This document shows positions 1-64,000 of a DNA stretch of 64,000 nt, in pieces. Both the position numbers and the translations under genes were made by a program. This stretch comes from Escherichia coli (GTDB lineage Bacteria; Pseudomonadota; Gammaproteobacteria; Enterobacterales; Enterobacteriaceae), in the NCBI RefSeq assembly GCF_017348835.2, contig NZ_CP071375.1, one strand, 5' to 3'. The notes under the pieces were generated by a model. The model searched no databases. It saw only the letters and a program-made list of their open reading frames with translations, and was not told the origin of the DNA. Numbering within the stretch: position 1 is the stretch's first letter; each line of letters begins with the position of its first letter.

Positions 1-143
1 AAACGTCGCTTTGATAGAGAGTTTTTATCAAATATGTGAATAATGCAGACAATGGCATTTTGGACTTTTCACAGGGTCTGGTTGCGCAGGTATAGTAATA
101 CTTACAGCGTATTAAAGACGTTACGGGAAGGAGTAGGTATAGA

Positions 144-1386
<1,243 letters not shown>

Positions 1387-1387
1387 A

Positions 1388-2311
1388 GTGAAAAAATTAC
1401 GTATCGGCGTAGTGGGATTAGGCGGCATTGCGCAAAAAGCGTGGTTACCGGTGCTGGCGGCAGCGTCTGACTGGACGTTACAAGGAGCCTGGTCGCCTAC
1501 GCGCGCGAAAGCCCTGCCAATTTGTGAAAGCTGGCGCATTCCTTATGCCGATTCGTTATCCAGCCTTGCCGCCAGTTGCGATGCGGTTTTTGTACATTCC
1601 AGCACCGCCAGTCACTTTGACGTGGTCAGTACGTTACTCAATGCGGGGGTACATGTCTGTGTCGATAAACCGCTGGCAGAAAATCTGCGCGATGCTGAAC
1701 GGCTGGTGGAACTGGCGGCGCGGAAAAAACTGACGTTGATGGTCGGTTTTAACCGTCGTTTCGCACCACTCTACGGTGAGTTAAAAACGCAACTCGCCAC
1801 CGCAGCCTCGCTAAGAATGGATAAACATCGTAGCAATAGCGTCGGGCCACACGATCTTTATTTCACGTTGCTGGATGATTATCTGCATGTGGTGGATACC
1901 GCGCTGTGGTTGTCGGGCGGCAAAGCCTCTCTGGATGGCGGTACGCTACTGACTAACGACGCTGGCGAAATGCTGTTTGCCGAGCACCATTTTTCGGCCG
2001 GTCCTTTGCAGATCACCACCTGTATGCATCGCCGTGCCGGAAGTCAGCGTGAAACCGTGCAGGCCGTGACTGACGGTGCGCTGATCGACATTACGGATAT
2101 GCGCGAATGGCGTGAGGAGCGTGGGCAGGGTGTAGTGAATAAACCGATTCCTGGTTGGCAGAGCACTCTTGAGCAACGTGGATTTGTCGGCTGTGCGCGG
2201 CACTTCATTGAATGTGTGCAAAATCAGACAGTTCCGCAAACCGCCGGCGAACAGGCAGTGTTGGCGCAACGTATCGTTGACAAGATCTGGCGCGATGCGA
2301 TGAGTGAATAA
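1388..2311 (+). CDS. yceM: Gfo/Idh/MocA-family oxidoreductase YceM (MviM)
   Basis: Rossmann motif GVVGLGGIAQKA near N-terminus; start moved to GTG at 1388 (VKKLRIG) directly after the yceH stop, giving 307 aa. Confidence 0.85.
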   Translation: MKKLRIGVVGLGGIAQKAWLPVLAAASDWTLQGAWSPTRAKALPICESWRIPYADSLSSLAASCDAVFVHSSTASHFDVVSTLLNAGVHVCVDKPLAENLRDAERLVELAARKKLTLMVGFNRRFAPLYGELKTQLATAASLRMDKHRSNSVGPHDLYFTLLDDYLHVVDTALWLSGGKASLDGGTLLTNDAGEMLFAEHHFSAGPLQITTCMHRRAGSQRETVQAVTDGALIDITDMREWREERGQGVVNKPIPGWQSTLEQRGFVGCARHFIECVQNQTVPQTAGEQAVLAQRIVDKIWRDAMSE

Positions 2312-2333
2312 ACCCTGTAACATCTGGCGGTAG

Positions 2334-3956
<1,623 letters not shown>

Positions 3957-3965
3957 CAATGCATT

Positions 3966-3986
3966 CCGGCCTGCAGTGCAGGCCGG
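3966..3986. terminator. GC-rich palindromic hairpin between convergent murJ and flgN
   Basis: CCGGCCTGCA-G-TGCAGGCCGG perfect 10-bp stem seen in sequence; no clear U-tract, so terminator function is inferred. Confidence 0.4.
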
Positions 3987-3995
3987 AGATAATCT

Positions 3996-4412
3996 TCAGA
4001 TCGAAATCTTTTTACCGCCGCGATGGGTTGTTGAGGTCTGACCGTTCGCCCCATATAGCGTCGGTTCCTGATGCGGTTTCAACATTTCCAGCGCCTGTTG
4101 ATTGCGCTCAATCTGTCCTTCCAGTAACCAGCCGTTATGTTGATTCATTTGGCGTAGTTGCTGCGTTTTCACAGCAATTTCCTGCCAGCGTTGACTAATA
4201 TCAATGCTATTTGCAGTATTGGGTTCTTTCCTGCGTAACTGTTCGAGGTAATCCAACGTTGCCAGCAGTGAGCTTTTTTGTTCTGTAATCCATTGCAACT
4301 GGCTGCCGTTGATCTGCCCCATAGAGAGATGTTGCTGCTCTTGATCCATTACCGTTTTGAGATCGTTAAGCACAGCGGACATCTGGTCGAGGATCTCTGC
4401 AAGACGCGTCAT
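3996..4412 (-). CDS. flgN: flagellar export chaperone FlgN
   Basis: 138-aa ORF recognised as FlgN; downstream of flgM in same operon. Confidence 0.92.
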   Translation of the reverse strand: MTRLAEILDQMSAVLNDLKTVMDQEQQHLSMGQINGSQLQWITEQKSSLLATLDYLEQLRRKEPNTANSIDISQRWQEIAVKTQQLRQMNQHNGWLLEGQIERNQQALEMLKPHQEPTLYGANGQTSTTHRGGKKISI

Positions 4413-4416
4413 ACGA

Positions 4417-4710
4417 TCAGTTACTCTGCAAGTCTTGCTGTGCTTCGTTGATCAGCGCATCGGCAATTTTGCCGGTGTCCATTTTTAGTTCACCGTTACG
4501 AATCGCCAGTTTTAACGCTTCGACACGTTCAAGATTGATATCACTGCTACCGGGTTGCATCAGTTTTGCTTGCGCGTCGCTTAACGTCACACTGGTACTG
4601 GTGGAGGCTGTTGTTTTTGCCGCCCGGGTGTTCGTTACCGGCGCGTCAGTGGTTTCGCGCGGTTGAACGGTGCTTACAGGCTTCAGAGGCGAAGTGCGAT
4701 CAATACTCAT
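4417..4710 (-). CDS. flgM: anti-sigma-28 factor FlgM
   Basis: 97-aa ORF recognised as FlgM. Confidence 0.93.
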
Positions 4711-4753
4711 GGTTTATTCCTCATTGAGGGCGCTTTTATCATGTGTTGCTTAT

Positions 4754-4780
4754 TTATCGGCAAGGGACGGGTAATCTTTA
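4754..4780 (-). promoter_or_regulatory. sigma-28 (FliA) class 3 promoter of flgMN
   Basis: Minus strand reads TAAAGATT-N11-GCCGATAA, a near-perfect match to the sigma-28 consensus TAAAGTTT-N11-GCCGATAA, about 45-70 nt upstream of the flgM start. Confidence 0.8.
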
Positions 4781-4785
4781 ACAGC

Positions 4786-5445
4786 TTACAGGTTTATAAG
4801 AATATTCCCATCTGCATCAACAACGCCGCTGACTACCTGTCCCGACACCATGCGCACCCGCGCATTCTGTGCGACGGCTGCATTGTTCAGCGCCTGACCT
4901 TCAGCATTGGCGCTAAACCCATCACCGCTGGCGATCACGTTGACGCGTTGTCCCGCTTTTACCCGCCATGCCTGGCGAAACTGGGTTAACTGGATAGGTT
5001 GATCGGGTGATAGATCGCGCAGGCTAACGGCATCAACAAGTTGATTGATATCCAGCACCGTACGCGGCGGCAGGGTATCCAGCCGTCCGCGTTTCAGTTT
5101 GACATTGCCAGCTTCCAGCTTTCCTCCCCGCACAATGGGCATCGCGGCAACCACATAATTTCCTGTGGCCTGCACATTAACCTGTAAATATCGTTTGTCG
5201 TTACCGCAGCGTGCCAACACATTCACATTGCCCCACAGGCGGGAATTATTGCTCATCGAAAGCAATGGCTGCTCGCACGGTGGTAGTAGATTGGGCGCTG
5301 TACGAATAGAAACACGAACCTCATCACTTATCCCTGCGAGCTGGGAGCTAAAAAAGGATTGCAATTGCGATGTGAGATTGCTCGCCGCACTTAACGGACT
5401 GAACAGTATCGCGATGATCGCCACGCTACGTTTTATTGCCAGCAT
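4786..5445 (-). CDS. flgA: flagellar basal-body P-ring assembly chaperone FlgA
   Basis: 219-aa ORF recognised as FlgA; divergent from flgB. Confidence 0.92.
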   Translation of the reverse strand: MLAIKRSVAIIAILFSPLSAASNLTSQLQSFFSSQLAGISDEVRVSIRTAPNLLPPCEQPLLSMSNNSRLWGNVNVLARCGNDKRYLQVNVQATGNYVVAAMPIVRGGKLEAGNVKLKRGRLDTLPPRTVLDINQLVDAVSLRDLSPDQPIQLTQFRQAWRVKAGQRVNVIASGDGFSANAEGQALNNAAVAQNARVRMVSGQVVSGVVDADGNILINL

Positions 5446-5599
5446 TTTCGCCCCCAGCCATTTCTACAACGTGAATTGTACCTGTCCGCAATGACGATCA
5501 ACGGCATAAATAGCGACCCATTTTGCGTTTATTCCGCCGATAACGCGCGCGTAAAGGCATTTAAGCTGATGGCAGAATTTTGATACCTGCGGAGGAGAT
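5446..5599. promoter_or_regulatory. divergent flgA / flgB class 2 (FlhDC-dependent) promoter region
   Basis: 154-bp intergenic region between divergent flgA and flgB; assignment from established flagellar regulon organisation, FlhDC boxes not individually mapped. Confidence 0.55.
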
Positions 5600-6016
5600 A
5601 TGCTCGATAAGCTCGACGCCGCCTTACGTTTTCAACAAGAGGCGCTCAATCTGCGCGCCCAGCGTCAGGAAGTGCTGGCAGCAAACATCGCCAATGCCGA
5701 TACCCCTGGTTATCAGGCGCGCGATATCGATTTTGCCAGTGAACTTAAAAAAGTCATGCAACGTGGACGGGATGCAACCAGTGTGGTTGCTCTGACGATG
5801 ACCTCAACGCAACACATTCCGGCGCAGGCGCTGACGCCTCCTACCGCAGAACTGCAATACCGTATTCCGGACCAGCCTTCGCTTGACGGTAATACCGTCG
5901 ATATGGATCGCGAACGCACCCAGTTTGCCGATAACAGCCTGCAATACCAGATGAGCCTTAGTGCGTTGAGCGGGCAAATCAAAGGCATGATGAACGTTTT
6001 ACAGAGCGGAAATTAA
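5600..6016 (+). CDS. flgB: flagellar basal-body rod protein FlgB
   Basis: 138-aa ORF recognised as FlgB. Confidence 0.93.
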
Positions 6017-6019
6017 CGG

Positions 6020-6424
6020 ATGGCACTGCTGAATATTTTTGATATCGCCGGATCGGCGTTAACTGCCCAGTCCCAGCGCCTGAACGTGGCGGCCAGTAAT
6101 CTGGCGAATGCTGATAGTGTGACCGGTCCCGATGGACAGCCATATCGGGCAAAACAGGTGGTATTCCAGGTTAACGCTGCACCAGGTGCTGCGACAGGCG
6201 GCGTAAAGGTTGCCGATGTTATAGAAAGTCAGGCCCCGGACAAACTGGTTTATGAACCGGGTAATCCGCTGGCGGATGCAAAGGGCTACGTAAAAATGCC
6301 GAACGTTGATGTTGTCGGAGAGATGGTTAACACCATGTCGGCGTCACGCAGCTATCAGGCCAATGTTGAAGTGCTCAACACGGTGAAAAGCATGATGCTG
6401 AAAACCCTTACGCTCGGTCAATAA
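6020..6424 (+). CDS. flgC: flagellar basal-body rod protein FlgC
   Basis: 134-aa ORF recognised as FlgC. Confidence 0.93.
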
Positions 6425-6435
6425 AGGAGAAAGCT

Positions 6436-7131
6436 ATGTCCATTGCGGTAACCACCACCGATCCGACAAATACCGGCGTCAGTACCACCAGCAGTAGTTC
6501 GCTGACGGGCAGCAACGCCGCAGATTTACAAAGCAGTTTTCTGACTTTGCTGGTGGCGCAGCTGAAAAACCAGGACCCGACCAATCCAATGGAAAACAAC
6601 GAGCTGACGTCGCAATTGGCACAAATCAGCACGGTCAGCGGGATTGAAAAACTCAATACCACGCTCGGATCTATTTCCGGACAGATTGATAACAGCCAGT
6701 CGTTACAGGCCAGTAACCTGATCGGTCACGGCGTGATGATCCCCGGCACCACTGTTCTTGCGGGAACCGGCAGTGAAGAAGGGGCTGTGACCACGACCAC
6801 GCCGTTTGGTGTTGAGCTGCAACAGGCGGCAGACAAAGTTACGGCCACCATCACCGATAAAAATGGCGCGGTTGTGCGCACCATTGATATTGGTGAACTG
6901 ACCGCCGGAGTCCACAGTTTCACCTGGGACGGTACGTTGACTGACGGCAGCACTGCGCCGAACGGTTCTTACAACGTAGCGATTAGCGCCAGTAACGGTG
7001 GTACACAACTGGTTGCCCAGCCGCTGCAGTTTGCTCTGGTGCAGGGTGTGATCCGCGGCAACAACGGTAATACGCTGGATCTCGGCACTTACGGCACCAC
7101 CACCCTCGACGAAGTACGGCAGATAATTTAA
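6436..7131 (+). CDS. flgD: flagellar hook capping protein FlgD
   Basis: 231-aa ORF recognised as FlgD. Confidence 0.93.
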   Translation: MSIAVTTTDPTNTGVSTTSSSSLTGSNAADLQSSFLTLLVAQLKNQDPTNPMENNELTSQLAQISTVSGIEKLNTTLGSISGQIDNSQSLQASNLIGHGVMIPGTTVLAGTGSEEGAVTTTTPFGVELQQAADKVTATITDKNGAVVRTIDIGELTAGVHSFTWDGTLTDGSTAPNGSYNVAISASNGGTQLVAQPLQFALVQGVIRGNNGNTLDLGTYGTTTLDEVRQII

Positions 7132-7155
7132 GCCTTCACATTTCAGGAGTCAGTC

Positions 7156-8361
7156 ATGGCCTTTTCTCAAGCGGTTAGCGGATTAAACGCTGCCGCCACC
7201 AACCTCGATGTTATTGGCAACAATATCGCCAACTCCGCCACCTACGGCTTTAAATCAGGCACGGCCTCTTTTGCCGATATGTTTGCCGGTTCGAAAGTGG
7301 GACTGGGGGTAAAGGTTGCCGGTATCACTCAGGACTTTACCGATGGCACGACCACCAACACCGGGCGTGGTCTGGACGTTGCTATCAGCCAGAACGGTTT
7401 TTTCCGTCTGGTAGACAGCAACGGTTCGGTGTTCTACAGCCGTAACGGACAATTTAAGCTGGATGAGAACCGTAACCTGGTGAATATGCAAGGTTTACAG
7501 CTGACGGGTTACCCGGCAACCGGTACGCCGCCGACTATTCAGCAAGGGGCGAATCCGACCAATATTTCGATCCCGAATACCCTGATGGCAGCGAAAACTA
7601 CCACCACGGCGTCGATGCAGATCAACCTGAATTCCAGTGATCCGCTTCCCTCTGTTAACGCATTCGATGCCAGCAATGCGGATAGCTATAACAAAAAAGG
7701 TTCGGTGACTGTTTTCGATAGTCAGGGTAATGCTCATGACATGAGCGTGTACTTTGTGAAGACCGGGGATAATAACTGGGAGGTCTACACCCAGGATAGC
7801 AGTGATCCAACAGGCACAGCTGACCGTGCAATGACGCTGGTGTTTAATGCCAATGGCGTTCTGACGTCAAATCCAACAGAGAATATTACAACTGGCGCAA
7901 TTAACGGCGCAGACCCCGCCACGTTTAGCCTGAGCTTCCTCAACTCCATGCAGCAAAATACCGGCGCTAACAACATTGTGGCAACCACCCAGAACGGATA
8001 CAAACCGGGCGATCTGGTGAGTTATCAAATCAATGATGACGGTACGGTTGTTGGCAACTATTCCAACGAACAAACCCAACTGCTGGGGCAGATTGTACTG
8101 GCGAACTTTGCCAACAACGAAGGTCTGGCATCCGAAGGCGACAACGTCTGGTCTGCGACGCAATCTTCTGGCGTGGCGCTGTTGGGGACAGCCGGGACGG
8201 GCAACTTTGGCACCCTGACCAACGGTGCGCTGGAAGCGTCCAACGTCGATCTCAGTAAAGAACTGGTCAATATGATCGTTGCCCAGCGTAACTATCAGTC
8301 TAACGCCCAGACCATCAAAACCCAGGACCAGATCCTCAACACGCTGGTTAACTTACGCTAA
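7156..8361 (+). CDS. flgE: flagellar hook protein FlgE
   Basis: 401-aa ORF recognised as FlgE. Confidence 0.93.
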   Translation: MAFSQAVSGLNAAATNLDVIGNNIANSATYGFKSGTASFADMFAGSKVGLGVKVAGITQDFTDGTTTNTGRGLDVAISQNGFFRLVDSNGSVFYSRNGQFKLDENRNLVNMQGLQLTGYPATGTPPTIQQGANPTNISIPNTLMAAKTTTTASMQINLNSSDPLPSVNAFDASNADSYNKKGSVTVFDSQGNAHDMSVYFVKTGDNNWEVYTQDSSDPTGTADRAMTLVFNANGVLTSNPTENITTGAINGADPATFSLSFLNSMQQNTGANNIVATTQNGYKPGDLVSYQINDDGTVVGNYSNEQTQLLGQIVLANFANNEGLASEGDNVWSATQSSGVALLGTAGTGNFGTLTNGALEASNVDLSKELVNMIVAQRNYQSNAQTIKTQDQILNTLVNLR

Positions 8362-8380
8362 TCGCTGACGGGATAGCTCA

Positions 8381-9136
8381 ATGGATCACGCAATTTATAC
8401 CGCGATGGGAGCAGCCAGTCAGACGCTGAATCAACAGGCGGTAACCGCCAGTAATCTGGCCAATGCCTCTACGCCCGGTTTTCGTGCGCAGTTAAACGCC
8501 TTGCGCGCAGTGCCGGTGGAAGGGCTTTCACTGCCTACGCGCACGTTGGTAACGGCGTCAACACCGGGTGCAGACATGACGCCCGGCAAAATGGATTACA
8601 CCTCGCGCCCGCTGGACGTTGCGTTGCAGCAGGATGGCTGGCTGGCCGTGCAGACCGCTGACGGCAGCGAAGGGTATACGCGTAATGGCAGCATTCAGGT
8701 TGATCCCACCGGGCAACTGACAATTCAGGGGCATCCGGTGATAGGCGAGGCGGGGCCAATTGCTGTGCCGGAAGGGGCGGAAATCACGATAGCTGCCGAT
8801 GGCACAATCTCGGCGCTGAATCCGGGCGATCCGGCAAATACGGTTGCGCCAGTGGGGCGTCTGAAGCTGGTGAAAGCCACGGGCAGCGAAGTCCAGCGCG
8901 GTGACGACGGCATTTTTCGTTTAAGCGCAGAAAGCCAGGCTACACGTGGACCGGTACTGCAGGCAGATCCAACCTTGCGTGTGATGTCGGGGGTTCTGGA
9001 AGGCAGTAACGTCAATGCCGTTGCGGCAATGAGCGACATGATTGCCAGCGCGCGGCGTTTTGAAATGCAGATGAAGGTGATCAGCAGCGTCGATGATAAC
9101 GCAGGCCGTGCCAACCAACTGCTGTCGATGAGTTAA
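8381..9136 (+). CDS. flgF: flagellar proximal rod protein FlgF
   Basis: 251-aa ORF recognised as FlgF. Confidence 0.93.
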   Translation: MDHAIYTAMGAASQTLNQQAVTASNLANASTPGFRAQLNALRAVPVEGLSLPTRTLVTASTPGADMTPGKMDYTSRPLDVALQQDGWLAVQTADGSEGYTRNGSIQVDPTGQLTIQGHPVIGEAGPIAVPEGAEITIAADGTISALNPGDPANTVAPVGRLKLVKATGSEVQRGDDGIFRLSAESQATRGPVLQADPTLRVMSGVLEGSNVNAVAAMSDMIASARRFEMQMKVISSVDDNAGRANQLLSMS

Positions 9137-9228
9137 TTGAAAGGATACATGACAAGTATAAGTTGCCCGATGCGCAAGTTTATCGGGTCTATGGGGGCAA
9201 TCGCAATTTATCGATTTTGCGAGCTCTT

Positions 9229-9265
<37 letters not shown>

Positions 9266-9289
9266 AAGACATATGCACTTTGTCACTAA

Positions 9290-10090
<801 letters not shown>

Positions 10091-10142
10091 GGCATAACCG
10101 GTGGCAGGTTCACCGGTTTATTGATTTTTGAAGATGATAGCC

Positions 10143-10841
10143 ATGCAAAAAAACGCTGCGCATACTTATGCCATTTCCAGCTTGTTGGTGCTTTCACTAA
10201 CCGGCTGCGCCTGGATACCCTCCACGCCGCTGGTGCAGGGGGCGACCAGTGCACAACCGGTTCCCGGTCCGACGCCCGTCGCCAACGGTTCTATTTTCCA
10301 GTCTGCTCAGCCGATTAACTATGGCTATCAACCGCTGTTTGAAGATCGTCGACCACGCAATATTGGCGATACGCTGACCATCGTGTTGCAGGAGAACGTC
10401 AGCGCCAGCAAAAGCTCCTCTGCGAATGCCAGCCGTGACGGTAAAACTAATTTTGGCTTTGATACTGTGCCGCGCTATTTGCAGGGGCTGTTTGGTAACG
10501 CTCGTGCCGATGTCGAAGCCTCCGGTGGTAACACGTTCAACGGAAAAGGCGGGGCCAATGCCAGCAATACCTTTAGCGGCACGTTGACGGTGACGGTTGA
10601 CCAGGTACTGGTCAACGGCAATCTGCATGTGGTGGGTGAAAAACAGATTGCCATTAATCAGGGTACCGAATTTATTCGCTTCTCTGGCGTGGTTAATCCA
10701 CGCACTATCAGCGGCAGCAATACCGTACCGTCTACTCAGGTGGCGGATGCGCGCATTGAATACGTAGGCAATGGCTACATTAACGAAGCGCAAAATATGG
10801 GCTGGTTGCAGCGTTTCTTCCTTAACCTGTCGCCAATGTAA
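10143..10841 (+). CDS. flgH: flagellar L-ring lipoprotein FlgH
   Basis: Start moved to ATG 10143 ([24 protein letters not shown], lipobox LTGC), 232 aa. Confidence 0.9.
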
Positions 10842-10852
10842 GTGAGGCTGTG

Positions 10853-11950
10853 GTGATTAAATTTCTCTCTGCATTAATTCTTCTACTGGTTACGACGGCG
10901 GCTCAGGCTGAGCGTATTCGCGATCTCACCAGTGTTCAGGGGGTAAGGCAAAACTCACTGATTGGCTATGGCCTGGTAGTGGGGCTGGATGGCACCGGTG
11001 ACCAGACAACCCAGACGCCGTTTACCACACAAACGCTTAATAACATGCTCTCACAGCTGGGAATTACCGTTCCGACGGGCACCAATATGCAGCTAAAAAA
11101 CGTTGCTGCGGTAATGGTGACGGCGTCACTTCCACCGTTTGGACGTCAGGGGCAAACCATTGACGTGGTGGTTTCTTCCATGGGAAATGCCAAAAGCCTG
11201 CGTGGCGGCACATTGTTGATGACTCCGCTTAAGGGCGTTGACAGTCAGGTGTATGCGCTGGCGCAGGGCAATATTCTGGTTGGCGGCGCAGGAGCCTCCG
11301 CTGGCGGTAGCAGTGTTCAGGTGAACCAACTGAATGGTGGACGGATCACCAATGGTGCGGTTATTGAACGTGAATTGCCCAGCCAGTTTGGCGTCGGGAA
11401 TACCCTTAATTTGCAACTTAACGACGAAGATTTCAGCATGGCGCAGCAAATCGCTGACACCATCAACCGAGTGCGTGGATATGGCAGCGCCACCGCGTTG
11501 GATGCGCGGACTATTCAGGTGCGCGTACCAAGTGGCAACAGTTCCCAGGTCCGTTTCCTTGCAGATATCCAGAATATGCAGGTTAATGTCACCCCGCAGG
11601 ACGCTAAAGTAGTGATTAACTCGCGCACCGGTTCGGTGGTGATGAATCGCGAAGTGACCCTCGACAGCTGCGCGGTAGCGCAGGGGAATCTCTCAGTTAC
11701 GGTAAATCGTCAGGCCAATGTCAGCCAACCAGATACACCGTTTGGTGGCGGACAGACCGTGGTAACGCCACAAACGCAGATCGATTTACGCCAGAGCGGC
11801 GGTTCGCTGCAAAGCGTACGTTCCAGCGCCAGCCTCAATAACGTGGTGCGTGCGCTCAATGCGCTGGGCGCTACGCCGATGGATCTGATGTCTATTTTGC
11901 AATCAATGCAAAGTGCGGGATGTCTGCGGGCAAAACTGGAAATCATCTGA
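10853..11950 (+). CDS. flgI: flagellar P-ring protein FlgI
   Basis: Start set at GTG 10853 ([18 protein letters not shown] signal peptide), 365 aa. Confidence 0.9.
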
Positions 11951-12891
11951 TGATCAGCGACAGCAAACTACTGGCAAGTGCGGCCTGGGATGCGCAATCA
12001 CTCAACGAACTAAAGGCGAAAGCGAGCGAAGATCCGGCGGCAAATATCCGTCCGGTGGCCCGTCAGGTGGAAGGGATGTTCGTGCAGATGATGTTGAAAA
12101 GCATGCGCGACGCTTTACCAAAAGATGGCCTGTTCAGCAGCGAGCACACTCGCCTGTATACCAGTATGTATGACCAGCAGATTGCCCAACAGATGACGGC
12201 GGGCAAAGGTCTGGGGCTTGCAGAGATGATGGTTAAGCAGATGACGCCAGAACAACCATTGCCAGAGGAGTCCACGCCAGCAGCACCGATGAAATTCCCG
12301 CTCGAAACCGTGGTGCGTTATCAAAATCAGGCGCTTTCGCAGCTGGTGCAAAAGGCCGTGCCACGTAACTACGATGATTCGCTGCCGGGTGACAGTAAAG
12401 CATTCCTCGCGCAACTCTCGCTGCCCGCCCAACTGGCAAGCCAGCAAAGCGGTGTGCCACATCATTTGATCCTCGCTCAGGCGGCGCTGGAATCTGGTTG
12501 GGGGCAACGGCAAATCCGCCGCGAAAACGGCGAGCCGAGCTATAACCTGTTTGGCGTCAAAGCCTCTGGCAACTGGAAAGGGCCAGTTACTGAAATCACC
12601 ACGACTGAATATGAAAATGGCGAAGCGAAGAAAGTAAAAGCGAAATTTCGGGTCTACAGCTCGTATCTGGAAGCATTGTCGGATTACGTTGGGCTTTTAA
12701 CCCGTAACCCGCGCTACGCTGCCGTGACGACCGCCGCGAGTGCGGAACAGGGGGCGCAGGCCCTACAGGACGCGGGCTATGCCACCGATCCTCACTATGC
12801 CCGTAAACTCACCAACATGATTCAGCAGATGAAATCGATAAGCGACAAGGTGAGCAAAACCTACAGCATGAACATTGATAATCTGTTCTGA
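11950..12891 (+). CDS. flgJ: flagellar rod-assembly protein / peptidoglycan hydrolase FlgJ
   Basis: Start at ATG 11950 overlapping the flgI stop by 1 nt ([13 protein letters not shown]), 313 aa. Confidence 0.9.
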   Translation: MISDSKLLASAAWDAQSLNELKAKASEDPAANIRPVARQVEGMFVQMMLKSMRDALPKDGLFSSEHTRLYTSMYDQQIAQQMTAGKGLGLAEMMVKQMTPEQPLPEESTPAAPMKFPLETVVRYQNQALSQLVQKAVPRNYDDSLPGDSKAFLAQLSLPAQLASQQSGVPHHLILAQAALESGWGQRQIRRENGEPSYNLFGVKASGNWKGPVTEITTTEYENGEAKKVKAKFRVYSSYLEALSDYVGLLTRNPRYAAVTTAASAEQGAQALQDAGYATDPHYARKLTNMIQQMKSISDKVSKTYSMNIDNLF

Positions 12892-12896
12892 ATAAC

Positions 12897-12923
12897 TCAA
12901 GTCCGGCGGGTCGCTGCCGATAA
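12897..12923 (+). promoter_or_regulatory. candidate sigma-28 promoter for flgKL
   Basis: TCAAGTCC-N11-GCCGATAA: perfect -10 element and 5/8 match in the -35 element, 34 nt upstream of flgK. Confidence 0.5.
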
Positions 12924-12956
12924 TACTCTGTAATTGAAGGCTTATAAGGAACCTCC

Positions 12957-14600
12957 ATGTCCAGCTTGATCAATAACGCCATGAGCGGACTGAACGCGGC
13001 CCAGGCGGCGTTAAATACGGCAAGTAATAATATCTCCAGCTATAACGTTGCCGGATATACCCGCCAAACCACTATTATGGCGCAGGCCAATAGCACGTTG
13101 GGTGCTGGCGGCTGGGTTGGCAATGGTGTCTACGTTTCTGGTGTGCAGCGCGAGTATGATGCGTTTATTACCAACCAGTTACGTGCGGCGCAGACGCAAA
13201 GTAGCGGCCTGACTGCCCGCTATGAGCAGATGTCGAAAATCGACAATATGCTCTCCACCAGTACCTCTTCGCTGGCAACACAGATGCAGGATTTCTTCAC
13301 CAGCCTGCAAATGCTGGTGAGTAACGCGGAAGACCCGGCAGCGCGCCAGGCGCTGATTGGGAAATCAGAAGGGGTGGTGAATCAGTTTAAAACCACCGAT
13401 CAGTATCTTCGCGACCAGGACAAACAGGTCAATATCGCGATAGGTGCCAGCGTTGATCAGATCAACAATTACGCTAAACAAATCGCCAGCCTGAACGATC
13501 AAATCTCCCGCCTGACAGGCGTGGGGGCAGGGGCGTCACCTAACAATCTGCTGGATCAACGCGATCAACTGGTGAGCGAATTAAACCAGATTGTTGGTGT
13601 AGAAGTCAGCGTTCAGGATGGCGGCACTTATAACATCACGATGGCCAATGGTTACTCACTGGTTCAGGGAAGTACGGCTCGGCAACTGGCGGCAGTTCCT
13701 TCCAGCGCTGACCCTTCTCGTACGACTGTCGCTTACGTTGATGGGACGGCAGGCAATATTGAGATCCCGGAGAAATTGCTGAATACCGGGTCGCTGGGCG
13801 GCATTCTGACATTCCGTTCTCAGGATCTGGACCAGACGCGTAATACGCTTGGACAACTGGCGCTGGCATTTGCCGAGGCTTTCAACACCCAACACAAAGC
13901 CGGATTTGATGCCAACGGCGATGCTGGTGAAGATTTCTTTGCTATCGGTAAGCCCGCGATTCTGCAAAACACGAAAAACAAAGGTGACGTTGCGATCGGT
14001 GCCACGGTAACTGATGCCTCCGGGGTACTGGCGACAGATTACAAAATCTCGTTCGATAATAATCAGTGGCAGGTCACCCGCCTTGCCAGCAATACCACTT
14101 TTACGGTGACGCCGGATGCCAACGGTAAAGTGGCATTTGATGGTCTGGAGTTGACGTTTACAGGAACGCCTGCCGTTAACGACAGCTTCACGCTGAAACC
14201 AGTAAGTGACGCCATCGTCAACATGGATGTATTAATCACCGACGAAGCGAAAATCGCGATGGCGAGCGAAGAAGATGCGGGTGATAGCGACAACCGCAAC
14301 GGTCAGGCCCTGCTGGATCTGCAAAGCAACAGTAAAACGGTGGGCGGTGCGAAATCCTTTAACGACGCTTATGCCTCGTTAGTGAGTGATATCGGTAATA
14401 AAACCGCGACGTTGAAAACCAGTAGCACCACGCAAGGTAATGTGGTGACGCAGCTTTCCAATCAGCAGCAGTCGATTTCCGGTGTCAATCTCGATGAGGA
14501 GTACGGAAATCTGCAACGTTTTCAGCAGTATTACCTGGCGAATGCGCAGGTTCTGCAGACGGCAAACGCGATTTTTGATGCGCTGATTAACATTCGCTAA
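12957..14600 (+). CDS. flgK: flagellar hook-associated protein 1 FlgK
   Basis: 547-aa ORF recognised as FlgK. Confidence 0.93.
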   Translation: MSSLINNAMSGLNAAQAALNTASNNISSYNVAGYTRQTTIMAQANSTLGAGGWVGNGVYVSGVQREYDAFITNQLRAAQTQSSGLTARYEQMSKIDNMLSTSTSSLATQMQDFFTSLQMLVSNAEDPAARQALIGKSEGVVNQFKTTDQYLRDQDKQVNIAIGASVDQINNYAKQIASLNDQISRLTGVGAGASPNNLLDQRDQLVSELNQIVGVEVSVQDGGTYNITMANGYSLVQGSTARQLAAVPSSADPSRTTVAYVDGTAGNIEIPEKLLNTGSLGGILTFRSQDLDQTRNTLGQLALAFAEAFNTQHKAGFDANGDAGEDFFAIGKPAILQNTKNKGDVAIGATVTDASGVLATDYKISFDNNQWQVTRLASNTTFTVTPDANGKVAFDGLELTFTGTPAVNDSFTLKPVSDAIVNMDVLITDEAKIAMASEEDAGDSDNRNGQALLDLQSNSKTVGGAKSFNDAYASLVSDIGNKTATLKTSSTTQGNVVTQLSNQQQSISGVNLDEEYGNLQRFQQYYLANAQVLQTANAIFDALINIR

Positions 14601-14611
14601 GGGGAGATAAG

Positions 14612-28689: not shown

Positions 28690-29712
28690 ATGAAAAAAGT
28701 GTTATTGATAATCTTGTTATTGCTGGTGGTACTGGGTATCGCCGCTGGTGTGGGCGTCTGGAAGGTTCGCCATCTTGCCGACAGCAAATTGCTTATCAAA
28801 GAAGAGACGATATTTACCCTGAAGCCAGGGACCGGACGTCTGGCGCTTGGTGAACAGCTTTATGCCGATAAGATCATCAATCGCCCACGGGTTTTTCAAT
28901 GGTTGCTGCGTATCGAACCGGATCTTTCTCACTTTAAAGCCGGGACTTACCGCTTTACACCGCAGATGACCGTGCGCGAGATGCTGAAATTGTTGGAAAG
29001 CGGTAAAGAAGCACAGTTCCCGCTGCGACTGGTAGAAGGGATGCGTCTGAGCGACTACCTCAAGCAATTGCGTGAGGCTCCGTATATCAAGCACACGCTG
29101 AGTGACGATAAGTACGCCACCGTAGCGCAGGCACTTGAACTGGAAAACCCGGAGTGGATTGAAGGTTGGTTCTGGCCAGACACCTGGATGTATACCGCCA
29201 ATACCACCGATGTCGCGTTACTCAAGCGAGCGCACAAGAAAATGGTGAAAGCGGTCGATAGCGCCTGGGAAGGGCGTGCGGACGGTCTGCCTTATAAAGA
29301 TAAAAATCAGCTGGTGACGATGGCATCAATTATCGAAAAAGAAACCGCCGTTGCCAGTGAACGCGATCAGGTTGCCTCGGTATTTATCAACCGTTTACGC
29401 ATTGGTATGCGCCTGCAGACCGACCCAACCGTGATTTACGGGATGGGAGAGCGTTATAATGGCAAACTTTCTCGTGCAGACCTGGAAACGCCGACAGCGT
29501 ATAACACCTATACCATTACCGGTTTGCCGCCGGGTGCGATAGCTACGCCGGGGGCGGATTCGCTGAAGGCTGCTGCGCATCCGGCAAAAACGGCGTATCT
29601 CTATTTTGTGGCCGATGGTAAAGGTGGTCACACGTTTAATACCAATCTTGCCAGCCATAACAAGTCTGTGCAGGATTATCTGAAAGTGCTTAAGGAAAAA
29701 AATGCGCAGTAA
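28690..29712 (+). CDS. mltG: endolytic murein transglycosylase MltG (YceG)
   Basis: 340-aa ORF with N-terminal transmembrane segment, recognised as YceG/MltG. Confidence 0.9.
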
Positions 29713-30343
29713 GTATATCGTCATTGAGGGGCTGGAAGGCGCAGGCAAAACTACCGCGCGTAATGTGGTGGTTGAGACGCTCGAGCAACTGGGTATCCGC
29801 GACATGGTTTTCACTCGGGAACCTGGCGGTACGCAACTTGCCGAAAAGTTAAGAAGCCTGGTGCTGGATATCAAATCGGTAGGCGATGAAGTCATTACCG
29901 ATAAAGCCGAAGTTCTGATGTTTTATGCCGCGCGCGTTCAACTGGTAGAAACGGTCATCAAACCTGCGCTGGCTAACGGCACCTGGGTGATTGGCGATCG
30001 CCACGATCTCTCCACTCAGGCGTATCAGGGCGGAGGACGTGGTATTGACCAACATATGCTGGCAACACTGCGTGATGCTGTTCTCGGGGATTTTCGCCCC
30101 GACTTAACGCTCTATCTCGATGTTACCCCGGAAGTTGGCTTAAAACGCGCGCGTGCGCGCGGCGAGCTGGATCGTATTGAGCAAGAGTCTTTCGATTTCT
30201 TTAATCGCACCCGCGCCCGCTATCTGGAACTGGCAGCACAAGATAAAAGCATTCATACCATTGATGCCACCCAGCCGCTGGAGGCCGTGATGGATGCAAT
30301 CCGCACTACCGTGACCCACTGGGTGAAGGAGTTGGACGCATGA
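29702..30343 (+). CDS. tmk: thymidylate kinase
   Basis: 213-aa ORF with P-loop GLEGAGKTT, recognised as Tmk; overlaps mltG by 11 nt. Confidence 0.93.
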
Positions 30344-31344
30344 GATGGTATCCATGGTTACGACCTGATTTCGAAAAACTGGTAGCCAGCTATCAGGCCG
30401 GAAGAGGTCACCATGCGCTACTCATTCAGGCGTTACCGGGCATGGGCGATGATGCTTTAATCTACGCCCTGAGCCGTTATTTACTCTGCCAACAACCGCA
30501 GGGCCACAAAAGTTGCGGTCACTGTCGTGGATGTCAGTTGATGCAGGCTGGCACGCATCCTGATTACTACACCCTGGCTCCCGAAAAAGGGAAAAATACG
30601 CTGGGCGTTGATGCGGTACGTGAGGTCACCGAAAAGCTGAATGAGCACGCACGCTTAGGTGGTGCGAAAGTCGTTTGGGTAACCGATGCTGCCTTACTGA
30701 CCGACGCCGCGGCTAACGCATTGCTGAAAACGCTTGAAGAGCCACCAGCAGAAACCTGGTTTTTCCTGGCTACCCGCGAGCCTGAACGTTTACTGGCAAC
30801 ATTACGTAGTCGTTGTCGGTTACATTACCTTGCGCCGCCGCCGGAACAGTACGCCGTGACCTGGCTTTCACGCGAAGTGACAATGTCACAGGATGCATTA
30901 CTTGCCGCATTGCGCTTAAGCGCCGGTTCGCCTGGCGCGGCACTGGCGTTGTTTCAGGGAGATAACTGGCAGGCTCGTGAAACATTGTGTCAGGCGTTGG
31001 CATATAGCGTGCCATCGGGCGACTGGTATTCGCTGCTAGCGGCCCTTAATCATGAACAAGCTCCGGCGCGTTTACACTGGCTGGCAACGTTGCTGATGGA
31101 TGCGCTAAAACGCCATCATGGCGCTGCGCAGGTGACCAATGTTGATGTGCCGGGCCTGGTCGTCGAACTGGCAAACCATCTTTCTCCCTCGCGCCTGCAG
31201 GCTATACTGGGGGATGTTTGCCACATTCGTGAACAGTTAATGTCTGTCACAGGCATCAACCGCGAGCTTCTCATCACCGATCTTTTACTGCGTATTGAGC
31301 ATTACCTGCAACCGGGCGTTGTGCTACCGGTTCCTCATCTTTAA
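30340..31344 (+). CDS. holB: DNA polymerase III delta-prime subunit
   Basis: 334-aa ORF recognised as HolB, including the Cys cluster CGHCRGCQ. Confidence 0.92.
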
Positions 31345-31354
31345 GAGAGACATC

Positions 31355-32152
31355 ATGTTTTTAGTCGACTCACACTGCCATCTCGATGGTCTGGATTATG
31401 AATCTTTGCATAAGGACGTGGATGACGTTCTGGCGAAAGCCGCCGCACGCGATGTGAAATTTTGTCTGGCAGTCGCCACAACATTACCGGGTTATTTACA
31501 TATGCGGGATCTGGTAGGCGAACGTGACAACGTCGTATTTTCTTGTGGCGTGCATCCACTCAACCAGAATGATCCCTACGATGTAGAAGATTTACGCCGT
31601 CTGGCGGCAGAAGAGGGTGTTGTAGCGCTGGGTGAAACCGGGCTGGATTATTATTACACACCGGAAACTAAAGTACGTCAGCAAGAGTCCTTCATCCATC
31701 ATATCCAGATTGGTCGTGAACTGAACAAGCCGGTTATCGTCCATACCCGTGACGCCCGTGCCGATACGCTGGCAATTCTGCGCGAAGAAAAAGTGACGGA
31801 TTGCGGTGGCGTACTACACTGTTTTACAGAGGACAGAGAAACGGCGGGTAAATTACTGGATCTCGGATTTTACATCTCCTTTTCCGGCATTGTGACCTTC
31901 CGTAATGCGGAGCAACTGCGCGATGCTGCGCGTTATGTCCCCCTGGATCGGTTACTGGTGGAAACTGACTCACCTTACCTTGCGCCGGTACCGCATCGAG
32001 GAAAAGAGAATCAACCTGCGATGGTTCGTGACGTTGCAGAATACATGGCTGTGTTGAAAGGTGTTGCCGTTGAAGAACTGGCGCAGGTAACCACCGATAA
32101 CTTCGCCCGTCTGTTTCACATCGACGCTTCCCGCCTTCAATCCATCCGTTGA
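31355..32152 (+). CDS. ycfH: TatD-family metal-dependent hydrolase YcfH
   Basis: Start moved to ATG 31355 ([11 protein letters not shown]), 265 aa. Confidence 0.9.
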
Positions 32153-32446
32153 ATGAGTTTTTTTAAAGCTCGTAATTAATGGCTAAAACGAGTAAAGTTC
32201 ACCGCCGAAAATTGGGCGGTGAATAACCACGTTTGAAATATTGTGACATATGTTTTGTCAAAATGTGCAACTTCTCCAATGATCTGAAGTTGAAACGTGA
32301 TAGCCGTCAAACAAATTGGCACTGAATTATTTTACTCTGTGTAGTAAATAAAGGGCGCTTAGATGCCCTGTACACGGCGAGGCTCTCCCCCCTTGCCACG
32401 CGTGAGAACGTAAAAAAAGCACCCATACTCAGGAGCACTCTCAATT
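32153..32446 (+). promoter_or_regulatory. ptsG promoter / leader region
   Basis: 294-bp non-coding region upstream of ptsG; regulation by Mlc, CRP and SgrS is established knowledge, individual sites not mapped here. Confidence 0.5.
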
Positions 32447-33880
32447 ATGTTTAAGAATGCATTTGCTAACCTGCAAAAGGTCGGTAAATCGCTGATGCTG
32501 CCGGTATCCGTACTGCCTATCGCAGGTATTCTGCTGGGCGTCGGTTCCGCGAATTTCAGCTGGCTGCCCGCCGTTGTATCGCATGTTATGGCAGAAGCAG
32601 GCGGTTCCGTCTTTGCAAACATGCCACTGATTTTTGCGATCGGTGTCGCCCTCGGCTTTACCAATAACGATGGCGTATCCGCGCTGGCCGCAGTTGTTGC
32701 CTATGGCATCATGGTTAAAACCATGGCCGTGGTTGCGCCACTGGTACTGCATTTACCTGCTGAAGAAATCGCCTCTAAACACCTGGCGGATACTGGCGTA
32801 CTCGGAGGGATTATCTCCGGTGCGATCGCAGCGTACATGTTTAACCGTTTCTACCGTATTAAGCTGCCTGAGTATCTTGGCTTCTTTGCCGGTAAACGCT
32901 TTGTGCCGATCATTTCTGGCCTGGCTGCCATCTTTACTGGCGTTGTGCTGTCCTTCATTTGGCCGCCGATTGGTTCTGCAATCCAGACCTTCTCTCAGTG
33001 GGCTGCTTACCAGAACCCGGTAGTTGCGTTTGGCATTTACGGTTTCATCGAACGTTGCCTGGTACCGTTTGGTCTGCACCACATCTGGAACGTACCTTTC
33101 CAGATGCAGATTGGTGAATACACCAACGCAGCAGGTCAGGTTTTCCACGGCGACATTCCGCGTTATATGGCGGGTGACCCGACTGCGGGTAAACTGTCTG
33201 GTGGCTTCCTGTTCAAAATGTACGGTCTGCCAGCTGCCGCAATTGCTATCTGGCACTCTGCTAAACCAGAAAACCGCGCGAAAGTGGGCGGTATTATGAT
33301 CTCCGCGGCGCTGACCTCGTTCCTGACCGGTATCACCGAGCCGATCGAGTTCTCCTTCATGTTCGTTGCGCCGATCCTGTACATCATCCACGCGATTCTG
33401 GCAGGCCTGGCATTCCCAATCTGTATTCTTCTGGGGATGCGTGACGGTACGTCGTTCTCGCACGGTCTGATCGACTTCATCGTTCTGTCTGGTAACAGCA
33501 GCAAACTGTGGCTGTTCCCGATCGTCGGTATCGGTTATGCGATTGTTTACTACACCATCTTCCGCGTGCTGATTAAAGCACTGGATCTGAAAACGCCGGG
33601 TCGTGAAGACGCGACTGAAGATGCAAAAGCAACAGGTACCAGCGAAATGGCACCGGCTCTGGTTGCTGCATTTGGTGGTAAAGAAAACATTACTAACCTC
33701 GACGCATGTATTACCCGTCTGCGCGTCAGCGTTGCTGATGTGTCTAAAGTGGATCAGGCTGGCCTGAAGAAACTGGGCGCAGCGGGCGTAGTGGTTGCTG
33801 GTTCTGGTGTTCAGGCGATTTTCGGTACTAAATCCGATAACCTGAAAACCGAGATGGATGAGTACATCCGTAACCACTAA
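32447..33880 (+). CDS. ptsG: glucose-specific PTS enzyme IICB
   Basis: 477-aa ORF recognised as PtsG (IIC membrane domain plus C-terminal IIB domain with CITRLRV). Confidence 0.95.
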
Positions 33881-33904
33881 TCTGTAAGACGTTGGGGAGA
33901 CTAA

Positions 33905-33928
33905 GGCAGCCAGATGGCTGCCTTTTTT
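33905..33928 (+). terminator. rho-independent terminator after ptsG
   Basis: GGCAGCCA-GAT-GGCTGCC hairpin followed by TTTTTT. Confidence 0.75.
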
Positions 33929-33939
33929 ACAGGTGTTAT

Positions 33940-36129
33940 TCAGAATTGATACGTGCCGGTAATGCTGAAATTACGCGGTGCGCCGTAGACGATAGAACCT
34001 TCCACGTTGGTATCGTAGGTTTTGTCGAACAGGTTATTGACGTTCCCCTGTAACGAGAAGTTTTTCGTCACCTGGTAGCGGGTGAAGAGATCCACCAACG
34101 CGTAGCTACCTTGCTCGGCGCGGAAGGTGCCATACGGTGTCACGGTGTTGGTATACACGCGATTTTGCCAGTTAACACCACCGCCGACCGTCAACTCTGG
34201 CATGACAGGCAACCGATAGCTGGTGAACATTTTAACCGTGGTGCGTGGCAGATTGGGATTGACGGCGTTTCCTTCGTTATCCTCTGCAATATAGCGCGTT
34301 GCGCCAAATGTCAGCTGCCAGTTGTCGGTAATTGCGCCGTTGAGTTCAAATTCCACCCCTTTACTGACTGTCCCATCCACCGCTTTATAGGCGGTTTCGC
34401 CGTTGCTGCCGGGGATAGGTGTACCGGTGGACTGAGCGACATTATCCTGCTCAATACGGAAGATGGCTAACGTGGTGGTCAGACGGCTATTCATCCAGTC
34501 CGACTTCAGACCCAGCTCGTAGTTGTTACCGGTGATTGGAGCCAGATATTTGCCTGAACTGTCACGATCATTTTGCGGCTGGAAAATAGAGGTATAGCTG
34601 GCGTAGGTCGACCAGTTGTCATTGATGTCAAACACCAGACCAGCGTAAGGCGTGGTGTGGTTTTTCTCCATGCTGTAAGTCAGCGTATCAACCCGCCAGT
34701 TGGTATAACGTGCGCCGAGGATCAGATGCAGCGGATCGGCAAGGGTGACACGAGTGGCAGCATATAACGATTTCATATGTGTGGTATCGTCCTGCGCCAG
34801 GCTCTGTGGTGACCAGTCGGTTTGTGGGAAATTGCCATTAAAGTTGTAGAAACTGCCAATTTCATCCGGGAAGATGTTGGCCCATGAACTGAAGTAACGA
34901 TTGTTTTGTTTGCTGTAACTGCCACCAAACATTAGATTGTGCTGACGACCAAACAATTCATAACTACCGTCAGCGAACAAATCCAGCGCATCAACTTTAC
35001 GTTTGCCACTGTTCCAACCGGTGCCGCCGACATAATCAAAGCCAGGTCCATAATTACTGTATGGCCCAACCAGCATACCATCCGCTTTGTTTACATAGGC
35101 ATCGACATACATCATTTTGCTGTCAAATTCGACTTCAGAGTGGGTGGCATTCAGTGTCGCTTGCCAGGTAGCAGCAAACCGCTGCTTCAGGGTCATAAAG
35201 ACCTTGTTGATCTCTTTATCGTTGTACGCCCAGTCAGGTGCGGTACTGCGTGCGCGATCGTAACTGTTGCTGCTGCCATCAGTATTCCAGCGCGGTAAAC
35301 CGCCCCAGGTTGGGCTATTAACATCAATGCGCTGATATTCGTAACCGGCTGAAAGCGTCGTAAGATCGCCTAAATCAGCATCGACAATGCCGGAGAAGAA
35401 GGTCTTTTCACTGTTGTAGCGGTCCAGCCATGAGTCGTTATTCTGGTAGCCGCCGACAATTCGCGCGCGGATTTTACCGTCTTCGGTGAGTGGGCTTTGT
35501 AAATCCGCCACATACCGTTCTTTGTTCCAGCTACCGTATTCCGCCGAGATATCGCCTTTAAATTCACGACTGGTCGCGTGTTTTCGAACCATATTAATTG
35601 CCGCAGATGGATTACCCGTCCCGGTCATGAGTCCTGTCGCGCCACGCACTACTTCTACGCGTTCAAAGAGTGCCATATCAGAAAGTGCGTCGCCCAGATT
35701 CCAGCGCGATTCAAAATAGGTGGGGATACCATCAACCATATAGTTATCGATCTGGAATCCGCGGGAATAATAAAGAGCACGATCGGAATCCGCCTGACTT
35801 TTGCTGATCCCCAGCGTGTTTTCCATCACTTCGCCCAGCGTTTGTAACTGCTGATCTTCCATCCGCTGCTGGCTAACAATAGTGACCGACTGAGGAATAT
35901 CACGTTGAGTCATCTGCATTTTGGTACCCGCAGAGGTAGACGTTACGCTGTAATCATTTTCGCCATCATCTGGAGCTGTGGCTGAACCCTCAACAATCAC
36001 CGTTTCTTCAGTGGCTGGTGCAGCAAAAGAGGCGGCAGGTAATAGTGCCAGTGCTATGCAACCGGCAAGGAGTGACGGTTTGATGATGGCTTGATGTTGA
36101 TTATCCCTGTTAAATTGTGTTGAAAGCAT
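33940..36129 (-). CDS. fhuE: TonB-dependent ferric coprogen / rhodotorulic acid receptor
   Basis: 729-aa ORF with signal peptide and C-terminal aromatic residue (ends TGTYQF), recognised as FhuE. Confidence 0.93.
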   Translation of the reverse strand: MLSTQFNRDNQHQAIIKPSLLAGCIALALLPAASFAAPATEETVIVEGSATAPDDGENDYSVTSTSAGTKMQMTQRDIPQSVTIVSQQRMEDQQLQTLGEVMENTLGISKSQADSDRALYYSRGFQIDNYMVDGIPTYFESRWNLGDALSDMALFERVEVVRGATGLMTGTGNPSAAINMVRKHATSREFKGDISAEYGSWNKERYVADLQSPLTEDGKIRARIVGGYQNNDSWLDRYNSEKTFFSGIVDADLGDLTTLSAGYEYQRIDVNSPTWGGLPRWNTDGSSNSYDRARSTAPDWAYNDKEINKVFMTLKQRFAATWQATLNATHSEVEFDSKMMYVDAYVNKADGMLVGPYSNYGPGFDYVGGTGWNSGKRKVDALDLFADGSYELFGRQHNLMFGGSYSKQNNRYFSSWANIFPDEIGSFYNFNGNFPQTDWSPQSLAQDDTTHMKSLYAATRVTLADPLHLILGARYTNWRVDTLTYSMEKNHTTPYAGLVFDINDNWSTYASYTSIFQPQNDRDSSGKYLAPITGNNYELGLKSDWMNSRLTTTLAIFRIEQDNVAQSTGTPIPGSNGETAYKAVDGTVSKGVEFELNGAITDNWQLTFGATRYIAEDNEGNAVNPNLPRTTVKMFTSYRLPVMPELTVGGGVNWQNRVYTNTVTPYGTFRAEQGSYALVDLFTRYQVTKNFSLQGNVNNLFDKTYDTNVEGSIVYGAPRNFSITGTYQF

Positions 36130-36260
36130 TTGAAATCTCTTGGTTTATGTTGTCGTCAGGCTCATGCCGGAGGAGGGTGATGAGCGGTTATATTTAGTGT
36201 GCGAATAATTTTGTATGTAAATACAAATGAGAAATATACGCATTCATATTTGACGTGTAA
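36130..36260 (-). promoter_or_regulatory. fhuE promoter region (Fur-regulated by established knowledge)
   Basis: AT-rich segment upstream of fhuE; I could not align a convincing 19-bp Fur box by eye. Confidence 0.35.
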
Positions 36261-36462
36261 ACCAAACAGAGAATGTCTTTTCAGCGCATTCGCAGGCAGA
36301 AATGGGAATAATGGCGATATATACGGCAGCAAAACGATTTTTTGCTTAAGAAATCGTGAGTTAAGGTTGAAAGAGCAGGTTTAACTCGACCATACTCTAT
36401 ACTCGCAGTGTGGCGCGGCGTAGCATGGCGCAACGCATGGCTATTTGAAAAAGGAAAATGTC

Positions 36463-36822
36463 GTGGCAGAAGAAACTATATTCAGCAAAATTATTCGTCG
36501 TGAGATCCCCTCCGATATCGTCTACCAGGATGATCTGGTAACGGCGTTTCGCGATATTTCGCCGCAAGCGCCAACGCATATTCTGATCATTCCGAATATC
36601 CTCATTCCGACTGTGAACGACGTGTCAGCTGAGCATGAGCAGGCGCTGGGACGTATGATCACCGTAGCGGCAAAAATTGCTGAGCAAGAAGGTATTGCCG
36701 AAGATGGCTATCGTCTGATCATGAACACCAACCGCCATGGCGGACAAGAGGTTTACCACATCCATATGCACTTGTTGGGTGGCCGTCCGCTGGGACCAAT
36801 GCTGGCGCATAAAGGTCTGTAA
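36463..36822 (+). CDS. hinT: purine nucleoside phosphoramidase HinT (HIT family)
   Basis: HIT motif HIHMHLLGG; start moved to GTG 36463 ([15 protein letters not shown]), 119 aa. Confidence 0.88.
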
Positions 36823-36824
36823 CG

Positions 36825-37202
36825 ATGAGAAAAGGATGCTTTGGGTTGGTGTCTCTGGCGTTGTTACTGCTGGTGGGCTGTCGTTCACATCCGGAAATTC
36901 CGGTGAATGATGAGCAATCGCTGGTGATGGAGTCATCTTTATTGGCTGCGGGCATCAGTGCAGAAAAGCCGGTCCTTTCGACGTCTGATATTCAACCTTC
37001 AGCATCCTCAACGCTTTATAACGAAAGGCAAGAACCCGTTACCGTTCATTATCGTTTTTACTGGTATGACGCCAGAGGGCTGGAGATGCATCCTCTGGAA
37101 AGGCCACGCAGCGTTACCATTCCCGCACATTCGGCGGTAACGCTGTACGGCAGCGCCAATTTTCTGGGGGCGCACAAAGTCAGACTTTATCTATATTTGT
37201 AA
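36825..37202 (+). CDS. ycfL: lipoprotein YcfL
   Basis: 125-aa ORF with lipobox LLVGC. Confidence 0.85.
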   Translation: MRKGCFGLVSLALLLLVGCRSHPEIPVNDEQSLVMESSLLAAGISAEKPVLSTSDIQPSASSTLYNERQEPVTVHYRFYWYDARGLEMHPLERPRSVTIPAHSAVTLYGSANFLGAHKVRLYLYL

Positions 37203-37215
37203 GGGGTGAATCTTG

Positions 37216-37837
37216 ATGACAAAAATGAGTCGCTACGCCTTGATTACTGCGCTGGCGATGTTTCTCGCCGGGTGTGTGGGGCAACGTGAACCTGCACCGG
37301 TAGAAGAAGTGAAACCAGCGCCGGAACAACCAGCCGAGCCACAACAGCCTGTCCCCACAGTGCCCTCGGTGCCGACGATCCCGCAGCAGCCAGTCCCAAT
37401 TGAGCACGAAGATCAAACTGCACCGCCTGCGCCGCATATTCGCCATTATGACTGGAATGGCGCAATGCAGCCGATGGTCAGTAAGATGCTTGGGGCTGAC
37501 GGGGTGACTGCGGGTAGCGTCCTTCTGGTTGATAGCGTTAACAACCGTACTAACGGTTCGCTGAATGCCGCAGAAGCGACCGAAACGCTGCGAAATGCGC
37601 TGGCTAATAACGGTAAATTTACCCTGGTTTCCGCCCAGCAGCTGTCGATGGCTAAGCAACAGTTAGGTTTGTCGCCGCAGGACAGTTTAGGTACCCGTAG
37701 TAAAGCCATAGGCATTGCCCGCAATGTCGGCGCTCATTACGTGCTGTACTCCAGCGCCTCTGGCAACGTTAACGCTCCGACCCTACAAATGCAGCTGATG
37801 CTGGTGCAGACGGGCGAAATTATCTGGTCAGGTAAAG

Positions 37838-37857
<20 letters not shown>
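37216..37857 (+). CDS. lpoB: PBP1b activator lipoprotein LpoB
   Basis: Start moved to ATG 37216 ([20 protein letters not shown]), Pro-rich linker, 213 aa. Confidence 0.88.
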
Positions 37858-39698
<1,841 letters not shown>

Positions 39699-39720
39699 CC
39701 CTGGCTTATGTGAGGAAGCG

Positions 39721-40263
39721 ATGATTATCTATTTACACGGTTTTGACTCTAACAGTCCGGGTAACCACGAGAAAGTCTTACAATTGCAGTTTATTGACCC
39801 GGATGTACGCTTGATAAGCTACAGTACGCGGCATCCGAAACATGATATGCAGCATCTGCTTAAAGAAGTGGACAAAATGTTGCAACTAAACGTCGACGAG
39901 CGTCCGCTAATTTGCGGCGTTGGTCTGGGCGGATACTGGGCGGAACGGATTGGTTTTCTTTGCGATATCCGCCAGGTGATCTTCAACCCTAATTTGTTCC
40001 CTTATGAGAACATGGAAGGCAAGATTGATCGCCCGGAAGAGTATGCCGATATTGCCACTAAGTGTGTGACCAACTTCCGCGAGAAGAATCGCGATCGTTG
40101 TCTGGTTATTTTGTCGCGTAATGATGAAGCACTTAACAGCCAGCGGACATCTGAAGAGCTGCATCATTATTACGAGATTGTCTGGGACGAAGAGCAGACG
40201 CACAAATTCAAGAATATCTCCCCGCATTTACAGCGCATTAAAGCGTTCAAAACCCTCGGGTAA
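39721..40263 (+). CDS. ycfP: alpha/beta-hydrolase-fold protein YcfP
   Basis: Start moved to ATG 39721 ([14 protein letters not shown]), 180 aa. Confidence 0.85.
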
Positions 40264-40265
40264 AT

Positions 40266-40390
40266 GCCCTCGTCGCATCAGGTAACCTTGCCGGTACCTG
40301 ATGCGTTCCGGATTCTGTGGGTCGGATAAGGCGTTTACGCCGCATCCGACAGTCGAGCATCAATGCCTGATGCGATGCTGCGCATCTTAT
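40266..40390. repeat. REP / BIME cluster
   Basis: Several palindromic units, e.g. GTCGGATAAGGCGTTTACGCCGCATCCGAC and GCATCAGGTAACCTTGCCGGTACCTGATGC. Confidence 0.8.
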
Positions 40391-40670
40391 GAGGACGACC
40401 AAACGCCCTCCATATACGCGTCACCCTATATCACCCTTCCGGACTTGCTCAAATAATAAACAATAAACTCTGTTTTTTGATCTCACCCGGTAAAGTCGCC
40501 TATCTTTTCAGCAACAAAACTTGATTAACATCAATTTTGGTATGACCAATGCACCATTCATGTTATTCTCAATAGCGAAGAACATTTTCATTGCTGTAAC
40601 CTGTTGTTAATTAAGAGCTATGTTAATAACCATTAATTAACAATTGGTTAATAAATTTAAGGGGGTCACG
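40391..40670 (+). promoter_or_regulatory. ndh promoter region
   Basis: AT-rich region with TTAATTAA-containing repeats immediately upstream of ndh; FNR/Fis control is established knowledge, sites not mapped. Confidence 0.45.
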
Positions 40671-41975
40671 TTGACTACGCCATTGAAAAAAATTGTGATT
40701 GTCGGCGGCGGTGCTGGTGGGCTGGAAATGGCAACACAGCTGGGGCATAAGCTGGGACGCAAGAAAAAAGCCAAAATTACGCTGGTCGATCGTAACCACA
40801 GCCACCTGTGGAAACCGCTGCTGCACGAAGTGGCGACTGGCTCGCTTGATGAAGGCGTCGATGCGTTGAGCTATCTGGCCCATGCGCGCAATCATGGTTT
40901 CCAGTTCCAGCTGGGTTCCGTCATTGATATTGATCGTGAAGCGAAAACAATCACTATTGCAGAACTGCGCGATGAGAAAGGTGAACTGCTGGTTCCGGAA
41001 CGTAAAATCGCCTATGACACCCTGGTAATGGCGCTGGGTAGCACCTCTAACGATTTCAATACGCCAGGTGTCAAAGAGAACTGCATTTTCCTCGATAACC
41101 CGCACCAGGCGCGTCGCTTCCACCAGGAGATGCTGAATCTGTTCCTGAAATACTCCGCCAACCTGGGCGCGAATGGCAAAGTGAACATTGCGATTGTCGG
41201 TGGCGGCGCGACGGGTGTAGAACTCTCCGCTGAATTGCACAACGCGGTCAAGCAACTGCACAGCTACGGTTATAAAGGCCTGACCAACGAAGCCCTGAAC
41301 GTAACGCTGGTAGAAGCGGGAGAACGTATTTTGCCTGCATTACCGCCACGTATCTCTGCTGCGGCCCATAGTGAGTTAACGAAACTTGGCGTTCGCGTGC
41401 TGACGCAAACCATGGTCACCAGTGCTGATGAAGGCGGCCTGCACACTAAAGATGGCGAATATATTGAGGCTGATCTGATGGTGTGGGCAGCCGGGATCAA
41501 AGCGCCAGACTTCCTGAAAGATATCGGTGGTCTTGAAACTAACCGTATCAACCAGCTGGTGGTGGAACCGACGCTGCAAACCACCCGCGATCCAGACATT
41601 TACGCTATTGGCGACTGCGCGTCATGCCCGCGTCCGGAAGGGGGCTTTGTTCCGCCGCGTGCTCAGGCTGCACACCAGATGGCGACTTGCGCAATGAACA
41701 ACATTCTGGCGCAGATGAACGGTAAGCTGCTGAAAAATTATCAGTATAAAGATCATGGTTCGCTGGTATCGCTGTCGAACTTCTCCACCGTCGGTAGCCT
41801 GATGGGTAACCTGACGCGCGGCTCAATGATGATTGAAGGACGAATTGCGCGCTTTGTATATATCTCGCTATACCGAATGCATCAGATTGCGCTGCATGGT
41901 TACTTTAAAACCGGATTAATGATGCTGGTGGGGAGTATTAACCGCGTTATCCGTCCGCGTTTGAAGTTGCATTAA
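40671..41975 (+). CDS. ndh: type II NADH:quinone oxidoreductase
   Basis: FAD-binding motif [10 protein letters not shown]; start at TTG 40671 ([10 protein letters not shown]), 434 aa. Confidence 0.92.
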
Positions 41976-41978
41976 TCG

Positions 41979-42075
41979 ACGTACACTGGCGGATGTGGCA
42001 TAAACGCCTCATCCGCCCTGGACAAATGGTACGATCGGTAGGCCTGATAAGACGCGTTAAGCGTCGCATCAGGCA
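41979..42075. repeat. REP elements
   Basis: GGCGGATGTGGCATAAACGCCTCATCCGCC and GGTAGGCCTGATAAGACGCGTTAAGCGTCGCATCAGGC. Confidence 0.8.
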
Positions 42076-42201
42076 TTCCTTCAGACTCCTCCGAATCCTT
42101 AAGTATTTCCAGCCATTCCCGCGCTTTTCATCTTCTGTCTGATAGCTGCTTTTCTCCTTCGCTTGCATGATTGGCATAACTGCAAAGAAGGAGGTGTTCC
42201 C

Positions 42202-42741
42202 GTGAATAAATCAATGTTGGCGGGTATCGGGATTGGTGTCGCAGCTGCGCTGGGCGTAGCGGCAGTGGCCAGTCTGAACGTGTTTGAACGGGGCCCGCAA
42301 TACGCTCAGGTTGTTTCTGCAACCCCAATCAAGGAAACGGTTAAAACACCGCGTCAGGAGTGTCGCAACGTCACAGTGACCCATCGTCGACCGGTGCAGG
42401 ATGAAAATCGCATTACCGGGTCGGTGCTCGGCGCTGTTGCTGGCGGCGTGATAGGGCATCAGTTTGGTGGTGGTCGCGGTAAAGATGTCGCCACTGTTGT
42501 GGGGGCGCTGGGTGGTGGATATGCCGGTAACCAGATCCAGGGCTCTCTCCAGGAAAGCGATACTTACACGACTACGCAACAGCGTTGTAAAACGGTGTAT
42601 GACAAGTCAGAAAAAATGCTCGGTTATGATGTGACCTATAAGATTGGCGATCAGCAGGGCAAAATCCGCATGGACCGCGATCCGGGTACGCAGATCCCGC
42701 TAGATAGTAACGGGCAACTGATTTTGAATAACAAAGTATAA
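42202..42741 (+). CDS. ycfJ: glycine-zipper membrane protein YcfJ
   Basis: Start at GTG 42202 (NKSMLAGIGIGVAAALG), Gly-rich GxxxG repeats, 179 aa. Confidence 0.85.
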   Translation: MNKSMLAGIGIGVAAALGVAAVASLNVFERGPQYAQVVSATPIKETVKTPRQECRNVTVTHRRPVQDENRITGSVLGAVAGGVIGHQFGGGRGKDVATVVGALGGGYAGNQIQGSLQESDTYTTTQQRCKTVYDKSEKMLGYDVTYKIGDQQGKIRMDRDPGTQIPLDSNGQLILNNKV

Positions 42742-42802
42742 CAAGGCTGTACTCTGCAATTTGGCCCCTCATTCGCTCAGGCTGAGGGGCTTTTTTTGCG
42801 AC

Positions 42803-43435
42803 TTATTTCACCAGTTCGGGCCATAAACGCAAAGTCGTTCCGGCAATCTGCATCAGTTTTTCCAGCGATGCACCTTCGCGTGCGCTGATCGACATCCCCT
42901 GAATAATACAATTAAGGAATTCTGCCAGATGTGTCACGTCACAGTGGGTCGGGATTTCCCCGCGCGCTTGTCGTTGACATAAAAACTGCTGCAAAGTGCG
43001 CTCTTGCATCGCATGGCGTGATTTCAACGTATTGGCGATATCTCCTGAATCTGGGGAGAGGGTGGTGCAGTTGTTGATCATGAAGCAGCCTGCCGGGGTG
43101 TCTTTGCTGGTAAAGCAGTTGGCGATGGCAGCAAAATAGTCAGCCAGCGCAGACTCCACGCTTTTCTCTTCACAAAACAGCTGTGCTTCATGCTTAGCGG
43201 CAAAACGATCGATATAGCGGTCGAGAACGGCACGAAATAACCCCTCTTTGTTGGTAAATTCCGCGTATAGCGTGGGCGCTTTGGCTCCGGTCGCTTCGAC
43301 GAGGTCCGCAAGAGAAGTCGCTTCATAACCGTGTTGCCAGAACAATTTCATGGCCTTATCAAGCGCGGCATCCCTGTCGAACACTTTTGGGCGGCCACGG
43401 CTTTTTTTTACACATTGTGTTGAGTCAGTTGCCAT
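42803..43435 (-). CDS. comR: TetR-family repressor ComR (YcfQ)
   Basis: Start moved to ATG at 43435 (MATDSTQCVKKSRGRPK), TetR-type HTH, 210 aa. Confidence 0.85.
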   Translation of the reverse strand: MATDSTQCVKKSRGRPKVFDRDAALDKAMKLFWQHGYEATSLADLVEATGAKAPTLYAEFTNKEGLFRAVLDRYIDRFAAKHEAQLFCEEKSVESALADYFAAIANCFTSKDTPAGCFMINNCTTLSPDSGDIANTLKSRHAMQERTLQQFLCQRQARGEIPTHCDVTHLAEFLNCIIQGMSISAREGASLEKLMQIAGTTLRLWPELVK

Positions 43436-43589
43436 GATGCCGTTGTACCTGGTGACTGTGAATGAAAGGTTATTATAAAAATAATCACCTCCGTTCACCA
43501 GTCCAGATCCCATAAAAATAATTGCTTTCTATTTAACTGAAATTTAAAGATTTTTAAATTAATTAATGATTGTTATAAAAATATCTTGT

Positions 43590-43607
43590 ATGTGATCCAG
43601 ATCACAT
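43590..43607. promoter_or_regulatory. inverted repeat in comR-bhsA intergenic region (candidate ComR operator)
   Basis: ATGTGATC-CA-GATCACAT perfect 8-bp inverted repeat, 68 nt upstream of bhsA; operator role inferred. Confidence 0.45.
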
Positions 43608-43674
43608 CTATCATTTAGTTATCGATCGTTAAGTAATTGCTTGCGACGTCATTCATCTGCATAAGGCCACTATT

Positions 43675-43932
43675 ATGAAAAACGTAAAAACCCTCATCGC
43701 TGCGGCGATTTTAAGCTCCATGTCATTTGCCAGCTTTGCGGCTGTCGAAGTTCAGTCAACGCCAGAAGGCCAACAAAAAGTCGGTACAATCAGTGCTAAC
43801 GCGGGGACAAATCTGGGATCGCTGGAAGAGCAGCTGGCGCAAAAAGCGGATGAGATGGGCGCAAAATCTTTCCGTATTACTTCTGTAACCGGTCCGAATA
43901 CCCTCCATGGAACAGCAGTAATTTATAAATAA
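43675..43932 (+). CDS. bhsA: stress / biofilm protein BhsA (YcfR, DUF1471)
   Basis: 85-aa secreted protein ending TAVIYK, recognised as BhsA. Confidence 0.9.
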   Translation: MKNVKTLIAAAILSSMSFASFAAVEVQSTPEGQQKVGTISANAGTNLGSLEEQLAQKADEMGAKSFRITSVTGPNTLHGTAVIYK

Positions 43933-43971
43933 GCATTAACCCTCATTAATGCCTGCTACTGCTGATTTTTT

Positions 43972-44005
43972 CCCCGCGACATGCCGTGTCGCGGGGATTT
44001 TTTTT
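43972..44005 (+). terminator. rho-independent terminator after bhsA
   Basis: CCCCGCGACA-TGCCG-TGTCGCGGGG followed by ATTTTTTTTAT. Confidence 0.8.
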
Positions 44006-44014
44006 ATCCAGGAT

Positions 44015-44977
44015 TTACAGAGTTTGTGGGCTCACTTGATGACGGCGGACATCCACCGGCATCCCGGAACGGACATCCATCACATGTTGCATCACTTCAG
44101 CGTCAGTTTGTGCTGCATCTTTAAATGATTGCATTGCGCTATTCAGCGTAATTGGCAGCAACTGCGGATCGTCATCAATCTTCTCTGACAGCGGCTGATG
44201 TACTTCAACCAGACGTGCACCGTTTGGTTCGGCAGAGACTTTTTTCGGAGTGTTGATGATATTTACTTTGGTGCCTGGGGTGACCTGGCTAAAGAGTGTT
44301 TTGATATCGTCATCCCGCAGACGAATACAGCCAGAACTTACCCGCATGCCAATGCCGAAATCGGCGTTCGTACCGTGAAGCAAATAAACGCCACTATAGG
44401 CCGCCAGACGAATCGCATGATGGCCCATTGGGTTATCCGGTCCAGCCGGCACTACCGCAGGCAACTCAATTCCCTGTGCTTTATAACGGGCGCGGATGTT
44501 TGCCGTTGGCGTCCAGGTTGGGTTTGCACGTTTGTCTGAAACGGTGGTCACCATTGTCGGTGTCAGCGTGTCACCACCTAACTGACCAATACCTATTGGA
44601 TACACGGTTACCGAATTTTTACCCGGCGGGTAGTAATAGAGACGCAGCTCCGCAATGTTGATCACAATGCCTTCGCGCGGCGCGTCTGGAAGTAGGGTTT
44701 GCAACGGGATCGTTAACACGCTGCCCGCGCGCGGTACGTAAGGATCAACGCCGGGGTTAGCCTGTAACAGAGCGAGAAAGCCGACGTTATATTTTTTGGC
44801 GATGGCTTCCAGAGAACCACCGTCATTTTCCACCACATGAAATTTGTTTTCGCCAACCAGACGACTGCCCGCTGGCGGCAGCGGCCAGGTGTTGGCTTTT
44901 GCCGGTAGCGCCAGCGCCACGGCAGCGGCGAACGTAAAAAACGTTAGCCAGCGAGAAAAACGCGTTTTGATCATCAC
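44015..44977 (-). CDS. ldtC: L,D-transpeptidase LdtC (YcfS)
   Basis: YkuD domain with catalytic SSGCIRL; start at GTG 44977 (second codon of the listed ORF), 320 aa. Confidence 0.88.
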   Translation of the reverse strand: MMIKTRFSRWLTFFTFAAAVALALPAKANTWPLPPAGSRLVGENKFHVVENDGGSLEAIAKKYNVGFLALLQANPGVDPYVPRAGSVLTIPLQTLLPDAPREGIVINIAELRLYYYPPGKNSVTVYPIGIGQLGGDTLTPTMVTTVSDKRANPTWTPTANIRARYKAQGIELPAVVPAGPDNPMGHHAIRLAAYSGVYLLHGTNADFGIGMRVSSGCIRLRDDDIKTLFSQVTPGTKVNIINTPKKVSAEPNGARLVEVHQPLSEKIDDDPQLLPITLNSAMQSFKDAAQTDAEVMQHVMDVRSGMPVDVRRHQVSPQTL

Positions 44978-45120
44978 CAAAAATCCATAATAAATATAAG
45001 GTTATTGTAATAAACAGATAAGCCTGAATTATGGATGGTGACAGTGTCGGATAGTGCAGGGAAGTGCAAAGAATTTGTAAATGTTGCAGATGGGGGCGCA
45101 GAAACGCCCCCGATTTACCA

Positions 45121-48100
45121 TTAAGCGATCGCGTTTTCTTCCAGTTCACGCATAAACTGGCGTACCCATTCGATACGCGTTTTCCGCTCACTCAAATCCT
45201 GAATAAATTTCAGGCGCGTCGGACCATCAAGGCGGTAATGCTGCGGCTGTTTTTGCAGCAAACCAATCAACCAGGCCGGATTAACGTGATTCTTCTCGGC
45301 AAATTCGATCACCCCGCCTTTCTCATTACCTTCCAGCTTCCTGATCCCCAGTTTCTGCGCTTGCTGGCGTAGACGGGCAATATCCAGCAGGGTACGCGCC
45401 GGATCCGGCAGCAGGCCGAAGCGATCGATAAGCTCGACTTTGATCTCTTCCAGTTCGTTTTCCGTTTTGGCGCTGGCAATACGTTTATAGAACGACAAAC
45501 GCGTGTTCACGTCAGGAATGAAATCATCTGGCAATAGCGACGGCATCCGCAGCTCGACTTCTGTTTGCTGGCTGGTGAGATCTTCCAGCGACGGCTCGCG
45601 TCCGGCTTTCAGTGCATCGACGGCGTTTTCCAGCAACTCCATATACAGCGAGAAACCGATGGTTTCCATTGAGCCGCTTTGTTCTTCGCCAAGCAGTTCA
45701 CCCGCGCCGCGAATCTCCAGATCGTGCGTTGCCAGCGCAAAACCTGCCCCGAGATCTTCCAGCGAGGCAATTGCTTCAAGACGTTTTTGTGCATCGGTAG
45801 TCATCGCTTTTGGATGCGGTGTCAGCAACCATGCATATGCCTGATGATGCGAACGTCCGACGCGACCGCGTAACTGATGCAGCTGCGCCAGACCGAAGTG
45901 ATCCGCGCGTTCAATGATAATGGTGTTGGCTGTCGGGATGTCGATCCCGGTTTCGATAATGGTTGTACAAACCAGCACGTTGAAACGTTGATGATGGAAA
46001 TCATTCATTACCCGTTCCAGTTCGCGCTCGCGCATCTGCCCGTGACCGATGGCGATCCGCGCTTCTGGCACCAGTTCTGCCAGCCGTTCGGCGGCTTTCT
46101 GAATGTTTTCCACATCATTGTAGAGATAATAAACCTGTCCTCCGCGCAAAATTTCACGCAGGATCGCCTCCCGGACCACCAGGCTGTCATACTCACGGAC
46201 AAAGGTTTTAACTGCCAGACGACGGGCGGGCGGCGTGGCGATAATCGACAGGTCACGCATTCCGCTCATTGCCATATTCAGCGTACGTGGGATCGGCGTT
46301 GCAGTAAGCGTCAGAATATCCACGTTCGCGCGCATCGCTTTAATGCGCTCTTTATGACGCACCCCGAAGCGGTGTTCTTCATCGACAATCAGCAGGCCTA
46401 AATCTTTAAACTTGACGTCACTTTGCAGCAGTTTGTGCGTACCGATCAGAATATCGATTTTCCCTTCCGCCACTTCCGCAAGGATTTGCGTCTGCTCTTT
46501 GGCGCTGCGGAAACGGGAGATCATTTCGATACGTACCGGCCAGTTGGCGAAACGGTCGCGGAAGTTGTCGTAATGCTGCTGCGCGAGAAGGGTGGTAGGC
46601 ACCAGCACCGCCACCTGCTTGTGGTTATCTACTGCCAGGAAAGCGGCGCGCATCGCCACTTCTGTTTTACCAAAGCCAACATCGCCGCACACCAGACGAT
46701 CCATTGCCAGCGGCTGACACATGTCGCTAAGTACCGCATTAATGGCCTGCGCCTGATCCGGCGTGGTTTCAAACGGGAAGCTGTCGCAGAACAACTGATA
46801 CTGCTCACGATCGTGTTTAAACGCGAAGCCCTCTTTGGCGGCGCGTTGCGCGTAGATATCCAGCAATTCCGCCGCCACATCACGCACTTTTTCCGCCGCT
46901 TTCTGCCGCGCGCGTGACCACGCATCGCCGCCAAGTTTATGCAGCGGGGCGTTTTCTTCCGCGCCACCTGCGTAACGGCTAATCAGATGCAGTGACGACA
47001 CCGGAACATACAGTTTGGCGTCGTTGGCATAGGTGAGCATCAGGTACTCGCCAGTAATGCCGCCAGCTTCCAGCGTGGTCATTCCGGCATAGCGACCGAC
47101 GCCGTGCTCCAGATGGACCACCGGCTGGCCAATATGCAGCTCTGCGAGGTTGCGGATCAGTGTATCGGGGTTGATGGTGCGGCGAGAATCCTGACGACGG
47201 CGGGCAACACGTTCACCGAGCAGATCGCTTTCGCAAATCAGCGCCAGGTTACGCACCGTATCGACAAAACCATGTTCGGCAGCGCCAATCATCAGATAAC
47301 GCCCACGGTCGCTGGCTTCATCAAGACGCATAATGCGTTGCGGAGCAATTTTAATTCGTGCGAGCAGTTCACCCAGCGCTTCACGGCGACCTTCACTTTC
47401 TACCGAGAACACCACCGGACCATCGAAAGACTCGAGGAACTTACGCAGCGCATCCAGCGGCGCTTTTTGCTGCGCCTGAACGGCCAGGTCTGGCAGTTTC
47501 TGGAAACCTAAATTGGCATTCGCGGCTTTTGTCGGTAAATGTTCAGTTTTTAGCTGCACTCGGGGCCAGTTTTTCAGCTCTGAGAAGAGCTCGTCCACCC
47601 GCAGCCAGAGCGATTGTGGTGGCAACAGTGGGCGCATCGGATCGACGCCGCGATTCTCAAAACGCGCCAGCGTGTCAGCCTGGAAACGTTCGGCACTGTT
47701 TTCCAGATCGCCAGTATTCACGAGCAAGGTATTGGCAGGGAAATAACTGAACAGCGGCGGCAGTGGTTCGCTGAAAAACAATGGCTGCCAGTACTCGATC
47801 CCGGCAGGTAATGTGCCTTTACTCACTTGCTGGTAAATATGTTCCGGATCGCGCTTCACTTCGAAGGTATCGCGCCACTGGCTGCGGAACAGTTCAATTG
47901 CCGTTTTATCGGTCGGAAATTCGTGCGCGGGCAGCAGATTGATCGCTTCTACTTCCTCCAGCGTGCGCTGGCTGTCGACGTCAAACACCCGCAGGCTGTC
48001 GATTTCATCATCAAAGAAATCAAGACGATAAGGCAGCTCACTCCCCATCGGGAAGAGATCCAGCAACGCGCCGCGCGTGGCGTATTCGCCGTGCTCCATC

Positions 48101-48567
48101 ACCTGGTCAACATGGCGATAACCGGCGCTGTCCAGTTGGGTTCGTAATGCATCTCGTGACAGGCGCTGACCTTTTTTCATCACCAGCGCATGACCGTGGA
48201 GAAAACTGTGTGGGCAAACGCGCTGCATAAGCGTATTCACCGGAACAATCAGTACGCCACGCTGCATCGTCGGTAGCTGGTAAAGGGTGGAAAGGCGCGA
48301 GGAGATAATGTCCTGATGAGGCGAAAAACTGTCGTAAGGGAGGGTTTCCCAGTCCGCCAGATTCATCACCATCTGATCGGTGAACTGGCTGATTTCATCA
48401 TGCAAACGCAGAGCATTTTGCATATCTGGTGCAATGAGTACCACCGGACCGGCGTGAAGTTCGGCAATTTCCGCCACCAGCGTCGCGCAGGCAGCGCCGG
48501 TTAGCTCGCCCAGCAGACGCTGCTCACCCGCTTTGACGGGCAGCGTATAACGATATTGTTCAGGCAT
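45121..48567 (-). CDS. mfd: transcription-repair coupling factor
   Basis: Helicase motifs GDVGFGKTEVA and DEEHRFG; start moved to ATG at 48567 (MPEQYRYTLPVKAGEQ), 1148 aa. Confidence 0.94.
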   Translation of the reverse strand: MPEQYRYTLPVKAGEQRLLGELTGAACATLVAEIAELHAGPVVLIAPDMQNALRLHDEISQFTDQMVMNLADWETLPYDSFSPHQDIISSRLSTLYQLPTMQRGVLIVPVNTLMQRVCPHSFLHGHALVMKKGQRLSRDALRTQLDSAGYRHVDQVMEHGEYATRGALLDLFPMGSELPYRLDFFDDEIDSLRVFDVDSQRTLEEVEAINLLPAHEFPTDKTAIELFRSQWRDTFEVKRDPEHIYQQVSKGTLPAGIEYWQPLFFSEPLPPLFSYFPANTLLVNTGDLENSAERFQADTLARFENRGVDPMRPLLPPQSLWLRVDELFSELKNWPRVQLKTEHLPTKAANANLGFQKLPDLAVQAQQKAPLDALRKFLESFDGPVVFSVESEGRREALGELLARIKIAPQRIMRLDEASDRGRYLMIGAAEHGFVDTVRNLALICESDLLGERVARRRQDSRRTINPDTLIRNLAELHIGQPVVHLEHGVGRYAGMTTLEAGGITGEYLMLTYANDAKLYVPVSSLHLISRYAGGAEENAPLHKLGGDAWSRARQKAAEKVRDVAAELLDIYAQRAAKEGFAFKHDREQYQLFCDSFPFETTPDQAQAINAVLSDMCQPLAMDRLVCGDVGFGKTEVAMRAAFLAVDNHKQVAVLVPTTLLAQQHYDNFRDRFANWPVRIEMISRFRSAKEQTQILAEVAEGKIDILIGTHKLLQSDVKFKDLGLLIVDEEHRFGVRHKERIKAMRANVDILTLTATPIPRTLNMAMSGMRDLSIIATPPARRLAVKTFVREYDSLVVREAILREILRGGQVYYLYNDVENIQKAAERLAELVPEARIAIGHGQMRERELERVMNDFHHQRFNVLVCTTIIETGIDIPTANTIIIERADHFGLAQLHQLRGRVGRSHHQAYAWLLTPHPKAMTTDAQKRLEAIASLEDLGAGFALATHDLEIRGAGELLGEEQSGSMETIGFSLYMELLENAVDALKAGREPSLEDLTSQQTEVELRMPSLLPDDFIPDVNTRLSFYKRIASAKTENELEEIKVELIDRFGLLPDPARTLLDIARLRQQAQKLGIRKLEGNEKGGVIEFAEKNHVNPAWLIGLLQKQPQHYRLDGPTRLKFIQDLSERKTRIEWVRQFMRELEENAIA

Positions 48568-48694
48568 AACGGTTGTCAGATTCTCGTTAGGATATGCCTC
48601 AACATATGGGGGCATATCTCTGATAAGCAATGCTGTTCATTATCCGTAATCGACATGGTTTAGCAAATTGAATCGCCCCGGCTGGGGCGATGGC

Positions 48695-49768
48695 TTAGCG
48701 GGAGTAACTGACGGCAGCGGGCAGTGAAGGCGGGGAGAACAACAGATCGCTGAATGCACGCTGTGAAAGTTTTCTTACCAGCAAGCCCGCAACAGTACAG
48801 ATGAACAAACTGACAAAGGGATAAACCAGCAGGAGTGTCAGTTCGACTTGCGGCGACCAGCGTGCTGCGTTCATTTTCGCAAGCAGAGTTAAGCTGAATA
48901 TTTCAACCAGAATGCGATGGGTGGTGTAGATAGCAATGGTGTTGGAGCCAATCACATTCAGCAGGCTGGTGGAGCGCATACCGAATCGTTGCTCGTATTG
49001 ATAAAACAGCTTCATGATCACCACAATCGATACCAGCGACAACAGCAGCGAGATAGTAAATAACCAGGCACCGACCGCCAGAACGGTAAGCAAAGAAGCC
49101 ATCAGCAGATGGCGGCGCAACGGCACCTCTTTAACACAGGTCATTATTGTTGCGCCAAACCATGCGCCAAGGCTGTAATAAGGCAAATTGCGGATCACAC
49201 TGTTCATTCCCCACCACGGCGTGGGAACGAAATTAACCGCCACACTCAGCAGTACAAACAAGGCGAATAGTGGCAGCGCCAGACGGCTAAAAATTTTACA
49301 TACCACGAAATAGACAATTAACGCATACAGATACCACAAGCTGGTGCTGGCGGTGATCATCCCGTGCAGGAACTCACCGGTGGAATCGGCATACGCGGCA
49401 TTGGAAGCGTTGCTTAAATCGCGCTCAGGTGCCAGCCACTGGTTCAGCGCACTTAACGCCAGCCACTGCACCACGCCCCAAAGCGCCAGCACCCAGAAGA
49501 TGTTCCAGATGCGTTTATCGAGACAATTTCCCCACGGTACGCTGTCGATATAGCGGCGAATCAAATAGCCGGAAATAAAGAAAAAAACCGGCATACGAAA
49601 GGGGGCAAGGTAAAGATTGAAATAGATCCAGCATTTGCTCAGGACTTCCGATAACGGATGCTGAAAAGTGGTCATATGCGGATAAAAGGTAATGACCGAG
49701 TGATAAATCACGACCAGACAAATACATAACCCTTTGATCTGGTTAATCCATAGCTCTTTTTGTTTCAT
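48695..49768 (-). CDS. ycfT: inner-membrane acyltransferase-family protein YcfT
   Basis: 357-aa polytopic membrane protein recognised as YcfT. Confidence 0.85.
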   Translation of the reverse strand: MKQKELWINQIKGLCICLVVIYHSVITFYPHMTTFQHPLSEVLSKCWIYFNLYLAPFRMPVFFFISGYLIRRYIDSVPWGNCLDKRIWNIFWVLALWGVVQWLALSALNQWLAPERDLSNASNAAYADSTGEFLHGMITASTSLWYLYALIVYFVVCKIFSRLALPLFALFVLLSVAVNFVPTPWWGMNSVIRNLPYYSLGAWFGATIMTCVKEVPLRRHLLMASLLTVLAVGAWLFTISLLLSLVSIVVIMKLFYQYEQRFGMRSTSLLNVIGSNTIAIYTTHRILVEIFSLTLLAKMNAARWSPQVELTLLLVYPFVSLFICTVAGLLVRKLSQRAFSDLLFSPPSLPAAVSYSR

Positions 49769-49918
49769 CAGGACAACACGCTCTTTTTTAATTTACATGC
49801 GGTTGATCCTGCGGGTTATGACCCGAGGTGTAATGGGTATCTGTCTGTATTGGATGATTTTTCAGATTAAGATCAGGCGGCAAGATTGATGATAAAACAT
49901 GGCAATTTAGCCGATTGA

Positions 49919-53167
<3,249 letters not shown>

Positions 53168-53195
53168 AGGCAGTACATTAAAACAAGGAGCGGCA

Positions 53196-54107
53196 ATGTA
53201 TTACGGGTTTGATATTGGTGGAACAAAAATTGCGCTTGGCGTGTTTGATAGCGGTCGGCAGTTGCAGTGGGAAAAGCGGGTGCCGACACCGCGTGACAGC
53301 TATGACGCATTTATAGATGCAGTGTGTGAGCTGGTAGCTGAAGCTGACCAACGTTTTGGCTGTAAAGGTTCTGTCGGCATCGGTATTCCGGGAATGCCGG
53401 AAACAGAAGATGGTACGCTGTATGCCGCCAATGTCCCCGCTGCCAGCGGTAAACCGCTGCGTGCCGACCTGAGCGCACGTCTTGATCGCGATGTACGCCT
53501 TGATAACGATGCCAACTGTTTTGCCCTTTCAGAAGCCTGGGATGATGAATTTACTCAATATCCACTGGTGATGGGGTTGATTCTCGGCACCGGCGTTGGC
53601 GGCGGGCTGATTTTCAACGGCAAACCGATTACCGGTAAAAGCTACATTACCGGCGAGTTTGGCCATATGCGTCTGCCGGTTGATGCGTTAACCATGATGG
53701 GGTTGGATTTCCCGTTACGCCGCTGCGGCTGTGGTCAGCATGGCTGCATTGAAAATTATCTGTCTGGTCGCGGTTTTGCGTGGCTGTATCAACACTATTA
53801 TCATCAACCGTTGCAGGCTCCCGAAATTATTGCGCTTTATGATCAAGGCGATGAGCAGGCAAGGGCGCACGTTGAGCGTTATCTGGATTTATTAGCGGTT
53901 TGTCTGGGAAATATCCTGACCATTGTTGACCCTGACCTGGTCGTCATTGGTGGTGGCTTATCGAATTTCCCGGCAATCACAACGCAACTGGCGGACAGGC
54001 TGCCTCGTCATCTCTTACCTGTAGCTCGTGTTCCGCGCATTGAACGCGCGCGCCACGGTGATGCGGGAGGAATGCGTGGTGCAGCCTTCCTACATCTAAC
54101 CGATTAA
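53196..54107 (+). CDS. nagK: N-acetyl-D-glucosamine kinase
   Basis: ROK-family kinase; start moved to ATG 53196 ([15 protein letters not shown]), 303 aa. Confidence 0.9.
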
Positions 54108-54122
54108 ACAACAGAGGTTGCT

Positions 54123-54944
54123 ATGCTGTCGCGTCGGGGTCATCGGTTAAGTCGTTTTCGTAAAAATAAACGCCGCCTGCGCGAGCGTTTGCGTCAGCGT
54201 ATTTTTTTCAGAGATAAAGTGGTGCCGGAAGCAATGGAAAAACCAAGAGTACTCGTACTGACAGGGGCAGGAATTTCTGCGGAATCAGGTATTCGTACCT
54301 TTCGCGCCGCAGATGGCCTGTGGGAAGAACATCGGGTTGAAGATGTGGCAACGCCGGAAGGTTTCGATCGCGATCCTGAACTGGTGCAAGCGTTTTATAA
54401 CGCCCGTCGTCGACAGCTGCAGCAGCCAGAAATTCAGCCTAACGCCGCGCATCTTGCGCTGGCTAAACTGCAAGATGCTCTCGGCGATCGCTTTTTGCTG
54501 GTGACGCAGAATATAGACAACCTGCATGAACGCGCAGGTAATACCAATGTCATTCATATGCATGGGGAACTGCTGAAAGTTCGTTGTTCACAAAGTGGTC
54601 AGGTTCTCGACTGGACCGGAGACGTTACCCCAGAAGATAAATGCCATTGCTGCCAGTTCCCGGCACCCTTGCGCCCGCACGTAGTGTGGTTTGGCGAAAT
54701 GCCACTCGGCATGGATGAAATTTATATGGCGTTGTCGATGGCCGATATTTTCATTGCCATTGGTACTTCGGGGCATGTTTATCCGGCGGCTGGGTTTGTT
54801 CACGAAGCGAAACTGCATGGCGCGCACACCGTGGAGCTGAATCTTGAACCAAGTCAGGTCGGTAATGAATTTGCCGAGAAATATTACGGCCCGGCAAGCC
54901 AGGTGGTGCCAGAATTTGTTGAAAAGTTGCTGAAGGGATTATAA
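54123..54944 (+). CDS. cobB: NAD-dependent protein deacylase (sirtuin) CobB
   Basis: Sirtuin motifs [14 protein letters not shown] and HGEL; long isoform listed, an internal Met (MEKPRVLVL) would give the short isoform. Confidence 0.9.
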
Positions 54945-54957
54945 AGCAGGAAGCATT

Positions 54958-54988
54958 GCCTGATGCGCTACGCTTATCAGGCCTACAA
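54958..54988. repeat. REP element
   Basis: GCCTGATGCGCTACGCTTATCAGGCCTAC between cobB and potD. Confidence 0.75.
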
Positions 54989-55099
54989 GCGGACCACAAT
55001 ACCAACGAAAGAGCGGGATAAAACTTTACTGTCCTGACTCATTAGCCACATCCTTGCTAACTAAAAAACGGGCGGTAATACCACCGCCCGCTTGCTGAA

Positions 55100-56146
55100 T
55101 TAACGTCCTGCTTTCAGCTTCTGATAATACTCTTCATAAATGCTGCTGGCTGCGCCAACGTCATTCTGCCATTCGCCATTTTTAATGGTTTCAGCATCCG
55201 GGTAGAGCGTCTTATCGTTCGCCACTTCTGGACTTAACAGCTTACGCGCCGCAAGGTTTGGCGTTGGATAACCGATAGTTTCAGCAACCTGTTTTGCCAC
55301 ATCCGGGCGCAGCAGGAAGTTGATCAATTTCAGCGCGCCTTCTTTGTTTTTGGCATTTGCCGGGATCGCCAGGCTGTCCATCCAGAATATGCCGCCTTCT
55401 TTCGGCCACACCACGTCAATAGGCGTACCCGCCTGGCGTGCAACGAAAGCAGAACCGTTCCAGATCATGCCGAGGTTAACTTCGCCTTCCATGTACGGGT
55501 TAGCCGGGTTATCGGAGTTAAACGCTGCGACGTTTGGCATCAGTTTTTTCAGCTCGTTATATGCAGCTTCAATCTCTTTCGGATCGGTGGTGTTACCGGA
55601 GTAGCCCAGCTTACGTAGCGCCATCTGGAACACTTCACGGGCATCGTCGGTCAGCAGCAGGCTGCCTTTGTACTCAGGCTTCCACAAATCGGCCCAGCTG
55701 GTGACAGATTTCGGATCCACCGCATCACCGTTAACGCCAATCGCCGTCGCACCCCAGATATACGGAATGGAGTAATCGTTATTCGGGTCAAACGGCTTAT
55801 TGAGCATGTCTGGATCGAGATTGCTGAAGTTCGTTAACTTCGACTTGTCGATCTTCTGGATCATCCCTTCTTTACGCATTTTATCGACGTAATAGGTTGA
55901 AGGAACCACCAGGTCATAGGCACCGTCTTTGTACGTTTTCAGCTTGGCATACATGGTTTCGTTCGACTCGTAAGTCGAATAGATAACCTTAATACCGGTT
56001 TCTTTGGTGAACTGTTCAAGCAGTCCTGGCGGCACGTACTCGGTCCAGTTGTAGAAATACAGCGTGTTGTTGTCATCGGCGTGAGCGGCGCTCATGCCCA
56101 GTGCCAGAGCACCCGCCGCGAGCAGGTGGCGTGACCATTTTTTCAT
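55100..56146 (-). CDS. potD: spermidine/putrescine ABC transporter periplasmic binding protein
   Basis: 348-aa ORF with signal peptide, recognised as PotD. Confidence 0.94.
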   Translation of the reverse strand: MKKWSRHLLAAGALALGMSAAHADDNNTLYFYNWTEYVPPGLLEQFTKETGIKVIYSTYESNETMYAKLKTYKDGAYDLVVPSTYYVDKMRKEGMIQKIDKSKLTNFSNLDPDMLNKPFDPNNDYSIPYIWGATAIGVNGDAVDPKSVTSWADLWKPEYKGSLLLTDDAREVFQMALRKLGYSGNTTDPKEIEAAYNELKKLMPNVAAFNSDNPANPYMEGEVNLGMIWNGSAFVARQAGTPIDVVWPKEGGIFWMDSLAIPANAKNKEGALKLINFLLRPDVAKQVAETIGYPTPNLAARKLLSPEVANDKTLYPDAETIKNGEWQNDVGAASSIYEEYYQKLKAGR

Positions 56147-56937
56147 TTAACGTCCCCTGTGTTACCTTTCGTTTTATCACGAGCAATAAGCTGGCTGGCA
56201 ATAACCATCACCAGCGACAGCACCAGTAATATGGTTGCCAGCGCGTTAACTTCCGGCGATACGCCGACTTTGACCATCGAATAAATTTTTAACGGCAGAA
56301 TTTCATAACTCGGCCCAGTGACGAACGAAGAAACAACCACATCGTCCATCGACAGGGTAAAGCTTAACACCCAGCCCGCCGCCACCGCTGGCATTGCCAG
56401 TGGCAGAATGATTTTTCGCAGAATGGTAAATTCGCTGGCACCGAGATCTTTCGCCGCTTCCAGCATTCGCACGTCAAAACCTTTCAGGCGCGAATACACC
56501 GTCACCACCACAAATGGCAGGCAGAAGGTGATATGCGAGAACAGCAGCGACCAGAAGCCAAGCTGAATACCCAGCAGCATAAACAGCACCAGCAGCGAAA
56601 TTGCCATCACGATATCTGGTGACATCATTACCACAAACAGCATTCCGCTAACGAACGGCTTACCACGAAAGCGATAACGGTACAGTGCAACTGCCGTCAG
56701 TGAACCGATAAGCGTAGCAAACGTCGCTGAAAACACCGCCATCGTCAATGAATGCTGAGCTGCCTGCAACAGACTGTCGTTGTTCATCAGCAGGCTATAC
56801 CATTTAGTGGTAAAACCCTGCCAGTTGATGCCAAAGCGCGAGCTGTTGAAAGAGTTCACAATCAAAATAATGATTGGAATATACAGGTACGCGTAGATAG
56901 CGGTCATAAAACCGCCGCGAAGCAGTCGACCGATCAT
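56143..56937 (-). CDS. potC: spermidine/putrescine ABC transporter permease
   Basis: 264-aa ORF recognised as PotC; 4-nt overlap with potD. Confidence 0.94.
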   Translation of the reverse strand: MIGRLLRGGFMTAIYAYLYIPIIILIVNSFNSSRFGINWQGFTTKWYSLLMNNDSLLQAAQHSLTMAVFSATFATLIGSLTAVALYRYRFRGKPFVSGMLFVVMMSPDIVMAISLLVLFMLLGIQLGFWSLLFSHITFCLPFVVVTVYSRLKGFDVRMLEAAKDLGASEFTILRKIILPLAMPAVAAGWVLSFTLSMDDVVVSSFVTGPSYEILPLKIYSMVKVGVSPEVNALATILLVLSLVMVIASQLIARDKTKGNTGDVK

Positions 56938-56969
56938 TCGAGTTCCACCTTTTTATTCATAAGGCGGGA
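56934..56969 (-). pseudogene. potB: 3'-terminal remnant of potB, cut off by the prophage junction
   Basis: Minus-strand frame ending in TGA that overlaps the potC ATG (ATGA) encodes ...SRLMNKKVELE; this matches my recollection of the PotB C-terminus, and the frame is open for only 37 codons (to 57047) with no membrane-permease body upstream. Confidence 0.45.
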
Positions 56970-57245
56970 CACTTTCAGGTTTTTGAATTTATTCAATTTT
57001 TTCCTTTCTCCAAAATCTCTCCAAAACTTTTCCCCAAAACAGGACCACGCATTTTACAGCATTTTTATACATGGGTGAGCTTACTAGGACAGAAAAGTAT
57101 TCCAGTTTGTTTACCCATATCGCTTTCCGAATGAGATTTTTGATGTGATTTCTTCGTGTTGAAAAACCACATAATGTGGTATTAGAATTAGCTATCAAGA
57201 TTCACTTTGAATCCGTTTTGAATCCCATTGAACTCAGGAGTGACT

Positions 57246-57449
57246 ATGAAGCGTAAAAGTGTGGCTTTGTTACAAGCCATTGGCTCGGTTATAGCCCTGA
57301 GCCCGACGGTCGTTTCAGCAAATGGCATGCCAGCGAATCCAGTTTCCGCTTTGCGTCAGGATGCTGCGGCTATCAGAGGCGATTTCCAAAAAGCAATGGT
57401 ATCCGTTAACGTTGAAAAGCTGAACAATGCCAGATCAAAAAGAAAGTGA
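57246..57449 (+). CDS. small secreted protein, unknown function (prophage cargo)
   Basis: 67 aa, MKRKSVALLQAIGSVIALSPTVVSA is a signal peptide with a likely cleavage site after VSA; AGGAG Shine-Dalgarno 5 nt upstream; the listed ORF starts at an in-frame TTG at 57228. Confidence 0.55.
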   Translation: MKRKSVALLQAIGSVIALSPTVVSANGMPANPVSALRQDAAAIRGDFQKAMVSVNVEKLNNARSKRK

Positions 57450-57534
57450 GAACACCAAACTCACTTGTGAATAACAAAAGGATAATGAACTGGTTTCTCG
57501 AGTAATCGAAAATCCAGAGGTCTTAAACAGGGTT

Positions 57535-57894
57535 TTGGATAGTCCGCAGGTGCGGGCTATTGTTTGCCAGCATTTTCAGGGGCCTGTTCCGCCACCTTCA
57601 ATGCTTAAAAAGTATGATCAACTGGTGCCTGGGCTTGCAAATCGACTTGTTGAGTTGACCGAAAAAGAGCAGGCTCATCGCCATAAAACAGTGGCTGATA
57701 GCATTGATATTGCCAGAGATGGTCAAACAAAGGCTTTTTGGTTGGCAATATTGATCATCTTAGCTGCCACTGTCTTTGGCGTCATGGGGGAGACAGTTCT
57801 TGCCGGAACTCTCGTTTCAATAGATCTTGTTGCATTGGTTACGGCATTTATTGTTGGAAAACATTATTCTAAGCAGGAACCTGATCAAGATTAG
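57535..57894 (+). CDS. DUF2335-like two-transmembrane-helix membrane protein (prophage cargo)
   Basis: N-terminal PVPPPSMLKKYDQLVPGLANRLVELTEKEQAHRH followed by two hydrophobic helices; start uncertain (TTG 57535 or ATG 57601), no strong Shine-Dalgarno. Confidence 0.5.
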   Translation: MDSPQVRAIVCQHFQGPVPPPSMLKKYDQLVPGLANRLVELTEKEQAHRHKTVADSIDIARDGQTKAFWLAILIILAATVFGVMGETVLAGTLVSIDLVALVTAFIVGKHYSKQEPDQD

Positions 57895-57902
57895 TCTCCG
57901 AA

Positions 57903-57925
57903 CCCCGGTTGATGCCGGGGTTTTT
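57903..57925 (+). terminator. rho-independent terminator after the cargo cassette
   Basis: CCCCGG-TTGATG-CCGGGG followed by TTTTT, 9 nt after the stop codon. Confidence 0.8.
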
Positions 57926-57970
57926 ACACTAGCAAAGCAATATCAACATTTTTCAGCTGCATTTATTTCG

Positions 57971-59089
57971 TCAAACAACCAATTTAACCCATTCCTGACC
58001 ACGAGTATCGTTATAACGATCGGTGGTTGCTTGGACTTTATGTCCCAGTAATGTTTTTGTATCAATACCCTGCGCGCGGTACAGTCGTTCTGACAGGGAG
58101 CGTTGTTCATGAAATGTTGGCGGAGTTTTTCCTGCTGGTGGAGTTATCCCAGCCAGATCCCGTGCTTTGGCAAAGTAGTCGCTCAGGTTGTCTTTACTCA
58201 TCGGCTTTGGTTGTTTCTGGTGCCGACTATGGATTAGATATGGACTTAATATTCTGTCTCGGCACCCATCAATAACTTCTTTTAACGTTATCCCAATGGC
58301 ATCACAGCGTAGTGTAAGCGGTAACGCCAGACGCATTCCGGTTTTTCCCTGGGTGATATGCAAGTGTTCGTTCCACACATCTGAAAAACGCATGTGGCAA
58401 ATGTCATCACGGCGCTGACCAGTAACAATCGCAAGAAGCATTGCGTTACGGATAAAGTGTTTTTCAGGCGTTGCGTTGTAAATTTTTTGCCAGTCTTCCA
58501 GGGTGAGCCTGGCTCTAGTTACTTTAGGGATCGGTTTACGGGTAGCCTCCGGAGGATTCCATCCAGGAGGAACTTCCCCTGCATGCTGTGCTTCTTTATA
58601 AATATCAACCCATAATCCACGATTTACTCTCGCTGTGCTGACCATGTCTTTATCCAGCCACTCATCCAGTATTAATGCAAAGTCTCTTACTTCCAGTTCT
58701 TTCAATGGGTGGTTTCCCAGACGGGAAACCAGGTATGCAGCCATTCGGGCTTTTTCTTTGTGAGTTGTAGCTGCAATATCTCCATTTTTCAGTCGCGTGT
58801 CCTGTATTTTCAGATATCGATCAACCCATGCCTTTAATCTGATACCCCGACGCTTTGTTGCTGACGGACTTTCATCAATTTTGCGCATGAAATATTCAGC
58901 CTCTGCTGCAGCTATTCGCTGATTGGCTGTGGAAGCGATTTTTTCTGCCTTACCTTTGTCTGTTCCGAGCCCGTGAAATTTTCCAGTCACAGGGTTTTTA
59001 TACTGGTAGTAAACTCTGCCAGTTCTGCGATCAAATTTTTCGTAAAGTCCGGCTACGTCAGTGCTGTTTTTTCGTGGCCTCGGTGACAT
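57971..59089 (-). CDS. int: phage integrase (tyrosine recombinase, lambda Int family)
   Basis: 372 aa; lambda-Int-like C-terminal catalytic region (VTGQRRDDICHMRFSDV, PPTFHEQRSLSERLY, LLGHK, conserved Tyr in TDRYNDTRGQEW). Confidence 0.9.
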   Translation of the reverse strand: MSPRPRKNSTDVAGLYEKFDRRTGRVYYQYKNPVTGKFHGLGTDKGKAEKIASTANQRIAAAEAEYFMRKIDESPSATKRRGIRLKAWVDRYLKIQDTRLKNGDIAATTHKEKARMAAYLVSRLGNHPLKELEVRDFALILDEWLDKDMVSTARVNRGLWVDIYKEAQHAGEVPPGWNPPEATRKPIPKVTRARLTLEDWQKIYNATPEKHFIRNAMLLAIVTGQRRDDICHMRFSDVWNEHLHITQGKTGMRLALPLTLRCDAIGITLKEVIDGCRDRILSPYLIHSRHQKQPKPMSKDNLSDYFAKARDLAGITPPAGKTPPTFHEQRSLSERLYRAQGIDTKTLLGHKVQATTDRYNDTRGQEWVKLVV

Positions 59090-59336
59090 GAGTTAAAATC
59101 TCCTTCAGTGCATCATCATCGCCAGTATGAATTTCCGGCGCAATTCCTGTTTCACCAGGTCCAACAAATACTGCTCGGCGATCTATCAGCCAACGCCCAC
59201 GAATTTTTTGTGGTCTTGGAACGATGTATCCTAGTTTTCCGTATTTCACCAGGGTAGTGTTTGTTATTGGGAGACTGAACCGTTTTGGCTTCCACTCATC
59301 GAGCGTTATCAGGTACTGTTCGCTCATGGCTATCAC
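59058..59336 (-). CDS. xis: excisionase (Xis)
   Basis: 92 aa; YLITLDEW...GRWLIDRRAV resembles lambda Xis (MYLTLQEW...); 32-nt overlap with the int start as in lambda; start could be Met1 or Met4. Confidence 0.75.
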   Translation of the reverse strand: MIAMSEQYLITLDEWKPKRFSLPITNTTLVKYGKLGYIVPRPQKIRGRWLIDRRAVFVGPGETGIAPEIHTGDDDALKEILTHVTEATKKQH

Positions 59337-59388
59337 TCCGGAACGCGCCAGTTGCAGAATACCAACGACAACTGGCGACGGTTGAACA

Positions 59389-61860
59389 TTAAAAATCAGC
59401 CTGACTCGGGATCAGTTTTTGCCAGATAACTGAAACGTATTTTGCCTGATAACGGGCGTCATCAAGTGCATTATGGCGCTCACCTTCGAATGGAATAGCC
59501 GTTCTGGCATCGAAGTCTATGGCTTTCCCCAGCTCAACGATTGTGCGTACATCGCGATCGTTGTAGTAACGCCACGGGCAGGGGATCCCCTGCCGTTCGT
59601 ATGAACGGCGCAAAATCGTGTTATCGAAGTTGGCTCCATTTCCCCAGACCTGAACAAAAAATTCACCGGAGTTTTCGTCGATAAATTCCCGCAATTGTAA
59701 CAGTGCATCATCTAACGGGATTTCATCGGTCATAATGGCAGATTGCGCTTCGCGTGATTGCTTAAGCCACCATTTAATGGTGTCCCGATCAATGACTCCG
59801 CCAGCAGTTTCCAGATCGATAGTCTTACTAAATTCCGGTCCCATATCTCCGGTTTGCGGATCGAAAAATATTGCACCTATTGAGATGATCGGGGCATCAG
59901 GATTTTTTCCCATGGTTTCAAGGTCGATCATTAGATGGTCACACGTCCTGCTGGTGGATGTGATTTCTTGATGACCGTTCACCTTAATTGAGTGATCTGC
60001 CGTCTCGCCAGTTTCACTATCGCTGGCATGATGCTGATTGCCGCCAGTGTTCTCCTTGTGTGGATGTTCAGCGCCTTCCATTTTCTCCGGATCATCTTCC
60101 TGAACTTCAACCTGATACTCTTCATCGAATGTTTCCTGGTATGTTGCGTCGCCCATCACCGCGCCACAATCAGGGCAGTTGCCGCCGCCGGTCTGACCGC
60201 AGGCGGTGCAGGCTTTTTCCACTTCCTGTTGCGCCACTGGTTCAGGCTGTTTCGTTTCTGGCTCGTTTTGTAACGCATTTGGGCTGTTTTGTTCCGCTTT
60301 TTGGTAGTTCCGTTCCGATTCATGCTGGTTCTGGTTTACAGAATCGCGGGTCTGGATCCCCTTAACCCATTTCGGATCATTCGGGTCGCTAATCCCTGCA
60401 ACAAATTCTCCGCGAGAGGCAGCAAGCAACTTATCGGCGTCAGGCTGGCTGATATTGGCTGCCTGCATAATTTTGTTTACTTCGTCAGCGGTAACTTTTA
60501 CCGGCTCTGGTTGTGCGGTCGTGTCAGATGCACCAGTATTTTGTTGTGAACCTGAGTATGTACTGTTTTTGCGGGCGAAATATTCTTCTTTCGTGATTTC
60601 AGTAGCCCCGGCAGCCAGTGCCTTATCCAGACCAGAAAGTTTGTTTGCGCGACCGTATTTTTCGCCATCCTTGTCGGTGAAGAGGAAGTAGAACGGCCCC
60701 TCACGCTCTACAGATGGTTCGACTTCCACTTTGCATTCGGTTTTTTCGTTGTCCGGAATTGCCGTTTCCACTGCATCAGTTTCTGGTACTGGCGACGAGA
60801 GAGTATCAGTTGCGCTCTGATTTGTTCCTTCATCTTCAAACACGCCCTTTGTAGTCAGGTATTCAGTAATGTATTTGTTCAGTGCCACAGGGTCTTTGTG
60901 AATGTCGATCGGACGTTCACGGACAAGGCCAAAAATAGTCTGGCGGTCGTAGCGAAGGGCATCAGGCTGTTTGCGCATTGATGCCGAGATACGCTTCCAG
61001 TCTTCGCGGTCGTTGTCGATAACTTCATTTTTTGCCCAGCGATGGATGCTGCCGTCAATGTTTCCGGCATCCACATCACCAGGCCAGAGAGCGTAGGCCA
61101 GTTCGTCATCCAGTGTTTTCCATGTCTGCTTGTATTCGCGATGAATGGCAGCAATGACCGGGCTGATTTTTCCTGTTGAATTTTCAGTGTGCTGTTGATT
61201 GGTTCTGGCGCGGGCGAGATCAACAACAGACGTGTATTTTCCGGTTTCCTTGCGTTCACCTTCGCGACGTTTTTTCCAGATGCGCATCTCTGCCTGAATT
61301 TCGGGCCATTTGGCACCAGGCTTACATTTATGCTTAACCCACCCGATGGCATGCAGCTTAAGCTCCGGATACATGGCGTTAACTTCTGGCATTTTCATCA
61401 ACGCTTCAACGATATGTCCGTCGAATGTTGCCATGTCTTCCTGCAACAATTCCTGTGCGCTAATAACCATATCAACGGTGATGTTTTCACATGTGTCGAA
61501 CTTAACCATGACAGCGTTCTGTACTTCAGGGGCCAGCTTGTCAAAAGTGACGTTCATCGGATCTGATTCAGTCTCAACCGGAACAAAGGAAGCAGACTCC
61601 TCATCCCAGCGGTTTTCCTGCATATATTCAGCATCCCATGAATCGAGGGCAGGGCGGGGTATGCCAGGTTTATCCTCGCAGATAATAAATTTATAAGCGC
61701 AGTCCTGAGCAGCCGGATAATGTTCCAGGAATTGCCAGTGAAATTTTGCTCGAGCACGGCGTTCGTCGCCAGCTTCAATAGCTGTGGCTACAGCCACAGC
61801 GCCTTCTTCCCTTGTTGCCAGTTCGTCAGGAATGGCGGCGCAAATAAAGACTTTACTCAT
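59389..61860 (-). CDS. phage exonuclease of the family often annotated exodeoxyribonuclease VIII, with C-terminal DnaQ-like DEDDh 3'-5' exonuclease domain
   Basis: 823 aa; C-terminus carries Exo I (MIDLETMG), Exo II (VWGNGANFDNTIL) and Exo III (HNALDDARYQAKY) motifs; central acidic/Gln-Pro-rich segment with Zn-ribbon-like CTACGQTGGGNCPDCG; sits in the exo/recE slot of a lambdoid early-left operon. Confidence 0.75.
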   Translation of the reverse strand: MSKVFICAAIPDELATREEGAVAVATAIEAGDERRARAKFHWQFLEHYPAAQDCAYKFIICEDKPGIPRPALDSWDAEYMQENRWDEESASFVPVETESDPMNVTFDKLAPEVQNAVMVKFDTCENITVDMVISAQELLQEDMATFDGHIVEALMKMPEVNAMYPELKLHAIGWVKHKCKPGAKWPEIQAEMRIWKKRREGERKETGKYTSVVDLARARTNQQHTENSTGKISPVIAAIHREYKQTWKTLDDELAYALWPGDVDAGNIDGSIHRWAKNEVIDNDREDWKRISASMRKQPDALRYDRQTIFGLVRERPIDIHKDPVALNKYITEYLTTKGVFEDEGTNQSATDTLSSPVPETDAVETAIPDNEKTECKVEVEPSVEREGPFYFLFTDKDGEKYGRANKLSGLDKALAAGATEITKEEYFARKNSTYSGSQQNTGASDTTAQPEPVKVTADEVNKIMQAANISQPDADKLLAASRGEFVAGISDPNDPKWVKGIQTRDSVNQNQHESERNYQKAEQNSPNALQNEPETKQPEPVAQQEVEKACTACGQTGGGNCPDCGAVMGDATYQETFDEEYQVEVQEDDPEKMEGAEHPHKENTGGNQHHASDSETGETADHSIKVNGHQEITSTSRTCDHLMIDLETMGKNPDAPIISIGAIFFDPQTGDMGPEFSKTIDLETAGGVIDRDTIKWWLKQSREAQSAIMTDEIPLDDALLQLREFIDENSGEFFVQVWGNGANFDNTILRRSYERQGIPCPWRYYNDRDVRTIVELGKAIDFDARTAIPFEGERHNALDDARYQAKYVSVIWQKLIPSQADF

Positions 61861-61953
61861 TTTGTTTTAACCTCATGACAGATTTAAGGATGAACAAATC
61901 CCTGCCATTGCTGGCATATAAGAATGAAACCGGATATTTATTACGGAACTGTT

Positions 61954-62145
61954 TTAAAGACCTGCCGGGATTTCGATATTATCCTGGTGAATAACTTTAT
62001 CGACCGGGTAACAGTTACCGGGAATTTTCTGTTCGGTTGCTGCAGTCATACACTCCTGCATTGTCCTGTGAACACTGACTGCAATATCAACTGGCTCTCC
62101 GGAAACAAGAAAAACTGTCAGAACAAGTGCAAATGCTGTATTCAT
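61954..62145 (-). CDS. YdfD-like small membrane protein
   Basis: 63 aa from Met19 of the listed ORF (MNTAFALVLTVFLVSGEPVD...); its ATG overlaps the dicB-like stop as ATGA; hydrophobic N-terminus; resembles my recollection of Qin prophage YdfD. Confidence 0.55.
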   Translation of the reverse strand: MNTAFALVLTVFLVSGEPVDIAVSVHRTMQECMTAATEQKIPGNCYPVDKVIHQDNIEIPAGL

Positions 62146-62330
62146 TGCCAGCATCCTTTTTGTATCGGACGTAAACGGGCCAACATTGAAAGAATGCATA
62201 TTTTATTTAATAGCTCCCGTTCGTGTTTTCTCTTGTTAATGGCATCTTCAGTAAATACAGGGTTACTGATAGTGACACCAATTTCAAAACAACCTTCAGA
62301 CGTATTAACGTTTGGTAATAACGTTTTCAT
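62142..62330 (-). CDS. dicB: DicB-like cell-division inhibitor
   Basis: 62 aa from the internal Met of the listed ORF (MKTLLPNVNTSEGCFEIGVTISNPVFTEDAINKRKHERELLNKICILSMLARLRPIQKGCWQ); GAGGG Shine-Dalgarno 8 nt upstream; closely matches remembered DicB; lies directly downstream of the DicF-type sRNA. Confidence 0.65.
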   Translation of the reverse strand: MKTLLPNVNTSEGCFEIGVTISNPVFTEDAINKRKHERELLNKICILSMLARLRPIQKGCWQ

Positions 62331-62499
62331 TATCGCGCCCTCAACAATGAGTTTTGTGATGCGGTGCCTGGTGCCTCCAGGTGACGTTAACCAGTTAACA
62401 ACTAACGCCGGATACAGAGAATCCAACCATAACACTGTTTTTGGTTTTAACTGTTCCGCGTGCGCTTAGCCGCATTCACCGCATCACAAAATTCACTTT

Positions 62500-62557
62500 A
62501 AAAAGGGCGGCAGAGCAGTCACGGAGTAAAACTGATACCGCCAAACGTCACCAGAAA
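62500..62557 (-). ncRNA. dicF: DicF-type small RNA with 3' terminator
   Basis: Minus strand reads TTTCTGGTGACGTTTGGCGGTATCAGTTTTACTCCGTGACTGCTCTGCCGCCC followed by TTTTT; I recognise this 53-nt sequence as DicF; position immediately upstream of the dicB-like gene fits. Confidence 0.75.
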
Positions 62558-62819
62558 ATTGATAACAGAGGGCGTTGCAGCGGGGTTGTCACTTAAGCGT
62601 ATGGTCAACCTGACAACCCGGTGTCCTCAACGGGGGAAGGAATAACCCCGCCATACTTACCGCCGCGCCATTTCGCGGATTGCCACAACCAGAAGCGCAC
62701 GGTCGAAGAAATTTAACGACAAGACTTATATGCAAAGGGATCTCGCCGTGCGCTTTCGTGTTATGCCCTGACTTTTCAGGGTAAATTAACCTGTGGAAAC
62801 CTGTTTTTACTGGCGCTAA

Positions 62820-63059
62820 TCAGTTAGCGTTTCTGGCTAACCAGCGATGCGCGGCAGCTTCGGTTTTAAACGTTTTACTTTTGGTATACGTCATCGCGGT
62901 AAACGTGCCGTCCTGATTGGGAAACACGCCACATACCAGAGATTCGTTGTTGCCAAGCTCGATAGTATCCATGCTGACCTCATTTCCCCTTAACGCTGGG
63001 GTAGCGGAACTAAAAACCTGCTGCGCTGTTATACAAAGTGTTCCCGCCGTCATGTTCAT
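62820..63059 (-). CDS. DUF1391 protein (YdfA / YdaF-like)
   Basis: C-terminal 50 aa (MDTIELGNNESLVCGVFPNQDGTFTAMTYTKSKTFKTEAAAHRWLARNAN) resemble the prophage YdfA/YdaF family; an internal ATG at 62972 has a good Shine-Dalgarno (GAGG, 6 nt), so the true product may be the 50-aa form. Confidence 0.55.
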   Translation of the reverse strand: MNMTAGTLCITAQQVFSSATPALRGNEVSMDTIELGNNESLVCGVFPNQDGTFTAMTYTKSKTFKTEAAAHRWLARNAN

Positions 63060-63153
63060 ACGCCTCGGGCTGGCTACTTAATCCCTGACCACAGCCGGGT
63101 AACTCTAGGTATTGCCCTGTATTGTGTGGGACGGGATGGGTTGGTATGGGAAA

Positions 63154-63195
63154 ACTATAGGAAATGCCTAATTGCTTGTCAATAGGCCATGCCTA
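63154..63195 (-). promoter_or_regulatory. PL-like early-left promoter with repressor operators
   Basis: Minus strand TTGACA (63182-63177) -17 nt- TATAGT (63159-63154); flanked by TAGGA-AAT-GCCTA (63158-63170) and TAGGC-CAT-GCCTA (63183-63195), the same TAGGC-N3-GCCTA motif found at the PR-like promoter. Confidence 0.6.
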
Positions 63196-63290
63196 ATGAT
63201 TTGGGTGCGACCTAATAGGTGATGGTTTGTGGGAGAGATAGTAGGAGTTAACTAACGGGAACTAGGAATTTCCCGTCGGACCATATAAGT

Positions 63291-63767
63291 TTAAGTTCCT
63301 GTCTTGGTGATGTTCTGGCTTTTCCGTTTTGATTCTTGATTTTTCAGATAGTTAGCTACCTTCATTTCCATTGCGGCAATGTAGGCGCGAACGTCATGAT
63401 CAACCCAACTAGGCTCCGTAGCATTTCCAGATAAGAGGAAAGCCACAATTGCTCTTTTTTCATCAGAGGCGGCTTGATAAAGGCTGTTTATGTCTAAAAG
63501 TTCACTTTTTGTATCTGAAGTGGATGGGGTTGGTATGGGGTATTCGTTAAGCCCCCAATGCTCTGGACCAACCACATCAGAAAAGAAACGCCATAGTTCT
63601 GGAAGTTTGTCTTTACTTATCGAACCTTTCTTAATCCAGTCATGGATTGATGGTGGTTGGACTTTGAAATGACGTGCGATTTCCGCCTTTGATTTGACGG
63701 CTCCTGATGCAATTTTTTTGTTAATGGCCTGCTCTATCGCTCGGCCTAAGTCTTTACCACTAAGCAT
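63291..63767 (-). CDS. prophage repressor (CI-equivalent; RacR-like)
   Basis: 158 aa; HTH-like segment SKAEIARHFKVQPPSIHDWIKKG; located between PL-like and PR-like promoter/operator regions and divergent from the Cro-like gene; AGGAG Shine-Dalgarno. Confidence 0.65.
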   Translation of the reverse strand: MLSGKDLGRAIEQAINKKIASGAVKSKAEIARHFKVQPPSIHDWIKKGSISKDKLPELWRFFSDVVGPEHWGLNEYPIPTPSTSDTKSELLDINSLYQAASDEKRAIVAFLLSGNATEPSWVDHDVRAYIAAMEMKVANYLKNQESKRKSQNITKTGT

Positions 63768-63794
63768 TGCTTAATAGTCTCCTATGCGCATCGC

Positions 63795-63864
63795 GTTAGG
63801 CAATCCCTACTCTCGAAGCGTTAGGCATAGCCTATTGACAATCGCATTAGGCTAAGCCTAATAT
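63795..63864 (+). promoter_or_regulatory. PR-like promoter with three operator sites
   Basis: TTGACA (63835-63840), 18-nt spacer, TAATAT (63859-63864); operators TAGGC-AAT-CCCTA (63797-63809, imperfect), TAGGC-ATA-GCCTA (63822-63834) and the 17-bp perfect palindrome ATTAGGCT-A-AGCCTAAT (63846-63862) overlapping spacer and -10. Confidence 0.6.
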
Positions 63865-63891
63865 TATTGTGTGTTTTTTGGAGTTCATTCG

Positions 63892-64000
63892 ATGAAAAAA
63901 GATAACTATTCATTCAAACGAGCTTGTGCTGTTGTCGGTGGGCAATCAGCAATGGCTAGGCTTTTAGGTGTATCTCCTCCAAGCGTAAATCAATGGATCA
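63892..64000 (+). CDS. Cro-like / YdaS-like HTH protein (5' part only; truncated by window end)
   Basis: MKKDNYSFKRACAVVGGQSAMARLLGVSPPSVNQWI, HTH motif, GGAG Shine-Dalgarno about 9 nt upstream, divergent from the repressor. Confidence 0.6.
   Translation, partial: MKKDNYSFKRACAVVGGQSAMARLLGVSPPSVNQWI

Follow-up and report, generated by a model that had tools for sequence, protein, structure and literature searches.

The closest described system is the Rac prophage of E. coli K-12, in which binding of the repressor RacR to its sites was demonstrated by electrophoretic mobility shift assays (EMSA; three complexes) and ChIP-qPCR at three GCCTAA/TTAGGC repeats (PMC5700373). DNase I footprinting yielded a RacR consensus, and the ydaS promoter (PydaS) and the racR promoters PracR1-3 were mapped (PMC9638921); the consensus, published in 2017 and 2022, reads (T/A)TAGGC-n3-GCCTA(T/A) (PMC5700373, PMC9638921). 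In addition, four inverted repeats were described in K-12, and RacR was found to be an octamer by size-exclusion chromatography (PMC11014345). The model proposed for K-12 lines up this octamer as four dimers on the four adjacent right-hand dyads, and the RacR regulon was called uncharacterised. RNA-seq showed that the leftward K-12 genes ydaG, ydaF, kilR, ydaE, racC, ydaC and ralA go up 40- to 70-fold when RacR falls (PMC6765115). No solved structure of RacR was found.

Here, we analysed a 64-kb stretch of E. coli DNA (the window), which contains a related repressor gene close to its right end. This gene (63291..63767, minus strand) encodes a CI-analogue repressor of 158 amino acids, whose N-terminal domain is of the HTH type and whose C-terminal domain is non-S24. 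The open reading frame is RacR, since the protein is 92% identical to the K-12 RacR cluster (P0010) and RefSeq gives the name racR to a 99.9%-identical gene. No Pfam families were detected in the RacR of the window, and hence no S24/LexA-like cleavage domain was seen, while Peptidase_S24 is present in distant relatives that share the RacR N-terminal domain. Sequence similarity between RacR and lambda CI was not detectable. The divergent Cro-like gene ydaS (63893..64000, plus strand) is represented by its 5′ part only, as the end of the window cuts the gene. In the twin locus L001 the full ydaS matches Pfam YdaS_toxin (3.8e-30) and P22_Cro (1e-8), and ydaT, which lies outside the 64-kb window, matches Pfam YdaT_toxin. 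The racR-ydaS region as a whole is 87-88% identical to that of K-12, with the same dyads at homologous positions.

On the right side of racR, a PR-like promoter (PydaS) is found at 63835..63864 on the plus strand, with the -35 hexamer TTGACA (63835-63840), an 18-nt spacer and the -10 hexamer TAATAT (63859-63864), which together match 10 of 12 consensus positions. The original prediction, made from the sequence of the window, had TTGACA-18-TAATAT firing rightward into a Cro-like gene; the promoter is present at that place and the rightward gene is ydaS. Its hexamers are those of the K-12 ydaS promoter, which was mapped by primer extension and killed by substitution of the -10 (PMC9638921). Operator O1, the exact dyad TAGGCTAAGCCTA (63848-63860), lies within the perfect 17-bp palindrome ATTAGGCTAAGCCTAAT (63846..63862) and fills the PR spacer as well as the first 4 nt of the -10. 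A palindrome over the -10 had been predicted; it is indeed perfect over 17 bp, but most of it lies over the spacer and it reaches no more than 4 nt into the -10. In K-12, the O1 region is protected first, at the lowest RacR concentration (PMC9638921). The second exact dyad, O2 (TAGGCATAGCCTA, 63822..63834), adjoins the PR -35 on its upstream side.

The remaining two right-hand dyads are associated with racR itself. O3 (TAGGCAATCCCTA, 63797..63809) has 1 mismatch, and the O157 alleles carry the consensus G at 63805; the dyad belongs to the promoter region of racR, with its centre 36 bp before the ATG. The expectation that the motif copies overlap promoters was borne out at both PL and PR, but the dyad at 63797 is outside PR, in the racR promoter region. 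O4 (TAAGCATTGCTTA, 63761..63773) is degenerate, with 2 mismatches, and is centred on the racR ATG (63767-63765); its counterpart in K-12 is an operator with an n3 spacer that overlaps the racR ATG (PMC9638921). Close to it, a homologue of the PracR3 -10 was located by alignment at 63776..63781 on the minus strand, reading GAGACT here versus GAGAAT in K-12. PracR3, the leaderless racR promoter of K-12, was mapped using primer extension and mutations in its -10 (PMC9638921), and is putative in the present allele. The right operator, predicted to be tripartite, has four dyads. The degenerate one on the racR start codon is the fourth, and four inverted repeats were likewise counted in K-12 (PMC11014345). 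All four align column for column with the footprinted positions of the K-12 racR-ydaS intergenic region. From the 92% protein identity, the conserved sites and the K-12 experiments, RacR would be expected to bind and repress at the right operator of this allele.

The K-12 footprint and EMSA of RacR map to these repeats, and a 49-bp fragment with one repeat gives one RacR complex (PMC5700373, PMC9638921), which makes it improbable that the dyads are primarily sites of YdaS or YdaT and that RacR recognises something else nearby. Such a role is suggested by the fact that YdaS is an HTH protein encoded beside the dyads and is said to compete with RacR for operators (PMC11014345), and by a YdaT footprint over K-12 PydaS (PMC11879457). 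However, the YdaT box differs, being TTGATT-N6-AATCAA (PMC9986795), and across loci with differing neighbours the dyad goes together with the RacR N-terminal domain. YdaS reportedly does not repress racR in K-12 (PMC9638921). YdaS may also use the same dyads, which would be compatible with their explanation as the sites of a RacR switch.

On the left side of racR, a PL-like sigma-70 promoter (63154..63182, minus strand) faces away from the repressor gene. Its -35 TTGACA (63182-63177), 17-nt spacer and -10 TATAGT (63159-63154) match 11 of 12 consensus positions and agree exactly with the predicted leftward TTGACA-17-TATAGT promoter (63182-63154). The dyad OL1 (TAGGAAATGCCTA, 63158..63170) has 1 mismatch (half-site TAGGA); it fills the PL spacer and takes in 2 nt at the start of the -10, and the exact dyad OL2 (TAGGCCATGCCTA, 63183..63195) adjoins the PL -35 on its upstream side. 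The PL and PR cassettes of the window can be aligned to each other nearly base for base. A third left operator was also considered. The conserved palindrome ACCTAATAGGT (63210-63220), at a distance of 26 bp from the OL2 centre, was rejected as a general operator: its half-sites stand in the reverse arrangement, it has 3 mismatches as a dyad in an alternative register, and it is missing outside the E. coli type, where relatives have a terminator hairpin instead.

K-12 Rac and an O157:H7 prophage both carry the six dyads and the two promoters at homologous positions, with differences in the N3 spacers. Ten E. coli alleles, 86-100% identical and representing few independent lineages, were aligned by homology; among them, the variable columns numbered 2 of 60 in the half-sites, 0 of 20 in the promoter hexamers and 7 of 18 in the N3 spacers, compared with 77 of 223 in other non-coding DNA and 63 of 478 in coding DNA (half-sites versus other non-coding DNA, Fisher p = 1.8e-7). 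Of the two half-site columns that vary, one is 63162, the mismatch position of OL1. We also compared 23 loci that code for proteins related to RacR in the DNA-binding domain, among them loci of Mixta, Morganella, Proteus, Erwinia, Achromobacter, Burkholderia, Herbaspirillum and Hydrogenophaga, Klebsiella phage KpF5 and Pseudomonas phage D14H. In nearly all 23 loci, dyads stand about 60 and 35 bp before the repressor ATG, and 22 of them have a dyad over the ATG; the E. coli Rac type has four dyads. A PL-type cassette (dyad-TTGACA-6/7 nt-dyad-TAnnnT) on the repressor strand was found in 16 of the 23 loci, which range from Enterobacterales to Burkholderiales and include phages; it begins between 62 bp and 2.5 kb beyond the stop codon. 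The half-sites and TTGAC were the search criteria for this cassette, and their high conservation is partly built in, while the ten-allele comparison is free of this bias; the -10, which was outside the criteria, is 87% conserved versus 53% for the flanks. Seven of the 23 loci are without a cassette under the strict TTGAC search; phage D14H among them has a TTTACA version, and in the other six the cassette may lie beyond the compared DNA or be more diverged. The whole RacR immunity module is present in 1085 of the 5426 complete E. coli genomes of the RefSeq set searched.

These comparisons also bear on whether the left pair could be a non-functional relic of a PR duplication, with the leftward genes expressed by read-through from the racR promoters and a Rho-dependent terminator as the check. 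The near-duplicate PL and PR cassettes are in keeping with such an origin, and in K-12 the toxicity of kil in rho mutants was ascribed to read-through of a terminator inside racR, with no PL mentioned (PMC4150792). Yet the cassette has been retained on the downstream side of the repressor gene across bacterial orders at the varying distances given above, often directly after the intrinsic terminator that closes the repressor operon. In the E. coli alleles the hexamers are invariant and the half-sites nearly so, against 35% variable columns in neighbouring non-coding DNA. Moreover, a promoter this close to consensus (11 of 12 positions) would be lethal if it stood unrepressed upstream of dicB/dicF or kilR. 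We consider a relic slightly less probable still than primary recognition by YdaS or YdaT. Judged by conservation, the left pair and PL are clearly real elements, with the two dyads as putative RacR sites. The claim that one operator motif defines both PL-like and PR-like promoters flanking the repressor is supported, on the left side by comparison and by the K-12 RNA-seq data (PMC6765115). In the RacR/Rac literature covered (PMC5700373, PMC9638921, PMC11014345, PMC11879457, PMC6765115, PMC4150792, PMC5917428, PMC12482147), neither a left operator for RacR nor a PL promoter for Rac was found described, and we provisionally regard OL/PL as a modest, undescribed detail of a known switch.

The original prediction counted five copies of the 13-bp motif, with three on the right and two on the left side of the repressor gene, and these counts hold (three exact and two with one mismatch). 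In a pattern scan of the 64-kb window, TAGGCNNNGCCTA had 3 exact matches (63183-63195, 63822-63834 and 63848-63860). With at most one mismatch to TAGGC-N3-GCCTA there were 6 matches versus 1.23 expected, a number reached by no shuffle, and five of the six, namely the exact ones and those at 63158 and 63797, fall inside 63158-63860. The single further match of this quality in the window, at 10765 (TAGGCAATGGCTA, 1 mismatch), was discounted as an operator, as it fits the chance expectation. The motif is absent over the other 47 kb of the near-identical PE164 prophage, and a similar density of the motif elsewhere, which would have spoken against an operator, was not seen at this stringency. At up to two mismatches specificity is lost, and the scattered matches of this class were given no weight, with the exception of the positionally conserved 63761-63773. 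The composite cassette (site, TTGAC, and a site 23-27 bp further) occurs at only two places in the window, PL and PR. A position-weight matrix built from motif-selected sites, which is circular at the core positions and usable for the flanks only, gave a flanking A/T preference around the dyad (ATTAGGC...GCCTAAT). Chance or the composition of AT-rich intergenic DNA, with no regulatory role for the cluster, is practically negligible as an explanation, for although two-mismatch matches occur across the window at the expected frequency (22 versus 19.5), the 3 exact matches stand against none in each of 100 dinucleotide-preserving shuffles, 5 of the 6 near-exact matches lie within 0.7 kb, the composite cassette is absent from all 200 shuffles, and the sites are conserved across genera and covered by published footprints.

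Taken together, these results suggest that the interval is very probably the immunity module of a Rac-type lambdoid prophage, in which RacR dyads control the divergent promoters PL and PR. RacR dimers would bind the dyad ATTAGGC-N3-GCCTAAT. The two promoters share one layout, with one dyad in the spacer and the first -10 bases (O1 at PR, OL1 at PL) and a second dyad 25-26 bp off, against the upstream edge of the -35 (O2, OL2). Because one dyad lies over the spacer and -10 and the other abuts the -35, a bound pair would be expected to occlude RNA polymerase. Repression of PR would silence the Cro-like ydaS, ydaT and the replication genes beyond the window, and repression of PL would silence DUF1391, DicF and DicB and, given read-through, also the exonuclease, xis and int. 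O3 (at -36) and O4 (over the ATG) cover the racR promoter region and start codon and would exert negative autoregulation. We infer RacR binding at OL1 and OL2, PL activity, cooperative pairing and any OL-OR loop. Since RacR is without an S24 domain, induction would not proceed via RecA-stimulated self-cleavage, and lowered RacR synthesis or an antirepressor would be its probable route.

The genes that PL would serve begin with a DUF1391 (YdfA-like) gene at 62820..62972 on the minus strand (Pfam DUF1391, 3.4e-28), the first gene downstream of PL. It is followed on the same strand by the small RNA DicF (62505..62556; Rfam RF00039, 76.7 bits versus a gathering score of 48) and the cell-division inhibitor gene dicB (62142..62330; Pfam DicB, 9.2e-37), and then by a ydfD-like gene (61954-62145; Pfam DUF1482, 4e-26). 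Beyond these, the exonuclease (59389-61860), excisionase (59058-59327) and integrase (57971-59089) are encoded on the minus strand, as seen from the open reading frames and the annotation of the 100%-identical PE164 locus. Pfam, Rfam and annotation confirmed the anticipated leftward order of DUF1391, DicF, dicB, exo, xis and int, with the YdfD-like (DUF1482) gene between dicB and the exonuclease. A scan for intrinsic terminators between PL and int gave nothing above the shuffle expectation. A mosaic joint lies right at the PL -10/start.

Much of this system is already known and the lambdoid layout is ordinary, OL/PL being the exception; the general understanding of lambdoid switches is unchanged. 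The value lies in annotation and interpretation: here DicF, DicB and the excision genes are found behind a putative RacR-controlled promoter, versus control by DicA in K-12 Qin. In this strain, anything that lowers RacR would thus be expected to bring about filamentation and excision of the prophage. RacR-type immunity is common in E. coli, and the conserved OL/PL offers a direct explanation for the leftward derepression in K-12 and suggests an OL-OR loop. A wider reading, which we find plausible while leaning slightly against it as a whole, is that OL1 and OL2 on PL are functional, that the RacR octamer, instead of sitting as four dimers on the right-hand dyads, joins an OL1-OL2 tetramer to an O1-O2 tetramer and loops out about 640 bp with racR in the manner of lambda, and that the operator code and the PR/PL cassette are common to a wide repressor family with a retained RacR N-terminal domain and swapped C-terminal domains. 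Within this family, the RacR type would belong to Enterobacterales and the S24 self-cleaving type to Burkholderiales and Pseudomonas phages. If this wider reading is true, prophages of different genera and induction routes would be homoimmune at the DNA level.

Among the described systems, racR-ydaS of K-12 Rac has an orthologous repressor (92% amino acid identity), the same Cro-like neighbour, six dyads, the same PR hexamers, a PL cassette downstream of racR and a published consensus equal to the TAGGC-N3-GCCTA motif. In contrast, the N3 spacers and the PracR3 -10 (GAGACT here versus GAGAAT) differ; the leftward cargo is ydaG/ydaF/sieB/kilR/recET in K-12 and a Qin-like ydfA/DicF/dicB set with a large exonuclease here; and the K-12 site is in ttcA, whereas the present prophage lies beside potC (its PE164 twin between potC and potB).

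The lambda cI-cro region likewise has its repressor gene flanked by divergent early promoters, and copies of a single dyad overlap each of the two. The RacR site spacing of 25-26 bp is similar to that in lambda, where neighbouring operator sites are 23-24 bp apart. Both systems have division inhibitors and int/xis on the PL side, and both have a leaderless repressor mRNA (racR, K-12 data) and repressor octamers (RacR; PMC11014345). Unlike lambda, with 3 + 3 sites, the RacR region has 2 left and 4 right sites, with no general third left site; the 13-bp core of its dyad consists of 5-bp half-sites around a 3-bp spacer, one of the sites covers the start codon of the repressor gene, and a distance of only about 640 bp separates OL from OR. 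In addition, RacR has no S24 self-cleavage domain, and YdaS reportedly does not repress racR (PMC9638921). The original prediction that the right operator mirrors lambda OR1-OR3 is thus a loose analogy, given the 2 + 4 sites, the missing S24 domain and the reported lack of racR repression by YdaS.

The PaaR2-YdaS-YdaT region of CP-933P (E. coli O157:H7) resembles the present locus in its YdaS/YdaT-type Cro and CII analogues, in PR, PRM and PL with matching operators on both sides, and in an octameric repressor (PMC8630535). It differs in its repressor, PaaR2, in an operator of GTTTAGTAA-type repeats, and in a toxin-antitoxin pair within its repressor operon. In the Qin dicA-dicC/dicBp region, an operon of ydfA-like DUF1391, DicF, dicB and ydfD is similarly driven by the promoter that corresponds to PL in an immunity region (bioRxiv 10.1101/2023.04.14.536235). 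Here, however, this operon is joined to a RacR-type PL/OL and not to the DicA-controlled dicBp, and therefore DicF and DicB would answer to RacR rather than to DicA.

The sequence from 62400 to 64000 was inspected directly. The repressor gene racR (63291-63767, minus strand) encodes a 158-aa protein, sharing 92% identity with the RacR cluster of K-12, in which no Pfam domain was found, and no solved structure was found among the RacR relatives. To its right lies ydaS (plus strand), truncated by the window end; in the near-identical PE164 locus, the rightward gene encodes a YdaS/P22-Cro-type protein and is followed by the gene for YdaT. By megablast, the whole 63000-64000 segment is present in 1085 of 5426 complete E. 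coli genomes, where the underlying genes carry the names racR and ydaS or "helix-turn-helix protein".

Exact matches to TAGGCNNNGCCTA occur three times in the 64 kb (63183, 63822 and 63848) and in none of 100 dinucleotide-preserving shuffles. With at most one mismatch, there were six matches against 1.23 expected, five of them within 63158-63860 and the remaining one at 10765. The original prediction of five copies, three to the right and two to the left of the repressor gene, was recovered as three exact dyads and two with one mismatch, OL1 (TAGGAAATGCCTA, starting at 63158) and O3 (TAGGCAATCCCTA, starting at 63797). At two mismatches or fewer the motif is not above chance in the window (22 found against 19.5 expected); O4 is a match of this class (TAAGCATTGCTTA, 63761-63773), and its centre is the repressor start codon. 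The dyad centres are at 63164 (OL1), 63189 (OL2), 63767 (O4), 63803 (O3), 63828 (O2) and 63854 (O1), giving successive spacings of 25, 578, 36, 25 and 26 bp. No further site with at most one mismatch was found in the remaining 47 kb of the PE164 prophage.

A promoter scan of 62700-64000 returned only two sites, the leftward TTGACA-17-TATAGT of PL (63182 to 63154, minus strand, 11 of 12 consensus positions) and the rightward TTGACA-18-TAATAT of PR (63835 to 63864, plus strand, 10 of 12), which are the two promoters that had been predicted. At both, the proximal dyad takes up the spacer and runs into the -10, and the distal dyad ends one base ahead of the -35. The two cassettes (dyad-TTGAC(A)-dyad units) align nearly base for base. 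The palindrome predicted over the PR -10 is indeed perfect over 17 bp (ATTAGGCTAAGCCTAAT, 63846-63862), but it reaches the spacer and only the first four -10 bases. The PL leader (63104-63153, minus strand, the first 50 nt past the -10) is 40% C and 10% G, and the K-12 PL leader is similarly C-rich and G-poor. Rho loading sites typically have such a composition, which may bear on the known silencing of Rac genes by Rho.

In K-12, the 123-bp racR-ydaS intergenic region was reported in 2017 to contain three variant GCCTAA/TTAGGC repeats, RacR formed three complexes in EMSA and one with a single-repeat fragment, and ChIP-qPCR was positive (PMC5700373). In 2022, primer extension located the ydaS promoter TTGACA/TAATAT, which was eliminated when its -10 was substituted. 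Three promoters were also mapped for racR, and the strongest of these yields a leaderless transcript. DNase I footprints in the same study yielded the RacR consensus (T/A)TAGGC-n3-GCCTA(T/A), with the earliest protection over the ydaS promoter and the spacer of one operator overlapping the racR ATG (PMC9638921). A later study counted four inverted repeats and reported that RacR runs as an octamer in size-exclusion chromatography (PMC11014345); YdaT binding has been described as well (PMC11879457). When the window, K-12 and an O157:H7 prophage were aligned, all of these elements fell at homologous columns, the alleles differing mostly in the N3 spacers (e.g., TAA vs GTC in O1); the -10 homologue of the leaderless racR promoter is GAGACT (63776-63781). 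Judged by alignment, the window is therefore, in its motif, right operator and PR, another allele of the known RacR system. Every testable feature of a RacR-type immunity region is present. The idea that one operator motif serves both PL-like and PR-like promoters around the repressor was thus essentially right according to the scans and the comparison, and its novelty is low since these three elements were already published for RacR.

The left operator pair and PL appear to be undescribed in the literature searched, which mentions no operators or promoter downstream of racR. There, the RacR regulon is called not characterised, the octamer is related to the four right-hand repeats (PMC11014345), and another group explains kil toxicity by transcription running through a Rho-dependent terminator located in racR (PMC4150792). 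In K-12, too, TAGGTAATGCCTA and TAGGCTATGCCTA flank a TTGACA-17-TATAGT promoter. Among ten E. coli alleles (86-100% identical, aligned by homology rather than by motif), variable columns made up 2 of 60 half-site positions, both already off consensus, 0 of 20 promoter hexamer positions, 7 of 18 N3 spacer positions, 77 of 223 other non-coding positions and 63 of 478 coding positions (half-sites vs other non-coding, Fisher p = 1.8e-7). When RacR is reduced in K-12, RNA-seq shows ydaG, ydaF, kilR, ydaE, racC, ydaC and ralA up 40- to 70-fold, and Rac excises when RacR expression falls (PMC6765115, PMC11014345); the RNA-seq fits a leftward unit under RacR control. The comparative sequence evidence for the OL pair and PL is strong, although they are a useful detail rather than a surprise because the arrangement is standard for lambdoid prophages. 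Between the racR stop codon and OL2 lies an 11-bp palindrome (ACCTAATAGGT, 63210-63220) with operator-like half-sites arranged in reverse, unchanged across the E. coli Rac-type alleles in spite of variable flanks, and absent from other genera.

Relatives were sampled at 17 loci, each species being represented by a single genome, and in three phages, making 23 loci with the window, K-12 and O157. In nearly all loci, dyads lie about 60 and 35 bp ahead of the repressor ATG, and in 22 of 23 there is another over the ATG itself; the E. coli Rac type, with an additional right-hand dyad, has four. The repressor strand of 16 of the 23 loci carries a cassette dyad-TTGACA-6/7 nt-dyad-TAnnnT, at 62 bp to 2.5 kb past the repressor stop codon; such a cassette occurs neither elsewhere in the window nor in any of 200 shuffles. 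Apart from these 16, Pseudomonas phage D14H has a version with TTTACA. Although the -10 was left out of the search criteria, it is 87% conserved, compared to 53% for the flanks, in ten non-redundant PL cassettes. The start-codon-centred dyad TAGGCnATGCTTA occurs in 19 of the 20 relatives' loci (L004-L023, except L013), and its half-site GCTTA may be what keeps the Met-Leu protein start invariant. In E. coli Rac-type loci, a second mismatch is present in this dyad, and the extra dyad lies upstream of it. Putative cargo genes separate distant cassettes from the repressor gene, with the hairpin of an intrinsic terminator ahead of the distal dyad. PL lies 0.8-2.5 kb past the repressor gene, with intervening DNA, in L011, L012, L014, L017, L018 and L022; the hairpin is immediately ahead of the distal left dyad in L012, L017, L018 and L022, and Klebsiella phage KpF5 (L022 4149-5303) encodes a DUF450 protein in the interval.

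The DNA-binding domain of RacR (residues 1-75, 63543-63767) is 50-77% identical in repressors that fuse a RacR-like N-terminal domain to Peptidase_S24, from Achromobacter, Herbaspirillum, Azoarcus, Hydrogenophaga and phage D14H (L011, L014-L019 and L023). At most of these loci TAGGC-N3-GCCTA-like dyads persist, although those of D14H are weaker, and L011, L014, L017, L018 and L023 have a PL cassette. Since these relatives keep the same dyads and cassettes, RacR looks like a derivative that exchanged its C-terminal domain and retained its operator code.

The predicted leftward order was recovered from ORFs, annotation, Pfam and Rfam as DUF1391 (YdfA-like), DicF (76.7 bits in Rfam), dicB, ydfD-like, a large exonuclease, excisionase and integrase. 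Directly downstream of DicF, overlapping the region upstream of dicB, is a sub-threshold STnc100 match (62353-62493, minus strand, 37.6 bits vs a gathering score of 47). This cargo is a dicBF operon of the Qin type, here joined to a PL of the RacR type; in Qin, a full-length dicBF transcript was not seen (bioRxiv 10.1101/2023.04.14.536235). From PL to int, a scan for intrinsic terminators gave no more hits than expected from shuffled sequence. Among other E. coli prophages, those lacking racR have just 63000-63148 in common with the window (83-94% identity), so the mosaic joint falls at the PL -10/start. K-12 Rac homology starts at about 62985. The unit of exchange is the immunity module, with PL as its boundary. 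PE164 matches window positions 58313-62978 at 100% identity, the sole difference being an IS3-family element (L001 4667-5976) inserted at about 62976-62978 between PL and the DUF1391 gene, which would uncouple the dicBF genes from PL. The PE164 prophage sits between potC and potB, breaking up the potABCD operon; only the left junction is within the window (55854-57066), and about 900 bp from potC to int (57067-57965) are missing from the O157 relative. Inside its lysis region, the PE164 prophage encodes an antirepressor N-terminal-domain protein (L028 14696-15250), a candidate inducer for a repressor incapable of self-cleavage.

Most likely, RacR dimers would occupy both dyads of each early promoter pairwise and exclude RNA polymerase, and O3 with O4 would allow negative autoregulation at the leaderless promoter of racR. 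We infer OL binding by RacR, PL activity, cooperativity and looping. That the RacR octamer holds an OL-OR loop, with an operator code common to repressors of differing C-terminal domains, is a tentative proposal, somewhat short of probable.

As at this locus, lambda uses one operator code on both early promoters. In contrast, lambda has three sites per set, and the tripartite right operator predicted after OR1-OR3 was replaced by four right-hand sites, giving a count of 2 + 4; RacR also lacks the S24 self-cleavage domain that marks the lambda type. The interval between the repressor gene and a distant PL in the relatives, possibly a slot for defence genes, resembles the position of rexAB/timm in lambda.

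Follow-up and report, generated by a model that had tools for sequence, protein, structure and literature searches.

A Rac-type RacR–YdaS pair reads as the CI/Cro/CII-like immunity switch of a lambdoid prophage inserted where potB meets potC in Escherichia coli

A divergent pair of small genes closes the window (the whole stretch of Escherichia coli DNA analysed here, 64,000 nucleotides), and its nature raises a simple question: is it part of a phage lysis/lysogeny switch, or does its rightward gene begin a toxin–antitoxin operon that runs out of the window? The present evidence strongly favours the former, and we put a probability of about 0.9 on a lambdoid immunity (lysis/lysogeny) region of the CI/Cro/CII type, carried by a prophage with Rac-type immunity specificity at the potB/potC junction. 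The pair comprises:

racR, 63291–63767, minus strand: prophage repressor of 158 aa (stop codon included in the coordinates), called from its open reading frame and a RacR equivalog match
ydaS, 5' part, 63892–64000, plus strand: Cro-like helix-turn-helix (HTH) regulator, of which the first 36 codons are visible and the rest is cut off by the window end

The leftward protein matches the equivalog model NF049929 of NCBIfam, named 'DNA-binding transcriptional repressor RacR', with 246.8 bits against a cutoff of 200 (E = 8.8e-74, residues 1–145), and aligns without gaps to RacR of K-12 MG1655 (b1356) at 145 of 158 residues (91.8%). At the nucleotide level the two genes differ at 49 of 477 positions (about 10%) with a pN/pS of 0.13, which indicates purifying selection. 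The resemblance to RacR that had been noticed by eye, and for which an alignment was suggested as a check, is thus borne out, and by sequence the 158-aa frame is identified as RacR, a functional analogue of lambda CI. A Pfam search returned no Peptidase_S24 match at E <= 0.1, that is, no domain for RecA-stimulated autocleavage, and no Pfam domain above threshold, with HTH matches appearing below threshold only; in the PDB, no solved-structure relative of RacR was detectable by sequence. The S24 domain is not universal in lambdoid repressors, so that its absence is compatible with lambdoid membership. In K-12, RacR has been reported to bind the racR–ydaS spacer in vitro and in vivo and to repress ydaS (PMC9638921); it behaves as an octamer, and repression of the ydaST promoter together with autoregulation of racR has been described for K-12 only (PMC9638921, PMC11879457).

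The rightward gene starts with an ATG at 63892–63894, 8 nt past a GGAG at 63880–63883, and its visible translation, MKKDNYSFKRACAVVGGQSAMARLLGVSPPSVNQWI, fills exactly 36 codons to position 63999, with position 64000 being the first base of codon 37. Of these 36 residues, 34 are identical in K-12 YdaS, and the fragment alone passes the Pfam YdaS family PF15943 (38.6 bits, cutoff 30). The full-length relative could be read in E. coli PE164 (NZ_CP114128.1), which has 4 mismatches to the window in 49,497 nt, none in 10,666 nt and 1 in 1,025 nt; with a total of 5 SNPs over about 61 kb, and a single IS3 insertion at window positions 62976–62978, PE164 is effectively clonal with the source. PE164 YdaS has 107 aa and is 88% identical to K-12 YdaS; it passes PF15943 with 103.9 bits and also P22_Cro (35.3 bits, cutoff 30.2), and solved Cro proteins match it, e.g., 3bd1 at E = 2.8e-10. 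The rightward gene can therefore be assigned by homology as YdaS, a Cro analogue, in line with the earlier suggestion that it resembles a Cro-like YdaS. The family matches of both proteins above cutoff and the purifying selection on racR argue that the two frames are real genes and not chance. In K-12, raised YdaS leads to excision of Rac.

The 124-bp spacer between the two genes contains three 20-nt direct repeats, 25–26 bp apart, each with one inverted repeat inside it. Its elements, together with a reverse promoter within ydaS, are:

RacR operator O1, TTAGGCTAAGCCTAA, 63847–63861, no strand: perfect consensus match, overlapping the PydaST −10 box
RacR operator O2, TTAGGCATAGCCTAT, 63821–63835, no strand: consensus match, abutting the PydaST −35 box
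further RacR inverted repeat, TTAGGCAATCCCTAC, 63796–63810, no strand: one half-site degenerate, identical in K-12
published operator O3, CTAAGCATTGCTTAA, 63760–63774, no strand: its spacer contains the racR start codon (CAT, 63765–63767); three consensus mismatches
PydaST, the P_R analogue, 63835–63864, plus strand: −35 TTGACA (63835–63840), 18-nt spacer, −10 TAATAT (63859–63864)
−10 box of PracR4, the P_RE analogue, TACGCT, 63982–63987, minus strand: located by the published box sequences, with the −35 box just beyond the window end

The operator motif derived from the window sequence alone agrees with the published RacR consensus, (T/A)TAGGC-n3-GCCTA(T/A), which is based on footprinting and places O1 at the ydaST promoter (PMC9638921); a later paper described four inverted repeats in the racR–ydaS spacer. 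O3 is also identical in K-12. With at most 2 mismatches, the operator pattern occurs at six sites in the 64-kb window, five of which lie in two clusters within 750 nt. First-order Markov simulations (n = 200) gave at most 2 such sites in any 750-nt span, and the observed clustering is thus far beyond chance. When 3 mismatches were allowed, no window-wide enrichment was seen (22 sites found, 22.9 expected), and the informative operator evidence is confined to the matches with at most 2 mismatches and their clustering. PydaST agrees with the promoter consensus at 10 of 12 positions; the same boxes have been confirmed by mutagenesis in K-12 (PMC11879457), where the promoter gives rise to a bicistronic ydaS–ydaT message (PMC9638921, PMC11879457). 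A three-way alignment with K-12 shows no change in the operator half-sites or the promoter boxes; the substitutions sit in the n3 spacers or between sites, from which it can be argued that this prophage shares the immunity specificity of K-12 Rac. The −35 equivalent of PracR4 in PE164 reads CTGACG instead of the TTGACG of K-12, a single substitution, and PracR4 would be expected to work in this prophage as a reverse, YdaT-activated promoter.

The second operator cluster lies to the left of racR, about 0.65 kb from the first:

putative O_L/P_L, 63154–63196, minus strand: two RacR-type operators overlapping a leftward promoter-like site

The two candidate operators, ATAGGAAATGCCTAA at 63157–63171 and ATAGGCCATGCCTAA at 63182–63196, are both ATAGGnnATGCCTAA-type sites, and the promoter-like site that they overlap (−35 TTGACA at 63182–63177, −10 TATAGT at 63159–63154) agrees with the consensus at 11 of 12 positions. 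Their half-sites are kept in K-12, with changes in spacer positions only. By position and architecture the cluster looks like an O_L/P_L analogue, and RacR very probably binds the two predicted sites at 63157–63196 as well; an octameric RacR could even loop O_L to O_R over only about 0.65 kb. An analogous P_L has been demonstrated in CP-933P. No published description of a Rac O_L/P_L was found in the literature searched, which does not prove that the site is unpublished, and the papers searched make no mention of RacR binding to this leftward site. Depletion of RacR in K-12 has been reported to raise ydaG, ydaF, kilR, ydaE, racC, ydaC and ralA 40- to 70-fold, and xisR and intR about 100-fold; this published leftward derepression of Rac would find a simple and testable explanation in the conserved pair of operators to the left of racR.

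The genes to the left place the pair in a prophage. Homology of the host DNA to K-12 runs as far as window position 56959, which lies 22 nt inside the 3' end of potB, and the following features lie between this point and racR:

integrase gene, 57971–59089, after two small genes
excisionase gene (xis), left of racR, between the integrase and exonuclease genes
exonuclease gene, 59389–61860, for a protein of 823 aa
ydfD and dicB, 61954–62330
DicF RNA, 62505–62556, Rfam score 76.7 bits against a threshold of 48
DUF1391 gene, between DicF and the putative O_L/P_L, which is followed by racR

The racR–ydaS pair is thus set between early-left genes (int, xis, exonuclease and dicB) and, as read in PE164, O-like and DnaC-like genes. 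The element is a lambdoid prophage at the potB/potC junction, with Rac-type immunity and a Qin-like division-inhibition cassette, and it is distinct from Rac itself, which occupies ttcA and has another integrase as well as kilR/recET. Because DicF and dicB are nearby, immunity of the Qin type (DicA/DicC) was also considered; it was rejected, since repressor, Cro-like gene and operators alike belong to the Rac type. A Rac-type immunity region with 87.4% identity is also present in the sequenced phage vB_EcoS-683R6, whose annotation runs from the repressor to cI, cII, O and a DnaC-like gene.

What follows ydaS was read in PE164, in which racR and ydaS are succeeded by a 141-aa 'toxin YdaT family protein' gene that overlaps the end of ydaS, then by a replisome-organiser gene (annotated incomplete), a DnaC-like ATP-binding gene and more lambdoid genes as far as RusA and an antiterminator. 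The genes for YdaT, the replisome organiser and the DnaC-like protein occupy the cII–O–P positions, and ydaS that of cro. PE164 YdaT passes Pfam PF06254 with 39.6 bits (cutoff 21), is only about 35% identical to K-12 YdaT, and is near-identical to PDB 3c4r (E = 4e-89) and close to 8bt1, the YdaT of CP-933P (E = 2.2e-79); on these matches, it is assigned to the CP-933P allele. The YdaT-box ATGATTCATGAAAATCAA, an inverted repeat of the pattern (A/T)TGATT-n6-AATCAA, is the same in PE164 as in K-12, and in each of them it extends across the ydaT start codon. When up to 3 mismatches were allowed, this pattern showed no overall enrichment in the PE164 and K-12 sequences, and the one meaningful match is the site at the start of ydaT, which has 1 mismatch. 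The YdaT proteins of Rac and CP-933P have been reported to bind each other's boxes and to activate a Rac box-dependent promoter equally in vivo, and a Rac/CP-933P hybrid should therefore be functional.

The same arrangement is widespread. Among 5426 complete E. coli genomes, 1882 contain the racR–ydaS region, and 1085 of these cover at least 80% of window positions 63000–64000. The contiguous block of racR, ydaS and CP-933P-type ydaT occurs in 529 genomes and the K-12 configuration in 555; the sum of 1084 accounts for about all of the 1085, so that essentially every genome with the region has a ydaT-family gene behind ydaS. Judging from these relatives, a ydaT homologue very probably follows ydaS just past position 64000 in the source; the check proposed earlier, to look for such a gene downstream, gives a positive result in near-clonal PE164. 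No complete E. coli genome in the collection searched gave an uninterrupted 100% match to the window end. Sequence common to the two configurations extends up to about 24 nt into ydaT, and ydaT-only matches in other prophages start exactly at the YdaT-box, which indicates that the module junction coincides with this conserved element of roughly 30 bp. What this analysis establishes directly is the identity of the genes, the sequences of operators and promoters and how far these are conserved, and the order of the downstream genes in a near-clonal genome.

Taken together, these elements outline a switch of the lambdoid kind. RacR, a CI analogue that has no LexA-like cleavage domain, would bind the spacer inverted repeats and shut off the strong PydaST, and from the same operators would regulate its own gene. 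At the putative O_L/P_L, about 0.65 kb away, it very probably also silences an early-left operon of the DUF1391 gene, DicF, dicB, ydfD, the exonuclease gene, xis and int. Once RacR falls, PydaST would transcribe ydaS and then, beyond the window, ydaT for the CII analogue and the replication genes; YdaT would bind the YdaT-box across its own start codon and activate the reverse promoter PracR4 inside ydaS, thus feeding back on racR. In K-12, the tetrameric HTH protein YdaT has been shown to bind the YdaT-box, to activate PracR4 up to 29-fold and to raise racR expression (PMC11879457), which makes PracR4 and YdaT analogues of P_RE and CII. Binding, repression, activation and toxicity are known from experiments on K-12 and CP-933P, and this prophage would be expected to behave in the same way. 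All corresponding elements inside the window are present and conserved, and those outside it are present in near-clonal PE164. The divergent repressor and Cro-like genes, with several operators overlapping promoters, follow the lambdoid layout, as does, at the level of sequence, the second operator/promoter cluster beyond the repressor gene.

RacR might also hold host-damaging genes in check. The ydaT allele that very probably follows here is of the CP-933P type, which has been reported to be non-toxic, and the cargo under RacR is therefore perhaps not ydaS–ydaT. We tentatively suggest, as a possibility somewhat less likely to hold than to fail, that it is instead the Qin-like DicF/DicB/YdfD cassette, controlled through the apparently undescribed O_L/P_L at 63154–63196. 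If this reading is true, racR would be conditionally essential here for a reason unlike that in K-12.

A very different explanation is that racR–ydaS–ydaT forms an atypical toxin–antitoxin or 'toxin-repressor' addiction module, in which YdaS and/or YdaT kill and RacR restrains them. The idea goes back to a 2007 algorithm that flagged ydaS and ydaT as a pair, and it was taken up by two papers in 2017, according to which racR is essential in K-12, ectopic expression of ydaS or ydaT is toxic, and both are toxins repressed by RacR. It survives in the Pfam family names YdaS_toxin and YdaT_toxin and in the RefSeq label 'toxin YdaT family protein' of the downstream gene in PE164, and YdaT of K-12 does cause filamentation and death. 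This toxicity, however, arises through transcriptional activation of host rcsA and is lost in some hosts; co-expression of YdaS leaves it unchanged, and YdaS alone is non-toxic. YdaT has been described as a POU-like HTH DNA-binding tetramer, its structure has been solved, and with its defined operator it is a CII analogue. A 2010 study already saw no toxin–antitoxin behaviour, the genes lie in cro/cII positions, and Jurenas et al. 2021 argued explicitly for Cro and CII analogues and against a toxin–antitoxin system. In this prophage, the downstream allele, taken from PE164 to be of the CP-933P type, would be one reported as non-toxic. The operon answers to a separate phage repressor and not to a toxin–antitoxin complex. 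The downstream protein in PE164 matches solved YdaT structures and the window gene is Cro-like, and neither belongs to a toxin family with a defined toxic biochemistry. The addiction-module explanation has already been largely refuted and is very improbable here. From the earlier note, which had seen a Rac-like immunity pair starting a toxin–antitoxin-like operon, the immunity pair stands through the identities of RacR and YdaS, while the toxin–antitoxin part falls against literature that treats YdaS as an analogue of Cro and YdaT as one of CII, and that finds no neutralisation of YdaT by YdaS. Accordingly, the Pfam and RefSeq 'toxin' labels on YdaS and YdaT should not count as evidence for a toxin–antitoxin system.

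It is equally improbable that the locus is what is left of a decaying prophage switch, inert and without a regulatory role today: prophages of the Rac kind are cryptic in many cases, and in PE164 the replisome-organiser gene is annotated incomplete, other genes are frameshifted and IS3 sits between the leftward promoter and its operon, but racR and the visible ydaS are intact, the pN/pS of racR is low, the half-sites and promoter boxes are invariant although racR itself has diverged from K-12, and the same module is functional in K-12 (PMC9638921, PMC11879457).

The locus is best read, then, as a lambdoid immunity region of an already known kind, with components whose genetics and biochemistry have been worked out, as has the structure in the case of YdaT; as a phage switch it is ordinary, and beyond correct annotation its importance is small. 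The prophage is a mosaic in which the repressor, the Cro analogue and the operators are of the Rac type, the CII analogue is, judging from PE164, of the CP-933P type, and the division inhibitors are of the Qin type; it varies only in the usual manner of lambdoid prophages, and it illustrates the exchange of modules at a conserved 30-bp junction, the YdaT-box.

Among known systems, the Rac prophage of K-12 is alike in its spacer architecture of 123/124 bp, the operator half-sites, the PydaST boxes, the −10 box of PracR4 and the putative O_L/P_L cluster left of racR, and the YdaT-box of PE164 is identical to its own. The differences lie in the site (ttcA in Rac, potB/potC here), the integrase, the left arm (kilR/racC/recET in Rac; DicF/dicB/ydfD and the 823-aa exonuclease here) and the end of ydaS, which in PE164 has lost the original stop codon, extends to 107 aa and overlaps ydaT.

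CP-933P, or Sp12, of E. coli O157:H7 (paaR2-paaA2-parE2 / ydaS-ydaT) shares the YdaT type (as read in PE164), the CI/Cro/CII-like layout and a described P_L/O_L analogue. In contrast, its repressor, PaaR2, shares a transcript with a true ParE2/PaaA2 toxin–antitoxin pair, and its YdaS is only 26% identical to that of Rac; no paaA2–parE2 genes were found beside racR in this window.

The cI–cro–cII region of lambda likewise has a divergent repressor and Cro-like gene, a short spacer with several imperfect palindromic operators overlapping promoters, a second operator/promoter cluster past the repressor gene, a reverse activator-dependent promoter in the rightward operon, and a CII-like activator gene followed by replication genes (here read in PE164). 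The distance between O_L and O_R is 2.4 kb in lambda, against about 0.65 kb here. RacR shows no detectable sequence similarity to lambda CI beyond the HTH (an identity of 15% has been quoted) and is without the S24 domain, and in the Rac type one operator overlaps the racR start codon. The Rac switch also departs from a copy of lambda in that YdaS reportedly does not repress racR in K-12 (PMC9638921) and YdaT is without effect on excision.

Type II toxin–antitoxin systems, finally, resemble the locus in having two small adjacent co-transcribed genes, one of them encoding an HTH protein, and the K-12 version is toxic when overexpressed; they differ from it in that here, according to the literature, no protein neutralises a partner, no toxin–antitoxin complex autoregulates the operon, and the presumed 'toxin' is a transcription factor.

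As far as the junction at 56959, the window consists of ~57 kb of E. coli core chromosome that extends from the flg-rne-fab-pts region to pot. This assignment is confirmed by the following ordinary host RNA elements, detected in an Rfam scan:

18970-19306, rne 5' UTR
21167-21335, SraB
40320-40396, naRNA4

Between cobB and potD (54994-55020), about 1.3 kb carrying ycfZ and ymfA is absent relative to K-12, and the gene order of PE164, a near-clonal relative, confirms a cobB-potD arrangement without these genes. Homology with K-12 stops at 56959, which lies 22 nt inside the 3' end of potB and adjoins the start of potC. The left end of the lambdoid prophage, including the small genes located between the junction and the integrase, is as follows:

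56937-57970, prophage-host junction region
57246-57449, hypothetical small gene
57535-57894, small DUF2335 gene

At the immunity end, PE164 carries an IS3-family element (10721-11934 in the PE164 segment compared) that is not present in the window, where the insertion point corresponds to 62976-62978. The site has the putative P_L, a leftward promoter-like site left of the repressor gene racR, on one side and an annotated 50-aa DUF1391 gene on the other, and it falls within a longer reading frame of 79 aa (62820-63059). The insertion should uncouple the leftward operon of PE164 from RacR control. The Cro-like gene ydaS of PE164 (12893-13216 in that segment) has CGA in place of the K-12 stop codon TGA, and its product consequently reaches 107 aa, compared with 98 aa in K-12; the extended frame reads through the YdaT-box, an inverted repeat across the ydaT start codon, and overlaps the CII-like gene ydaT by 17 nt.

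The Rac-type racR-ydaS module gives way to alternative ydaT alleles at the conserved YdaT-box together with the first eight codons of ydaT. This roughly 30-bp element (13193-13223 in the PE164 segment, 10678-10708 in the corresponding K-12 segment) is common to flanks that are otherwise unrelated, and it is likely to be a recombination junction for module exchange.

Further to the left, the prophage possesses a Qin-like division-inhibitor cassette and a large exonuclease reading frame, all on the minus strand:

61954-62556, minus, Qin-like cassette (DicF, dicB, ydfD)
62505-62556, minus, DicF sRNA (Rfam 76.7 bits, threshold 48)
about 62142-62330, minus, dicB
about 61954-62145, minus, ydfD
59389-61860, minus, 823-aa reading frame, labelled 'exonuclease' or '3'-5' exonuclease' in relatives

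A putative RacR-controlled leftward promoter lies upstream of the cassette. The N-terminal two-thirds of the 823-aa product is mostly acidic and of low complexity, and the position it takes is held in K-12 Rac by recE/recT. Similarly, K-12 Rac has kilR at the place occupied here by DicF, dicB and ydfD, so that in this prophage division inhibitors of the Qin type stand alongside a Rac-type immunity region.
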